From contig RFSW01000001.1 of NCBI GenBank assembly GCA_009923755.1, positions 453 to 64,452 on the forward strand: DNA of 64,000 nucleotides, in the 5' to 3' direction. This stretch comes from Betaproteobacteria bacterium (GTDB lineage: Bacteria > Pseudomonadota > Gammaproteobacteria > Burkholderiales > UBA3065). The position numbers were made by a program, and so were the translations under genes. Below the pieces are notes generated by a model. The model did not search any database, had not been told where the DNA came from, and was given only the letters and a program-made list of their open reading frames with translations. Of the stretch, positions 1 through 64,000 are shown piece by piece; within the stretch, counting starts at the first letter, position 1, and every line of letters starts with the position of its first letter.

Positions 1-183
1 AAGGGCTTGGGAGACGCTCGCGCCGCCGAGATCTACGGCCGTGCCTACGGTGCCGATGGCGAGTTCTATGCTTTCTACCGTAGCCTCGAAGCTTACCGGT
101 CAAGCTTCAAGGACCGTTCCGACATGATGGTGCTGGACCCGTCGAGCGACTTCTTCAAGTACATGAAGAAGTCGGGGCGCTGA
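1..183 (+). CDS. hflC: HflC (FtsH modulator) C-terminal fragment; 5' end lies outside the window
   Basis: Frame-1 translation ...GEFYAFYRSLEAYRSSFKDRSDMMVLDPSSDFFKYMKKSGR* stops at TGA 181-183. It matches the conserved HflC tail and precedes hisZ-purA as in the conserved hflK-hflC-hisZ-purA order. Confidence 0.6.
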   Translation, partial: KGLGDARAAEIYGRAYGADGEFYAFYRSLEAYRSSFKDRSDMMVLDPSSDFFKYMKKSGR

Positions 184-216
184 TCGCCCGTCGCTGTCCG
201 TCGCGCCCCGTCCACC

Positions 217-2545
<2,329 letters not shown>

Positions 2546-2710
2546 GGGCAGCCTACTACCTCGGGAAGTGGGGGCGGCCCACTACCTCCGGTGGTGACTT
2601 TCCTCGCTCCCCGAGCTTCGCTAGGTCGCTTCGGAAAGACCACCGGACGGGGGCCGCCCTTGGAGCGTCGTAGTGGGGGCGGCCAGGGCGGTTTTTGGCC
2701 CAAAAACCAA

Positions 2711-2739
2711 CAAAAAACCCGGCCAATGCCGGGTTTTCT
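2711..2739. terminator. Bidirectional rho-independent terminator between convergent purA and rplI
   Basis: aaaaaaCCCGGCcaatGCCGGGttttct: a 6-bp GC stem flanked by an A-run and a T-run, so it can terminate both strands. Confidence 0.6.
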
Positions 2740-2791
2740 GTGTCTGGCGGGCAAATCCCACGCTTGAGCGTGATTTGCTTTCGCGGGGCGA

Positions 2792-3241
2792 TCAGGCCTC
2801 TGCGACCACCAATACCTTGATCTCCACCACCACATCCTGGTGCAGCGCAACGGTAACACCGTGTTCGCCCAGGGTCTTGAGGGGGCCATCAGGCATACGC
2901 ACATTCATTTTCTCGACCGCTTGCCCGGCCTTGCCCAGCGCCTCAGCGATGTCGGCGTTGGTGACCGAGCCGAACAGCTTGCCATCGACGCCGGCTTTTT
3001 GTGCCACCGTGACGACCATATCGGTCATCGCAGCGGCTTGCGCCTGTGCAGCCGTCAGACGGGCCGCCTCAGCAGCTTCGAGCTCGGCACGGCGCGCCTC
3101 GAAAGCAGCGATATTGTTTTGCGTGGCGCGCTTGGCCTTGCCCTGCGGGATGAGGAAGTTACGGGCGTAGCCGTCCTTGACCTTGACCACGTCACCCAGT
3201 TGACCCAGGTTGACGACCTTTTCCATGAGGATGATCTGCAT
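2792..3241 (-). CDS. rplI: 50S ribosomal protein L9
   Basis: 149 aa, [36 protein letters not shown]... is a canonical L9 N-terminus. Confidence 0.95.
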
Positions 3242-3251
3242 GGCGGTCTCC

Positions 3252-3515
3252 TCAGTGCAGGTCGGTGTAGGGCAGCAACGCGAGGAAACGCGCGCGCTTG
3301 ATCGCTTCCGACAGCTGGCGCTGGTAGAACGCGCGAGTGCCGGAAATGCGAGCCGGGGTGATCTTGCCGTTCTCGGTAATGAAGTCTTTCAGCAGTTCGA
3401 CGTCCTTGTAGTCGATCTGCTCGACCTTCTCCGCGGTGAAACGGCAGAACTTCTTGCGGCGGAACAGCGCCTTGGCGCCGGCGCCTTCGCGCTTCTTCTT
3501 GAAATCACGAGCCAT
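3252..3515 (-). CDS. rpsR: 30S ribosomal protein S18
   Basis: 87 aa, ...[42 protein letters not shown]... is a canonical S18. Confidence 0.95.
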
Positions 3516-3541
3516 GTTCGGGGGTCCTGTAAGTGGGGCAC

Positions 3542-3922
3542 TCAGGCCGGTTCAGCGGGCGCGGCTGCTTCGGCGGCGGAGCCGGCGATGACGTTGCGCG
3601 ACTTCTCTTCCTTCATCATCGGCGAGGGGTCGGTGTAGGCCTTGTCCTGACGGATGGTGAGGTGGCGCAACACGGCGTCGTTGAAGCGGAAGGCGTCTTC
3701 CAGCTCGGCGAGCACGGTCGAGTCGCACTCGATGTTCATCAGAACGTAGTGCGCCTTGTGGATTTTCTCGATCGGGTAAGCCAACTGACGGCGGCCCCAG
3801 TCTTCCAGACGGTGTACGCGGCCTCCGCCGTTGCCAACGGTGGCGCGATAGCGTTCGATCATTCCCGGAACCTGTTCCGACTGGTCCGGATGCACGATGA
3901 ACACGATCTCATAGTGACGCAT
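3542..3922 (-). CDS. rpsF: 30S ribosomal protein S6
   Basis: Internal ATG (cat at 3920-3922) gives [25 protein letters not shown]..., a canonical S6. The 171-aa track ORF (to 4057) is an upstream over-extension. Confidence 0.9.
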
Positions 3923-4079
3923 CGCATCTCCTTGTGGATGAGAGCCTGCCGGTGCGAAGCGGTCAGGCAAGGTGGGGCCGGTGCAAAACCGGCAGGACAG
4001 TGCCGGCAATCGACACGGAAAGCCCAATATTATGCGGCTTACAGAAGCGCTCGGCAAGCTCCGTTTAGTGTCCGCTGAA

Positions 4080-4817
4080 CTACGCTGGCAGGCGTCGTCG
4101 CGTCTCCGCCAGGCAGATGCCGGTTGAGACGGAGAGGTTGAGGCTTTCCACCGAGCCGCTCATCGGGATGTGCGCCAAGACGTCGCAATGCTCGCGCGTC
4201 AGCCGTCGCAGACCCGAGCCCTCGGCGCCGATCACCCAGGCCATCGGCAGGCGCAGGGCGATGTCGTAGAGCGGCTGCGAGCCATCCATGTCGGCACCGA
4301 CTGTCAGCACGTCGCCGTCGGCCAGCTGCTCGAGGAAACGCGCTAGGTTGGTGACCATCAGGTAGGGCACGGTCTCGGCGGCGCCGCAAGCCACTCGCGA
4401 GACCGCCGGCGTAAGCCCGACGGCGCGGTCCTTGGGAGCCACCACGGCGTGCACGCCAAAAGCGTCCGCCACGCGCAGACAGGCCCCCAGATTGTGCGGG
4501 TCTTGGCAGCCATCGAGTACCAGCAGCAGCAGGCTGTCGCCGGCGCTTTCGATCACTGCGTCGATGTCGGTGGCCAGCGTTTGCGCCGTCACGCGGGCGA
4601 CCACGCCTTGGTGGCGCGCGCCGCGTGTCAGTCCATCGAGCCGATCAGGGGTGGCCGGATGGACCCGCACCTTGTGCTCACCGGCCAGCGCGATAAGCCC
4701 CTTGAGGCGGCCATCGCGACGGTTGTCGGCGAACCAGATCTCCTGCACCGACGCAGGGTTCTGGCGCAGGCGCGCGGTGATGGCGTGAAAGCCCCAGAGC
4801 AGGGGATCAGTGGCCAC
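4080..4817 (-). CDS. rlmB: 23S rRNA (guanosine-2'-O)-methyltransferase RlmB (SpoU/TrmH family)
   Basis: SpoU motifs are present ([50 protein letters not shown]). I place the start at GTG 4817, preceded by GGAGG and overlapping the rnr stop. The track ORF start at 4988 would overlap rnr by 180 nt. Confidence 0.8.
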
Positions 4818-7197
4818 GGCTGCTGCCTCCCGCCGGCTTGCCAGCTGCTGGGCGGCTCGTGTCCCCGGTGGCCGCTGTCTTGCGGCCGCGGCCGCGACCC
4901 TTGCCGGCCGCGGTCGGCTCGACTTCGCCAACATCCGGGGCGCCCTCCACCAGCGAGAAGTCGATGCGTGTGGTCTCCACATCGGCACGCACCACCTGCA
5001 CCGTCAAGCGGTCACCCAGGCGGAACTGCCGGCCGGTGCGCTCACCGAGGAGGCGGTGCTTGTCGGCCTCAAAATGGAAGTAGTCGGTGCCCAGTTCGGA
5101 GATGTGCACCAGCCCTTCGATGAACACCTCGTCCAGCGTGACGAAGATGCCGAAACCGGTCACTGCGCTCACCGTGCCGGCGAACACCTCGCCGACGCGT
5201 TCACTCATAAACGTGCACTTGAGCCAGTTCAGGACATCGCGGCTGGCTTCATCGGCGCGTCGTTCGGTCATCGAGCACTGGTTGCCGAGAGCGTTCCAGT
5301 CGCCGGCGTCGTAGGCCTTTTTCTTGACGACCGCTTTGATGGCGCGGTGCACCAAAAGATCGGGATAGCGGCGGATCGGGCTGGTGAAGTGTGCGTAGGC
5401 CTCATAGGCCAGCCCAAAGTGGCCGATGTTCTCGGGGCTGTACACCGCCTGGCTGAGCGAGCGCAACATCACGGTCTGCAGCAGGCTGGCGTCGGGGCGC
5501 TCGCGGACCTGACTCAACAATTTGCCGTAATCCGAGGCGGAAGGCTTGTCGCCGCCGCCCAGCCCGAGGCCGAATTCCGACATGAAGGCGCGCAGCTTCT
5601 CCAGGCGATCGAGCGCGGGGCCGTCGTGGACCCGGTAGAGCGCCGGGTGCTCGGCGCGGATCAAGAGATCGGCAGCGCACACATTCGCTGCCAGCATGCA
5701 CTCCTCGATCAATCGGTGGGCATCGTTGCGCACCACCGGCACCACGCGCTCGATGCGGCCTTCCTTGGTGAAAAGGATCTGCGTCTCGGTAGTCTCGAAG
5801 TCGATGGCGCCGCGCTTGGCGCGTGCGCCCAGCAGTGCCTTGAACACGGTATCGAGGTTCTGCAGTTCGGGCAGCAAGCGGCGTGTGTCGTCGTCCAGCG
5901 GGCCGCCAGAGAGCGCATTCCACACCCGGGTGTAGGTGAGCCGCGCCTGCGAGTGCATCACTGCCGGGTAGAAGCGGTACTCGCCGATCTCGCCCTTGGC
6001 GCTGATGTGCATGTCACAGACCATGCACAGCCGGTCGACCGCGGGATTGAGCGAACAGAGACCGTTGGACAGCGCCTCCGGCAGCATGGGGATCACTCGC
6101 CGCGGAAAGTACACCGAATTGCCACGCGCCACCGCCTCCTTGTCCAGCGCGTCGCCCGGCTGAACGTAGTGGCTGACGTCAGCGATCGCCACCAGCAGCC
6201 GCCAGTCTTTGCCCTTTGGTTCGCACCACACGGCGTCGTCAAAGTCTTTGGCTGTTTCTCCATCAATCGTCACCAGCGGCAGCTGGCGCAGGTCTTCGCG
6301 GCCGCGGAGGTCGGTCTTGCGAACCTCGGCCGGCAGCGCGCCTGCTTGCTTGATCGCTTCCGGCGGGAATTCGTAAGGCAGATCATGCTTCCGCAGGGCG
6401 ATCTCGATCTCCATGCCCGAATCGCCATAGTTCCCGAGCACCTCGATGACCCGCGCGGTAGGTTCGGCGGTGGGCGAGGGCTGGGTCAGCAGCTCGACGG
6501 TGACCACCTGGCCGGGCTGCGCGCCGGCGTGCTGGCCGGGAGCGATGAGGATGTCTTGGGCGATGCGGCGGTTCTCAGCGGCTACGAACCAGATGCCGTT
6601 CTCGCAGTAGATGCGGCCCACCAGCGTGCGGTTCTTGCGTTGCAGGACCTCGACGATGGCGCCCTCCGGCCGGCCGCGGTTGTCGCGGCCCTTGAGTCGC
6701 ACAACCACGCGGTCGCCATGCAGCACCTGGTGCATCTCGCGCGGCGAGAGCCAGACGTCGGCTGAGCCGTTGTCGGGGATGCAAAAGCCAAAGCCGTCCG
6801 GGTGGCCTTCTACCCGCCCGGGCAGCAGGTCCATTTTCTCCATCAGGCCGATCGCGCCGCGGCGGTTGCGCAGGATCTGGCCATCTCGTTCCATCGCGGC
6901 CAGGCGCCGGCTGAACACCTCGAACTCGGCGGGTGTGACCCCCACCAGCTTGGCCAGCTGTATCTCGCCGAGCGGCACGCCCTGTTCGCGCAGCACCTGC
7001 ATCACATATTCGCGCGAGGGCAGGGGGTTGTCGTAGCGCTGCGTCTCGCGCGCGAGGAAGGGGTCGCGGTCGCGCGGCGAGGCGCCTGAGGTGGCGCGCT
7101 TGCGGCCAGAGGCGGCGCTGCGCGTCGCGGGTACGGTACTGCGGGTGGAAGCGGCTTTGGCGGCGGTGCGTGTACCGCTCTTTTTCGGGGTCTTCAT
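4807..7197 (-). CDS. rnr: Ribonuclease R
   Basis: RNB catalytic domain, C-terminal S1 domain and Lys/Arg/Gly-rich tail. Start set at ATG 7197 (MKTPKKSG...), because the track ORF start at 7332 runs through the tRNA-Leu gene on the other strand. Confidence 0.9.
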   Translation of the reverse strand: MKTPKKSGTRTAAKAASTRSTVPATRSAASGRKRATSGASPRDRDPFLARETQRYDNPLPSREYVMQVLREQGVPLGEIQLAKLVGVTPAEFEVFSRRLAAMERDGQILRNRRGAIGLMEKMDLLPGRVEGHPDGFGFCIPDNGSADVWLSPREMHQVLHGDRVVVRLKGRDNRGRPEGAIVEVLQRKNRTLVGRIYCENGIWFVAAENRRIAQDILIAPGQHAGAQPGQVVTVELLTQPSPTAEPTARVIEVLGNYGDSGMEIEIALRKHDLPYEFPPEAIKQAGALPAEVRKTDLRGREDLRQLPLVTIDGETAKDFDDAVWCEPKGKDWRLLVAIADVSHYVQPGDALDKEAVARGNSVYFPRRVIPMLPEALSNGLCSLNPAVDRLCMVCDMHISAKGEIGEYRFYPAVMHSQARLTYTRVWNALSGGPLDDDTRRLLPELQNLDTVFKALLGARAKRGAIDFETTETQILFTKEGRIERVVPVVRNDAHRLIEECMLAANVCAADLLIRAEHPALYRVHDGPALDRLEKLRAFMSEFGLGLGGGDKPSASDYGKLLSQVRERPDASLLQTVMLRSLSQAVYSPENIGHFGLAYEAYAHFTSPIRRYPDLLVHRAIKAVVKKKAYDAGDWNALGNQCSMTERRADEASRDVLNWLKCTFMSERVGEVFAGTVSAVTGFGIFVTLDEVFIEGLVHISELGTDYFHFEADKHRLLGERTGRQFRLGDRLTVQVVRADVETTRIDFSLVEGAPDVGEVEPTAAGKGRGRGRKTAATGDTSRPAAGKPAGGSSRGH

Positions 7198-7240
7198 TGA
7201 TTTCCAGTGGGGTTTTGTATAGTCTGCGCCCTCCTGAGCT

Positions 7241-7327
7241 GCCCAGGTGGCGAAATTGGTAGACGCACTAGGTTCAGGTCCTAGCGGTGGCAACACTGTG
7301 GAGGTTCGAGTCCTCTCCTGGGCACCA
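7241..7327 (+). tRNA. tRNA-Leu (anticodon CAG), encoded CCA end
   Basis: GCCCAGG...CCTGGGCACCA acceptor stem. Anticodon arm is CTAGG-TTCAGGT-CCTAG. Has a long variable arm and a GGTTCGAGTCC T-loop. Confidence 0.9.
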
Positions 7328-7547
7328 AGCATCAGTGACTGAGAGTGATCGCCCGTTGTAAATCAACGGCCTCGCTCTGCGTTGTGCGCTGGTGTGCGCC
7401 TCTGCAGGCCGTTGTCACCACACTCCGCTTGCACAACATCCAGAACCCACCGGAGAAGACACGCTCTGGCTTGAGCGTCGTCGAACCACTCGCCAGCGAA
7501 CAAAAACCGCCACGGGTTCTAGTGTCACTCCGATAGTACATCAAGCC

Positions 7548-7832
7548 TCACAACCTTGGCCGCAGCATCTTGGTGTGGCCGCGCACGCCCTCGACAAGCA
7601 CTGCGCTGTCACCGTCACGCCACCACCGCAGACCACCGCCAGTTGGGATGGCGAGCCGTTCCACGTTCATGTTGACCAGGGCGCAGCGACGGCCAAGGTC
7701 TGGCTGCGTGATGGCGTGGTAGCGGGCGGTTCTGGCTTCAGGGGCGCTGACCGGCACGACAGCCATCATCCGCACGTCGCCTTGATGTGTTGAAATCTCG
7801 CCGCGGGGCGTTGGTCCTCGCGCCCCATTCAC
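7548..7832. other. Decayed small-ORF region with mutually antisense ORFs (a DUF4160-like motif on + and a weak PemK/MazF-like pattern on -)
   Basis: The + frame (within ORF 7392-7793) reads GEPFHVHVDQGAATAKVWLRDGVVAGGSGF, resembling the DUF4160 signature EPpHVHV...AKfWL....GF. The - ORF (94 aa) has higher third-position GC and loosely MazF-like blocks (PRGEI, VVPVS, DSAVLVEGVR). Neither is full length. Strand and identity are unresolved. Confidence 0.2.
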
Positions 7833-7845
7833 CCGGAGTCACAGC

Positions 7846-9033
7846 GTGTCGCAGCGCCAACGCCTCAAGATCGCCGTCGTCGGCACCGGCTATGTCGGCC
7901 TCTCCATCGCCGTGCTGCTCTCGCAGCGGCACGATGTGGTGGCCCTCGACATCGTCCCGGCCAAGGTGGCGCAGATCAACGCCCGCCAGTCGCCTATCCA
8001 CGATCCGGAGATCAGCGACTTCCTCGCGCACCGCACGCTCAGTCTGAAGGGCACGCTTGACGCAGCCGAGGCCTACGCTGGCGCCGATTACGTGGTCATC
8101 GCCACCCCCACCGACTATGACCCGCAGACCGACTATTTCGACACCTCGTCGGTCGAGGCGGTGATCCAGGCTGTGATGGCCGCCAACCCGGCTGCGCTGA
8201 TGGTCATCAAGTCCACCGTGCCGGTCGGCTTTACCGCGCAGATGCGGCAGAGGTACGGCACGTCCAACCTGATCTTCTCGCCCGAGTTCCTGCGCGAGGG
8301 CAGGGCGCTCCACGACAACCTGCACCCGAGCCGCATCGTGGTGGGCGAGCGCAGCGACCGTGCGCGCGCCTTTGCGCAGCTGCTGTCCGATGCCGCCGAC
8401 AAGCAGGACGTGGAGGTGCTGCTGACTGACAGCACCGAGGCCGAGGCGGTCAAACTGTTTGCCAACACCTACCTTGCCATGCGTGTGGCGTTCTTTAACG
8501 AGCTCGACACCTACGCTGCCACCCACGGCCTCGACACGCGGCAGATTATCGACGGCGTGTGTCTGGACCCGCGCATTGGCCGGCACTACAACAACCCGAG
8601 TTTCGGCTACGGCGGCTATTGCCTGCCCAAGGACACCCGCCAGCTGTTGGCCAACTACCGCGAGGTGCCGCAGAACCTGATCCGCGCCATTGTGGACGCC
8701 AACAGCACGCGCAAGGATTTTGTGGCCTTCGACATCATCGCCCGCCAGCCGCGGCGTGTCGGTGTCTACCGCCTGGTGATGAAGGCCGGCTCCGACAATT
8801 TCCGCGCCAGCAGCATCCAGGGCGTGATGAAGCGCATCAAGGGCAAGGGCATCGAGGTGGTGGTCTATGAGCCGGTGCTTGCCGACGACAGCTTTTTTGG
8901 TAGCCGCGTCGAGCGCGACCTCGCCGCCTTCAAGCGCAGCTGTGATTTGATTGTGGCCAACCGTCTCACCGACGATCTGCGCGATGTTGCCGACAAGGTC
9001 TACACCCGCGATCTCTTTGGTGGCGATGCCTGA
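7846..9033 (+). CDS. ugd: UDP-glucose 6-dehydrogenase
   Basis: 395 aa with GTG start. Has the N-terminal Rossmann motif [13 protein letters not shown] and the catalytic [10 protein letters not shown] motif. Confidence 0.9.
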
Positions 9034-9073
9034 CGCAGTGGCGCGATTTGGATAGTCTGCGCGGATTGGATGA

Positions 9074-9919
9074 GTGGAGTTTGACGTGATCGAGAAGTGT
9101 CTTTTCCCCGCCGCCGGCTACGGCACACGTTTTTTGCCGGCCACCAAGTCCATGCCCAAGGAGATGCTGCCGATCGTCGACAAGCCGCTCATCCAGTACG
9201 GCGTGGAGGAGGCGTTGGAGGCCGGCATGCACCACATCGGCATGGTCACAGGCCGTGGCAAGCGGGCGCTCGAGGACCACTTCGACATCAGCTATGAGTT
9301 GGAAGACCAGATCAGCGGCACCAGCAAGGAGGCCGCGCTCGAAGGCATCCGCCGTTTGATCCGCGACTGCAGCTTCAGTTACACGCGGCAGATCGAGATG
9401 AAGGGTCTGGGGCATGCCATCCTCACCGGTCGCCCGCTGATCGGCGACGTGCCGTTTGGCGTGGTGCTTGCCGACGACCTCTGCCTCAATCCCGGTGGCG
9501 TGGGCGTGCTGGCGCAGATGGTCGAGCTCTACCGCCAGTTCCGTTGCTCCATCGTCGCTATCCAGGAGGTGCCCGCAGCCGATACCGCGTCGTACGGCAT
9601 CGTCGAGGGCGAGCCGGTGCGCGGCGACATCATCCGCGTCACCCGCATGGTGGAGAAGCCCAAGCCCGAGGACGCGCCAAGCAACCTCGCCATCATCGGG
9701 CGCTACATCCTGACGCCCGATATCTTCGGCCTCATCGAGAGCACGCCACCCGGCCGCAACGGCGAGATCCAACTCACCGACGCGCTCAACGAGCAGGCGC
9801 GGCGCGGCTGCGTGATGGCCTACCGCTTCAAGGGCCGGCGCTTTGATTGCGGCTCGGTCGCGGGCTATGTCGAGGCCACCAACCATGTGTTTGGCGAAGC
9901 TTCAGGCGACCAGTCCTGA
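9074..9919 (+). CDS. galU: UTP--glucose-1-phosphate uridylyltransferase
   Basis: FPAAGYGTRFLPATKSMPKEMLPIVDKPLIQY is the GalU signature. Start is GTG 9074 or GTG 9086. Confidence 0.9.
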   Translation: MEFDVIEKCLFPAAGYGTRFLPATKSMPKEMLPIVDKPLIQYGVEEALEAGMHHIGMVTGRGKRALEDHFDISYELEDQISGTSKEAALEGIRRLIRDCSFSYTRQIEMKGLGHAILTGRPLIGDVPFGVVLADDLCLNPGGVGVLAQMVELYRQFRCSIVAIQEVPAADTASYGIVEGEPVRGDIIRVTRMVEKPKPEDAPSNLAIIGRYILTPDIFGLIESTPPGRNGEIQLTDALNEQARRGCVMAYRFKGRRFDCGSVAGYVEATNHVFGEASGDQS

Positions 9920-10005
9920 GCGGCACCGGCGTATCATCAAAGGCTGACGGCTGACCCCGGCTGCCGGCACCCGCCGGGTCGGCGTTGTCATCGTAACCCC
10001 AGCCC

Positions 10006-11394
10006 ATGGCCGACCTCGACCCCCTCCAGCAGCTCAAGGTGCCGCCGCACGCGCTGGAGGCCGAGCAGTCGGTGCTCGGCGCCCTTCTGCTCGACAACGA
10101 GGCATGGGAGCGAGTGGCCGATCTGGTCCATGCCGGTGATTTCTACCGTGCTGAGCACCGCCTGATCTTTGAGCACATCTCGCGCCTGGTAGAGGCCAAT
10201 CAGCCGGCTGACATCATCACCGTGATGGAATCGCTGCAGCGCGCCAATGCCATCGAGCAGGCGGGTGGCAGCGTCTATCTCACTGCTCTGGTGGCCAACG
10301 TGCCGGGCAGCACCAATATCCGTGCCTACGCCGGTCTGGTGCGCGAGCGCTCTGTGATGCGCAGCCTGGTCTCGGTCGCCAGCCGCATCGCCGACAGCGC
10401 CTTCAATCCGGCCGGTCGCAACGCCGCAGAGCTGCTCGACGAGGCCGAAAAGCTGGTGTTCGACATCGCCGAGATGCAGAGTCGCGGGCAGAAGGGCTTT
10501 GTTGCCATCGAAGAGTTGCTTGGCCAGGTGCTCGACCGCATCAACGCTCTCTATGAGCGCGAGAATCAGGACGACGTCACCGGCATCGCCACCGGCTTTT
10601 CCGACCTTGACGAGCGCACCTCCGGCCTGCAGCCGGGCGACCTGATCATCGTCGCCGGCCGGCCCAGCATGGGCAAGACCAGCCTCGCTCTCAATATGGC
10701 CGAGCATGTGGCGCTGCAGGTCAAAAAGCCGGTCGCTGTGTTCTCCATGGAAATGGGCGGCGCCCAGCTGGTGATGCGCATGGTCGGCTCGGTCGGCAAG
10801 ATCGACCAGCACCGCATGCGCAACGGCAAGCTCGGCAACGATGAGTGGGACCGCCTGAGCCTGGCCATGGAGAAGATGAACAACGCCCGGCTGTGGATCG
10901 ACGAGACCGGTGCCCTGACCCCCAACGACCTGCGCGCCCGCTCGCGCCGGCTGGCCCGGCAGTGCAGCGCCGAAGGGGGCCTCGGGCTGATCGTCATCGA
11001 CTACCTGCAGCTCATGAGTGTGCAGGGCGAGGGCGAGAACCGCGCCACCGAGATCTCGGAGATCTCACGCTCACTCAAGGCCTTGGCGAAGGAACTCCAA
11101 GTGCCGGTGATCGCGCTGTCGCAGCTCAACCGCAGCCTCGAGCAGCGACCCAACAAGCGGCCGGTGATGTCCGATCTGCGGGAATCGGGCGCCATCGAGC
11201 AGGACGCGGACCTCATCCTCTTCATCTACCGCGACGAGGTCTACAACCCCGACAGTCAGGACAAGGGCGTGGCCGAGATCATCATCGGCAAGCAGCGCAA
11301 CGGGCCGATCGGCACCGTACGGCTGGCCTTCCTCGGCGAGTACACGCGCTTTGAGAACCTTGCGTACGGGGCCGGGCGGCGCGACGAGGACTAG
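10006..11394 (+). CDS. dnaB: Replicative DNA helicase DnaB
   Basis: 462 aa. Contains PPHALEAEQSVLGALL, Walker A GRPSMGKTS and IIGKQRNGPIG. No intein-sized insertion. Confidence 0.95.
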   Translation: MADLDPLQQLKVPPHALEAEQSVLGALLLDNEAWERVADLVHAGDFYRAEHRLIFEHISRLVEANQPADIITVMESLQRANAIEQAGGSVYLTALVANVPGSTNIRAYAGLVRERSVMRSLVSVASRIADSAFNPAGRNAAELLDEAEKLVFDIAEMQSRGQKGFVAIEELLGQVLDRINALYERENQDDVTGIATGFSDLDERTSGLQPGDLIIVAGRPSMGKTSLALNMAEHVALQVKKPVAVFSMEMGGAQLVMRMVGSVGKIDQHRMRNGKLGNDEWDRLSLAMEKMNNARLWIDETGALTPNDLRARSRRLARQCSAEGGLGLIVIDYLQLMSVQGEGENRATEISEISRSLKALAKELQVPVIALSQLNRSLEQRPNKRPVMSDLRESGAIEQDADLILFIYRDEVYNPDSQDKGVAEIIIGKQRNGPIGTVRLAFLGEYTRFENLAYGAGRRDED

Positions 11395-11482
11395 TCCCGA
11401 GGGTCTTGCCGGGCCTTGGGCAGTCAAGCGGCTGAAATCGGCGATTTGGTGGATGCGTACATCGCCGTGCTGATGTAAGTTA

Positions 11483-11496
11483 TGACCATCTGGTCA
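11483..11496. promoter_or_regulatory. Perfect palindrome TGACCAtcTGGTCA upstream of the antitoxin gene (candidate TA operator)
   Basis: A 6-2-6 inverted repeat lies 20 nt upstream of the antitoxin ATG (11516) in a locally AT-richer stretch. Type II TA operons are classically autorepressed at such palindromes. Confidence 0.3.
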
Positions 11497-11515
11497 GACT
11501 TATTGGCACGAGGCG

Positions 11516-11746
11516 ATGCGCACCGTTCAAGTTTTCGAGGCAAAAGCTCGTTTTTCCGCACTGCTGGCTGAAGTCGAAGCGGGTTCCGAGGTCGCTATCA
11601 CGCGGCACGGCCGTGTCGTGGCTCGCCTGGTTCCACAGCCGCCAGCCACTGCAGCGGATGTGTTCGCGCCTCTCTGGGAGAGCGCTGACGAGATCGACCT
11701 GGTTGCACCCACGGACGCGCCGGCCGAACCGGTCGTCGCGATCTGA
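11516..11746 (+). CDS. Type II antitoxin, Phd/YefM family
   Basis: 76 aa, MRTVQVFEAKARFSALLAEVEAGSEVAITRHGRVVARLVP is the typical Phd/YefM N-terminus. Its stop overlaps the toxin start (TGATG). Confidence 0.8.
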   Translation: MRTVQVFEAKARFSALLAEVEAGSEVAITRHGRVVARLVPQPPATAADVFAPLWESADEIDLVAPTDAPAEPVVAI

Positions 11747-12150
11747 TGCGCTACTTGCTGGATACCAACGTCTTCATCGCAGCGATGAAAGGCGTGGCGC
11801 GGGTGCGAGAGCGTCTGTCTGCCATACCGGCTGCTGATCTGGTGCTCTCACCAGTGGTGCTCGGTGAGCTTGAGTTCGGGGTGCGCAAGAGCGGCCATCG
11901 TGAGGCTAATGCCCGGCGCCTCGCCGCGGTGGCAGGCCAGTTCGAGTGGGTCGCGCTGGATGCGGCGGTGGCCATGCGATATGGTGATCTGCGTGCTGCG
12001 TTCGAGTCCAAAGGCCAGCCCATCGGTGCGAACGACCTCTGGATCGCTGCGCAAGCGCTGGCACTCGGTCTCACCCTGGTCACCGACAACCTCTCCGAGT
12101 TTGGCCGCATCAAAGGCCTCCGGCTCGAGAACTGGTTGCGCGAGGCCTAG
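11746..12150 (+). CDS. vapC: Type II toxin VapC (PIN-domain ribonuclease)
   Basis: 134 aa. PIN acidic residues are present: LLDTNV, GELEFG, ANDLWIAA, LVTDN. Confidence 0.85.
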   Translation: MRYLLDTNVFIAAMKGVARVRERLSAIPAADLVLSPVVLGELEFGVRKSGHREANARRLAAVAGQFEWVALDAAVAMRYGDLRAAFESKGQPIGANDLWIAAQALALGLTLVTDNLSEFGRIKGLRLENWLREA

Positions 12151-13538
12151 AACCCCGCCTCGACGCCGACCGCCGCCAGCACGGTGCGGAACTCGGCCTG
12201 GATGCGTGCCAGGGCATCGGCATCGTCGGCCTCGAAGCGCAGGACCAGCACCGGCGTTGTGTTGGACCCGCGCACCAATCCGAAGCCGTCGGTGTACTCC
12301 ACCCGTAGACCATCGAGCGTGATCACCTCGCGTGCGGCGGGGAAGGTCGCCTCGCGCTGCAGTTGCGCGATGAGCGCGTGGTGGTCGCGGCCCTCGACCC
12401 TGATCTGCATCTCCGGCGTATTCACGGAATCTGGCAGGGCGTCGAACACCGCGTCGAGGTCCTCGGCCTGCGAGAGGATCTCCAGCAGCCGTGCGCCGGC
12501 GTAGAGGCCGTCGTCGAAGCCGTACCAGCGCTCTTTAAAGAACATGTGGCCTGACATCTCGCCCGCCAGCAACGCGCCGGTCGCCTTCATCTTCGCCTTG
12601 ATGAGCGAATGACCGGTCTTCCACAGCGTCGGGCGGCCGCCATGTTTTTCAATCCAGTCAAAGAGATGTCGCGTGCATTTAACGTCGAATATGATCTCGG
12701 AGCCGGGGTTGCGTCCGAGCACATCGGCTGCGAACAGCATCAACTGCCGGTCCGGGTAGATGATCTGCCCGCAGCGCGTCACCACGCCCAGGCGGTCACC
12801 GTCACCGTCAAAGGCCAGCCCGATGTCGCCCTTTCCACGACCGAGTTCGCGGATCAGGTCCTCGAGGTTGTGCGGGTCGGAGGGGTCCGGGTGGTGGTTG
12901 GGGAAGGTGCCGTCCACCTCGCAGAACAGCTCCGTGACGGTGCAGCCCAGGCGGCGGAACAGCTCGGGCGCGGTGGCACCCGGCGAGCCGTTGCCACAGT
13001 CGATGACGATGTGCAGCGGCCGCGTCAGCTTGATGTCTTTGACGATGCGCTCGAGGTAGGCAGCACGCACCGCAGCCACGCTGTAGGCCCCGGTCGTGGC
13101 TGGCGTGGCGCCGAATTCGCCGTCCTCGATACGCCGGCGCAGGCTCTGGATGGCCTCGCCTGAGAGGGTCTCGCCGGCCAGCACCATCTTGAGCCCGTTG
13201 TACTGCGGCGGGTTGTGGCTGCCGGTGACCATCACGCCGCCACCGAGGCCGAGGTGATGCACCGCGAAATAGAGCATCGGCGTGGCGCACGGCGTGGCGC
13301 ACACGCCGATGTCGGTGACGTCCACGCCGCTGGCCTGCAGGCCCTCAGCCAGCGCGGCGGCCAGCCCGGGCCCGGACAGGCGCCCGTCTCGACCGATGGC
13401 GATTGTGTGCTGGCCCCGCGCCCGTGCCTCGGCGCCGACGGCGCGGCCGATCTGGCGCACTGCATCCGGCGTGAGGTCGGTGTCGACGACACCGCGGATG
13501 TCGTAGGCCTTGAACAGGCCGGCAGCGGGCGTGTTCAT
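12147..13538 (-). CDS. algC: Phosphomannomutase/phosphoglucomutase (AlgC-like)
   Basis: 463 aa. Contains FKAYDIRGVV, the active-site block TGSHNPPQYNGLK, the Mg site FDGDGDR and GEMSGH. Confidence 0.85.
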   Translation of the reverse strand: MNTPAAGLFKAYDIRGVVDTDLTPDAVRQIGRAVGAEARARGQHTIAIGRDGRLSGPGLAAALAEGLQASGVDVTDIGVCATPCATPMLYFAVHHLGLGGGVMVTGSHNPPQYNGLKMVLAGETLSGEAIQSLRRRIEDGEFGATPATTGAYSVAAVRAAYLERIVKDIKLTRPLHIVIDCGNGSPGATAPELFRRLGCTVTELFCEVDGTFPNHHPDPSDPHNLEDLIRELGRGKGDIGLAFDGDGDRLGVVTRCGQIIYPDRQLMLFAADVLGRNPGSEIIFDVKCTRHLFDWIEKHGGRPTLWKTGHSLIKAKMKATGALLAGEMSGHMFFKERWYGFDDGLYAGARLLEILSQAEDLDAVFDALPDSVNTPEMQIRVEGRDHHALIAQLQREATFPAAREVITLDGLRVEYTDGFGLVRGSNTTPVLVLRFEADDADALARIQAEFRTVLAAVGVEAGF

Positions 13539-13542
13539 GCGC

Positions 13543-13962
13543 TCAGCCGCGGGTGTTCGATTGCCGCTCGAACTCCGCCAGGTCGACGCGCACCGGCGGC
13601 ACCCAGCCCGGCTGGCGGTGCTCCGCTACCACATTGGTGAACACGCCGCCGCGCACATACCAGCGCGCCGTTAGTCGCATGAACCTGGGATCGGTGGCGG
13701 CAACCAGGTCGTCGAGGATGCGGTTGGTCACCGCCTCGTGGAAGGCGCCCTCGTCGCGGTAGCTCCACATGTAGAGCTTGAGGCTCTTGAGCTCCACACA
13801 GCGCTGGTCGGCAATGTAATCCAGTGTGAAGTGGGCGAAGTCCGGCTGCCCGGTCTTGGGGCACAGGCAGGTGAACTCCGGGATCTCCATATGGATGTGG
13901 AAATCACGCTCCGGCTTGGGGTTGGGGAAGGTCTCGAGGTCTCGCGAGGGGAGGGCGGTCAT
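13543..13962 (-). CDS. queF: NADPH-dependent 7-cyano-7-deazaguanine reductase QueF (type I)
   Basis: Contains [15 protein letters not shown] (catalytic Cys) and the QueF motif [14 protein letters not shown]. Start taken at ATG 13962 ([10 protein letters not shown]...); GTG 13986 is an alternative. Confidence 0.85.
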
Positions 13963-14100
13963 GGTCGTTTCAGGTACGTGCCCCAAGGGGCGTTGAGGCC
14001 GTGGCGCTTGACCCAGCCGGGTGTCGCCACGAGTTGGTCACGGTAGAATGCGGCGGATTATAGGCCAGCCGCTGCGTCCGCCCCGGACGACACCGCCCCG

Positions 14101-17100
14101 ATGCGCCTGACGCAGATCCGCCTCGCCGGCTTCAAGAGCTTTGTCGACCCGATGCAGATTCCGCTGGTCGGGCAGCTGGTCGGCGTGGTCGGGCCGAACG
14201 GCTGCGGCAAGTCCAACATCATCGATGCGGTGCGCTGGGTGCTTGGCGAGTCCACCGCCGGCCGCCTGCGCGGCGAGTCGCTTCAGGATGTCATCTTTAG
14301 CGGCTCCTCGGGCCGTAAACCCGTCTCGCGCGCGTCGGTGGAGCTGCTCTTTGACAACCGCGAGGGCCGCGCGCCGGGGCAGTGGGCGCCGTTTGCCGAG
14401 ATCGCTGTGCGGCGCGTCTATGAGCGCAGCGGCGATTCCAATTACTACATCAACAACCTGCCGGTGCGCCGCCGCGACATCGCCGACCTGTTTCTCGGCA
14501 CCGGGGTGGGGGCGCGCGCCTACGGCATCATCGAGCAGGGCATGGTCAACCGCATCGTCGAGGCGCGGCCGGAGGAACTGCGCGTCTTTCTCGAGGAGGC
14601 CGCGGGCGTGTCGCGCTACCGTGAGCGGCGCAAGGAGACCGAGGGGCGCCTCGGCGATGCCCGCATCAACCTCGACCGCGTCGAGGACGTGATGCGCGGG
14701 CTAGACGAGCAGATCGGCCGGCTCACCACTCAGGCCGTCGCTGCGCAGCGCTACCGCGACCTCGCCGCTGAACAGCGCGAGGCGCAGGCTGCCTTGCTCG
14801 GCCTGCGGGCGTATCTGGCCAGCGAGCAGGCGCGTGCTGCGACTGCCGCCATTGCCAGTGCGGAGACCGCCATCGAGGCGCAGATGGCGCAGGTGCGAGC
14901 GTTGGAGGCACAGGTCGAGGCTTTGCGGCAGGCGCAAGTAGCCGCTGCCGATGCCCTCGGCGAGCGGCAGGCGGCCATGTATGCGGCTGGCGCCGAGGTG
15001 ACGCGCATCGAGCAGAGCATCAACCACCTGCAGCAGACCCGCGCGGCGCTCGGCGGCCGGGTGGAGATGCAGTTGCGCCGGCAGGCGGAGGAGGCTGAGC
15101 GGGCGCGTCAGTTGGCTGCCAGCCAGACCGGTCTGACCGACGAGGTGGCGGCGGCGCAGACCGCCGCTGCCTCGGCACGCACCGCTCAGCAGCAGGCCGA
15201 GGCGGCAGCGCAGGCCGCCGAGGCCGCGGAATCTGCCGCCCGCGAGGCGCTCGACGAGGCCGCCGCCGAGCGTCAGGCTGCGCGCAGCGCGGTGCAAGTG
15301 GCCGAGGCTGAGGTGCGCCTGGTCGAGCAGCGGCAGCAGGCCGCCGCCCGCAACCTCGCACGGCTGGAGCAGGAAGCGGCGGCGCTGGGTGCGGCAGCTG
15401 GCGGCACCGCGGGAGGCACGGCGGAAACGGCTGCTGATGTTGCCGAGACCTCTGCCGAGGCCCGTATCGACGGCCTGCGCGCCATGCTCGATGAGCAGGC
15501 CGCACTCGCCGCCCGTCTGCAGGCCGATGTCGCTGCGCGCGAGCCCGAGCTTGCCGCGCTGCGCGACCGCCTCACCCAGCAGACCCGCGACCTTGCCTCT
15601 GCGCAGGCCCGCGCCGAATCGCTTGGCGAACAACAGAGGCACCAAGGCGCTGCGCTGCGGCCTTGGCTCGAGGGGCAGGGGCTCGCGGCAAAGGCCAGCC
15701 TACTCGACGGCCTGCGCGTGCGTGCCGGCTGGGAAGCCGCCTTCGAGGCGGTGCTCGGTCACCGCCTGCAGGCGCGCTGCGTCGATTCGCTGGCGGCGCT
15801 GGCCGGCCGCGACGACCTGCCGCCGATGCTGGCCCTGGTCGAGCCGGGTGACGTGGCCCGCGGTGGGTCTCCGCATGGCGGCGAGCCCCAGGGCGACGCG
15901 GCCCATGCGGCCGCCTCCGAACCAGTCGCCGGCGGGTTGGTCCCGCTGGCCAGCCTGATCGAGCGCACCGACCCCTCACTCGGTGCCGCGCTGCACAGCC
16001 TGATCGCCGGCGTGTTCGCCGCAGGCCGCCTCGTCGAGGCGCTGGCTCTGCGCGAGCGGCTCGCCGATGGCCAGCAGCTGGTCTGCCCAGAGGGCGTGGT
16101 GGTTTGGCGGCATGGCCTCCTGGTCGGCGGTCGCGGCGGCGACTTGTCGGTGCAGGCCGACTTCGCCGCAGCCCAGGTCGAGGTCGCTCGGTTGGGCGAG
16201 GCCCGTGCGCCGCTGCAGGCCGAGCTCGAGGCATTGCAGGCCCGCCAGCGCGACGAGCAGGCGTGCTTTGCTGCTCTGCAGGCGCCGCTCGAGCAGACTC
16301 GCCGCGCCTTGCAGCAGCTCGAGGTGGCCGAGGCGCGTCGCCTCGAAGTCGCGGCGCAACGGGCCGAGCGCCGCGCCGCCCTCGACGCCGAGATCGCACG
16401 CTTGCGTGGCGAGCGGGCTGCCGACGCCGATGCATTGCTCGCTGCCCGCGCCGAGGTGCAGAGCCTCGCCGGCGAGGCCGGCAGCTATGAGGCGCTCTGG
16501 CAGGATCGCCAGGCCGCTCACGCCGACGCGCGCGAAGCTGCACAGGCTGGCCGCGAGGCGCGTCGCAGCGCAGAACGCGCGGCGCAGGAGGCGGGCTTTC
16601 GGGTGCAGACCCTGCAGACGCGCGCGACCGACTTGCGCAACGCACTCGCCGCCAACGCGCGCCGCGCGCAACAGATCGCCGACGAACTGGCGGCGCTGCA
16701 GGCCGAGTTCGCCGCACTTGACGATCAGACCCTGCCACAGGCCCTGGCCGCTGCCGTCGGAGCGCGCCAGGCCGCCGAGGCCGCGCTGCTGGCGGCACGC
16801 GAGTCCGCCGAGTCCGCCGTCAGCGAACTCCGGGAATGCGAGCAGCGGCGCATGGCCGCCGAGCACGCCGTGAGCCCGCTGCGCGAGGAACTGGGGGCTT
16901 TGCGCGTGCGCGTCGAGGCTGCCGTACAGCAGCGCGACCAGCAACTCGAGGAACTCGCCGCCATGGGCTTGCGTCCGGACCAGGTGCAGGTGCCCGAGGA
17001 CACCGACGAGGAGCCACTGCGCCGTCGCGTGACGCGCCTGCAGCGTGACATCGATGCGCTCGGCGATGTCAACCTCGCGGCCATCGCCGAACTGGCCGAG

Positions 17101-17673
17101 GCTACCGAGCGGCGCGGCTTTCTCGAGGCGCAGGCCGGCGACCTGCGGGCCGCCATCGGTACCCTCGAAGACGCCATCCGCCGCATCGACCGCGACAGCC
17201 GCGAGCGTCTGCAGCACACCTTCGATGAGGTCAACCGGGGGCTCTCCGAGCTCTTTCCAGCCATGTTCGGTGGCGGCGATGCGCGCCTCGAGCTCACCGG
17301 CGAGGAGATCCTCGACGCCGGCCTGCACCTCACCGCGCACCCGCCGGGCAAGCGCAACAGTACGCTGGCGCTGCTCTCGGGTGGCGAGAAGGCGCTCACC
17401 GCGCTGGCCTTGGTGTTCGCCCTGTTCCGCCTCAATCCGGCGCCGTTCTGCCTGCTCGACGAGGTCGACGCGCCGCTCGATGACACCAACACCGAGCGTT
17501 TCTGCCAGCTGGTGCGGCGCATGTCGGCGCAGACCCAGTTCATCTTTATCACCCACAACAAGCTGACCATGGAGATGGCCGCGCAGCTGGTCGGCGTGAC
17601 CATGCCGGAGCCCGGCGTATCGCGGGTGGTGGCGGTGGATGTGGCTGAGGCGGTGCGCCTGGCGGCTGCATGA
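14101..17673 (+). CDS. smc: Chromosome partition protein SMC
   Basis: 1190 aa. Has Walker A GPNGCGKSNIIDA, long Ala/Glu/Gln-rich coiled coils, the signature LSGGEKALTALA and Walker B FCLLDEVDAPLD. Confidence 0.95.
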   Translation: MRLTQIRLAGFKSFVDPMQIPLVGQLVGVVGPNGCGKSNIIDAVRWVLGESTAGRLRGESLQDVIFSGSSGRKPVSRASVELLFDNREGRAPGQWAPFAEIAVRRVYERSGDSNYYINNLPVRRRDIADLFLGTGVGARAYGIIEQGMVNRIVEARPEELRVFLEEAAGVSRYRERRKETEGRLGDARINLDRVEDVMRGLDEQIGRLTTQAVAAQRYRDLAAEQREAQAALLGLRAYLASEQARAATAAIASAETAIEAQMAQVRALEAQVEALRQAQVAAADALGERQAAMYAAGAEVTRIEQSINHLQQTRAALGGRVEMQLRRQAEEAERARQLAASQTGLTDEVAAAQTAAASARTAQQQAEAAAQAAEAAESAAREALDEAAAERQAARSAVQVAEAEVRLVEQRQQAAARNLARLEQEAAALGAAAGGTAGGTAETAADVAETSAEARIDGLRAMLDEQAALAARLQADVAAREPELAALRDRLTQQTRDLASAQARAESLGEQQRHQGAALRPWLEGQGLAAKASLLDGLRVRAGWEAAFEAVLGHRLQARCVDSLAALAGRDDLPPMLALVEPGDVARGGSPHGGEPQGDAAHAAASEPVAGGLVPLASLIERTDPSLGAALHSLIAGVFAAGRLVEALALRERLADGQQLVCPEGVVVWRHGLLVGGRGGDLSVQADFAAAQVEVARLGEARAPLQAELEALQARQRDEQACFAALQAPLEQTRRALQQLEVAEARRLEVAAQRAERRAALDAEIARLRGERAADADALLAARAEVQSLAGEAGSYEALWQDRQAAHADAREAAQAGREARRSAERAAQEAGFRVQTLQTRATDLRNALAANARRAQQIADELAALQAEFAALDDQTLPQALAAAVGARQAAEAALLAARESAESAVSELRECEQRRMAAEHAVSPLREELGALRVRVEAAVQQRDQQLEELAAMGLRPDQVQVPEDTDEEPLRRRVTRLQRDIDALGDVNLAAIAELAEATERRGFLEAQAGDLRAAIGTLEDAIRRIDRDSRERLQHTFDEVNRGLSELFPAMFGGGDARLELTGEEILDAGLHLTAHPPGKRNSTLALLSGGEKALTALALVFALFRLNPAPFCLLDEVDAPLDDTNTERFCQLVRRMSAQTQFIFITHNKLTMEMAAQLVGVTMPEPGVSRVVAVDVAEAVRLAAA

Positions 17674-17754
17674 GAAACCCCTGCAGATCCGCTTGCGGCC
17701 CTATAATTCAGCCACTTGGTCGCGATTCCTCGACCTTTCCGAGACCACGCTGAC

Positions 17755-21246
<3,492 letters not shown>

Positions 21247-21404
21247 CGAACCCGGGTTTCTGCGCATGGTGCAGAATTGTCCCGATGACGTTATGGGCGT
21301 GGCCCATCAAGCGCTACGTCGGCCGGCGCGATCAAACCTCCTTCGCACACGATTTGAAAAAGCGTTACATAATAGTGCTTACACAAACTATATGAGCGAC
21401 TGTC

Positions 21405-21983
21405 ATGGTGATGAGCGTGACTGGTGAGCGCATCAGCCGGCCCGATCCGGCCACCGTGTTGGCGCAGTCGGATTGTCTAGCCGATAGTGAGACGGTCAGG
21501 GCGGCCATCGCGCGAGTGGCGGAGCGCATCAATGCGGATCTTGCCGATCAAGTTGTCAAGGTCTGCCCGCTACTCAACGGGTCGCTGCCTTTTGCCGGCA
21601 TGTTGGTGCCGCAGCTGCGGATGCCGCTGCGGCTCGATGCCATCAAGGTGAGCCGCTACGGTTACGAGACGCGCGGCAAAGACCTCGAGTGGCTTTCGCC
21701 GATACCAGACGTCCAGGGCGAGACCGTGCTGCTGCTCGATGACGTGCTCGACGCGGGCGTCACCCTTACCCTGGTGCGGGGCGCAATGTTGTCGGCGGGT
21801 GCCCGGCGTTGTCTTATCGCCGTGCTCACCGAAAAGAATTGTTTGCGGCCCAAACCCATCGAGGCCGACTACGTGGCGCTCGAGATGCCGGATCGTTACA
21901 TCTTCGGCATGGGCATGGACGTATTTGGCTGGTGGCGCAATCTGCCCGCCATCCACGCCATGCGCGAGGTCGACGGGCCGTGA
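21405..21983 (+). CDS. Hypoxanthine/guanine phosphoribosyltransferase-like protein
   Basis: 192 aa with the PRPP-binding motif VLLLDDVLDAGVTL. Preceded by an AT-rich promoter-like region. Confidence 0.75.
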   Translation: MVMSVTGERISRPDPATVLAQSDCLADSETVRAAIARVAERINADLADQVVKVCPLLNGSLPFAGMLVPQLRMPLRLDAIKVSRYGYETRGKDLEWLSPIPDVQGETVLLLDDVLDAGVTLTLVRGAMLSAGARRCLIAVLTEKNCLRPKPIEADYVALEMPDRYIFGMGMDVFGWWRNLPAIHAMREVDGP

Positions 21984-22004
21984 CCTGCTCGTGATGCCGG
22001 TCTG

Positions 22005-22757
22005 ATGCTTGCCGTGATCGGTGGCAGCGGTTTCAACCGCTGGGACGCACTCCATGTGACCGGGCGCATCGACGCAGCCACGCCTTATGGTGCGCCTTCG
22101 GCGCCGCTGGTCTGTGGCCGCATCGCCGGCCGCGAGGTGCTGTTCCTCGCCCGCCATGGCGACCCGCACCGCATCGCCCCGCATCTGATCAACTACCGCG
22201 CCAACATCGCCGCACTGCGCGACGCTGGCGTACGGCGGGTGGTGGCGTTCGCCTCGGTCGGCGGCATCAGCGCCGATCTGCAGGCCGGCAGCGTGGTGGT
22301 GCCCGATGGCATCCTCGACTACACCCACTCGCGTGCCCACACTTTTGTCGACGAGCAGGTCGAGGCAGTCACGCACATCGATTTCACCCATCCCTTCGAG
22401 CCGGACCTGCGGAGCCATCTGCTGACCGCGGCGGCAGCGGCGGGCATTGCTGTGCGCGACGGCGGCACCTACGCCGCCACCCAGGGGCCGCGTCTGGAGA
22501 GCGCCGCCGAGATCCGCCGGCTTGAGCGCGATGGCGCCGACCTGGTCGGCATGACCGGCATGCCGGAGGCTGCGCTGGCACGCGAGGCGGGGTTGGCCTA
22601 CGCCATGCTCGCGGTGGTCGCCAACGATGCCGCAGGAAAGGGCGAGAGCGCCGCTGCAGTGGCGCTGGACGGCGCGCAGGCGCGCTTCGACGCTGGCATG
22701 GCGCAGGCGCGCGAGGTGCTACTGGCCTTGCTGCGCAGCGATGCGGAGGCGCCCTGA
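22005..22757 (+). CDS. S-methyl-5'-thioadenosine/thioinosine phosphorylase (PNP family 2)
   Basis: 250 aa. Contains IGGSGF, FLARHG..H.I.PH.INYRANI and MTGMPEA, characteristic of MTAP/MTIP enzymes. Confidence 0.8.
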
Positions 22758-23290
22758 TGGCGGTGCGGCCGGTGCTGCGCATGGGCGACAGCCGTTTATT
22801 GCAAGTTTCGGCGCCGGTCAGCGCCTTCGGCACCCCAGAACTGCGTGCGCTGGTGCAGGACATGCAGGACACCATGGCGGCAATGAATGGCGCCGGCATC
22901 GCCGCGCCGCAGATCGGCGTGCAGCTGCAGGTGGTGATTTTTGGCGTTGGCGCCAACCCGCGCTACCCGGACGCCGACCAGGTGCCTTACACCATCCTCT
23001 GCAACCCGGCCATCACACCACTGGACGATGCCGAGGAGGACGGCTGGGAGGGCTGCCTGTCGGTGCCGGGCATGCGCGGCATCGTGCCGCGGCACCGACG
23101 GATTAGGTACACCGGCTGTGACCTCGACGGCAACCCGATCGACCGCAGCGTCGAGGGCTTTCACGCGCGGGTGGTGCAGCACGAGTGTGACCACCTGTGG
23201 GGCATCCTCTACCCGATGCGCATCCGTGACATGAGCCGGTTCGGCTTTACCGAGGAGCTATTTCCCGGCCAGAACATCCCCGACGACTAA
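22757..23290 (+). CDS. def: Peptide deformylase
   Basis: 177 aa with the three deformylase motifs [16 protein letters not shown] and QHECDHL. Confidence 0.9.
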
Positions 23291-23338
23291 GAGCGACTGC
23301 GGCGGCCATCTGCGGCGTTTTTCGGTCCTCGCTACGCT

Positions 23339-24286
23339 CTAGCGAAACGAAAGCCCGCCGAGGGTCTTTGCCATCGCTGCGCCTGCTGCCGCGCCGAAGC
23401 GTTTGGCGAAGCGTTCGGCGATGTCCGGCGCCGGGGTGTAGTCGATCACCTTCTCCGCCTTGATGACCTCGCGCGCCACGCTGCCAGCGCTGCCCACCGC
23501 GTCGGCCAGGCCCAGTTCGATGGCCTGGGTGCCGGTCCACATCAGCCCACCAAACAACTTGCCGTTGTCCTTGAGGCGATCGCCGCGGCCTTCCTTGACC
23601 GCGTCGATGAAATGGGCGTGGATGTCATCCAGCAATTGACGGGCGTGCGCCACCTCGTCGGCCTTGACCGGGCCGAAGGGGTCGAGGAAGGCTTTGTTCT
23701 CGCCGGCGGTGAGCACTCGCCGCTCGACGCCGAAGCGCTCCATGCTGCCGGTAAAGCCGAAGCCATTCATGATCACGCCGATCGAGCCGACCACGCTCGA
23801 CGGGTTGACATGGATCTGGTCGGCCGCTGCGGCGATGTAGTAGCCGCCCGAGGCGCACAGGTCGCCGACCACCGCGTGCACCGGCGTGTCCTTGTGCAGC
23901 GCGCGCAAACGGCGGATCTCGCGATAGATGAGGTCGGATTGCACCGGGCTGCCGCCCGGGCTGTCGATCTGCAGAACGATGCCCTTGACCTGCGGGTTGT
24001 CGAAGGCGTCGCGCAGGGCGCCAGCGACGTTGTCCGCGGACACCTCGCCGCCGTCCTCGATCACGCCCTCGATCCGCACCAGCGCAGTGTGTGGTCCGCT
24101 CGGCGTCACACTGCCGCCCCCATGCGACAGGGCAAGCCCCAGCGCCACCGCGGCGATCAGCACCCACACCAGGCGGAATCCGATGGTCCAGCGGCGGGCG
24201 CGGCGCTTCTCTTCAAGCGATTCGCGCATCAGTTCGGCCAGAGCTTGGCTGGCAGCGTCGGTGGCAGGTGGGGGGGTCGGGTTCAT
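23339..24286 (-). CDS. sppA: Signal peptide peptidase SppA, 36K type (S49)
   Basis: 315 aa with an N-terminal TM segment, the catalytic-Ser block LCASGGYYIAAAAD and S49 core motifs. Confidence 0.85.
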   Translation of the reverse strand: MNPTPPPATDAASQALAELMRESLEEKRRARRWTIGFRLVWVLIAAVALGLALSHGGGSVTPSGPHTALVRIEGVIEDGGEVSADNVAGALRDAFDNPQVKGIVLQIDSPGGSPVQSDLIYREIRRLRALHKDTPVHAVVGDLCASGGYYIAAAADQIHVNPSSVVGSIGVIMNGFGFTGSMERFGVERRVLTAGENKAFLDPFGPVKADEVAHARQLLDDIHAHFIDAVKEGRGDRLKDNGKLFGGLMWTGTQAIELGLADAVGSAGSVAREVIKAEKVIDYTPAPDIAERFAKRFGAAAGAAMAKTLGGLSFR

Positions 24287-24296
24287 CGAAGATCCT

Positions 24297-24347
24297 GTGG
24301 CGAAGCGGTTGGGGTGGCGAAGCGGTCGAGGTGGCGAAGCGGAGCGG
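24297..24347. repeat. Three tandem copies of a 17-bp unit (GTGGCGAAGCGG + 5 nt) in the sppA leader/intergenic region
   Basis: GTGGCGAAGCGG occurs at 24297, 24314 and 24331, an exact 17-bp period, 11-60 nt upstream of the sppA start codon (24286, minus strand). Confidence 0.6.
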
Positions 24348-24461
24348 TCGGGGTAGGGTTGCCCGGGCAGCGCAGTATGTCGGGCCCCTGTCTCGGAGTC
24401 GTCGAACCGGCCGGCAGTTCACCGCCGTCGCACCTTCTCTGGCAGGACGTTGCGGCCGACC

Positions 24462-25127
24462 TCAGGGCGGCGGTCGGAGAAAACCTGCAAGCTCGGTCCA
24501 GTCGTCGCAGCAATGCAGGGTTGCCGGGCCGTGAAGGGCGTCGACCGGATGGGCGCCGAAGGTCACCCCGACGAACGCGGTGCCAGCCGACTCGGCCATC
24601 CCCCGGTCGTGGCTGGTGTCGCCGATCATCAGGGTGCGATCGGGCGTGCAACCGAACTCGTCCATCAGCTCCAGCAACATGGCCGGGTGCGGCTTGGGGT
24701 GTGTCTCGTCGGCGCAGCGCGAGCCGTGGAACAGCGGCCCGAGGCCGGTGGTGACGAACTGCCGCGCGAGGCCGGCGCGGCTTTTGCCGGTGGCCACCGC
24801 CAACCCCGCGCCGCAGCCGGACAGCCACGCCAGCAACTCGCGCGCGCCGTGGAAAGGCTGGACTTCGCCGTGCGCATCGCGACTGAGGAACAGACGTTTG
24901 TAGTGCTCGACCACGCCCTGCAGCACCTCACGCGGCTGGCCGGGGAAGCAGTACGCCAGCGCGTCGTCGAGGCCGAGGCCGATGACGTGTCGCGCACTCT
25001 CGAGGCTGGGGCGCGGCGCGCCGGCGGCATCGGCGGCGTCGAGGATGCACTGTGCGATCAGGCCCGCCGAATCGACCACCGTGCCATCCCAGTCGAACAC
25101 CACCAGATCGAAGTGTGTGGCGGACAT
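24462..25127 (-). CDS. HAD-IA hydrolase, phosphoglycolate phosphatase-like
   Basis: 221 aa. Has HAD motif I VVFDWDGTVVDS and motif IV MIGDTSHD. Its start overlaps the rluC stop by 1 nt (both at 25127). Confidence 0.75.
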   Translation of the reverse strand: MSATHFDLVVFDWDGTVVDSAGLIAQCILDAADAAGAPRPSLESARHVIGLGLDDALAYCFPGQPREVLQGVVEHYKRLFLSRDAHGEVQPFHGARELLAWLSGCGAGLAVATGKSRAGLARQFVTTGLGPLFHGSRCADETHPKPHPAMLLELMDEFGCTPDRTLMIGDTSHDRGMAESAGTAFVGVTFGAHPVDALHGPATLHCCDDWTELAGFLRPPP

Positions 25128-26245
25128 CAGCGGTCTCCGGTGGGGCTGCGGCGGCGCGGGGCGGCTGCGGGTTCGCTGGCGGCGGCCTGAAGCGCGGCGT
25201 CGGTCCTTGCGGGTCCCGCGGGCAGGTCGAGCCGTCCGACGAAGTCGACCAGCGCTGCTGGCAGCGGCGCCTCCACCGTCATCGTCTCGCCGGTGGCGGG
25301 GTGGGTGAAGGACATACGGGCGGCGTGCAGGAACATACGCTTGAGACCCATGCGCGCGAGTTCATGATTCCAGTCGTAGTCGCCGTACTTGTCGTCGCCG
25401 GCGATCGGGTGGCCGGTGTGCAGCAAATGGACGCGGATCTGGTGGGTGCGGCCGGTGAGCAGTTCGCAGTCGAGCAGGCAGGCCTGCGGCCAGCGGCGCA
25501 GCAGGCGGAACACCGTCTCGCTCGGCTGGCCCTCGGTGGCCACGCGCACCCGGCGCTCGCCGTCGCCGGCGACATACTTGAGCAGCGGCGCCTTCACCGC
25601 CCGCTTGTCGTCGCGCCACTTGCCGCTCACCAGCGCCAGGTAATGCTTGTCGGTGGCGCCATCGCGCAGTTCGTCGTGCAGGCGGCGTAGCGCCGAGCGC
25701 TTCTTCGCCAGCAGCAGCACGCCGGAGGTCTCGCGATCCAGCCGGTGTACCAGTTCGAGGTCGCGCAACTCGGGTCGTGCCGCGCGCACTTGCTCGATCA
25801 GGCCGTGACTGATGCCGCTGCCGCCATGCACCGCCACGCCGGCCGGTTTATCGACGATCAGCAGCTGCGCATCCTCGAACAGCACCGGGAAGTCGCGCGG
25901 CAGGGCCGGCGAGGTGTCGTCGCGCGCCGCCACCCGCACCGGCGGCAGGCGCACCGTCTGGCCGGCAGCCAGCTTGTGTTCGGGCTTGGCACGGCCGCCA
26001 TCCACGCGCACCTCGCCGCTGCGCAGGATGCGGTAGATGTGGCTTTTGGGCACGCCTTTGAGTTCGCGCAGCAGGAAGTTGTCGATGCGCTGGCCTGCGC
26101 TGCCTTCGTCGATGCTGAGAAAACGCACCGCCGGGGCCGGCGGCGGGGCTGGTGCCGGGACCAGCGCTGTGGCGCGCGGCCTTGCGGTGGCGGTCGGGAC
26201 GCTGGCTTCTTGCAGCGGACGCGCCCGGGCAGCTGTTTTGCGCAC
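25127..26245 (-). CDS. rluC: 23S rRNA pseudouridine synthase RluC (RluA family with S4 domain)
   Basis: Contains an S4 domain (GQRIDNFLLRELKGVPKSHIYRILRSGEVRVDG), the catalytic block HRLDRETSGVLLLAK and GRTHQIRVH. It is divergent from rne as in many proteobacteria. The start is uncertain because no in-frame ATG exists; I use GTG 26245. The 798-aa track ORF is an over-extension. Confidence 0.8.
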   Translation of the reverse strand: MRKTAARARPLQEASVPTATARPRATALVPAPAPPPAPAVRFLSIDEGSAGQRIDNFLLRELKGVPKSHIYRILRSGEVRVDGGRAKPEHKLAAGQTVRLPPVRVAARDDTSPALPRDFPVLFEDAQLLIVDKPAGVAVHGGSGISHGLIEQVRAARPELRDLELVHRLDRETSGVLLLAKKRSALRRLHDELRDGATDKHYLALVSGKWRDDKRAVKAPLLKYVAGDGERRVRVATEGQPSETVFRLLRRWPQACLLDCELLTGRTHQIRVHLLHTGHPIAGDDKYGDYDWNHELARMGLKRMFLHAARMSFTHPATGETMTVEAPLPAALVDFVGRLDLPAGPARTDAALQAAASEPAAAPRRRSPTGDR

Positions 26246-26710
26246 AGCGCCGCCAGTCCGTATACTCGGAGTTCCCGTCGGTTGGGTCCGGCGCGGACGA
26301 TTTCCCTGGTTAATGTCGTTCACCAGCTGCATTTGCAGACAAGCAACGAGTCTACCCAAGATTGCGTGCTCGAGACCGACAAGGTTTTCGGGCGGCGCGT
26401 CGAGTCGGAACACAGGCGCACATTGCGCTGCTTCGCCGGTCGGCGAGGGCTCCCGCAGTCCCCGACCCCCGCTGCAGCGTCGCCCGCGAGCATTGAGTCG
26501 GCCCTCTTGGCCGCGCCCGGGTTGCCCGTCCGCTGCTGTTCTCACCACCGCGCCACCCCTGGCATTGAGTGTCGTTTTGACCAACAGGCAGATCCCCGGA
26601 ACGCCCCCGCCCAGCCGCTGCGCAGTTGCGCAGGATCGGTTGCGCGTGGCCGTGTCCGTCCGCCCTTGAGCTGAACGCCGCATCCCCGCTCGAGCGCGCG
26701 GGAGAGTGTT
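26246..26710 (+). promoter_or_regulatory. Long rne 5' leader / rluC-rne divergent control region
   Basis: A ~460-nt non-coding gap precedes rne and contains several GC-rich inverted repeats. RNase E genes characteristically carry long structured autoregulatory 5' UTRs. The transcription start is not identified. Confidence 0.4.
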
Positions 26711-29455
26711 ATGAAGCGCATGTTGTTCAATGCGACGCAGGCCGAAGAGCTGCGCGTCGCCATCGTCGACGGTCAGAAACTGATCGACCTCGATATCGAG
26801 ACGGCTGGCCGCGAACAGCGGAAGTCCAATATTTACAAAGCCCGGATCACCCGCGTTGAGCCCAGCCTCGAGGCGGCGTTCGTCGATTACGGCACTGATC
26901 GCCACGGCTTCCTGCCGTTCAAGGAGATCACCAAGTCCGGCCTCGCCAGCGACGCCGACCCGGTCAAGGGTCGCCCCGCCGACTGGATCAAGGAAGGGCT
27001 TGAGCTCATCGTTCAGGTCGACAAGGACGAGCGCGGCAACAAGGGTGCGGCGCTGACCACCTACATCAGCCTTGCCGGACGCTACCTGGTGCTGATGCCC
27101 AACAACCCGCGCGGCGGCGGCGTGAGCCGGCGCATCGAGGGTGAGGACCGCAACGAGTTGCGCGACCTCATCACGCAGCTCGAGATCCCGTCCGGCATGA
27201 GTGTCATCGCGCGCACCGCCGGCATCGGCCGCACGCTCGAAGAGCTCCAGTGGGACCTCAACTATCTGCTGCAACTGTGGCGCGCCATCGAGGGCGCCGC
27301 CGACAGCTCCCCGGCACCGTTCCTGATCTATCAGGAGTCGAGTCTGGTGATCCGCGCCATCCGTGACTACTTTACCGCCGACATCGGCGAGATCCTGATC
27401 GACACGCCGGCCATCCACGAGCAGGCCGAGCAGTTCATGAGCCACGTGATGCCGGGCAACGTCAATCGCGTCAAGCTCTACAAGGACGACGTGCCGCTGT
27501 TCTCGCGCTTCCAGATCGAGCACCAGATCGAGACAGCGTACTCGCGGCAGGTCAATCTGCCGTCAGGCGGGGCGATCGTCATCGACCACACCGAGGCGCT
27601 GGTCGCCATCGACGTCAACTCGGCGCGTGCCACGCGCGGTTCGGACATCGAGGAGACCGCCTTCCGCACCAACCTGGAGGCCGCCGACGAGGTGGCCCGC
27701 CAGCTTCGCCTGCGTGACCTCGGTGGTCTGGTGGTGATCGACTTCATCGACATGGAATCTGCCAAGAACCAGCGCGAGGTCGAGAACCGCCTTAAGGACG
27801 CGCTGCATCTGGACCGCGCCCGTGTGCAGATGGGCAAGATCAGCCGCTTCGGCATGCTCGAGCTGTCGCGTCAGCGCCTGCGTCCGGCTTTGTCCGAGGG
27901 CAGCCATATCCCGTGCCCGCGCTGCCACGGCACCGGCTTCGTGCGTGACACCGAGTCGACCGCGCTGCACGTGCTGCGCATCATTCAGGAAGAGTCGATG
28001 AAGGAGAACACCGCCGCCGTGCACGTGCAGGTGCCGGTGGACGTCGCGACCTTCCTGCTCAACGAGAAGCGGACCGACATCTGGGGCATGGAGGCGCGCC
28101 TCAAGGTCAACGTCATCGTCATCCCCAACGTGCATCTGGACACGCCGAATTACGAGATCAAGCGCCTGCGCCACGACGACCTGCGCGATGCCGACCAGAC
28201 CATCGCCAGCTACCAGATGGCCGAGAAGCCGAAGGAAGAGGAAGAGTCGGGCAAGGGCAAGGAACGCGAGGCGGTGCGTCAGGAAGCGGCGGTCAAGGGC
28301 ATCACGCCATCGCAGCCGGCACCTGTGGTGGCACCCCCGCCGCCGGTGATGCCGGCCCCGGTGCCGGCGCCAGCGCCGTCGGGCGGCATTCTCAGCAAGT
28401 TGTTCGGTTGGCTGGCACCCAAGCCGGCCACGCCCGCACCCGCACCGGCACCCGCGCCGGCAGCACCTGCGGCCCGCAGCGAGGCCCCGCAACGCGGCGA
28501 GCGTGAGTCCGGTCGCGGGGGTCGCGGTCGCGGCGAGCGCGGTGGACGTGGCGGCCGCGGTCGTGGTGAGGCGCCCCGCAGCGATGCCACTGAGGGCCGC
28601 GAGGCGCGTCCGGTCGAGTCGCGCGGCGAAACCCGCAGCGACCGCGCCGCTCAGAGTCGGAACAGTGAGGGGCGCGGTCGCGATGGCCGTGCGCCGCGCG
28701 ATGAGCGCGCCGCTGAACCGCGTCCGCCGCGCGAGGCGCTGGTCGACGCCGGTGTCGCCGATACGGTGGGCGTGGAATCTGCCGGCGAAGGTCGTTCGCG
28801 CCGTCGTCGCCGCCGGCGTGGCGGTGGTGGTGGCGCCGAGCGCGACAGCGCGACCGGTCTTGAGCGGGTGCTCGACGACTCGATCGAGGCCGCTGACCTG
28901 AGTGCCGAGTCGGCACAAGTGGTCGAGGACGAGGAGATGGTCGCGCTCGACGAGATCCTGCCGGAAGTCGCCGAGTCGGCATCCGAGGCGCCCGCAGCGG
29001 CCGAAGCGACGGAGACTCCGGTCACCACCGCCTCGGGCGCGCGTCAGCGTCGACCGCGTCGCGCCACCGCGGAACAGGCAGAAGCGGCGGATGCTTCGGC
29101 ACCCGAGGCGGCGACCGACGCCGGCGCGCCGGTCGCCGAGGTGGTCGCGGCGACTGCCCCTGCGCCTGCCGCGGCCCCAGCCGAGGCTGAGGCGCATGCA
29201 GAAGCTGCGCCCGTCGTCGCCGAGGCGGCGCCAGTGGCACCCGCCCGTCGGCGTGCGCCGCGTGCGGTGCCCAAGGTCGAGATCCCGGTCGATCCTAACC
29301 TCGAGCAGGTGGAGACGGTCGCGGCTGAGGCTCCAGCGCCTGCCGCCGCCGAAGCCACACCGGTGACGCCGCGCAAGCCGCGTCCGCGCCGCACGCCGGC
29401 GCGCAAGGCTGGTGAAGAGGCGCTCGAGCAGGTCGAAACGCGCAGCGGCGAGTAG
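26711..29455 (+). CDS. rne: Ribonuclease E
   Basis: 914 aa. Starts [24 protein letters not shown]. Has an S1 domain, the DNase-I-like core, the Zn-link CPRCHGTG, and a low-complexity Arg/Gly/Pro/Ala/Glu-rich C-terminal scaffold. Confidence 0.95.
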
Positions 29456-29459
29456 GGCG

Positions 29460-30455
29460 GTGGCCGGCGCTTTCTGCATCGGCCGCCGTTTTGCGGTGAG
29501 CCGGGCGCTCGGCGAAGATGCCCGCGCCTTCCTCAACGGCCAGTTGTCCAGCGACGTCAAGTCCTTGGCCGCTGGCAGCTGGCAGCTGTCCAGCTACAGC
29601 ACGCCCAAGGGCCGTGCGCTCGCCACGTTCCTGGTGGCGGCGCAGGGCACACCGGAGACGTTCTGGCTGGTGACCCGACAGAGCGTGGCCGAACCGACCT
29701 TCAAGCGCTTGGCGATGTTCGTGCTGCGCAGCAAGGTGCAGTGGGCGCATCAGACGCACGTGCTGATCGGCGTCTATGGCTCAACCGGCGGCCTGGCACT
29801 GGCCGAGTTGCTCGGTGTCGAGCCGCCGGCTGCCGGCTTCTGCGCGGTACCGGCCGACGCCTCGCCGTGGGCGCAGACCTGCCGCGCGGCCGGCGACTTG
29901 GCCGACCCGGCGTTGCTGGTGGTTGGCTTGCAGGCCGATGCCTGGTGGCTGTTGCTGCCCGAATCCGCGGTTACAGCGGCCGCCGATGCGCTGCGTCGGC
30001 TGCTGCCGGAGATCGATGGCGCCGGGTGGGATGCGGTCGAAGTCGCGGCCGGGCGTCCTTGGGTGGAGGCGGGCACGGTCGAGTCCTTCGTGCCGCAGAT
30101 GCTGAACCTCGACCTCACCGGAGGCGTCAGCTTCAAGAAAGGCTGCTATCCGGGGCAGGAGATCGTCGCCCGCACCCAGTACCTCGGCAAGGTCAAGCGG
30201 CGCATGGTGCGCCTCGCCTGTCAATCAGCCGATGGCGCTTTGCCTGCGCCGGGCACGCCCGTGCATGCGGCCGGCGACGACGCGCAGGCGATCGGCGAGG
30301 TGGTGCTGGCAGCGCCCCTCGCGGCCGGCCAGGTGCAGCTCCTCGCGGTGTTGCAGATGGACCTCGCGGCGGGTGCCGACCTGCGCCTCGGCGCGCCTTC
30401 TGGCGCGGCGCTGGAGCCGCTCGAACTGCCTTACGCCCTCGGCTCGGCGAGTTGA
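29460..30455 (+). CDS. ygfZ: Folate-binding tRNA-modification/Fe-S protein YgfZ
   Basis: Has the signature [22 protein letters not shown] and a GcvT-like fold. Start set at GTG 29460 just after the rne stop; the track start at 29412 would overlap rne. Confidence 0.8.
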
Positions 30456-30597
30456 CCGAAGCGTCCGACGCATCGGTCACGTGGCCGAAGATGGGCCCCG
30501 GTACGCATGCAATAATCCGCCGCACGTTGGGGATCCGGCCGGCGCTCACGCACCGCTGATCTCCCTAGACCCCTCATCGCCACCCCAGGAGATCCCG

Positions 30598-31600
<1,003 letters not shown>

Positions 31601-31626
<26 letters not shown>

Positions 31627-32203
31627 GCCGCCGCGCAGGCCCCGCAAGCCGGTCACCGTGCTGCAGCGCGCGGTGCGCCTGTTGGCGCGTCGCGACATGA
31701 GCCGTGCCGAGTTGCTAGCGCGGCTTGCCACCGCGCGGTCTGCGGAGAGCAGCGCCGTCCCGGCGGATAAAGCTCCAGAATCCCCTGATGTCGTAAGCTC
31801 TGGCGCACCCACCGACCCCGCGGGCGACATCGAAGCTGCGTTGGTGCGCCTGCAAGCCTTGGGTCTGCAGTCCGACAGCCGCTTTGCTGAGAATTACGTG
31901 CGTGGCCGTCAAGCGCGCACCGGCAGTCGCCGACTCGTGGCCGAGCTCCGGCACAAGGGCGTCGATGCCGAAACCATCGATGCTGCCCTCGCCGAGCTGG
32001 CCGGGAGTGACCTGCAGCGCGCCCGCGCACTCTGGGCGGGTCGCTTCGAGTTCACCCGCGATCCGCGCGAACGCGCGCGGCAGATGCGATTCCTGGCCGG
32101 CCGCGGCTTCGATCCAGGCGTGATCCGTACGGTCGTCGGTGGCACGCCCGAAGACGACACATCTGTTGTCGACGACCTGCCGCAGCAGCCCGCAGAAGAC
32201 TAA
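31601..32203 (+). CDS. recX: RecA regulator RecX
   Basis: Lies immediately after and overlaps the recA end. Shows a three-helix-repeat pattern ([16 protein letters not shown], ...[25 protein letters not shown], ...RFLAGRGFD). Start is GTG 31601 or 31613. Confidence 0.75.
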
Positions 32204-33138
32204 AAGCCGAGGTCGAAGCAGCGTCCGGCAAGGCAACGCAGGCGTTGCAGACGGGCGATCTCCGCCTTGCGGGTCGCCTCCGCCTGGCGTGCTGCAGCAG
32301 CCTCTGCCTCGGCCTTCTTGCGCGCCTCTTCCTCGGCTGCCTGGCGTGCCTGCTCCTCCGCTGCCGCACGTGCGGCCTCATCCGCTGCTGCTTTTTCGCG
32401 CGCCGCTTTTTCGGCATCGAGCCGTGCAGTCCGAACGTCCTCCGGCTCGCGCAGCGCCAGCGCCACCCGTTGACCGCTGGCGGCCGCCACCAGAGCCGCG
32501 TCCTCGTCGAGCTGGCGAGCCGTGCGGCCGCTGCCGGTCATGTAGACATCATTGCAGCGGGTCTGCCGCGGGTCGCCTTTGGAGATCGGACAGGGCACAT
32601 CGACGCGACGGGGCAGGTTGGCAAAGCGCTCGCAGGCCGCGACCACGCTGCGCACCTGCGGCTCCTCGGGGCTCTCTGCCCGGCGACGTAGCGCCGTGCC
32701 GCCAGCCACCAGCACCTGGCCGGTGCCGTATTCAACGCACTCGCGTTGTCGCACTGGCATGGCTGCGAGGTAGGTGTCCCAACGCTCGCGCAGTTGCGCA
32801 CCGTTGGCCTGCACCGTGATGTCACGAAAGTAACGGCCGCTGCAACCCGACACCGAGAGCGAGCCGTAAAAGCGGAAGCGGCCCTCCCAGACGATGGTCT
32901 GCGGCCCGTCGCTGCGCGGCGTGTAGCCCACCACCGTCTGAAAGTGGGGCGGCCCGAGCTCACGCTCGAGGCGGCTGCCATCAGGCAGAGCGATCTCGAT
33001 GTTGCAAGGCTGGTCACCGGTCGGGTTGACCGAGATGCGCAGCGGCGTCTCGCGCCCCACGACGAAGCTGTCGGCTGCTACCGCGCTGCCCAGCCAAAGG
33101 CCGAGCAGCATGGCCACAGTGCACCCCCCCGCCCGCAT
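32200..33138 (-). CDS. Hypothetical secreted Cys-rich protein with C-terminal Ala/Glu/Lys coiled coil
   Basis: ATG 33138 gives MRAGGCTVAMLLGLWLGSAVA|ADS, a signal-peptide-like N-terminus. The globular region has about 8 Cys. The tail is ...LDAEKAAREKAAADEAARAAAEEQARQAAEEEARKKAEAEAAAARQAEATRKAEIARLQ. It starts 4 nt after the kinase stop. I recognise no family. Confidence 0.55.
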   Translation of the reverse strand: MRAGGCTVAMLLGLWLGSAVAADSFVVGRETPLRISVNPTGDQPCNIEIALPDGSRLERELGPPHFQTVVGYTPRSDGPQTIVWEGRFRFYGSLSVSGCSGRYFRDITVQANGAQLRERWDTYLAAMPVRQRECVEYGTGQVLVAGGTALRRRAESPEEPQVRSVVAACERFANLPRRVDVPCPISKGDPRQTRCNDVYMTGSGRTARQLDEDAALVAAASGQRVALALREPEDVRTARLDAEKAAREKAAADEAARAAAEEQARQAAEEEARKKAEAEAAAARQAEATRKAEIARLQRLRCLAGRCFDLGF

Positions 33139-33142
33139 CCAG

Positions 33143-35989
33143 TCAGGGCGTCTCCGGCTGCACGCCCTCAGTGCGGCCGCGGGTGACGCTGTGTACCAGC
33201 TCGAATAGCCGGTTCTTGTCGATCGGCTTGGCCAAAAGGTCGTTGGCGCCAGCTTCGAACACACGATCGCGATCCTCACCCATGGTGTCTGCAGTAAAGG
33301 CAATAATCGGCAGATTGGCGCCATTCTGAAGTCCCCTGATCTGCCGGGTCGCTTCGATACCGCTCATCACCGGCATGCGCATGTCCATCAGCACCACGTC
33401 ATAGCAGCTTTCGGCACCGCCTGCCGCCACTGCAGCAACCGCTTCGCGGCCGTCACAGGCTTGTGTCACCACTGCATGGGCGCGCTCCAGCATGGTGCTG
33501 ACCACCTCGCGATTGATCAGATTATCGTCGACTACCAGCACGCGCAGGCCGCCGATGTCGGGTAGACCGCGTTCCAGGTCGCCGCTGGCGGTATCGGGTA
33601 GGGACACCGTTGCCAGCTCTACATCAGCCCAGAAGGTCGAGCCTTGGCCGACCGTGCTTCGCACGCCGACGTCACCCTGCATCAACTGGGCGAGCTGCTT
33701 GCAGATGTGCAGGCCGAGTCCGGTTCCGCCGTATTCGCGGGTGGTCGAGGTGCTCGCCTGCGAGTAGGGCTGGAACAGCCGATCGAGGCTGTCCGCATCG
33801 ATACCGATGCCTGTGTCGCTCACCTCAAAGCGGTAGCGGTTGGCGGCGATCTGCCGGACAGAGATGCTGATGGCGCCCTTGGCGGTGAACTTGAGGGCGT
33901 TCGCGATCAGGTTGTTGATAATCTGGCGTAGACGTACCGGGTCACCAAAGGCGGCTTTGGGCAATTGCGTCTCGTTCTGCCAAGTGAATCCCAGCCCGCG
34001 CGCCGCAGCCAGCGGTGCGTAGGTGTTGCGCAGGCTGGCCAGAAGTGTCGGCAGGTCGAAGATGACGTTGTCGAGTTCGAGCCGTCCGGACTCGATCTTG
34101 GTCATGTCGAGGACCTGGCCCATCAGCTCCGCCATCTCCTTGCCGCTGACCACGATCTGGGCCAGATAACCCCGGCGCACGCCTTCCTCGACGTCTGGTG
34201 AGCGCGCCAGTTCGGCCATGCCGAGAATGGCATTGAGCGGTGTGCGCAGTTCATGGTTGATGGTGGCGAAGAACTCTGTCTTGGCGCGGTTGGCGTCGCG
34301 CTGACTCTCAGCCAGCGCCTCGGCCGCCTTGCGACGCTCGTGCTCGGCGGTGTAGCGGTCTTCGATGACGCGCCGGTTTTCGACTTCGAGCTGGCTTGCA
34401 CGCAGCAGTGCCTGCTCTGCCTGTTTGCGTGGAGTGATGTCGCTGATCACACCCAGCACCCGCAACGGCTTGCTCGGCTCCTCGAACACGCCAGCGCACA
34501 CCGACACCCAGTGTTCGCTGTCGTCCGGCCAGATCACCCGGAATTCGCGGGCCCACTGGCGTTTTTCTTCAAACACCGTACGGTTCCAGTCGGAGAACAC
34601 CTCGTCTCGGTCGTCGGGGTGGATGGCGCGGTAATAGGTGTCGATGGTCCACACCGGGAGCGGCTGTTCATGGCCATAGCATTCGTCGTGCCGGCGCGAG
34701 CGCTCAAAGGTGCCGGTCTTGGTATCCATCTCCCATGTGCCCAGCTGCGCGACGTCGACTGCGTAAGCAAGACGGGTCTGGCTCTCGCGCAGCGCGGTCT
34801 GGGCCATGCGCCGTTCGGTGACATCGCTGGCGATCATCGAGTAGCCGGAGACCTCACCGTCAGCGTCGCGCACAGGCGAGAGCGTGACGGCCACATCGAC
34901 CAGAGCGCCGTTGCGGCGCTGGCGCCGGGTGTCGAAGTGAGGCACCCGCTCGCCGCCCACCACCAGGCCCGCCAGCTCGGTGGCTTCTTTGCGCAAGGCC
35001 TCGGGCACCAGCATGTCGATGTTGTGGCCGAGCGCTTCTTCGGCGCGATAACCAAACAGCTCTTGCGCCCCGTTATTCCAGCTGGTGATGGTGCCGTTCG
35101 GGTCGGAGGAGACGATCGCGTCGGTGGTTGAGCCGACGATCGCCGCGAGCCTCACCACCTCGTTCTCAGCGGCCTTGAGTTCGGTCTCGTCGAGGATCAG
35201 CATGGTTACGCCGCGTACCTGCCCCTCATCGTCCCGGTTGATGGTCGAGGTCACGCGCACCAGCGATTCGCCGCCACCCCGCCGGCCAAGCGCAAAAGCT
35301 TCGGTGGCGCGATCGCCCGCACCGACCAGATGTGGCACGCGCAGCAATGTGTCGATGCCGCTGGGCACGCTGCTGCAAACCGTCACCACTTCGCTCAGCA
35401 GGTGCCCGGTGGCGGCGTCGGCACTCCATCCGGTGAGCCGCTCGGCCACCGGGTTCATGCGCATGATGCGGCCGTCGCTGTCGGCCGAGATGAACCCTGC
35501 CCCGATCATCCCGAGGGTTGCCGAGAGGCCGAGCTCGGTGTCAAGCAAGTGTTCTTCGGCGGTCTTGCGTCGGGCGACCTCTTGCTCGAGTTCTCCGATG
35601 GCCTGCTGCAGCTGATCGACTGAAGGGATCTTCAGCATCTTGGGCAGTAGCGGCCAAAGGCCGACGGCGGTGACCACCGAAACCACAGCCGTGAACATCT
35701 TGCTGATCGAAAGGGCGCCGTAGGCCGGCACCCAGACCGTCCACACGTCCATCACGTGGGTGATGCCGCAGCCAAAGATGAATACGCTGAACAACACTGC
35801 CACCCAGCGGTAGCGAACGTCCGGCCGCCGGCTCAGGAAGGCGACGATGACCGCAGGGATGGAGAAGTAGGACAGCGCGATGACCGCATCCGAGATCACC
35901 ATCGACCAGAGCAGGGCAGGGGTCCAGGTCAGGCAGAAGCCATGTGGCAACAGACCTTTTTGACCCATCAGATCCGAGAGAAAGTCCAT
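33143..35989 (-). CDS. Hybrid sensor histidine kinase: N-terminal ethylene-binding-domain-like 3-TM module, multiple PAS/PAC, HisKA, HATPase_c, receiver
   Basis: 948 aa. Residues ~25-115 align to the ETR1 ethylene-binding domain (ISD..IA.YFSIP, YRWV, CG.TH, TAVVS). PAS/PAC repeats follow. The H-box is INHELRTPLNAILGMAEL, the G2 box is GGTGLGLHICKQL, and the receiver carries VLVVDDN and VVLMDMRMP. Confidence 0.85.
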   Translation of the reverse strand: MDFLSDLMGQKGLLPHGFCLTWTPALLWSMVISDAVIALSYFSIPAVIVAFLSRRPDVRYRWVAVLFSVFIFGCGITHVMDVWTVWVPAYGALSISKMFTAVVSVVTAVGLWPLLPKMLKIPSVDQLQQAIGELEQEVARRKTAEEHLLDTELGLSATLGMIGAGFISADSDGRIMRMNPVAERLTGWSADAATGHLLSEVVTVCSSVPSGIDTLLRVPHLVGAGDRATEAFALGRRGGGESLVRVTSTINRDDEGQVRGVTMLILDETELKAAENEVVRLAAIVGSTTDAIVSSDPNGTITSWNNGAQELFGYRAEEALGHNIDMLVPEALRKEATELAGLVVGGERVPHFDTRRQRRNGALVDVAVTLSPVRDADGEVSGYSMIASDVTERRMAQTALRESQTRLAYAVDVAQLGTWEMDTKTGTFERSRRHDECYGHEQPLPVWTIDTYYRAIHPDDRDEVFSDWNRTVFEEKRQWAREFRVIWPDDSEHWVSVCAGVFEEPSKPLRVLGVISDITPRKQAEQALLRASQLEVENRRVIEDRYTAEHERRKAAEALAESQRDANRAKTEFFATINHELRTPLNAILGMAELARSPDVEEGVRRGYLAQIVVSGKEMAELMGQVLDMTKIESGRLELDNVIFDLPTLLASLRNTYAPLAAARGLGFTWQNETQLPKAAFGDPVRLRQIINNLIANALKFTAKGAISISVRQIAANRYRFEVSDTGIGIDADSLDRLFQPYSQASTSTTREYGGTGLGLHICKQLAQLMQGDVGVRSTVGQGSTFWADVELATVSLPDTASGDLERGLPDIGGLRVLVVDDNLINREVVSTMLERAHAVVTQACDGREAVAAVAAGGAESCYDVVLMDMRMPVMSGIEATRQIRGLQNGANLPIIAFTADTMGEDRDRVFEAGANDLLAKPIDKNRLFELVHSVTRGRTEGVQPETP

Positions 35990-36131
35990 CCGTTACGTCT
36001 CCGCTGGCGTGTTTGGCAGAACCGGCCTGCCCAGGATTTAGAAGGCTTCCGTTTTAACACGTCAGTACAGCCGTATAAAACCGTTTTATTCAGCGGTATG
36101 GGGTCTTTCGGGGTCTTTCAAGCGGCGCCCT

Positions 36132-36161
36132 AAAGAAAATGGCCTGAAACGCTCAGGCCAT
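36132..36161 (-). terminator. Rho-independent terminator downstream of tRNA-Thr
   Basis: ATGGCCTGAaacgcTCAGGCCAT forms a 9-bp stem, followed on the minus strand by TTTCTTT. It lies 24 nt downstream of the tRNA 3' end. Confidence 0.5.
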
Positions 36162-36184
36162 TTCGGGTGCTCGCGAGGGCGGTA

Positions 36185-36260
36185 TGGTGCCGGTGAAGAG
36201 AGTCGAACTCCCGACCTTCGCATTACGAATGCGCTGCTCTACCAACTGAGCTACACCGGC
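36185..36260 (-). tRNA. tRNA-Thr (anticodon CGT), encoded CCA end
   Basis: Reverse complement is GCCGGTGTAGCTCAGTTGGTAGAGCAGCGCATTCGTAATGCGAAGGTCGGGAGTTCGACTCTCTTCACCGGCACCA. The anticodon loop is TTCGTAA, and the body is near-identical to E. coli tRNA-Thr(CGU). Confidence 0.9.
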
Positions 36261-36357
36261 GACGCCCGCAATTGTACCGTTTTCCCGGCAAGCGCCAAGG
36301 CGCAGACCCGATGGCCGGTGCCGTGCGGCATCCGGCGCGCTGCCGAGCGGCTACGGA

Positions 36358-36789
36358 TCAGGCCGCGGCCGACTCGGACTTGCGCACGCGAAGGGTGAGG
36401 TCGATCCGCTCGACGTGAAAGCCGCTGGCGATGCTCTCGAGCGGAAAGCCTTGCAACACTTCCATCGGGATGTCGTGCAGGGTGTCGCTCTCAAGATCGT
36501 GCAGGTGCAGATGCGGCTCGGTGTTCGGGTCGTACAGTGTCACGCCGGCTTGTGAGTTGACGGTCTGCAGCAAGCCGCGATCGACGAACAGGTTCAGCGT
36601 GTTGTAGACCGTGGCGCGCGAGACGCGCGGACGGCTCTGGTTGACGATGCTGAACACCTGCTCGGCTGACAGATGCTCACGCCGGGTCATGATCAGCTCG
36701 GCGATGCGCAGGCGCGGGTAGGTGGTGTTGACGCCCAAGCTGCGGAGGAGACTTGAGATGGCGTCTGGACTGATGAGGGGTCCGTTCAT
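36358..36789 (-). CDS. Fur-family transcriptional regulator, cysteine-free
   Basis: ATG 36789 (AAGGA upstream) gives 143 aa. It has a winged-helix block (HLSAEQVFSIVNQSRPRVSRATVYNTLNLFVDRGLL) and a His-rich metal block EPHLHLHD. There are no Cys residues, so no CxxC structural Zn site. Confidence 0.7.
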   Translation of the reverse strand: MNGPLISPDAISSLLRSLGVNTTYPRLRIAELIMTRREHLSAEQVFSIVNQSRPRVSRATVYNTLNLFVDRGLLQTVNSQAGVTLYDPNTEPHLHLHDLESDTLHDIPMEVLQGFPLESIASGFHVERIDLTLRVRKSESAAA

Positions 36790-36936
36790 GGCCGTAGTCC
36801 TTTCGTCACGAGATGTCACCCAGACTGGACAGCCAGGGTGTAACGTGATGTGGACATTTGGCGGTAAAACAACATGCCTGTCAAGCGTCGGAAGCCTTTT
36901 TTTTAAAGCCATCCAGCAAGACTCAATCCAACTTTT

Positions 36937-37275
36937 TCAGGGCTCCGCCGCTCGCCCCGCGGCGACGTCGCAGCGGGCCAGCGAGCGGGCGATCTTGCGT
37001 TCGAGGGTGGCCGCAAGTTCCTCCGCCGTAGCGCTGGCAAAGCCGGCCGCAACCAGCGCCGTGATGACCACGTCGCAGGCCTCTTCGATCACCGCCTCGC
37101 GGGGCATCTGGCGCGTCCATGTGCGGGCGAGCTCGCCGGTCTCCTCGGCCAGTTTGACCAGGTTGCGCTCCGGGCTGTTACCAGGGATGTCATGAGCGAT
37201 GCGAGTGGCCGCGTGTAGCAGTCGGTCGAGGTCCATGGGGGGCGTGGGTGCTGTCGGAGCGTTCGATTCTGCCAT
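36937..37275 (-). CDS. MazG-like nucleotide pyrophosphohydrolase domain protein (small)
   Basis: About 112 aa from ATG 37275. Contains KLAEETGELA and EEACDVVITAL, which resemble the EExxE / ExxD metal motifs of all-alpha NTP-PPases. Start uncertain. Confidence 0.5.
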   Translation of the reverse strand: MAESNAPTAPTPPMDLDRLLHAATRIAHDIPGNSPERNLVKLAEETGELARTWTRQMPREAVIEEACDVVITALVAAGFASATAEELAATLERKIARSLARCDVAAGRAAEP

Positions 37276-37364
37276 GCACCCCCGAACCGCTTTCACGGCG
37301 GATGGGATCATCGCGAATGGCGATGTGCGAGCAGCCTGCTTTCTCCCGCCCCGACAGCAGTTGT

Positions 37365-38558
37365 ATGCTCACCCGCATGGATGATGGCCGCGTTGACCCC
37401 GATCACTTTGTCGCCACGCAGAGCGCCGGCTGGGCCGCGCTTCGGCGGGACCTGCACGCGCACCCGGAACTCGCCTTTGCCGAGCACCGCACCAGTGACC
37501 TGGTGGCGGCCCGGCTGCAGGCGGCCGGCCTGCCGGTGCGGCGCGGGCTCGGTGGCACCGGCGTGGTCGGCATGGTGGAGGGTCGCCAGCCGGGCCCGAT
37601 GATCGGCCTGCGCGCCGACATGGACGCGCTGCCCATGCACGAGGCCAACAACTTCGCGCACCGCTCGGTGCACGCCGGGCGCATGCACGCCTGTGGGCAC
37701 GACGGCCACACCGCCATGCTGGTCGCGGCGGCGGAGACGCTGGCGCACGCTCCGGACTTTGCCGGGCGCGTCGCCTTCATCTTTCAGCCGGCCGAGGAGG
37801 GCGACGGCGGCGCCCGCCGCATGATGGATGAGGGTCTGTTCAGCGAATTCCCCTGTGAGGATGTCTACGCACTGCACAACTGGCCCGGGCTCGATGCCGG
37901 CTGCTTTGCCGTGCACCGCGGGCCGGTGATGGCCTCCGCCGACCAGTTCGACATCACCTTGCGCGGGCGCGGCGCCCACGCCGCCATGCCGCACCAGGGG
38001 CTGGACCCGGTCACCGCAGCTGCGGCGCTGGTTCAGACCCTGCAGACGGTGGTGAGCCGGCGCACCGACCCGCTGCGCGCCGGCGTGGTGAGCGTGACCC
38101 GCCTGCAGGCCGGCGAAGCCTATAATGTCATTCCCGAGAGGGTGACGCTGGGCGGCACCGTGCGGGCGCTCGACAACCGCGTGCGCGACGACCTGCAGGC
38201 GCAGATCACCGCCGCTGCGGAGGGCATTGCGGTGGCACATGGCTTGCACGCCACGGTGGACTACCGGCGCGGCTACCCGGCCACCGTCAACCATGCCGCA
38301 CAGGCGGACTTTGCCGCACGCGTGGCCGCCGGGCTGGTCGGCGCCGACCACGTGCGCACCGACATGGACCCGTCGATGGGCGCCGAGGACTTTGGCTTCA
38401 TGCTCATGGAAAAGCCTGGTGCCTACCTGTGGATCGGCAACGGCCCGGGCAGCGGTGGCTGCATGCTGCACAACCCGCTCTACGACTTCAACGACGACAT
38501 CCTGGCGCTTGGCGCGCGCTTCTGGCGCGCGCTGGTGATGGCACGCCTGCCGCTCTAG
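37365..38558 (+). CDS. M20D-family amidohydrolase (hippurate hydrolase / N-acyl-amino-acid amidohydrolase-like)
   Basis: Contains RRDLHAHPELAFAEHRTSDLVA, RADMDALP, MHACGHDGHTAML and FQPAEEG. Start is ATG 37365 or 37377; the track start at 37248 overlaps the divergent MazG-like gene. Confidence 0.85.
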   Translation: MLTRMDDGRVDPDHFVATQSAGWAALRRDLHAHPELAFAEHRTSDLVAARLQAAGLPVRRGLGGTGVVGMVEGRQPGPMIGLRADMDALPMHEANNFAHRSVHAGRMHACGHDGHTAMLVAAAETLAHAPDFAGRVAFIFQPAEEGDGGARRMMDEGLFSEFPCEDVYALHNWPGLDAGCFAVHRGPVMASADQFDITLRGRGAHAAMPHQGLDPVTAAAALVQTLQTVVSRRTDPLRAGVVSVTRLQAGEAYNVIPERVTLGGTVRALDNRVRDDLQAQITAAAEGIAVAHGLHATVDYRRGYPATVNHAAQADFAARVAAGLVGADHVRTDMDPSMGAEDFGFMLMEKPGAYLWIGNGPGSGGCMLHNPLYDFNDDILALGARFWRALVMARLPL

Positions 38559-40063
38559 CCGGCAAGACGGCGGGCCACCTGTTTGCCCAGTTCCACCCCC
38601 CATTGGTCGAAGGGGTTGATGTGCCACACGCAGGCCTGTGTGAACACCTTGTGCTCGTAGCAGGCGAGCAGCGCGCCCAGCGATTCGGCATCCAACCGCG
38701 CGCTGCTGATCAGCGAGACCGGCTGCCCCCCAGGCAGGTTGCCATGAGCGCCCGGTGCCGCGTCCACGTGGCCGCCGGTGTGCAGCACCTGGGCCTGCGC
38801 CAAGGCGTTGGCGTTGAGCGCCGGCTCCAAGGCTGCGCTCTCGTCGAAGGTGATGATGTCGGCCGGCAGCAGCAGCGTGCCCTGGTGCAGCAGCTGCATG
38901 AAGGCATGCTGCGCGTGCGACCCTGCCGCGCCAAAGATGACGCCACCGGTGTCCCACGCCACCGGTTGGCCGTCGAGGTCGACGCGCTTGCCCAGCGATT
39001 CCATCTCCAGCTGCTGCAGATAGGCCGGTAGCTGTCGCAGCGGCCACGCGTAGGGCAGCACCGCCTGTGTCTGCGCGCCAAGGACGTTGCGGTACCAGAC
39101 GCCGAGCAGGCCCATCAGCAGCGGCAGGTTGGTGGTGGGCTCGGCGTCGGCAAAGTGCATGTCGATGAGGTGGGCGCCGCGGTGCAGGCTGTGCAGCACC
39201 TGCGGCCCGCAGGCGATCTGCAGCACCAGGCTCACTGCCGACCACAGCGAATAGCGGCCGCCGACCCATTCGCCAAAGGCCAGACACTGCTCGGTCGGCA
39301 CCCCCCACGCGGCGGCGCGCTCGGGTGCTGCGGTCACCGCGATGAAGTGCCGGTGCAGTTGCGTTTCCGGCAAACCGGCGCCACGCAGCCAATCGCGCGC
39401 GTGCGCGGCGTTGGCCAGCGTCTCCAGCGTGCCGAAGGTCTTGGAGCAGATGATGAACAGGGTGCTGGCCGGGTCGCACTGCGCCAGCGCCGCGGCCAGC
39501 GCGCGCGGGTCGAGGTCGCTCACGCACACGCAGGCCGGGCCGTCGGCCTGCGTGGCGAGCGCGTCGAGTGCCAGCGCCGGCCCGAGGTCGGAGCCGCCGA
39601 TGCCCAGGTTGACGATGCGGCGTACCGGCGCTCCTGACGCCAGGCGCCAGATCCCGTGACGGACCTCGCCGGCGATGCGCGCCTGTGCCGCGATGCCAGC
39701 GTCGATGTCGGCACGCAGGTCGCGCCCGTCGAGCAGCAGTGGCGGCCGGTCGGCTGACCCACCCGGCGCGCGCAGTGCGCTGTGCAGCGCGGCGCGGCCT
39801 TCGCTGGGGTTGACGATGTCCCCTCGCAGCATGCGCTGGACGCGCGTCTGTACACCGGCCTGCTCGGCCAGTTCGCAGAGCAGCTCAAGGCCACGTACGT
39901 CGATACGGTGGCGCGACAGGTCGGCCTGCAGCGGGCCCGCACTCACCCGTAGCCAGCCCGGCTCGCCCGGCGTCCGGTGCGGCGAGGGGGTGCGGCCGGC
40001 GCCCACCACTTCGCGGTGGGCGAACAGTTGTTGCCAGGCGGGGAGGGTGTCGGGACGCGGCAT
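38555..40063 (-). CDS. pgi: Glucose-6-phosphate isomerase
   Basis: About 502 aa from ATG 40063. PGI motifs are present: NLGIGGSDLGP, FIICSKTFGTLET, GGRYSLWSAV. Confidence 0.9.
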   Translation of the reverse strand: MPRPDTLPAWQQLFAHREVVGAGRTPSPHRTPGEPGWLRVSAGPLQADLSRHRIDVRGLELLCELAEQAGVQTRVQRMLRGDIVNPSEGRAALHSALRAPGGSADRPPLLLDGRDLRADIDAGIAAQARIAGEVRHGIWRLASGAPVRRIVNLGIGGSDLGPALALDALATQADGPACVCVSDLDPRALAAALAQCDPASTLFIICSKTFGTLETLANAAHARDWLRGAGLPETQLHRHFIAVTAAPERAAAWGVPTEQCLAFGEWVGGRYSLWSAVSLVLQIACGPQVLHSLHRGAHLIDMHFADAEPTTNLPLLMGLLGVWYRNVLGAQTQAVLPYAWPLRQLPAYLQQLEMESLGKRVDLDGQPVAWDTGGVIFGAAGSHAQHAFMQLLHQGTLLLPADIITFDESAALEPALNANALAQAQVLHTGGHVDAAPGAHGNLPGGQPVSLISSARLDAESLGALLACYEHKVFTQACVWHINPFDQWGVELGKQVARRLAG

Positions 40064-40149
40064 GGCGGCGAGTGTAGCGGGGTGGGGCCTTGGCGGCACG
40101 CATGTCGCCAAGGCTGGCCGGCTGCCGGGGCTCCGCTTCGTTACACTAG

Positions 40150-40512
<363 letters not shown>

Positions 40513-40565
40513 TCGCGGCGGAGCGATGAACGGGACCGGACGATGACCGCGGCGGGGCGCTGACC

Positions 40566-41495
40566 GTGCCGGAGAGCCTCGCCGGCAAGCTGGTGGTTGC
40601 CATCTCCTCGCGGGCGCTGTTCGACTTCGAGGAAGAGAATCAGGTCTTTGAGGAGCACGACGACCGTCGCTACCGGGCGCTGCAACTCGAGCGGCTCGAC
40701 GTGCCGGCCAAGCCCGGGGTGGCGTTCTCTCTGGTGCGTAAATTGCTCGCCTTCAACGGTGATCCGGCGCCAGCCGAGCCCGGCCAGGTGGCGCCTGCGC
40801 AGCGCGTCGAGGTGGTCATCCTCAGCCGCAACGACCCGGTCTCGGGCATGCGCGTGTTCCGCTCGGCGCAGCACTACGGCCTGCCGATCCAGCGCGGCGC
40901 ATTTACCCGCGGCGAGTCACCCTGGCGCTATCTGCGCCCGCTGCACGCCAACCTGTTCCTTTCGGCGCACCTCACCGACGTACGCTCGGCACTCGAGGCC
41001 GGCGTGCCAGCGGCGCAGGTCTATCCGCACTCAGCCAAGGCCACCGACGCGCACCCGCACGAAGTGCGTATCGCCTTCGATGGTGACGCGGTGCTGTTCT
41101 CGGACGAGGCCGAACGCGTGTATCAGGCTCACGGGCTCGACGCCTTTCAGGCGCACGAGCGCGACAAGGCTGCCCAGCCGCTCTCCGACGGGCCGTTCAA
41201 GCCATTGCTGGAGGCTCTGCATCGCCTGCAGCAAGAGGGCACGCCGGCGATGCGTATCCGCACCGCGCTGGTCACTGCGCGCAGCGCGCCGGCGCATGAG
41301 CGCGCCATCCGCACACTGATGGACTGGAACGTGGAGGTGGACGAAGCGATGTTCCTCGGCGGCCTCGCCAAAGGCGATTTTCTGCGCGAGTTCGAGCCGG
41401 ATTTCTTCTTCGATGACCAGGCCGGCCACTGCGAGTCGGCCGCCGCCGCCGGACCTGCCGGTCAGGTTCTGTTCGGCGTCCGCAACGCGGGTTGA
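40566..41495 (+). CDS. 5'-nucleotidase family protein (cN-IA-like bacterial family)
   Basis: 309 aa. LVVAISSRALFDFEEENQVFEE...YRALQLERLDVPAKPGVAFSLVRKLLAFN and IAFDGDAVLFSDEAERVY are the conserved blocks of this family as I recall them. Confidence 0.7.
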   Translation: MPESLAGKLVVAISSRALFDFEEENQVFEEHDDRRYRALQLERLDVPAKPGVAFSLVRKLLAFNGDPAPAEPGQVAPAQRVEVVILSRNDPVSGMRVFRSAQHYGLPIQRGAFTRGESPWRYLRPLHANLFLSAHLTDVRSALEAGVPAAQVYPHSAKATDAHPHEVRIAFDGDAVLFSDEAERVYQAHGLDAFQAHERDKAAQPLSDGPFKPLLEALHRLQQEGTPAMRIRTALVTARSAPAHERAIRTLMDWNVEVDEAMFLGGLAKGDFLREFEPDFFFDDQAGHCESAAAAGPAGQVLFGVRNAG

Positions 41496-41503
41496 ACGGC
41501 CGC

Positions 41504-42313
41504 TCAGCCGACCAGACCCTCGGCGAGTTCGCTGACTGGCGGCATCTCTTTAAGAATCACATCCTCGGCCAGCTTGAGCGGGGTCAACGCCACCCGCGGC
41601 AGGCGGCGCGACCGCTCAGCCGTGGCGTACTTCTGCGTGGCTGGGCGCGACGACCAGATCGCCAGGTGCAATACGCACGCCATGCGGTTGGCGGCCGGCG
41701 GCACTTCGGCATCACGCACCGCCACCACGAAGTCCTCGGGGAAGTGCCAGCGGATGGCGAGTTCGGCACTGACGCGGTGGAAGTCGTAGCCGAATCGCTC
41801 GCGCTCGGCCTCGGCCCGCGAGGGGTCGTTGCAAGGCTTCTCTGCCGACAGGGCTTCCATTGCCTCCGGCATGGCGGTGTGCATCACCAGCTGGCCGATG
41901 GCATGCATCATGCCTACGGTGAACGCCACCGCCGAGTTGTCGCTCGAGGCATTGGCGATCCACCGGCTGGCGCCGGCGCAGTGTGCGCTGTAACGCCAGA
42001 AGCCGGCGAGGTCGAGTCCCTGTACCGGGCGCGCGCTGCCCGCCAGGCCGCAGCCGATGATGATGGTGCGAAGATTGTTGAAGCCGAGCAGCATTACCGC
42101 ATCGTCGATGCTGGAGACCTTGCGCGGTAGTCCGAACTGTGCCGAGTTGGCGGCGCGCAGCAGTTTGGCGCACAGCACCTGGTCGGCGCGCACGTGACCA
42201 AGGATCTCATCGATGCTGACAGCGTCTTTGTTGAAGCTGGCGATCAGTTCATGCACCACTTCCGGCACGCTAGGAAGGTTCTGTGGGTTTTGAAACAGTG
42301 CATTGAGTTCCAT
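41504..42313 (-). CDS. HDOD domain-containing signalling protein
   Basis: From ATG 42313: LPSVPEVVHELIASFNKDAVSIDEILGHVRADQVLCAKLLRAANSAQFGLPRKVSSIDDAVMLLGFNNLR is the HDOD signature. Confidence 0.8.
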   Translation of the reverse strand: MELNALFQNPQNLPSVPEVVHELIASFNKDAVSIDEILGHVRADQVLCAKLLRAANSAQFGLPRKVSSIDDAVMLLGFNNLRTIIIGCGLAGSARPVQGLDLAGFWRYSAHCAGASRWIANASSDNSAVAFTVGMMHAIGQLVMHTAMPEAMEALSAEKPCNDPSRAEAERERFGYDFHRVSAELAIRWHFPEDFVVAVRDAEVPPAANRMACVLHLAIWSSRPATQKYATAERSRRLPRVALTPLKLAEDVILKEMPPVSELAEGLVG

Positions 42314-42348
42314 GGCGCGTGTCGGAGATGTTGGGCGAGCCTGCGATG

Positions 42349-42945
42349 TTAGCTGCTCTGGCGTGGCCATGCGCCGCCTTCGGTGATCAGCCAATCCATC
42401 GGCAGGTCGTGTGCCTGTGGCTGCGTGTCGGGCAGGCGTGCCAGTTCGTAGGCGACGCCGATGGCCAGCGGCCGCGGCTGCATCGCCGCTAAGGTGCGGT
42501 CGAAGTGTCCGGCGCCGTATCCGATGCGGTAGCCCCGCGCGTCAAAGCCATTGCAGGGGATGAGCAGCAGTTCAGGGTGCAGATCGGGTCCATCGCCGGG
42601 GAAGGGGATGCCGTAGCGGTCGAGTGGCAGCTCGGCCCGCGGGTCCCAGCGCCGCCAGCGCATCGGAACGCCGGTGACGCCGACCACCGGCAGTGCTGCC
42701 CAGCGGGTGGTATCGGCATGCAACCAGGCGGCCACCACGTCGCGCATATCGAACTCGGCGCGATAGGGCCAGCAGAAGCCGAGAGAGGCCGGTGCAAGGT
42801 GCCCAAGCAGCGCCGTCAGGTGGCCGGCTAGGGCCGCATCTGCCGCTGCGCGGACAGGTACTGGGAGATCGATGCGTGCCTGCATGAGGGCGAGGCGGCG
42901 GGCTTTGCGCGCAGCGCGATCGTCAGCGTCGGAGGTCTCGATCAC
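42349..42945 (-). CDS. 5-formyltetrahydrofolate cyclo-ligase
   Basis: 198 aa. The end motif PCNGFDARGYRIGYGAGHFDRTL is typical of MTHFS/YgfA. Confidence 0.8.
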   Translation of the reverse strand: MIETSDADDRAARKARRLALMQARIDLPVPVRAAADAALAGHLTALLGHLAPASLGFCWPYRAEFDMRDVVAAWLHADTTRWAALPVVGVTGVPMRWRRWDPRAELPLDRYGIPFPGDGPDLHPELLLIPCNGFDARGYRIGYGAGHFDRTLAAMQPRPLAIGVAYELARLPDTQPQAHDLPMDWLITEGGAWPRQSS

Positions 42946-43006
42946 GTCAGCAGGGGCTTGCTTAACGGTGGGGCGCAGACTTTAACCGGCCAGGGCGTTC
43001 GCTGTC

Positions 43007-44008
43007 TCAGATCGCCGCAGCAACTTCGGTCACCAACGCCGGCCCACGGTAGATCAGGCCGGTGTAGACCTGCACCAGGCTGGCGCCGGCTTCAATCTTG
43101 GCCCGTGCGTCGGCTGCCGAGAAGATTCCGCCGACACCGATGATCGGCAGCGCCCCGTCGAGCCGCCGCGCCAGCGCGGCGAGGCGCTCGGTGCTGCGCT
43201 CGAACACCGGCCGCCCGCTCAGGCCACCGGCCTCGCCGGCCAACGGATGCCCGGCCACGGTGCTGCGGTCCAAGGTGGTGTTGGTGGCGATCACGCCGTC
43301 GATGCCGCTCGCCTGCAGTCGCCGGGCGATGTCGTCCATGGCGTCGTCCTCCAGGTCCGGCGCGATCTTCACCAGCAGCGGGACATAGCGGCCGTGCGCG
43401 TCGGCCAGACCGGCCTGACGGTGACGCAGCGCCTGCAGCAGCGCATCGAGCTCGTCACCATGTTGCAGGCTGCGCAGACCCTTGGTGTTGGGCGAGCTGA
43501 TGTTCACCGTCACGTAGCTGGCGTGCGGGTAGGCCGCTTCGAGCGCAGCGAGATAGTCGTCGTTGGCGCGGTCGAGTGGCGTGTCGGCGTTCTTGCCGAT
43601 GTTGATGCCAAGGATGCCGCGCCAGCGGGTCCGTGCCAGATTGACGAGCAGGCCCTGCACGCCTCCGTTGTTGAAGCCGAGCCGGTTGATCAGGGCGCCG
43701 TGCTGCGGCAGGCGGAAGACGCGCGGGCGCGGGTTGCCCGCCTGCGGGCGTGGCGTCACCGTGCCGACTTCGATAAAGCCGAAGCCCAGCGCCGCCAGGC
43801 CATCGATGTGCGCGGCGTCTTTGTCGAGACCGGCGGCCAGACCGACGCGGTTGGGAAACTCCATGCCCAGCAGCTTGAGGCGACGGCCCGGTGCGGGTTG
43901 CGGGTCGCGCACCACGGCACCGACCAGGTCGACGCCGCGTAGTACCCAGTCGTGCGCGGTCTCGGGCTCCAGCGCGAACAGGGCGCTGCGGATCAGTGCA
44001 TAGCTCAT
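43007..44008 (-). CDS. pyrD: Dihydroorotate dehydrogenase (quinone), class 2
   Basis: 333 aa. Contains [36 protein letters not shown] and IGVGGI. Confidence 0.9.
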
Positions 44009-44079
44009 CGATCTGATTCTAATCGCCCAAGCGGCCGATCCCCTGCAGCGGCGGGTCGAATGCCGCTATCCTTTGATGC

Positions 44080-46385
<2,306 letters not shown>

Positions 46386-46390
46386 GGGCG

Positions 46391-46423
46391 CAAAAAAGCC
46401 CTCCCGGAACACGTCCGGAAGGG
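46391..46423 (-). terminator. Rho-independent terminator after the adhesin gene
   Basis: GCCCTCCCGGaacacgtCCGGAAGGGC forms a 10-bp stem with 1 mismatch, followed on the minus strand by TTTTTT. It lies about 20 nt past the stop at 46444. Confidence 0.5.
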
Positions 46424-46443
46424 CCCAAGGGGACTGCGAAGAC

Positions 46444-49400
46444 TCAGGCTGCGACGCCAATGTAATAGGCGTTGTCGGAATCGGTGACCGCTGGCATCCC
46501 GACCACGCTCACCGCAGCGATATTCTGCTGCTGTCCGATGAGCAGGGTGGTGTCGGTGAACACCAGTTCCTGTGAAGCGCCTGGGGCCAGACTGCCGAAG
46601 TCGTAGTCGGTCCCTGCAGCAGCACCATTGAGGTCGTAGCTGCTGTCGCTAAGTACCACGTCGCCGAGTGTGACGGTGCCAGTATTGGTCACTACGAAGC
46701 GGAACTGCGGTGCGCTGGTCGCCTCCGGACCCGTGGGCGAGTTGGCGTCGTCCCAAGTTACCCCGCCGTCCACCGATACGTACTTCACCAGATTCACGCG
46801 TGGGTCGTAGACCACGGTCGCGTACTCGCTGTCAGCCGCCGGTGTGGTCTCGTTGCTGTCTGCGGTCGAGTCGCTCTCTACCCGGCCGTCGCCGCCGCCG
46901 TTGCTGTCGAGGTCGGCCTGCGTCAGCGTGTAGGTGTCGTCATACACACCCGTTTCACCGGGGGCCAAGGTGACCCCCGAGATGGCGACGCCAGTAAGTG
47001 GGTCTGTGACCTCGACGCCTGTGAGGGTGACGTTGCCCAGATTGGCCAACGTGTAGCGGAAGTTCAGGACGTCGCCCTCGGCATCGGCGAGCGCGTTGCC
47101 GTTGCCGCCGGTGACACCGGTGAAGGCCGCATCGTACGACATGACCTTGGTCAGCAGCAGGGGTACCTGGTCGCTGTCGGTCACCGGATTGGCCTCGTCG
47201 CTGGTCGCGTTGGCGGTGTTGTCGATGTAGCCGTCGCCGCCACCGTTGTTGTCGAGGTCGGATTGCTGCAGCGTGTAGCTGGTCAGGTAGACGTCGGCCG
47301 CGCCCGGAGCCAGGGTGAGGTCGTTGAGGGCGAATCCCGTCAGGGGTTCGACCAGATCGACATTGGTCAGCGTCACGTTGCCCGGATTGGCAAGGATGAT
47401 GCGGTAGTTGATCTGGTCGCCCACCGCATCGGCGACACCGTTGCCGTTGCCACCGGTGACATCAAGGAACAGCTTGCTGAGGAACATCACCGGGCTCACA
47501 AACAACTGCACCGTCTCGGTATCGAAGGTCGGGCCGGTCTCGTCGGCGACAGCCACAGCGTCGTTATCGAGAGTGCCGTCGCCGCCGCCGTTGGTGTCGA
47601 GGTCAGACTGTTGCAGCGTGTAGCTGGTCAGGTATTCGTAACTCTCACCTGGCAGCAGAGTCGGCAAGGTGTCGCTGAATGCGGTGAGGCTGCTGCTGGT
47701 GGTGACGTTGTGCAGGGTCGTCGTGCCAACGTTACTGATGACGATGCGGTAGTTGAGAATGTCGCCCGCTGCATCGGCCAACACATTGCCATTGCCGCCG
47801 GTCAGGTTGACGAAGGATTTGATGATCTGCAGGCCGGTGGTCCGCAACAACTGTACCGTTTCGGCATCGCTGATGGCATCGGTCTGGTCGCTGTCGGCCG
47901 TCGCGGTGTTCTCGATGGCCCCATCGCCGCCGTTGGTGTCAAGGTCGGCCTGGGTGAGCACGTAACTCGATCCGAAGGTCTGAAACTCGCCCGGGGCCAA
48001 GGTCAACCCGGTCTGGTTGAGGCCGGTGAGCGGATCGATCACTGATACGCCGGTCAGCGTCACATTGCCGACATTCGATACGGTCACGTTGTAATTGAGC
48101 GAGTCACCGGCGAAATCTGCGAGCAGATTGCCGTTGCCGCCACTCACACCGTCGAGCACCTTGTTTAGGCCGCACGGTCAGGTCGACCCGCTCGGAGTCG
48201 TCGTGCGGGTCCGTCTCGTTGCTGTCGGCGGTCGCGGTGTTCTCGATGTGGCCGTCGCCGCCACCGTTGGTGTCGAGGTCGGCCTGGGTCAGCGTGTAAG
48301 TGCTGGCGAACCACTGCGAGGTGCCCGGGGCGATGGTGATGCCGCTGAGGTTCTGGCCGGTCAGCGGATCGACCACGGTGACGCCGGTGAGCGTGATGTT
48401 GCCGGTGTTGGTGACGAAGACGCGGTAGTTGAGCACGTCGCCCGCTGCGTCGGCGGCGCCGTTGCCATTGCCGCCGGTGACGCCATCGAAAACTTTGTCG
48501 ACGCTCATGTCCGGTGCATAGACCAGAGGCACTTCTGCTGAGGCGCTGACCGGGTCGGTCTGGTCGGAATCGGCGGTTGCGGTGTTGTCAAGGTCGCCAT
48601 CGCCACCGCCCTTGTCATCAAGGTCGGATTGCTTGAGCACGTAACTGCTGTCGAAGCTCTGCGATTCGCCGGCAGCAAGGGTGATGCCACTCAGGTTCTG
48701 ACCGGTGAGGGGGTCAACGATCGTCACGTTGGTCAGCGACTGGCCGTCGATGTTGGTCACGGTGACTCGGTAGTGGATGATGTCGCCCGCGGCGTCGGCG
48801 ATGGTGTTGCCGTTGCCATCGGTCACCTCAAGGAAAGTCTTGGTGATCTTGAGCGCAGGGATGAAGTCGAGTGGCGCCGTTGCCGAGGCGCTGACCGGGT
48901 CGGTCTCGTTGCTGTCGGTGGTTGCGGTGTTGTCGATGTCGCCATCGCCGCCGCCGTTGTTGTCGAGGTCGGCTTGGGTCAGGGTGTAGGTTGAGCCGTA
49001 ACTCTGGCTTGCTCCCGGCGCCAAGGTCACGCCGGTGACGTTCTGGCCGGTCAGCGGGTCGGTCACGGTGACCCCGGTCAGGGTCACATTGCCATTGTTG
49101 GTGATGGTGACGGTGTAGTGCAGCACCTCGCCCGGCAGGTCGATCTTGTCGTTCTGGTTGCCGCCAGTGACGCTGTCGTAGGACTTGGCGATGGCGAGCA
49201 CCGGCAGGTAAGCCAACGGTACAGTCTCGGAGTCGCTCGAGGGGTCGGTCTCGTTGCTATCGACGGTTGCGGTGTTGTCGACATCGCCGTCGCCGCCACC
49301 CTTGGTGTCGAGGTCGGCCTGGGTGAGCGTGTAGCTCGAGGTGAAGGTCTGCGTCTCACCGACCGCCAGGGTGATGCCACTCAAGTTTTGGCCGGTGAGC

Positions 49401-49909
49401 GGGTCGACGACGGTGATGCCGGTCAGAGTGATGTTGCCGGTGTTGCTGACGACCACGGCGTAGTTGAGGACGTCGCCGGCTGCGTCGGCGATGCCGTTGC
49501 CGTTGCCGCCGGTCACCTTATCGAACACCTTGTCGACGGTGATCGCAGGGGTGTAAGCCAAGGGTGCCGTAGCGGAGTCGCTGGTGGGCGCGGTCTGGTC
49601 GGAGTCGGCCGTGGCCGTATTATCGATGTCGTTGTCGCCACCGCCGCGGTTGTCCAGATCTGCTTGGGTCACCGTGTAACTGCTGGTGTAGGTCGCGCTT
49701 CCGCCTACCAGCAAGGTGACGCCACTCACGTTCTGGCCGGTCAGCGGGTCGACGACCGACACACCGGTCAGATCTTGGTTGCCGGTGTTGGTCACCACCA
49801 CGCTGTACTTGACGATGTCACCGGCCTGATCGGCGATGCCGTCGCTGTCGAGCGTCACGCCATCGGCCTGGTAGACCCCATCGACCGCCTTGTCGATGGC
49901 CAGACCCGG
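46444..49909 (-). repeat. About 10 tandem coding repeats of ~115-120 aa (~350 bp) inside the adhesin gene
   Basis: The recurrent unit is ...DKVFDxVTGGNGNxxADAAGDVLNYxVxVTNTGNxTLTGVTVxDPLTGQNxSGxTLAPGxSQxxxSxYTLTQADLDxxGGGDGDxDNTATADSxxTDPxS.... Nine copies are clear and one terminal copy is divergent. Confidence 0.75.
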
Positions 49910-50716
49910 GATGAGCGGGATGATGGCCTTGGGTGAGAGTTGCAGCGAGGTGGCACCGCTGCCGCCGATGTCGACCGTGGTCTGCAAGGAGCCGCCGGTC
50001 CACGATGAGGCGCCATTGGTCGGCCCTGCACCCTGATCCGGCACATCGCCATCCTTGGCGATCTGCAGGCCGTAGTAGATCTCGGCACCGCCCTTGGTGG
50101 TGGTCGGGCCGGTGTAGACAAAGGTCACCGTGACGTGACCTTGCTTGGTGTTGGAACTGGCATAGGTGACCGCGCTGACATTGGTGATGTCGGCGTTGAT
50201 GCTCATGAAGGCACCGGCGGTACCGCCACCGTTGCTGAAGGTGCCGTCGGTCGAGGGTGTGTTGCCAGTCGGCCAGCTGGACGGCACGCGGCTGTCCTGC
50301 ACGCTGGTCAGGCCGACGAAGCCACCGGAGTTGGTATTGACCTGATAGTGGTCGTAGGTGATGTTGAAGCTGTAGCTTTGCCCTTGCACCAAGGGGGTTT
50401 TGTTGCTCGCGCTGTAGACGAAGACATGCGGAATGACCTCGCCTTCTTTGTAGTCCGACTTGTTGTCCGAGAGGATGTTGTTGTTCCACTCGGCACTCGA
50501 ACCCGATGCGGCATCGCCGTAGGCCCAGTGTTGGTAGACCTTGCTGACGACGCCGACCGTCTGGGTGGGGGCAAGCAGGGCGCTTTTCTTGTTCGACCCT
50601 TCCGTCAGGGTCATACCGGTCAGGTAGGGATTGACCAGACCCGATTGCACTGCCTCTCCATGACCCGTGTCATGGCCGAGCGGGTTGGCTGACATCGGCT
50701 TTTTCTTGGCTGTCAT
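46444..50716 (-). pseudogene. Giant repeat surface protein/adhesin (DUF11 / conserved-repeat-domain type), about 1420 aa if the frame is restored; currently two ORFs
   Basis: Track ORFs 48104-50716 (870 aa) and 46444-48159 (571 aa) are contiguous parts of one repeat protein. ORF1 ends ...SERVDLTVRPK then goes out of frame. ORF2 resumes (N)KVLDGVSGGNGN..., matching every other repeat junction. The frame change lies within 48160-48177 (ccgtgcggcctaaacaag). Confidence 0.75.
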
Positions 50717-50934
50717 GCTGTGTTCTCCTGATTGCCCAAAGGGGTCCCGGGCCCCGATCGAGGCCGGCTCTACGGGTGACGCTGCGGTGCAGCATTCACG
50801 TCGGACTCAGGATTGCAGCGGCCAGCGCGCCGGTATGCCGGACGTTGTCGCGAAGTGGGTGGGATATGGCGTTGCGCGTGTAGGACCTGCCGCTAGCGCC
50901 GTAGGACAAGGCTTACAGCGGAGAGCTTGCGGAC

Positions 50935-51561
50935 ATGGCGGACATCGTTCTCGCCGACGAACAGCCGGTGGTACGCAGCGGTCTGCGAGCGGTGTTGGCG
51001 GTCGCGCGGGATTTTCGCATCACCGCGGAGGTCGGGCATTCCGCCGCGCTATTTGCCGAACTCGCCCGTGTCTCTTGCGACCTGCTGCTGGTGGAGCCGG
51101 CGCTGCCTGATCTGCCAGTGGTCGAGCTGATCGGCCGGGTGCGTCGCCTGCCGGCTGCACCGCGTGTGCTGGCGTTTGGTGTGAAGCCGGAGGAAGACTT
51201 CGCTCTGCCGCTGATCGAGCTCGGTGCCGCGGGCTATCTTCACAAGTGCAGCCCGCCGGAGCAGATCCTCGTTGCTGTGCGTACCGTGCTCGGGGGCGAC
51301 ACCTATCTGCCGCCAGGGGTGGCGCGCAGCCTGCTGGCCGGCGGTCACGGCCAGGCTGAACTGCCCCACCTGGCCTTGTCGCGGCGGGAGATGGGCGTGC
51401 TGCTGATGCTGGGGGCCGGGCGTCCGCTCAAGCGCATCGCCGACGAACTCAATCTCAGCATCAAGACGGTGAGCACCTACCGAAGCCGGGTCCTGCAGAA
51501 ACTCGGTCTGGCCTCGAACGCCGACCTCACGCGCTACGTCATAGAGCGCGGCCTGGGCTAG
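50935..51561 (+). CDS. LuxR/NarL-family response regulator with atypical (Asp-to-Glu) receiver
   Basis: 208 aa. The C-terminal HTH is LSRREMGVLLMLGAGRPLKRIADELNLSIKTVSTYRSRVLQKLGL. The receiver-like N-terminus reads IVLADEQP (normally DD) and DLLLVEPALPD (Glu at the phospho-acceptor position). Lys is conserved (GYLHK). Confidence 0.85.
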   Translation: MADIVLADEQPVVRSGLRAVLAVARDFRITAEVGHSAALFAELARVSCDLLLVEPALPDLPVVELIGRVRRLPAAPRVLAFGVKPEEDFALPLIELGAAGYLHKCSPPEQILVAVRTVLGGDTYLPPGVARSLLAGGHGQAELPHLALSRREMGVLLMLGAGRPLKRIADELNLSIKTVSTYRSRVLQKLGLASNADLTRYVIERGLG

Positions 51562-52844
51562 ACCAGCAACTGACCGGCAGGCGGGTGGGAGAGAAAGCCC
51601 GCCGGGCTGGCACTGGCGCCATAGGCCCCCGATTGGCCGATTGCCAGGATGTCGCCGGGCCCGACGTCGGCCGGCAGCATCACCTCGCGCGCGAGCACGT
51701 CGAGCGGCGTGCACAAGGGCCCGCAGACGGTAAAGGTGGTGTCGCCGCGCGCGGCCAGGTCGCGTGCCAGCCAGACCGGATAGTCGCGCCGGATCACCTG
51801 ACCGAAGTTGCCGGATGCCGCGAGGTGCTGGTGCATCCCGCCGTCACAGACGAGGAAGTCGCGGCCGCGCGAACGCTTGCGATCGATGACCTGGGTGAGG
51901 AACACCCCAGCTTCACCAACCAGATAGCGCCCAAGTTCCAGCACGAGCACGGTCTCTGGAAAGTGCGCCGCATGGTCGCGGGCGATGTCAGCCAGTGCTG
52001 CGCGCACCGGCGCCGTGTCGAGCGGCTGTTCGCCGGCAAAGTAGGGGATGCCGAAGCCGCCACCGAGGTTGAACACGCGCAGCGGGGTGGCTTGGGCCAC
52101 CAGATGGGCGTCTGCGACGGGCGCCCAAGCCGCGAGTTCGGTACAGAGGGCGTGGCTGCGTCGCAGTGCCTCGGCCACCTGCCCGCCATCGAGGTTTTGC
52201 GAGCCGGCGTAGATGTGAAAGCCAGCAAAGGTCAGGTTCGCCGGCCAGGCGGCGAGTACCGCCGGGACTTTCTCTGCGTCGATGCCGAACACCTGTGCGC
52301 CACCGCCCATGCGCATGCCCGCGCGCCGCAGCTCGAAGTCAGGGTTGATGCGCAGGGCCGCCCGTGCAGATTGCCCGGCTGTGCGCGCCAGCGCTGCCAG
52401 GCGCGCCAGTTCGCCGGCTGATTCGACATGGATCACCGCCCCGGCATCGATCGCCGCTGCCAACTCGGCGTCGCGCTTGCCGGGGCCGGCAAAGCCGAGG
52501 TGTGCGCCGCGGTGGCCGGCGTCGAGCGCGAGCGCCAGTTCGCCGCCCGAGGCGATGTCGAAGCCGTCGACCTGTGTCGCCAAGAGGCGCAGCAACTCGG
52601 GCAGTGGATTGGCCTTGATGGCGTAATGCAGGCGTATGCCTTCGGGCAGTAGCGTGCGCACCGAGGCGACGCGTGTTCGTACCGCTGCAGAGTCCACCAC
52701 GTAGAGCGGCGTGCCATGGCGGGCGGCCAACGACACGGCAGTCTGCCCGCCGAGCAGCAGGGCACCGGTGGCGTCGGTCGAGAACGGCGGCGCCGCGTGC
52801 AATGGCATGCCGTGCGTCGGCGCTGCGGGCTCAGTCATTGCCAT
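51558..52844 (-). CDS. Fold-type III PLP-dependent decarboxylase (DapDC/ODC family)
   Basis: 428 aa. Contains TPLYVVD, the PLP-Lys block HYAIKANP, GGGFGIPY and CGPLCTPLD. Its start overlaps the upstream ligase gene by 14 nt. Confidence 0.8.
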   Translation of the reverse strand: MAMTEPAAPTHGMPLHAAPPFSTDATGALLLGGQTAVSLAARHGTPLYVVDSAAVRTRVASVRTLLPEGIRLHYAIKANPLPELLRLLATQVDGFDIASGGELALALDAGHRGAHLGFAGPGKRDAELAAAIDAGAVIHVESAGELARLAALARTAGQSARAALRINPDFELRRAGMRMGGGAQVFGIDAEKVPAVLAAWPANLTFAGFHIYAGSQNLDGGQVAEALRRSHALCTELAAWAPVADAHLVAQATPLRVFNLGGGFGIPYFAGEQPLDTAPVRAALADIARDHAAHFPETVLVLELGRYLVGEAGVFLTQVIDRKRSRGRDFLVCDGGMHQHLAASGNFGQVIRRDYPVWLARDLAARGDTTFTVCGPLCTPLDVLAREVMLPADVGPGDILAIGQSGAYGASASPAGFLSHPPAGQLLV

Positions 52845-54426
52845 CGCTGGCGTGGTCGGTCGCCGTGGTGGCGAGGCGCGTGAGGAGTTGTTGGCGGATC
52901 AGCACGCGGTCGAACTTACCATTGGCGGTTCTTGGCAGGGCGCCCGGCCAGACTTCGATGTGCCGCGGGTGCATCCAGGTCGGCAGCCCACTGCGCAGTG
53001 CGTTAGCCAGGCCGCTGATGTCGTCGCTCGCCACTGCCAGTGTGATCACCTCTCCGAGCCACCGGTCTGGCAAGCCGGTGGCCACGCACTCCGGCCAACC
53101 GGCTGCCGCCGCGACCGATTCGACCTCAGTCGGACTGACCCGGTAGCCCGAGGTCTTGATCTGCCCGTCCTTGCGGCCAATGAACCACAGATAGCCTTCG
53201 TCGTCGCATCGCAGGGTGTCGCCGGACCATACCGCCGGCTCGCCGTCGGGCCCGGGCCGAAAGCGTTCGGCGCTGCGTGCCGGGTCGTTCCAGTAGCCAC
53301 GCGCAACCAGCGGACCTTGTTGCACCAGTTCGCCGGCTTCGCCCGAGGCACAGAAGCTGCCGTCCTGTCGCAGCAGGTGCAGGCGGGTGCCGCCGGGCAA
53401 GGCGACGCCCACCGATTCGGGTTTCCGCTCGAACTCATGGGGTGGCAGGGCGCTCGCCCGGAACGCCTCGGTCAGGCCATACAGCGCGTGCGGCGCGGCA
53501 TGCGGCCAGACGGCCTGCAGCCATTGCCAGTTTGCAGCCGGCAGCTGCCCGCCGGTGTTGGCGAAATAGCGCAAAGATGCGGAACCCGGTGCGCCGGCCA
53601 GATCGGCGCGGTGCGCGGCTTCGATGGCCTGCTGCAATTGCAGATACAAGGGTGGCACGGCGAGGATGCCGGTGATCGCGTAGCGGTCGAGCGCGACCAG
53701 CAGATCGGCCGGGAACAGGTGGTCGACCAGCGCCACCGATGCCCCGGCAGCAAAGGCGGTGGTCAGCTGCGAAAAGCCGGCATCGAAGGACAGCGGCAGC
53801 GCAGCCAGCAAGCGATCGTCGGGGCGATGGCCGAGGCAGGCGTTCATCGCTGCTGCGCCGGCCAGCAGGTTGGCATGCGTCACCATCACCCCCTTGGGCG
53901 CGCCGCTGCTGCCCGAGGTGTAGAACAAGATGGCCAACTCTTGGCTATCGCGTCGAATCGGCGGTGGGCATCCGGCAAGGCTGTGCACCTCGCGCTGCCA
54001 TGCGGCGTCGTCCACGTCTACGCCACGCCAGGGTCGGGCGTGGTCGGCGGCCGTCAGCGCCTGCAGGCGTCCGTAGTCGCTGAGCAGCAGGGCCGCCTGC
54101 GCGTCGGCCAAGCTGGCCAGCGCTTGCGATGCGCGTACCGCCGGGTTGAGTGGCAGCGCGACATGGCCGGCGCGCATCGCGGCGAAAAGGGCCACCACAG
54201 TGTCGACGCGCTTGTCGAGCCACACGCCGATGCGCGACCCGCGTAGCGGACAGGCGTCGGCCAGCCAGGCAGCCACCTGATCGACCCTGCGGTCGAGTTC
54301 GCCGTAGGTCAGATGCGAGCCGTCTCGCCAGAGGGCCGGCGCCTCCGGCCAGCGCCGCGCGGCGGCGCTCAGCAGGTCGGCAGCGGTCGCCATCGTGGGC
54401 GTCGCGCTGTGCGCATCAGCCATCAT
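52831..54426 (-). CDS. AMP-forming acyl-CoA/acyl-ACP ligase (adenylate-forming enzyme)
   Basis: From ATG 54426, ~531 aa. Has AMP-binding motif I LFYTSGSSGAPKGV, YGLTE, GDTLRCDDEGYLWFIGRKDGQIKTSGYRVSPTEVE and the terminal Lys motif PRTANGKFDR. Confidence 0.8.
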   Translation of the reverse strand: MMADAHSATPTMATAADLLSAAARRWPEAPALWRDGSHLTYGELDRRVDQVAAWLADACPLRGSRIGVWLDKRVDTVVALFAAMRAGHVALPLNPAVRASQALASLADAQAALLLSDYGRLQALTAADHARPWRGVDVDDAAWQREVHSLAGCPPPIRRDSQELAILFYTSGSSGAPKGVMVTHANLLAGAAAMNACLGHRPDDRLLAALPLSFDAGFSQLTTAFAAGASVALVDHLFPADLLVALDRYAITGILAVPPLYLQLQQAIEAAHRADLAGAPGSASLRYFANTGGQLPAANWQWLQAVWPHAAPHALYGLTEAFRASALPPHEFERKPESVGVALPGGTRLHLLRQDGSFCASGEAGELVQQGPLVARGYWNDPARSAERFRPGPDGEPAVWSGDTLRCDDEGYLWFIGRKDGQIKTSGYRVSPTEVESVAAAAGWPECVATGLPDRWLGEVITLAVASDDISGLANALRSGLPTWMHPRHIEVWPGALPRTANGKFDRVLIRQQLLTRLATTATDHASDGND

Positions 54427-54587
54427 GCGTTGCAGGCCACGTGGTCGGGGCTGCTGCCCATGCCGGCCACGACTCCCTATAATGGCGCCCCCGGATGCCG
54501 TCGGGCCGCGGCGACTCCCGCCGGTGTCCGGCCTTCGAACCTCCGGGCCGGCATCGGCCGTCGTCGGCAACGGGACTCTTCGCGAAC

Positions 54588-54845
54588 ATGGCAGTAGACA
54601 TGCAGACTGAACTGGCACGCATCCTCGACGACGTTCTCGCACTCGAGGGCCGCGGCGTTGCTTTGCGGGCCGAATCGCGTTTGATGGGCGCCATCCCCGA
54701 ACTCGACTCGATGGCCGTGTTGTCGGTCTTGGAGGCGATCCGCGACCGCCTCCACGTGCGCATCGCCGACGACGAGATCGACGGCCGCATGTTCAGCACG
54801 CTCGGCGCCCTCACCGAGTTCGTCAGCGCCCGCGCCAGCGTCTAG
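54588..54845 (+). CDS. Acyl carrier protein-like small protein
   Basis: About 85 aa from ATG 54588 (or ATG 54600). IPELDSMAVLSVLEAI matches the phosphopantetheine attachment pattern (LDS). It is divergent from the ligase/decarboxylase operon across a 161-nt gap. Confidence 0.65.
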   Translation: MAVDMQTELARILDDVLALEGRGVALRAESRLMGAIPELDSMAVLSVLEAIRDRLHVRIADDEIDGRMFSTLGALTEFVSARASV

Positions 54846-55228
54846 CGTCCGCCAGCGCTCCGTTCGCCGCGTTGCGGCGCCGGCGTGTCGGCGGGCACCG
54901 CCTCGTCGACCAGATCGACCACGGTGCCGTGGATCTCGACGTCGAACCAGAGCCAGAAGTTAGCCAGCGAACGCTCCTTGGGCCACTGCGAGGCATCGTC
55001 GACCCAGCTGCCGAGTTCCGCTTCGAACAACTCGACGCCGATCTCGTCGATGAACGCCACGGCGTCTTCCGGTTCTTCGAATTCAGGGATCAGCAACGCA
55101 GTGCAGTCGAGCCGCAACTGCTCGAGTGTAAGGTCGACCTCGTGGCCGGGTGTTTTGCGCAGCCAGTCGAGGAAGGGCTGCTTGGGCTTGATCACGGCGA
55201 GGTTGCGGTCGATCACGTACATCGGCAT
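54842..55228 (-). CDS. Hypothetical acidic cytoplasmic protein
   Basis: The C-terminal 128 codons of track ORF 54842-57079 read as a plausible protein (MPMYVIDRNLAVIKPKQPFLDWL...WPKERSLANFWLWFDVEIHGTVVDL). GGAG sits directly before ATG 55228, so ATG 55222 may be the real start. The rest of the 745-aa ORF is antisense to ovoA and is rejected. Confidence 0.5.
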   Translation of the reverse strand: MPMYVIDRNLAVIKPKQPFLDWLRKTPGHEVDLTLEQLRLDCTALLIPEFEEPEDAVAFIDEIGVELFEAELGSWVDDASQWPKERSLANFWLWFDVEIHGTVVDLVDEAVPADTPAPQRGERSAGGR

Positions 55229-55486
55229 CTCCAGAGAGCCCCGCAGGATGGGGTATGGAAGGATTATCGCATCGTCCGCCATCGCTCCGCGGCAGCCGTC
55301 GGCGCGGCCACGCGCAGGCGTCGTCACCGCTTGGATCGGAACCGACGCGCGGCGGCGCATTCCAAGCGTGTGCTCGGCGCAGAACGGCCACCGTGTTGGA
55401 TAGATTCCACTGGTATGGTGGCGGCGCGATCCGGTGGCGAGAGGCCGCCGACAACACACCATCATAAGATTCAGCGAGAACTGCCC

Positions 55487-57628
55487 ATGCGCAACGACAG
55501 TCGCCTTCTCTTTCCTCGCACGCCCGATCTGCGCAGCAGCGATGCCGACAGTTTTCGCGCCACGCTCGGCGCCTATTTCCATAGCACGTTCAGCGCTTAT
55601 GAGTCGCTGTTCGAGGCGCTGGTGGACGAGGACAGCTATCGCATCAAGCCGATCAGCCTGCGCCACCCGTTGATCTTCTACTACGGGCATACCGCGACTT
55701 TCTTCACCAACAAGCTGCTTCTCGCCGGCCTGATCAGCGAGCGTGTCAACCCGCGTTTTGAGTCGATGTTCGCGGTGGGGGTCGACGAGATGAGCTGGGA
55801 CGACCTCAACGAGGCGCACTACGACTGGCCGACCGCAGCCGAGGTGCGTGCCTACCGCGACAGCGTCCGGGCCATGGTCGACCGCATCATCCGCGAAGCG
55901 CCGTTGCAGATGCCGGTGGACTGGGACAATCCGTGGTGGGCCCTGATCATGGGCGTCGAACACGAGCGCATCCACCTCGAGACGTCCACCGTGCTGATCC
56001 GTCAGCACGCCCTCGGGCGGGTGCGACCGGTGGCCGGTTGGGCGCCGGATCGCAGCGGCCTGATGGCAGCCCCGACGCCTGCCGATGCGCCGGTCAACCG
56101 CCTGGTGGCGATCCCGGCCGGCGGCGTGCGATCGGGTAAGGCCATCGATGACGCGCTCTACGGCTGGGACAACGAGTACGGCCGACGCGAGGTGGCATTG
56201 CCGGCTTTCGAGGCCGCCAGCATGCTGGTCAGCAATGCCGAGTACCTGGCCTTCGTCGAAGCCGGCGGCTATGCCGATGCGCAGTGGTGGGACGAGGAGG
56301 GGGAGGGCTGGCGCCGTTATTCCCGGGCCACCGCGCCGACTTTCTGGGTCCGCGATGGTGCTGCCTGGAAGCTGCGCCTGATGACCGAGGAGGTCGCCAT
56401 GCCCTGGAGCTGGCCGGTCGAGGTCAACTGCCTCGAGGCCCGGGCCTTCTGCCGCTGGAAGAGCGCGCAGACCGGCCGCACCCACCGCCTCCCGACTGAG
56501 GACGAGTGGTACCGCCTGTACGACGTCGCCGGCATCGCCGAGGTGCCGCACGACACGCCCGCCGCCGCCAATCTGCACCTCGACCACGGCGCCTCGAGCT
56601 GCCCGGTCGATCGCCACGCACAGGGCGACTTCTTCGACGTGGTCGGCAATGTGTGGCAATGGACCGAGACGCCGATCTATCCCTTCGAGGGCTTCCGCGT
56701 CCACGACATCTACGACGACTTCTCCACACCCACCTTCGACGGCCGTCATAACCTGATGAAGGGCGGTTCGTGGGCTTCTTGCGGCAATGAGAGCATCCGC
56801 GCGTCGCGCTATGCCTTCCGCCGTCACTTCTTCCAACATGCGGGGTTGCGCTACGTGGTCACCGATACGCCGGCGGTCGCGCCGAACGTCTATTACGAAT
56901 CCGACCGGCAACTCTCCGAGTACGCCGAGTTCCACTACGGCGATGAGTGCTTCGGCGTCCCGAATTTCCCCAAGGCGCTGGCCGAGATCGCCATCGCCGC
57001 GATGGGTAATCGCACGGCCGACAAGGCGCTCGATCTGGGCTGTGCCACCGGACGCGCGAGTTTTGAGCTGGCGCGCCATTTCGGCCAGGTCACCGGCGTC
57101 GATTTCTCGGCGCGCTTCATCAACGCTGGGGTGCAGCTGCGTGACACCGGCGAGCTACGCTACCAGCGGGTCGAGGAGGGCGAGCTGGTGAGTTACCAGA
57201 CGCGCACTCTGGCGGCGCTCGACCTGGTCGAGGTCGCTGGCCGCGTCGATTTCATGCAGGGCGACGCCTGCAACCTCAAGACCGTGCTCACCGGCTACGA
57301 CCTGATCCTCGCCGCCAACCTCATCGATCGGCTCTACGACCCGCGTGCCTTTCTCGACCGCGTGCACGAGCGGCTCAAAGTCGGTGGCATCCTCATACTG
57401 ACCTCGCCCTACACCTGGCTCGAGGAGCACACCGCGCGCGAGAACTGGCTCGGCGGCTTCAAGAAGGACGGCGAGAACTGGACCACGCTGGATGCGCTCA
57501 AGGCAGTGTTGGCGCCTCACTTCCGCCTGCTCGGTGAGCCGCTGGACGTACCCTTTGCCATCCGCGAGACGCGCCGCAAGCATCAGCACACGATCGCCGA
57601 GGCCAGCCTCTGGGAGCGCATCCGCTGA
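55487..57628 (+). CDS. ovoA: 5-histidylcysteine sulfoxide synthase / methyltransferase OvoA (ovothiol biosynthesis)
   Basis: 713 aa from ATG 55487. Has a DinB-like N-domain with the iron motif HERIHLE (H-x3-H-x-E), an FGE-sulfatase-type domain (GNVWQWTETP, GGSWAS) and a C-terminal SAM methyltransferase (LDLGCATGRASFELA). Confidence 0.85.
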   Translation: MRNDSRLLFPRTPDLRSSDADSFRATLGAYFHSTFSAYESLFEALVDEDSYRIKPISLRHPLIFYYGHTATFFTNKLLLAGLISERVNPRFESMFAVGVDEMSWDDLNEAHYDWPTAAEVRAYRDSVRAMVDRIIREAPLQMPVDWDNPWWALIMGVEHERIHLETSTVLIRQHALGRVRPVAGWAPDRSGLMAAPTPADAPVNRLVAIPAGGVRSGKAIDDALYGWDNEYGRREVALPAFEAASMLVSNAEYLAFVEAGGYADAQWWDEEGEGWRRYSRATAPTFWVRDGAAWKLRLMTEEVAMPWSWPVEVNCLEARAFCRWKSAQTGRTHRLPTEDEWYRLYDVAGIAEVPHDTPAAANLHLDHGASSCPVDRHAQGDFFDVVGNVWQWTETPIYPFEGFRVHDIYDDFSTPTFDGRHNLMKGGSWASCGNESIRASRYAFRRHFFQHAGLRYVVTDTPAVAPNVYYESDRQLSEYAEFHYGDECFGVPNFPKALAEIAIAAMGNRTADKALDLGCATGRASFELARHFGQVTGVDFSARFINAGVQLRDTGELRYQRVEEGELVSYQTRTLAALDLVEVAGRVDFMQGDACNLKTVLTGYDLILAANLIDRLYDPRAFLDRVHERLKVGGILILTSPYTWLEEHTARENWLGGFKKDGENWTTLDALKAVLAPHFRLLGEPLDVPFAIRETRRKHQHTIAEASLWERIR

Positions 57629-58815
57629 GTTTCGACTTTGATACGCCGATCGACCGCGGCGGCACGCACAGCGAGAAGTACGCGCTGCGCCGCGAGCTGT
57701 TCGGCACCGATGCGGTCGAGCCGTTGTGGGTGGCTGACATGGACTTCGCCGCGCCGCTGGTGGTGCAGGCTGCGCTTGCTGCTCGCGTGGCGCACCCCGT
57801 CTACGGCTACACGGTGATTCCCGACAGCGTGTCACAGGCGCTGGCCGGTTGGCTGCAGCGGCGGCATGCTTGGGCCGTGGAGCCGGCGAGCATCCATCTC
57901 GCGCCTGGCGTGGTGCCCACGCTTTACGCCGCGGTGGCAGCCTTCAGCCAGCCGGGGGAGGGCGTGATCGTTCAGCCGCCGGTCTACCCGCCCTTGTTCG
58001 ATGCCGTCACGCGTCAGGGCCGGACTGTGCTGGAGAACCCGCTGCGCGAGACGCCAGGCGGCTATGCCATGGATCTGGAGCACCTCGAGGCCCTGGCTGA
58101 GCGCGGTGCGCGCTTGCTGCTGCTGTGCAGCCCGCACAACCCGGTCGGGCGCGTCTGGCGCGAGGGCGAGTTGCGGGCTGTGCTCGACATCGCCCGCCGG
58201 CACGGGCTGGTCATCCTCAGCGACGAGATCCACGCTGACCTGGTCTATGCGCCACGCCACGGCGCCGCCACCGATGCACCGGTGCATGTCCCCTTGGGCG
58301 CCATCGCCAGCCCCGGCGATGCCGTGGTCACGGTGGTCGCGCCGAGCAAGACCTTCAATATACCGGGCCTCGGGCTGTCGGCGACCATCGCCTCGGGGGA
58401 TGGCGTTGCCCGCCGGCTGGCCGAGGCTTTCGCGCGTCTGCCGGTGAGCGTCGCCAACCCACTCGGGCTGGCGGCTTTTGAGGCGGCCTACCGTGAGGGC
58501 GATGCCTGGCTCGATGCCTGCCTTACGGTGCTGCGCAGCAACCGCGATCTGTTGAACACCGCCTTGGGCAGCGGCCCGGCCGCGCAGGTCTGCGGGCGGC
58601 CGCCTGAGTCGACCTACCTCGCCTGGCTCGATTGCCGGGGCACCGGCCTGGATGGCGCCAGCCTGATGCATGCGTGGGTCGAAGCCGGGCTGGGCTTATC
58701 AGCCGGCACGCGCTTCGGCACCGGTGGCAGCGGCTTTATGCGGCTCAATTTCGCCATCCCGCCGGCTCGCATGGCCGGTGTGCTCGAGCGCGTCGCCGCC
58801 GTCAGTCGCAGTTGA
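57625..58815 (+). CDS. PLP-dependent C-S lyase (MalY/PatB family; OvoB-like), probable CTG start
   Basis: Has the MalY-type N-terminus (L/M)SFDFDTPIDRGGTHSEKY...LWVADMDF and the PLP-Lys block APSKTFNIPGL. The frame is open from 57538, but the first canonical start is TTG 57724, inside the conserved block. CTG 57625 overlaps the ovoA stop (cgCTGAgt). Confidence 0.7.
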   Translation: MSFDFDTPIDRGGTHSEKYALRRELFGTDAVEPLWVADMDFAAPLVVQAALAARVAHPVYGYTVIPDSVSQALAGWLQRRHAWAVEPASIHLAPGVVPTLYAAVAAFSQPGEGVIVQPPVYPPLFDAVTRQGRTVLENPLRETPGGYAMDLEHLEALAERGARLLLLCSPHNPVGRVWREGELRAVLDIARRHGLVILSDEIHADLVYAPRHGAATDAPVHVPLGAIASPGDAVVTVVAPSKTFNIPGLGLSATIASGDGVARRLAEAFARLPVSVANPLGLAAFEAAYREGDAWLDACLTVLRSNRDLLNTALGSGPAAQVCGRPPESTYLAWLDCRGTGLDGASLMHAWVEAGLGLSAGTRFGTGGSGFMRLNFAIPPARMAGVLERVAAVSRS

Positions 58816-59782
58816 GGGCCAGTGCGGCCTGCAGCTCTGCCCGTAGCCTGTGGCGCAACGCGGGAGGATCCAGCAGTTCGACGCTACTGCCGTGTCGCAG
58901 CACTTCGCCAAGCAACTCTCGCGGGTCGGAGTAGGGCACCTCGAGCAGATAGCGGCCCTCGGCGTCAAAGCTGCCGCGCTGCTGTGAGTGCCAGTGTTCG
59001 GTCGCCACCCAACGCGCACGCTCGGCGCTGAAGCGCAGTCGTGCCCAGTTGACCTCCGCGCCGGAGAAGATGCCGTAGCCGGCACTGAAGAAGGCGTCGA
59101 GTGCGGCGTCGTTGCATTCTTCGGCGGTCTCGTCCAGCGCTTGCAGAGTACGGATGCCGTCCAGAGCAAAGCTGCGCAGTGCCTGCCGCAGATGACACCA
59201 GGCATCGAGGTACCAGTTGCCGCGGTAATGCACCAGGCGCTGTGGCGAGACGCTGCGTTCAGTGACGTCGTCACGCGCCCTTCCGTAGTAGTGGATGAGG
59301 AGGCGTCGCCTTTGCAGCAGCGCGAGGCCGATCGCCGGAAACAGGTGGTTGCTTGGTGGTCGTACGCCGGCCCGGGTGATGCGGATGCGCCGGCGCAACT
59401 CCGTCGATCCCACTTTGCCCTCGCCGAGAATGGTATCGATGCGCGCCACCAGCGGCCTGATGTGGGGCGTCAGAAGGTTGCTGTCAAGTTCCTCCAGCAG
59501 CTGGCTCATGGTCAACAGCGCAGCCACTTCGGCTTCGCTGAACCATAGCCCCGGCAGCGCATAGCGTGGTCCCGGGCCCGGTTTGCCGAAGCGGTAGCCG
59601 CCGAGTTCGCGGTCGTATTCGATGGGTGCGTTGAAGCGGTCACGCAGGTAAGCGAGGTCGCGCTTGAACGTCGCGCGGGAGACGCCGAGGGTCGCCAGCA
59701 TGTCCTTGAGCGGCACCACCCGTCGCTCGTGCAGGAGTTGGTCGATGCGGTGGAGTCGCTCGGCGTCGTGCATGCGCGGCAT
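58802..59782 (-). CDS. WYL-domain transcriptional regulator (HTH-WYL-WCX architecture)
   Basis: From ATG 59782, 326 aa. Has an N-terminal HTH (LKDMLATLGVSRATFKRDLAYLRDRF) and a WYL block (LVHYRGNWYLDAWCH...RSFALDGI). The 3' end overlaps the lyase gene by 14 nt, convergently. Confidence 0.8.
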   Translation of the reverse strand: MPRMHDAERLHRIDQLLHERRVVPLKDMLATLGVSRATFKRDLAYLRDRFNAPIEYDRELGGYRFGKPGPGPRYALPGLWFSEAEVAALLTMSQLLEELDSNLLTPHIRPLVARIDTILGEGKVGSTELRRRIRITRAGVRPPSNHLFPAIGLALLQRRRLLIHYYGRARDDVTERSVSPQRLVHYRGNWYLDAWCHLRQALRSFALDGIRTLQALDETAEECNDAALDAFFSAGYGIFSGAEVNWARLRFSAERARWVATEHWHSQQRGSFDAEGRYLLEVPYSDPRELLGEVLRHGSSVELLDPPALRHRLRAELQAALALNCD

Positions 59783-59936
59783 TGTCGAAACAAATCTTCG
59801 GCAGTTTATCAGCGGCTCGCGATATGAGCCTATGGCGTCCGAACATTTCGCGTAAAAAAGCCCGTGAGTTGAAGCAAAACCGAGGTCCACTCGTTTTCTA
59901 CAGGGCAGGTCAATCACTCTGCGACAGTCGATATAA

Positions 59937-60476
59937 ATGATGACTCATGGTTTGACCCAAGCCCTGCTAGCTACGCTGCTCTCGTGCGGTGTTTTTCTGG
60001 TCGTCAGTGAGTTGCAGGTCAATCTGGTGGCCGAGGCGGGTCCTGGGGTGAGCGCGCCTTACCTGCCCGCCGGGGTGCGGCTGATCGCGTCGGCAGTGTT
60101 GGGCGTCGCAGGCTGTGTCGGGGTCGCTGCAGCATCGTGGCTGGTTGCCTCGCAGACGTTTTCGACGGCCGGTGGCGGCACTCTGCTGATGATTGCCTTG
60201 GTCAGCGGTTTCGTGCCATTGCTGGCGCTCATGGCATTCCGCCGTGTCTACGGGATCGGCGAAGACCTCCGCGATCTCTCCTTTCGCGGCTTGCTCGTGC
60301 TCGCGGCGCTGCAATCCACGCTCTCGCCGCTCGCGCACCAGGCCGTGTTCTATGTCAGCGGCGCGGCGCCTGCCAGCGTTGCCAATCTGCTGGTCATGGT
60401 CGCTGGGGACATGGTCGGCTGCATGCTCGTGGTGCTGGCGCTGGCAGCCCTTTGGCGTTTGGTGCGGTCACGTTGA
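59937..60476 (+). CDS. Hypothetical integral membrane protein (about 5 TM segments, no soluble domain)
   Basis: 179 aa, almost entirely hydrophobic helices (LLATLLSCGVFLVVS, VRLIASAVLGVAGCVGVAAASWLV, LLMIALVSGFVPLLALMAF, LLVMVAGDMVGCMLVVLALAALW). Divergent from the WYL regulator across an AT-richer 154-nt gap. Confidence 0.5.
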   Translation: MMTHGLTQALLATLLSCGVFLVVSELQVNLVAEAGPGVSAPYLPAGVRLIASAVLGVAGCVGVAAASWLVASQTFSTAGGGTLLMIALVSGFVPLLALMAFRRVYGIGEDLRDLSFRGLLVLAALQSTLSPLAHQAVFYVSGAAPASVANLLVMVAGDMVGCMLVVLALAALWRLVRSR

Positions 60477-60629
60477 CGCACGGGTGGAGTCGCCGCGGCG
60501 GTTTCACACACGGGTAACCGGCCTCAAGCACAGTCCGCGGCTACTGTGCCGCAGTGCTCGGTTCATCGCTTGATGTCCGCCGCGTCTGCGGTCCGCTGCG
60601 CGTGACCACTTGCCCGGGGAGCCCTTGCT

Positions 60630-61796
60630 ATGACGACCGCTACGCTGCGCCGCAAGAAGAACACACACCATCGTGAGGAGCCGTGGAAGCCCGACCGGTG
60701 CGACCGCGTCGCCATGGTGCTGCAGGGCGGCGGTGCCCTTGGCGCCTATCAGGCCGGCGTCTACCAGGCGATGCACGAGGCCGGCATGGAGCCGGATTGG
60801 GTCAGCGGCGTGTCGATCGGCGGGATCAACGCGGCGCTCATCGCGGGCAATCCGCCCGAGCGCCGCCTTGAGCGCCTTCGTGAGTTCTGGGAGACGATCT
60901 CGGAACGTAAGATCTGGGCGTTTACGCCTGACGGAGACATCTTCCGCAAGGCGCGCAACGCCACCAGTTCGTTGACCACCATGCTTGCCGGACAGCCTGG
61001 TTTCTTCTCCCCGCGTACGCAGAATCCCTGGATGGCGCTGACCGGCTCTGAACACGCGACCAGCTTCTACGATTCCGATCCGCTGCGCGAGACCTTGGTC
61101 GAGCTGGTCGATTTCGAGCTGCTCAACCACGGGCCGGTGCATTTTGCGGTCGGGGCGGTGAATGTACTGAGTGGCAATTTCATCTACTTCGACAACCAGA
61201 ATGAGGATATCGAGCCCGAGCACATCATGGCCAGCGGCGCACTCCCGCCGGCCTTGCCGATGGTCAAGATCGGTACCGATTTCTTCTGGGACGGTGGCAT
61301 CGTTTCCAATACCCCTTTGCGCCATCTGCTCGACAAGGAGGAGGCGCTCAATACCCTGGTGTTCCAGGTCGATCTGTTCAGCGCTCGCGGCGAGCTGCCG
61401 CGTGACATGCAGGATGTGCTCGCGCGTCACAAGGACATCATGTATTCGTCGCGGACGCGTGCCAACACCGATGCCTATCGTCGCCTGCGCCATTGGAAGC
61501 GGGTGGCGCTGGAGGCGCTCAAGCGCGTCCCGGATGCCGACCTTGACGACGCCCAGCGTCGGGTGCGCGACGAACTCTCAAGCCTCCCGGACATCACCAT
61601 TCTGCAGATGATCTACCAGCAGAAGGCCTACGAGGGCCATGCCAAGGACTACGACTTCTCCGGCACGTCGATGCGTGAGCATTGGACCAGCGGATACGAG
61701 GACACCAAACGGGTGCTCAAGCAACGGCATTGGCTGGAAATGCCGCCCCCCGGCACAGGCATCGTCATCCATGACGTGCATCGGGAATATGACTGA
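60630..61796 (+). CDS. Patatin-like phospholipase family protein
   Basis: 388 aa. Has the oxyanion motif LQGGGALGAYQAG, the nucleophile elbow GVSIGG (G-x-S-x-G) and the catalytic Asp in FWDGGIVSNTP. Confidence 0.85.
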   Translation: MTTATLRRKKNTHHREEPWKPDRCDRVAMVLQGGGALGAYQAGVYQAMHEAGMEPDWVSGVSIGGINAALIAGNPPERRLERLREFWETISERKIWAFTPDGDIFRKARNATSSLTTMLAGQPGFFSPRTQNPWMALTGSEHATSFYDSDPLRETLVELVDFELLNHGPVHFAVGAVNVLSGNFIYFDNQNEDIEPEHIMASGALPPALPMVKIGTDFFWDGGIVSNTPLRHLLDKEEALNTLVFQVDLFSARGELPRDMQDVLARHKDIMYSSRTRANTDAYRRLRHWKRVALEALKRVPDADLDDAQRRVRDELSSLPDITILQMIYQQKAYEGHAKDYDFSGTSMREHWTSGYEDTKRVLKQRHWLEMPPPGTGIVIHDVHREYD

Positions 61797-61916
61797 TCGC
61801 CGTTCGGGCCGAGGGCGGTGTTAGGCTCGCAGCGATGTCGCTGTAATGCGAACGTCACGCACTTGAAGCAAATTGAACAATCTTCTGAATACTAGGAAGC
61901 TCCCCAGCACCTGCTC

Positions 61917-63260
61917 ATGAGTCGCGCCGACCACGCTTATCCGATCCATCCGTCCCAGTTGGTCGTGGGCTTGTCAATCTGGGTCGACATGCCGTGGCTC
62001 GACCACCCCTTCATGCGCAGCCGGTTAATGCTCACCACGCAGGCCGAGGTGGACGAGGTTAAGGCGGTAGTGCCGGAGGGATGCCTCTATTGGTACCCCG
62101 GTCGCAGCCGCGCCACGCCTTTACCGCGGCCGGTGGCCAAGCCCGAGCCGTCCGTCGAACAGGCCCCGGAAGTCGATGCAGAGAAGGCCCTCGCTTTGCG
62201 TCGCGAGCGCGAACTGGTTCAGCTCAAGCAACTGACCCAGGCAGCGCGCAAGGCCTGGGACAACATGTCCATGTCGGTATGGGCGCTGGTTCACGACATG
62301 CCGCGCTCCCCGGTCAGCGTTGGCCAAAAGGCCTGCTCGATTTCCTTCGATGTGGTCGAGGGCATCGGCAATGCCAGTTCCTGGCAGCTGCGCAAACTGG
62401 CAGATTCGAGTTCGCGTGGTCAGCACCACCATGCCTTGCGGACCATGACGCTGAGCGCCATGATCGGCACTCAACTGGGGATGTCGCGCCACGACCTTAC
62501 CGACCTCGTGCTCGCCGCGCTGGTCCATGATTCGGGGCAGGCTGACGTGCCGTACCCCGCGGTCCATTTCTCCGCGCGGCCCGATGGTGCCGGCAGCGCG
62601 CGCTCGGGTGGCGGGTCGGCCGCGATCGTCGATCGGGAGCGGCTCAAGCAGCACGTCCAGCTCGGCGTAAAACTTGCGGAGATGACCGGGGTGTTCTCGC
62701 CGGAGGCGCTGCAGATTGTCGCCCAGCATCACGTGGCGATGGACGGAAGCGGCTGGCCAGTCGACGCCACCGAGGCCTGCCTAGGTGCCCGGGTTCTGGC
62801 GCTCGCCGACCGCTTCGATCGCCTCTGCACACCTGCGAGCCGGGACGACCCACCGATGTCCCCCTCGAGCGCCATCCTCCACCTGTTTCAACGCGAGGGC
62901 CGCCGCTTCGACCCGACCGTGCTGCAGGCCTTGGTGAAGCTGATGGGTATGTATCCGCCGAGCACCATCCTGCGACTCAGCGATGGGTCGACGGCCATGG
63001 TCGTGGCGCCGGGCACGTCGATCCATCAACCGCTGATCGCCACCTACGATCGCAACGTCTTGCCCCAAGAGGCTGCACTGCGTGTCCTCGGCGCCGATGG
63101 CTGCCCGACCGTCGTCTCTTCGGTGAGCGTCGTCGGTCTGCCGGCGGTGGTCGTGGAGTGGCTTGAGAAGATCGAACTGCGCATGGCAGCGACCCCTGTC
63201 GTCTCACTCCGCCGGCAGATCCTGGAGGGCGACGCAGAGTTGGAGACGCAGGGCGCCTGA
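61917..63260 (+). CDS. HD-GYP-type domain protein with degenerate catalytic motifs
   Basis: 447 aa. The N-terminal block VGLSIWVDMPWLDHPFMRSRLML matches the N-domain commonly fused to HD-GYP proteins. HD is present (LVHDSGQ), but the HHExxDGxGYP motif reads HHVAMDGSGWP. Confidence 0.75.
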   Translation: MSRADHAYPIHPSQLVVGLSIWVDMPWLDHPFMRSRLMLTTQAEVDEVKAVVPEGCLYWYPGRSRATPLPRPVAKPEPSVEQAPEVDAEKALALRRERELVQLKQLTQAARKAWDNMSMSVWALVHDMPRSPVSVGQKACSISFDVVEGIGNASSWQLRKLADSSSRGQHHHALRTMTLSAMIGTQLGMSRHDLTDLVLAALVHDSGQADVPYPAVHFSARPDGAGSARSGGGSAAIVDRERLKQHVQLGVKLAEMTGVFSPEALQIVAQHHVAMDGSGWPVDATEACLGARVLALADRFDRLCTPASRDDPPMSPSSAILHLFQREGRRFDPTVLQALVKLMGMYPPSTILRLSDGSTAMVVAPGTSIHQPLIATYDRNVLPQEAALRVLGADGCPTVVSSVSVVGLPAVVVEWLEKIELRMAATPVVSLRRQILEGDAELETQGA

Positions 63261-63339
63261 CCACCTGGCGCCGGCGGTGCGGCGTGCTCGCGTCAGCCGA
63301 GCCTGCCTACCGCGTCTGGAGTGGGTCGAGCGGTTCGAG

Positions 63340-64000
63340 TCAGTCCAGCGCCTCGAGGAAGCGCTCCTCGATGAAGGACTTCTCGCGCAACACCCGCGCC
63401 AGCTCCTCCTTGGACTGATCCATGTCCGTGCGCAGTTTTCCGGTGAGGTTCTCCAGCGCTTTCAGACGGTTACGCAACTTGCGGTTCTCTTCCTCGACCT
63501 CCGCGCTCACCGGACCCGAGCTCTGGTTCTGGCGAGCCTCGAGCCGGGCCCGCAACTGGATCTGCTCGCCCTGCAGGGCTTCGCGGCGTGACTCCGCCTC
63601 TTGAGCACGGCGGCGCGTCTCGCGCAGATCCTGGCTCAGGCGCTGGTTGACCAGGCGCAACTGCTCCATGGCCGACTGTGCCGAGTCCGCCTCGCCGACC
63701 CGGCCACGCAGCACGCCAAGCTCGCGATTGCTCTCCTCGACTTGCAGCCGCAGGCTCTCCAGTTCGGCCTCCAGTCGACCCTTCTGTTGCATCAGACGAG
63801 AGAAATCGGTGCGCCGGCTTTCGCGCCACTCCACCAGATTCTCATTGGGTGTCTCGACCACGCCCTCGATGGCGGCGAAACCCTCCTCCGCCAGCGACAT
63901 CAGTTCGGCACTCACGCGTGGCGGTTGTAGCTTGCGGTTGAGGGTCTCGAGCAGGGCCTGCAAGCGTCCGGCGTCGAGTTTGGTCACGAACTGCTTCGTC
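63340..64000 (-). CDS. Coiled-coil hypothetical protein, probably 5'-truncated by the window edge
   Basis: The ORF stops at 63340. The frame remains open upstream of the track start (GTG 63987) to position 64000. It is heptad-rich Glu/Arg/Leu/Gln sequence (LEAELESLRLQVEESNRELGVLRGRV...). I recognise no family. Confidence 0.45.
   Translation of the reverse strand, partial: TKQFVTKLDAGRLQALLETLNRKLQPPRVSAELMSLAEEGFAAIEGVVETPNENLVEWRESRRTDFSRLMQQKGRLEAELESLRLQVEESNRELGVLRGRVGEADSAQSAMEQLRLVNQRLSQDLRETRRRAQEAESRREALQGEQIQLRARLEARQNQSSGPVSAEVEEENRKLRNRLKALENLTGKLRTDMDQSKEELARVLREKSFIEERFLEALD

Follow-up and report, generated by a model that had tools for sequence, protein, structure and literature searches.

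A carrier protein, ligase and decarboxylase gene trio in a betaproteobacterial lineage as a context variant of the exosortase-A-associated set

Introduction

A stand-alone acyl carrier protein (ACP), an adenylate-forming ligase and a PLP decarboxylase are encoded side by side in a 64-kb stretch of betaproteobacterial DNA (hereafter the window), and this arrangement raises the question of what the three proteins would make together, and for which pathway. The closest family models, TIGR03098 for the ligase and TIGR03099 for the decarboxylase, are widespread, and no paper in the literature searched assigns them a chemistry; nor were biochemical data on any member of either family found there. 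An earlier note on the same DNA had stated that the chemistry of the exosortase-linked family was never worked out, which agrees with the literature searched, but it overlooked characterised relatives and analogues from which the chemistry can be predicted, namely BtrI/J/K, VinN/L/O, FlvN/L/O, CtaD/E/F and the proposed BolO/C/N.

Gene organization and integrity

The three open reading frames lie where the earlier note had placed them (Table 1), and its description of their arrangement is accurate as well. Specifically, the ligase and decarboxylase genes overlap by 14 nt (...AGCGATGGCAATGACTGA, with the decarboxylase ATG within the last codons of the ligase), and the ACP gene is divergently transcribed across a shared spacer of 161 nt (54427-54587). 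Since stop and start codons overlap, the two genes may be translationally coupled, and the ligase gene is directly followed by the decarboxylase gene in 56/58 distant and 7/7 close loci. The ligase frame is open from 54642, no canonical in-frame start other than the ATG at 54426 precedes the conserved body, and the protein on record (P0121, 531 aa) is 100% identical to the ligase over 531 aa.

Table 1. Features of the trio and its surroundings (positions in the window; residues for the ligase pocket)
Feature	Position	Strand	Description
PLP decarboxylase gene	51558..52844	-	fold-type III, 428 aa
Adenylate-forming ligase gene	52831..54426	-	NRPS A-domain type, stand-alone, 531 aa
Ligase pocket residues	D215, T291, R323, K504		10-residue code DASAATLRAK
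Divergent control region	54427..54587	.	161 nt
Conserved element CTCCCTATAATGGCGCCCC	54473-54491	+	inside the 161-nt divergent region
ACP gene	54588..54845	+	stand-alone acyl carrier protein, 85 aa
Conserved small gene	54842-55222	-	126 aa; ACP side, missed by the earlier note
ovoA/ovoB	55487-58815	+	ACP side, missed by the earlier note

The divergent region has no match in Rfam. Its conserved element contains a perfect TATAAT (54478-54483), with TGCCCA 17 nt upstream (54455-54460); CTATAATGG does not vary among the nine related loci in the alignment, and conservation extends to the -35-like GCCCAC block. Together these hexamers are likely to form the promoter of the ACP gene; its -35 hexamer is weak, and for that reason a simple sigma-70 scan missed it.

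The trio frames are not chance frames, given their GC3 of 0.79-0.85 (window GC 67%), family E-values that reach 1e-148 in profile searches and dN/dS values of 0.18-0.37 against four relatives. The genes are under purifying selection and are intact in relatives across 55-80% identity. This bears directly on the reading that an exosortase/exopolysaccharide locus has decayed here to a trio without partners or function. Hydrolases, PrsK/R/T regulators and polysaccharide genes are indeed all absent, and ligase and decarboxylase score at or under their family cut-offs (see below), but such a remnant is highly improbable in view of the intact and constrained genes, the conserved catalytic and pocket residues (the pocket code being nearly invariant), the conserved promoter-like element and a phylogeny in which the lineage forms a sister branch of its own instead of scattered degenerate copies.

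Family assignment of the carrier protein and the decarboxylase

The ACP is identical to NCBI protein NBU58215.1, annotated as 'acyl carrier protein'. It reaches 19.8 bits against the Pfam PP-binding model PF00550, just below the gathering score of 20.8, and matches its solved relative PDB 2LKI with an E-value of 4e-13. The LDS motif already pointed out from the sequence is present (ELDSM), with Ser41 of PELDSMAV as the site to which phosphopantetheine is attached. Lack of a conserved serine had been named as a finding that would speak against the proposal; all of the 51 carrier proteins adjoining related ligases have the Asp-Ser pair.

Membership of the 'exosortase A system-associated' families, which the earlier note had proposed, was examined by HMM comparison and holds for one of the two enzymes at the family thresholds. 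The decarboxylase passes TIGR03099 with 492.7 bits (cut-off 478.45); its close relatives straddle this cut-off (474.6-512 bits), and a canonical member scores 607. The ligase stays under the TIGR03098 cut-off (493.5 vs 592.35 bits), with TIGR03098 as its best family by far, and the ligases of four close relatives (L001, L012, L013 and L014) are also under it, at 515-585 bits. For comparison, the ligase of the canonical locus L005 scores 733 and one from Amycolatopsis 702; the latter, above the cut-off, lies in a polyketide-type cluster. The family names are no evidence of an exosortase context.

Could the decarboxylase simply be the housekeeping LysA, as the earlier note had itself considered? 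The fold is common to both and the protein collects 236.5 bits on the LysA model TIGR01048, but this is under the cut-off of 297.9, in a protein that is over the TIGR03099 cut-off. Moreover, the gene consistently sits in an operon with the ligase gene, and in place of the DAPDC motif CESGD the protein reads CTPLD, much as BtrK reads CTPED. A LysA identity is thus extremely improbable.

The best PDB match of the decarboxylase is BtrK (241 bits, about 37% identity), and the next-best entry that is not BtrK reaches 153 bits. The PLP lysine (K77 in AIKAN) and the motifs GGGFG (at 261), ELGRY (at 303) and GPLCTP (at 375) have aligned counterparts in BtrK, with the consensus GGGFG, E(S/L)GRYL and GPLCTP(E/L)D. 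BtrK is known as the 'L-glutamyl-[BtrI ACP] decarboxylase', its substrate being tethered to an 87-aa carrier protein. In common with the BtrK/VinO/FlvO/CtaF type, the decarboxylase is a fold-type III enzyme with the PLP lysine, is nearest to BtrK rather than to DAPDC and shares its locus with genes for an ACP and an ATP-dependent ligase. On these grounds its predicted substrate is an amino acid bound to a carrier protein.

The ligase and its substrate pocket

After TIGR03098, the ligase scores best on TIGR01733, the amino-acid adenylation domain model (238 bits), followed more weakly by fatty-acid and malonyl-CoA ligase models (160-200 bits) and by DltA models (about 130 bits). Its best PDB matches as a whole protein are NRPS adenylation domains and then VinN, and the A4-A5 pocket region has VinN as its sole PDB match (E 1e-9). 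The residues D230/S299/R331 of VinN align to D215/T291/R323 of the ligase with a single numbering offset for all three, so that the recognition triad, which in VinN grips the amino and carboxyl groups left free on an aspartate-type substrate, is kept with Ser299 replaced by Thr. Five further pocket positions (A216, S219, A256, A289 and A324), outside the triad, carry smaller residues than in VinN; this makes the pocket roomier, and a substrate other than aspartate is conceivable. The ligase code fits that of the TIGR03098 family, D-A-S-(A/C/G)-A-T-(M/L)-R-(S/A)-K, which hardly varies across 118 ligases, 19 of them close and 99 more distant, with canonical exosortase-locus members among them. 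Asp215 is the amino-group anchor of amino-acid-activating domains.

The earlier note had left two chemistries side by side: adenylation, loading on the ACP and decarboxylation there, or the acylation of a separately made amine. The evidence favours the former. In the latter case, the ligase would load a fatty or other carboxylic acid, not an amino acid, on the ACP or CoA, and the decarboxylase would release a free amine for acylation. The database name of the ligase, 'acyl-CoA ligase', its scores on the fatty-acid and malonyl-CoA models and the preference of most of the decarboxylase superfamily for free substrates are in line with this, but it is unlikely against an amino anchor and a VinN carboxylate clamp that are both retained, an amino-acid adenylation model in second place, a decarboxylase that is 88 bits nearer to carrier-dependent BtrK than to the next-best PDB entry, and a neighbourhood in which no N-acyltransferase gene adjoins the trio. 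Nothing supports a lipid as the product, as had also been suggested.

A proposed pathway on the carrier protein

The trio is probably a self-contained module in which an omega-aminoacyl thioester is assembled on the carrier protein. For the choice of substrate, decarboxylation on the tether and what becomes of the product, we infer the following course. The ligase would adenylate an acidic amino acid at its side-chain carboxyl, as the conservation of the pocket suggests, with L-aspartate as the most likely substrate and L-glutamate as the main alternative; Asp215 would hold the free alpha-amino group, and Thr291 with Arg323 the free alpha-carboxylate. Next, the amino acid would move onto the phosphopantetheine arm that Ser41 of the ACP carries, where the decarboxylase (Lys77), judging from BtrK homology and from the analogy with VinO, FlvO and CtaF, would strip the alpha-carboxyl from the tethered amino acid. 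Because a BtrK-like decarboxylase is combined with the VinN triad in the ligase, the product is likely to be beta-alanyl-S-ACP, with gamma-aminobutyryl-S-ACP in its place should glutamate be the substrate. Its aminoacyl group would go on to an acceptor; as hydrolase genes are absent from the neighbourhood in this lineage, the acceptor enzyme would have to be encoded elsewhere, unless a general thioesterase releases the product.

Decarboxylation of a carrier-bound amino acid is chemistry already proven in antibiotic pathways. There, sets of ligase, ACP and PLP decarboxylase load aspartate or glutamate via the side chain and decarboxylate it on the carrier (PMC11350588, PMC11284099, PMC7183216), and neither VinO nor CtaF accepts the amino acid in free form. 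The analogy draws its two halves from separate systems, since BtrK, to which the decarboxylase is nearest among solved structures and which is part of the butirosin set of Bacillus circulans (BtrI, ACP; BtrJ, ligase; BtrK, decarboxylase), pairs with an ATP-grasp ligase (BtrJ; PMC7183216) and not with an AMP-forming adenylating enzyme like that of the trio. With VinN/VinL/VinO, FlvN/L/O and the proposed BolO/C/N, the trio has in common a stand-alone A-domain ligase, a stand-alone ACP and a PLP decarboxylase, and the logic predicted to be common to it and VinN/L/O is an aspartate-type side-chain loading followed by decarboxylation on the carrier.

The systems diverge at the exit. Downstream genes of the btr cluster encode a monooxygenase, a transferase and an enzyme that removes gamma-glutamyl, all absent beside the trio. 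Unlike the macrolactam starter enzymes, the trio stands in a Gram-negative chromosomal housekeeping context without VinM, VinK, PKS or NRPS; indeed, no second ligase (VinM type), acyltransferase (VinK type) or PKS was found in the window, and no transferase, condensation enzyme or thioesterase adjoins the trio in the lineage. DltA/DltC D-alanylation offers an analogy only, in that an adenylating enzyme charges a small dedicated carrier protein with an amino acid for delivery to a cell-surface polymer, but Dlt has no decarboxylase, and DltB and DltD have no counterpart at the trio. As encoded in this lineage, the pathway is without a visible exit.

Neighbourhood and lineage

The trio shares with the exosortase A (XrtA/EpsH, PEP-CTERM) set the three proteins, the ligase-then-decarboxylase operon, the divergent ACP gene, the ligase pocket code and the invariant Asp-Ser of the ACP. 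It differs in that its ligase is below and its decarboxylase at the family cut-off, in that its lineage is a branch of its own, sister to the other family members, and in that hydrolases 1 and 2, PrsK/R/T, a PEP-CTERM protein and polysaccharide genes are lacking nearby. The earlier note had seen no exosortase, glycosyltransferase or PEP-CTERM genes flanking the trio, and the whole 64-kb window is free of them; hydrolases 1 and 2 (TIGR03100/03101), PrsK/PrsR/PrsT and XrtA-type glycosyltransferases are likewise missing there, and 8 close loci have neither hydrolases nor PrsK/R/T, XrtA-type glycosyltransferases, PEP-CTERM proteins or polysaccharide genes. By contrast, many of 27 long distant loci have hydrolase 1/2, PrsK/R/T, glycosyltransferase and PEP-CTERM genes. 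In such canonical relatives the two alpha/beta hydrolases come next, within exopolysaccharide loci, which suggests aminoacylation of a polysaccharide or surface component, loosely akin to the D-alanylation by DltA/DltC.

On the decarboxylase side, the regulator and giant repeat adhesin that had been described as flanking the trio are recognizable as a NarL/LuxR regulator, with Glu54 replacing the phospho-acceptor Asp, and two DUF11/DUF7507 repeat ORFs, but they are not the defining context: regulator and adhesin are a lineage-specific insertion, seen in the window and partly in L004. A scan of a genome collection found no close relative and a metagenome scan gave at least 576 relatives of the ligase. 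The gene-neighbourhood statistics that had been recommended recover a conserved context, with the order FtsK, trio, small orphan gene and ovoA-ovoB in about ten related metagenomic loci, all of which lack the two hydrolases and the polysaccharide genes of canonical relatives.

This order invites the idea of a new thiol conjugate, in which the aminoacyl-ACP product of the trio would be coupled to 5-thiohistidine or ovothiol. Although ovoA-ovoB lie beside the trio in 8/9 informative close loci (the window counted), with ligase identity down to 60% among the linked loci, such a tie is very doubtful: L013 has the trio, the small ORF and a WYL regulator with ovoAB cleanly absent between them, ovoA is found in none of 42 more distant trio loci, trio and ovoAB are separate transcription units with a convergent gene between, and no condensing enzyme is present. 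In addition, all linked loci belong to one chromosomal synteny block, from PGI to FtsK, so the adjacency can be inherited rather than selected. The link between trio and ovoAB is probably one of synteny only.

Significance

The trio is a new context variant of the exosortase-A-associated set, one set among housekeeping genes and with no enzyme close by to receive its product. The trio persists under purifying selection where hydrolases and polysaccharide genes are lacking, so the cassette is modular. As a long shot, this freshwater betaproteobacterial lineage would have detached the cassette from exopolysaccharide synthesis and would feed beta-alanyl- or GABA-yl-ACP into an ovothiol conjugate (a carnosine/anserine-like thiol) or release beta-alanine or GABA by a thiotemplated route, with the 'exosortase A-associated' family as a whole serving surface-polymer aminoacylation. 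For the window itself the significance is modest, a predicted aminoacyl-ACP module. For the family, the sequence link to both BtrK and VinN makes the chemistry concretely testable, and this would bear on the decoration of exopolysaccharides in floc- and biofilm-forming bacteria.

Gene integrity and family assignment

The three open reading frames of the trio, the 14-nt overlap between the ligase stop and the decarboxylase start, and the divergent 161-nt spacer between ligase and ACP, all described in an earlier note, were recovered at the same coordinates. These are real genes under selection, with dN/dS ratios of 0.18-0.37 against four relatives and GC3 values of 0.79-0.85 in a window of ~67% GC. 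A protein 100% identical to the 531-aa ligase is on record (P0121), and the ACP has an exact counterpart in NCBI NBU58215.1, which comes from a MAG labelled 'Betaproteobacteria bacterium'. An exact look-up of the 428-aa decarboxylase returned no record; a 426-aa version at 99% identity exists (P0001).

Features of the trio and its surroundings (window positions)
Feature	Position	Strand	Remarks
DUF11/DUF7507 repeat ORF	46444-48159	-	571 aa; overlaps the next ORF in a different frame
DUF11/DUF7507 repeat ORF	48104-50716	-	870 aa
NarL/LuxR-type response regulator	50935-51561	+	downstream of the decarboxylase; stop codons of both overlap
PLP decarboxylase	51558-52844	-	428 aa
AMP-forming ligase	ATG at 54426	-	531 aa; frame open from 54642, 54426 being the first canonical start ahead of the conserved body
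Promoter-like block	54455-54491	+	
Conserved spacer element	54473-54491	+	
ACP	54588-54845	+	85 aa
Small ORF	54842-55222	-	126 aa; convergent with the ACP gene, stop codons overlapping
ovoA	55487-57628	+	TIGR04344 651 bits, TIGR04345 335 bits
ovoB (expected), PatB-family C-S lyase	57610 or 57724 to 58815	+	TIGR04350 416 bits
WYL/WCX-domain regulator	58802-59917	-	adjoins ovoB

In NCBIfam, the decarboxylase scores 492.7 bits against TIGR03099 ('pyridoxal-dependent decarboxylase, exosortase A system-associated'; cut-off 478.45). The possibility that it is the housekeeping LysA, raised in the earlier note, is not borne out, as it reaches only 236.5 bits on the lysA model (cut-off 297.9). The best family of the ligase is TIGR03098 ('acyl-CoA ligase (AMP-forming), exosortase A system-associated') at 493.5 bits, under the cut-off of 592.35, followed by the amino-acid adenylation domain at 238 bits. 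The proposed classification thus holds for the decarboxylase, and for the ligase as regards the best family but not the cut-off. In a canonical Alicycliphilus pair used as a control, the ligase reaches 733 bits and the decarboxylase 607. Close relatives of the window proteins score 515-585 bits (ligases) and 475-512 bits (decarboxylases), which places the whole lineage at the edge of both models. In a neighbour-joining tree (no bootstrap) this lineage forms a single branch whose sister group is the remaining TIGR03099 sample; BtrK of the butirosin set and a BtrK-like Amycolatopsis enzyme fall outside. The trio lies inside, or just outside, the exosortase-A-associated families.

The ACP stays just below the Pfam PP-binding threshold (19.8 against 20.8 bits) and matches the solved carrier protein 2LKI (E 4e-13). 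The conserved serine on which its identity had been made to depend is present: its Asp-Ser pair, in PELDSMAV, is invariant across 51 carrier proteins adjoining related ligases. A scan of a genome collection with a single ligase query and very specific peptides retrieved only ligases of 23-35% identity (L006-L011).

Genomic context

No exosortase, PEP-CTERM protein, polysaccharide glycosyltransferase or TIGR03100/03101 hydrolase is encoded within the 64-kb window, so that the earlier observation that such exosortase-locus genes do not flank the trio extends to the whole stretch. The first 44 kb are housekeeping in character (HisZ, PurA, RNase R, Ugd, GalU, DnaB, PGM, SMC, LigA, RNase E, RecA, PGI, P-II, DHODH and FtsK). 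On the decarboxylase side lie the response regulator, in which Glu54 replaces the phospho-acceptor Asp (NarL D59) and may act as a phosphomimic, and two repeat ORFs, perhaps a single adhesin gene broken up by a frameshift.

Contigs of close relatives, carrying proteins 55-80% identical to the trio (L001-L004, L012-L014 and L021-L023), share one synteny block of PGI, P-II, 5'-nucleotidase, an HDOD protein (missing from L012), 5-FTHF cyclo-ligase, DHODH and FtsK, followed by decarboxylase, ligase, ACP, small ORF, ovoA and ovoB. Relative to L001 and L012-L014, the regulator and the two repeat ORFs are inserted between FtsK and the decarboxylase. The regulator recurs in L004 (82% identity) and is absent from the other related loci; the adhesin ORFs were observed in the window only, L004 ending before any adhesin position. 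Regulator and adhesin, whose presence the earlier note described correctly, are a local insertion and not a defining context. Overall, the observation made in the earlier note stands, and its interpretation holds in part.

A wider sample comprised 77 metagenomic loci with ligases 39-48% identical to that of the window. The decarboxylase directly follows the ligase in 56 of the 58 loci with enough sequence, and of 27 long loci, 18 have a detected ACP, 14 combine an ACP with both hydrolases and eight carry PrsK/R/T homologues. Other neighbours include hydrolase 2 (TIGR03101), the XrtA/PEP-CTERM glycosyltransferase TIGR03013, an asparagine-synthase-type amidotransferase, flippases, sugar dehydrogenases, GT2 and polysaccharide deacetylase. 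The ligase/decarboxylase family is thus overwhelmingly a feature of polysaccharide loci, and the association stated in the earlier note is supported by these neighbours, with exceptions. One exception is Amycolatopsis tolypomycina (L020:1-21533), whose ligase scores 702 bits on TIGR03098, above the cut-off, and has its own ACP. It sits in a natural-product cluster with an ATP-grasp enzyme, a BtrK-like decarboxylase, carrier proteins including a PCP, KAS III enzymes, acyl-CoA dehydrogenases, a PKS ketosynthase and a thioesterase. The 'exosortase A' label has thus come to be attached to a protein of a Gram-positive bacterium, a setting in which an exosortase A system is not expected.

The hydrolases are found in none of the close-relative loci. 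The window trio stands out by its orphan, hydrolase-less and polysaccharide-free setting, which one freshwater betaproteobacterial lineage has kept under purifying selection.

Neighbouring genes as candidate partners

On the ACP side, three genes had been overlooked in the earlier note, namely the small ORF, which is conserved, ovoA and ovoB. The small ORF has no Pfam or NCBIfam match, belongs to a family of only 33 clusters in 5.8 billion proteins, and evolves with a dN/dS of 0.10-0.21; its confident AlphaFold model (alpha/beta, pLDDT 84) has no fold match in the PDB (best E 0.5). A role as a trio-specific fourth component was rejected, since its homologues at 45-60% identity occur in unrelated neighbourhoods that do not contain the trio (L015-L019).

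Homology of the C-S lyase begins at 57610, with a CTG that is a GTG start in L001, and its first canonical start is the downstream TTG at 57724; either a non-canonical start is used or the N-terminus is truncated by ~38 aa. Of nine informative loci, eight have the ovoAB pair beside the trio. In L013, by contrast, nothing separates the WYL regulator from the small ORF and the ovoAB pair is missing, so that ovoAB behaves as a two-gene presence/absence cassette. Because the trio is kept there without it, and ovoA occurs in none of 42 more distant trio loci, a functional partnership is judged unlikely and the adjacency is read as inherited synteny.

The ligase/ACP spacer

Within the spacer, the element CTCCCTATAATGGCGCCCC is conserved in all nine related loci, and CTATAATGG is invariant in the nine. 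On the ACP strand, the promoter-like block consists of TGCCCA, 17 nt, a perfect TATAAT and then GGCGCCCC; the TGCCCA/TATAAT element is a plausible ACP promoter, and a simple sigma-70 scan made no call in the spacer. A search of Rfam over 50500-56000 gave no match, and no riboswitch was found. The opposite strand of the conserved block reads TATAGGGAG. In L012 this sequence immediately precedes the GTG at which the ligase gene was called; L023 (without a gene call) and L013 resemble L012 here, so that the block may there also supply the ribosome-binding site of the ligase.

Predicted chemistry

In several antibiotic pathways, a small carrier protein receives Asp or Glu through the side-chain carboxyl, and a PLP decarboxylase then strips the alpha-carboxyl on the carrier to give beta-alanyl- or gamma-aminobutyryl-ACP. 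Such sets are BtrJ/I/K, CtaD/E/F, FlvN/L/O and VinN/L/O, with BolO/C/N proposed only, and the vicenistatin and closthioamide decarboxylases require the thioester and do not use the free amino acid (PMC11350588, PMC11284099, PMC7183216, PMC7857480).

Among solved proteins the window decarboxylase is closest to BtrK, entered in the PDB as 'L-glutamyl-[BtrI acyl-carrier protein] decarboxylase', at 241 bits (next-best PDB entry, 153) and ~37% identity, with the PLP lysine (K77 in the window protein), GGGFG, E-x-GRYL and GPLCTP-x-D aligned. The full-length ligase retrieves NRPS adenylation domains from the PDB first and VinN next; its pocket region alone (motifs A4 to A5) retrieves only VinN (E 1e-9). 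VinN is described as recognising beta-methylaspartate by its alpha-amino group, through Asp230, and by its alpha-carboxyl group, through Ser299 and Arg331 (PMC7756342). If chain index and residue number are taken to differ by a constant 16, which puts this triad on D, S and R, the pocket-region alignment pairs it with D215, T291 and R323 of the window ligase. The ten 'specificity code' positions, located by motif and checked over 118 homologues, read D-A-S-(A/C/G)-A-T-(M/L)-R-(S/A)-K and are near-invariant in 19 close and 99 more distant ligases, the latter including some named 'exosortase A-associated' at source. The most conserved ligase stretches picked by the metagenome scan are exactly the pocket peptides [SA]FDAGFSQ and YGLTEAFR.

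Given the similarity to BtrK and VinN and the recurrence of the same logic in the literature, the most likely product of the trio is an omega-aminoacyl-ACP, formed by chemistry that has already been demonstrated in antibiotic biosynthesis. The ligase would attach Asp or Glu through the side-chain carboxyl to the ACP, and the decarboxylase would then take the alpha-carboxyl off the bound amino acid, yielding beta-alanyl- or gamma-aminobutyryl-ACP. Of the two substrates aspartate is the more likely, since the triad and its VinN counterpart occupy matching columns of the alignment. The case for glutamate, the alternative, is that BtrK is the closest decarboxylase and that five other pocket residues are smaller in the window ligase than in VinN.

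No paper linking TIGR03098/03099 to the BtrK/VinN logic was found in the searchable literature. The link drawn here is a prediction and not the discovery of a new kind of system, and it may serve beyond this window.
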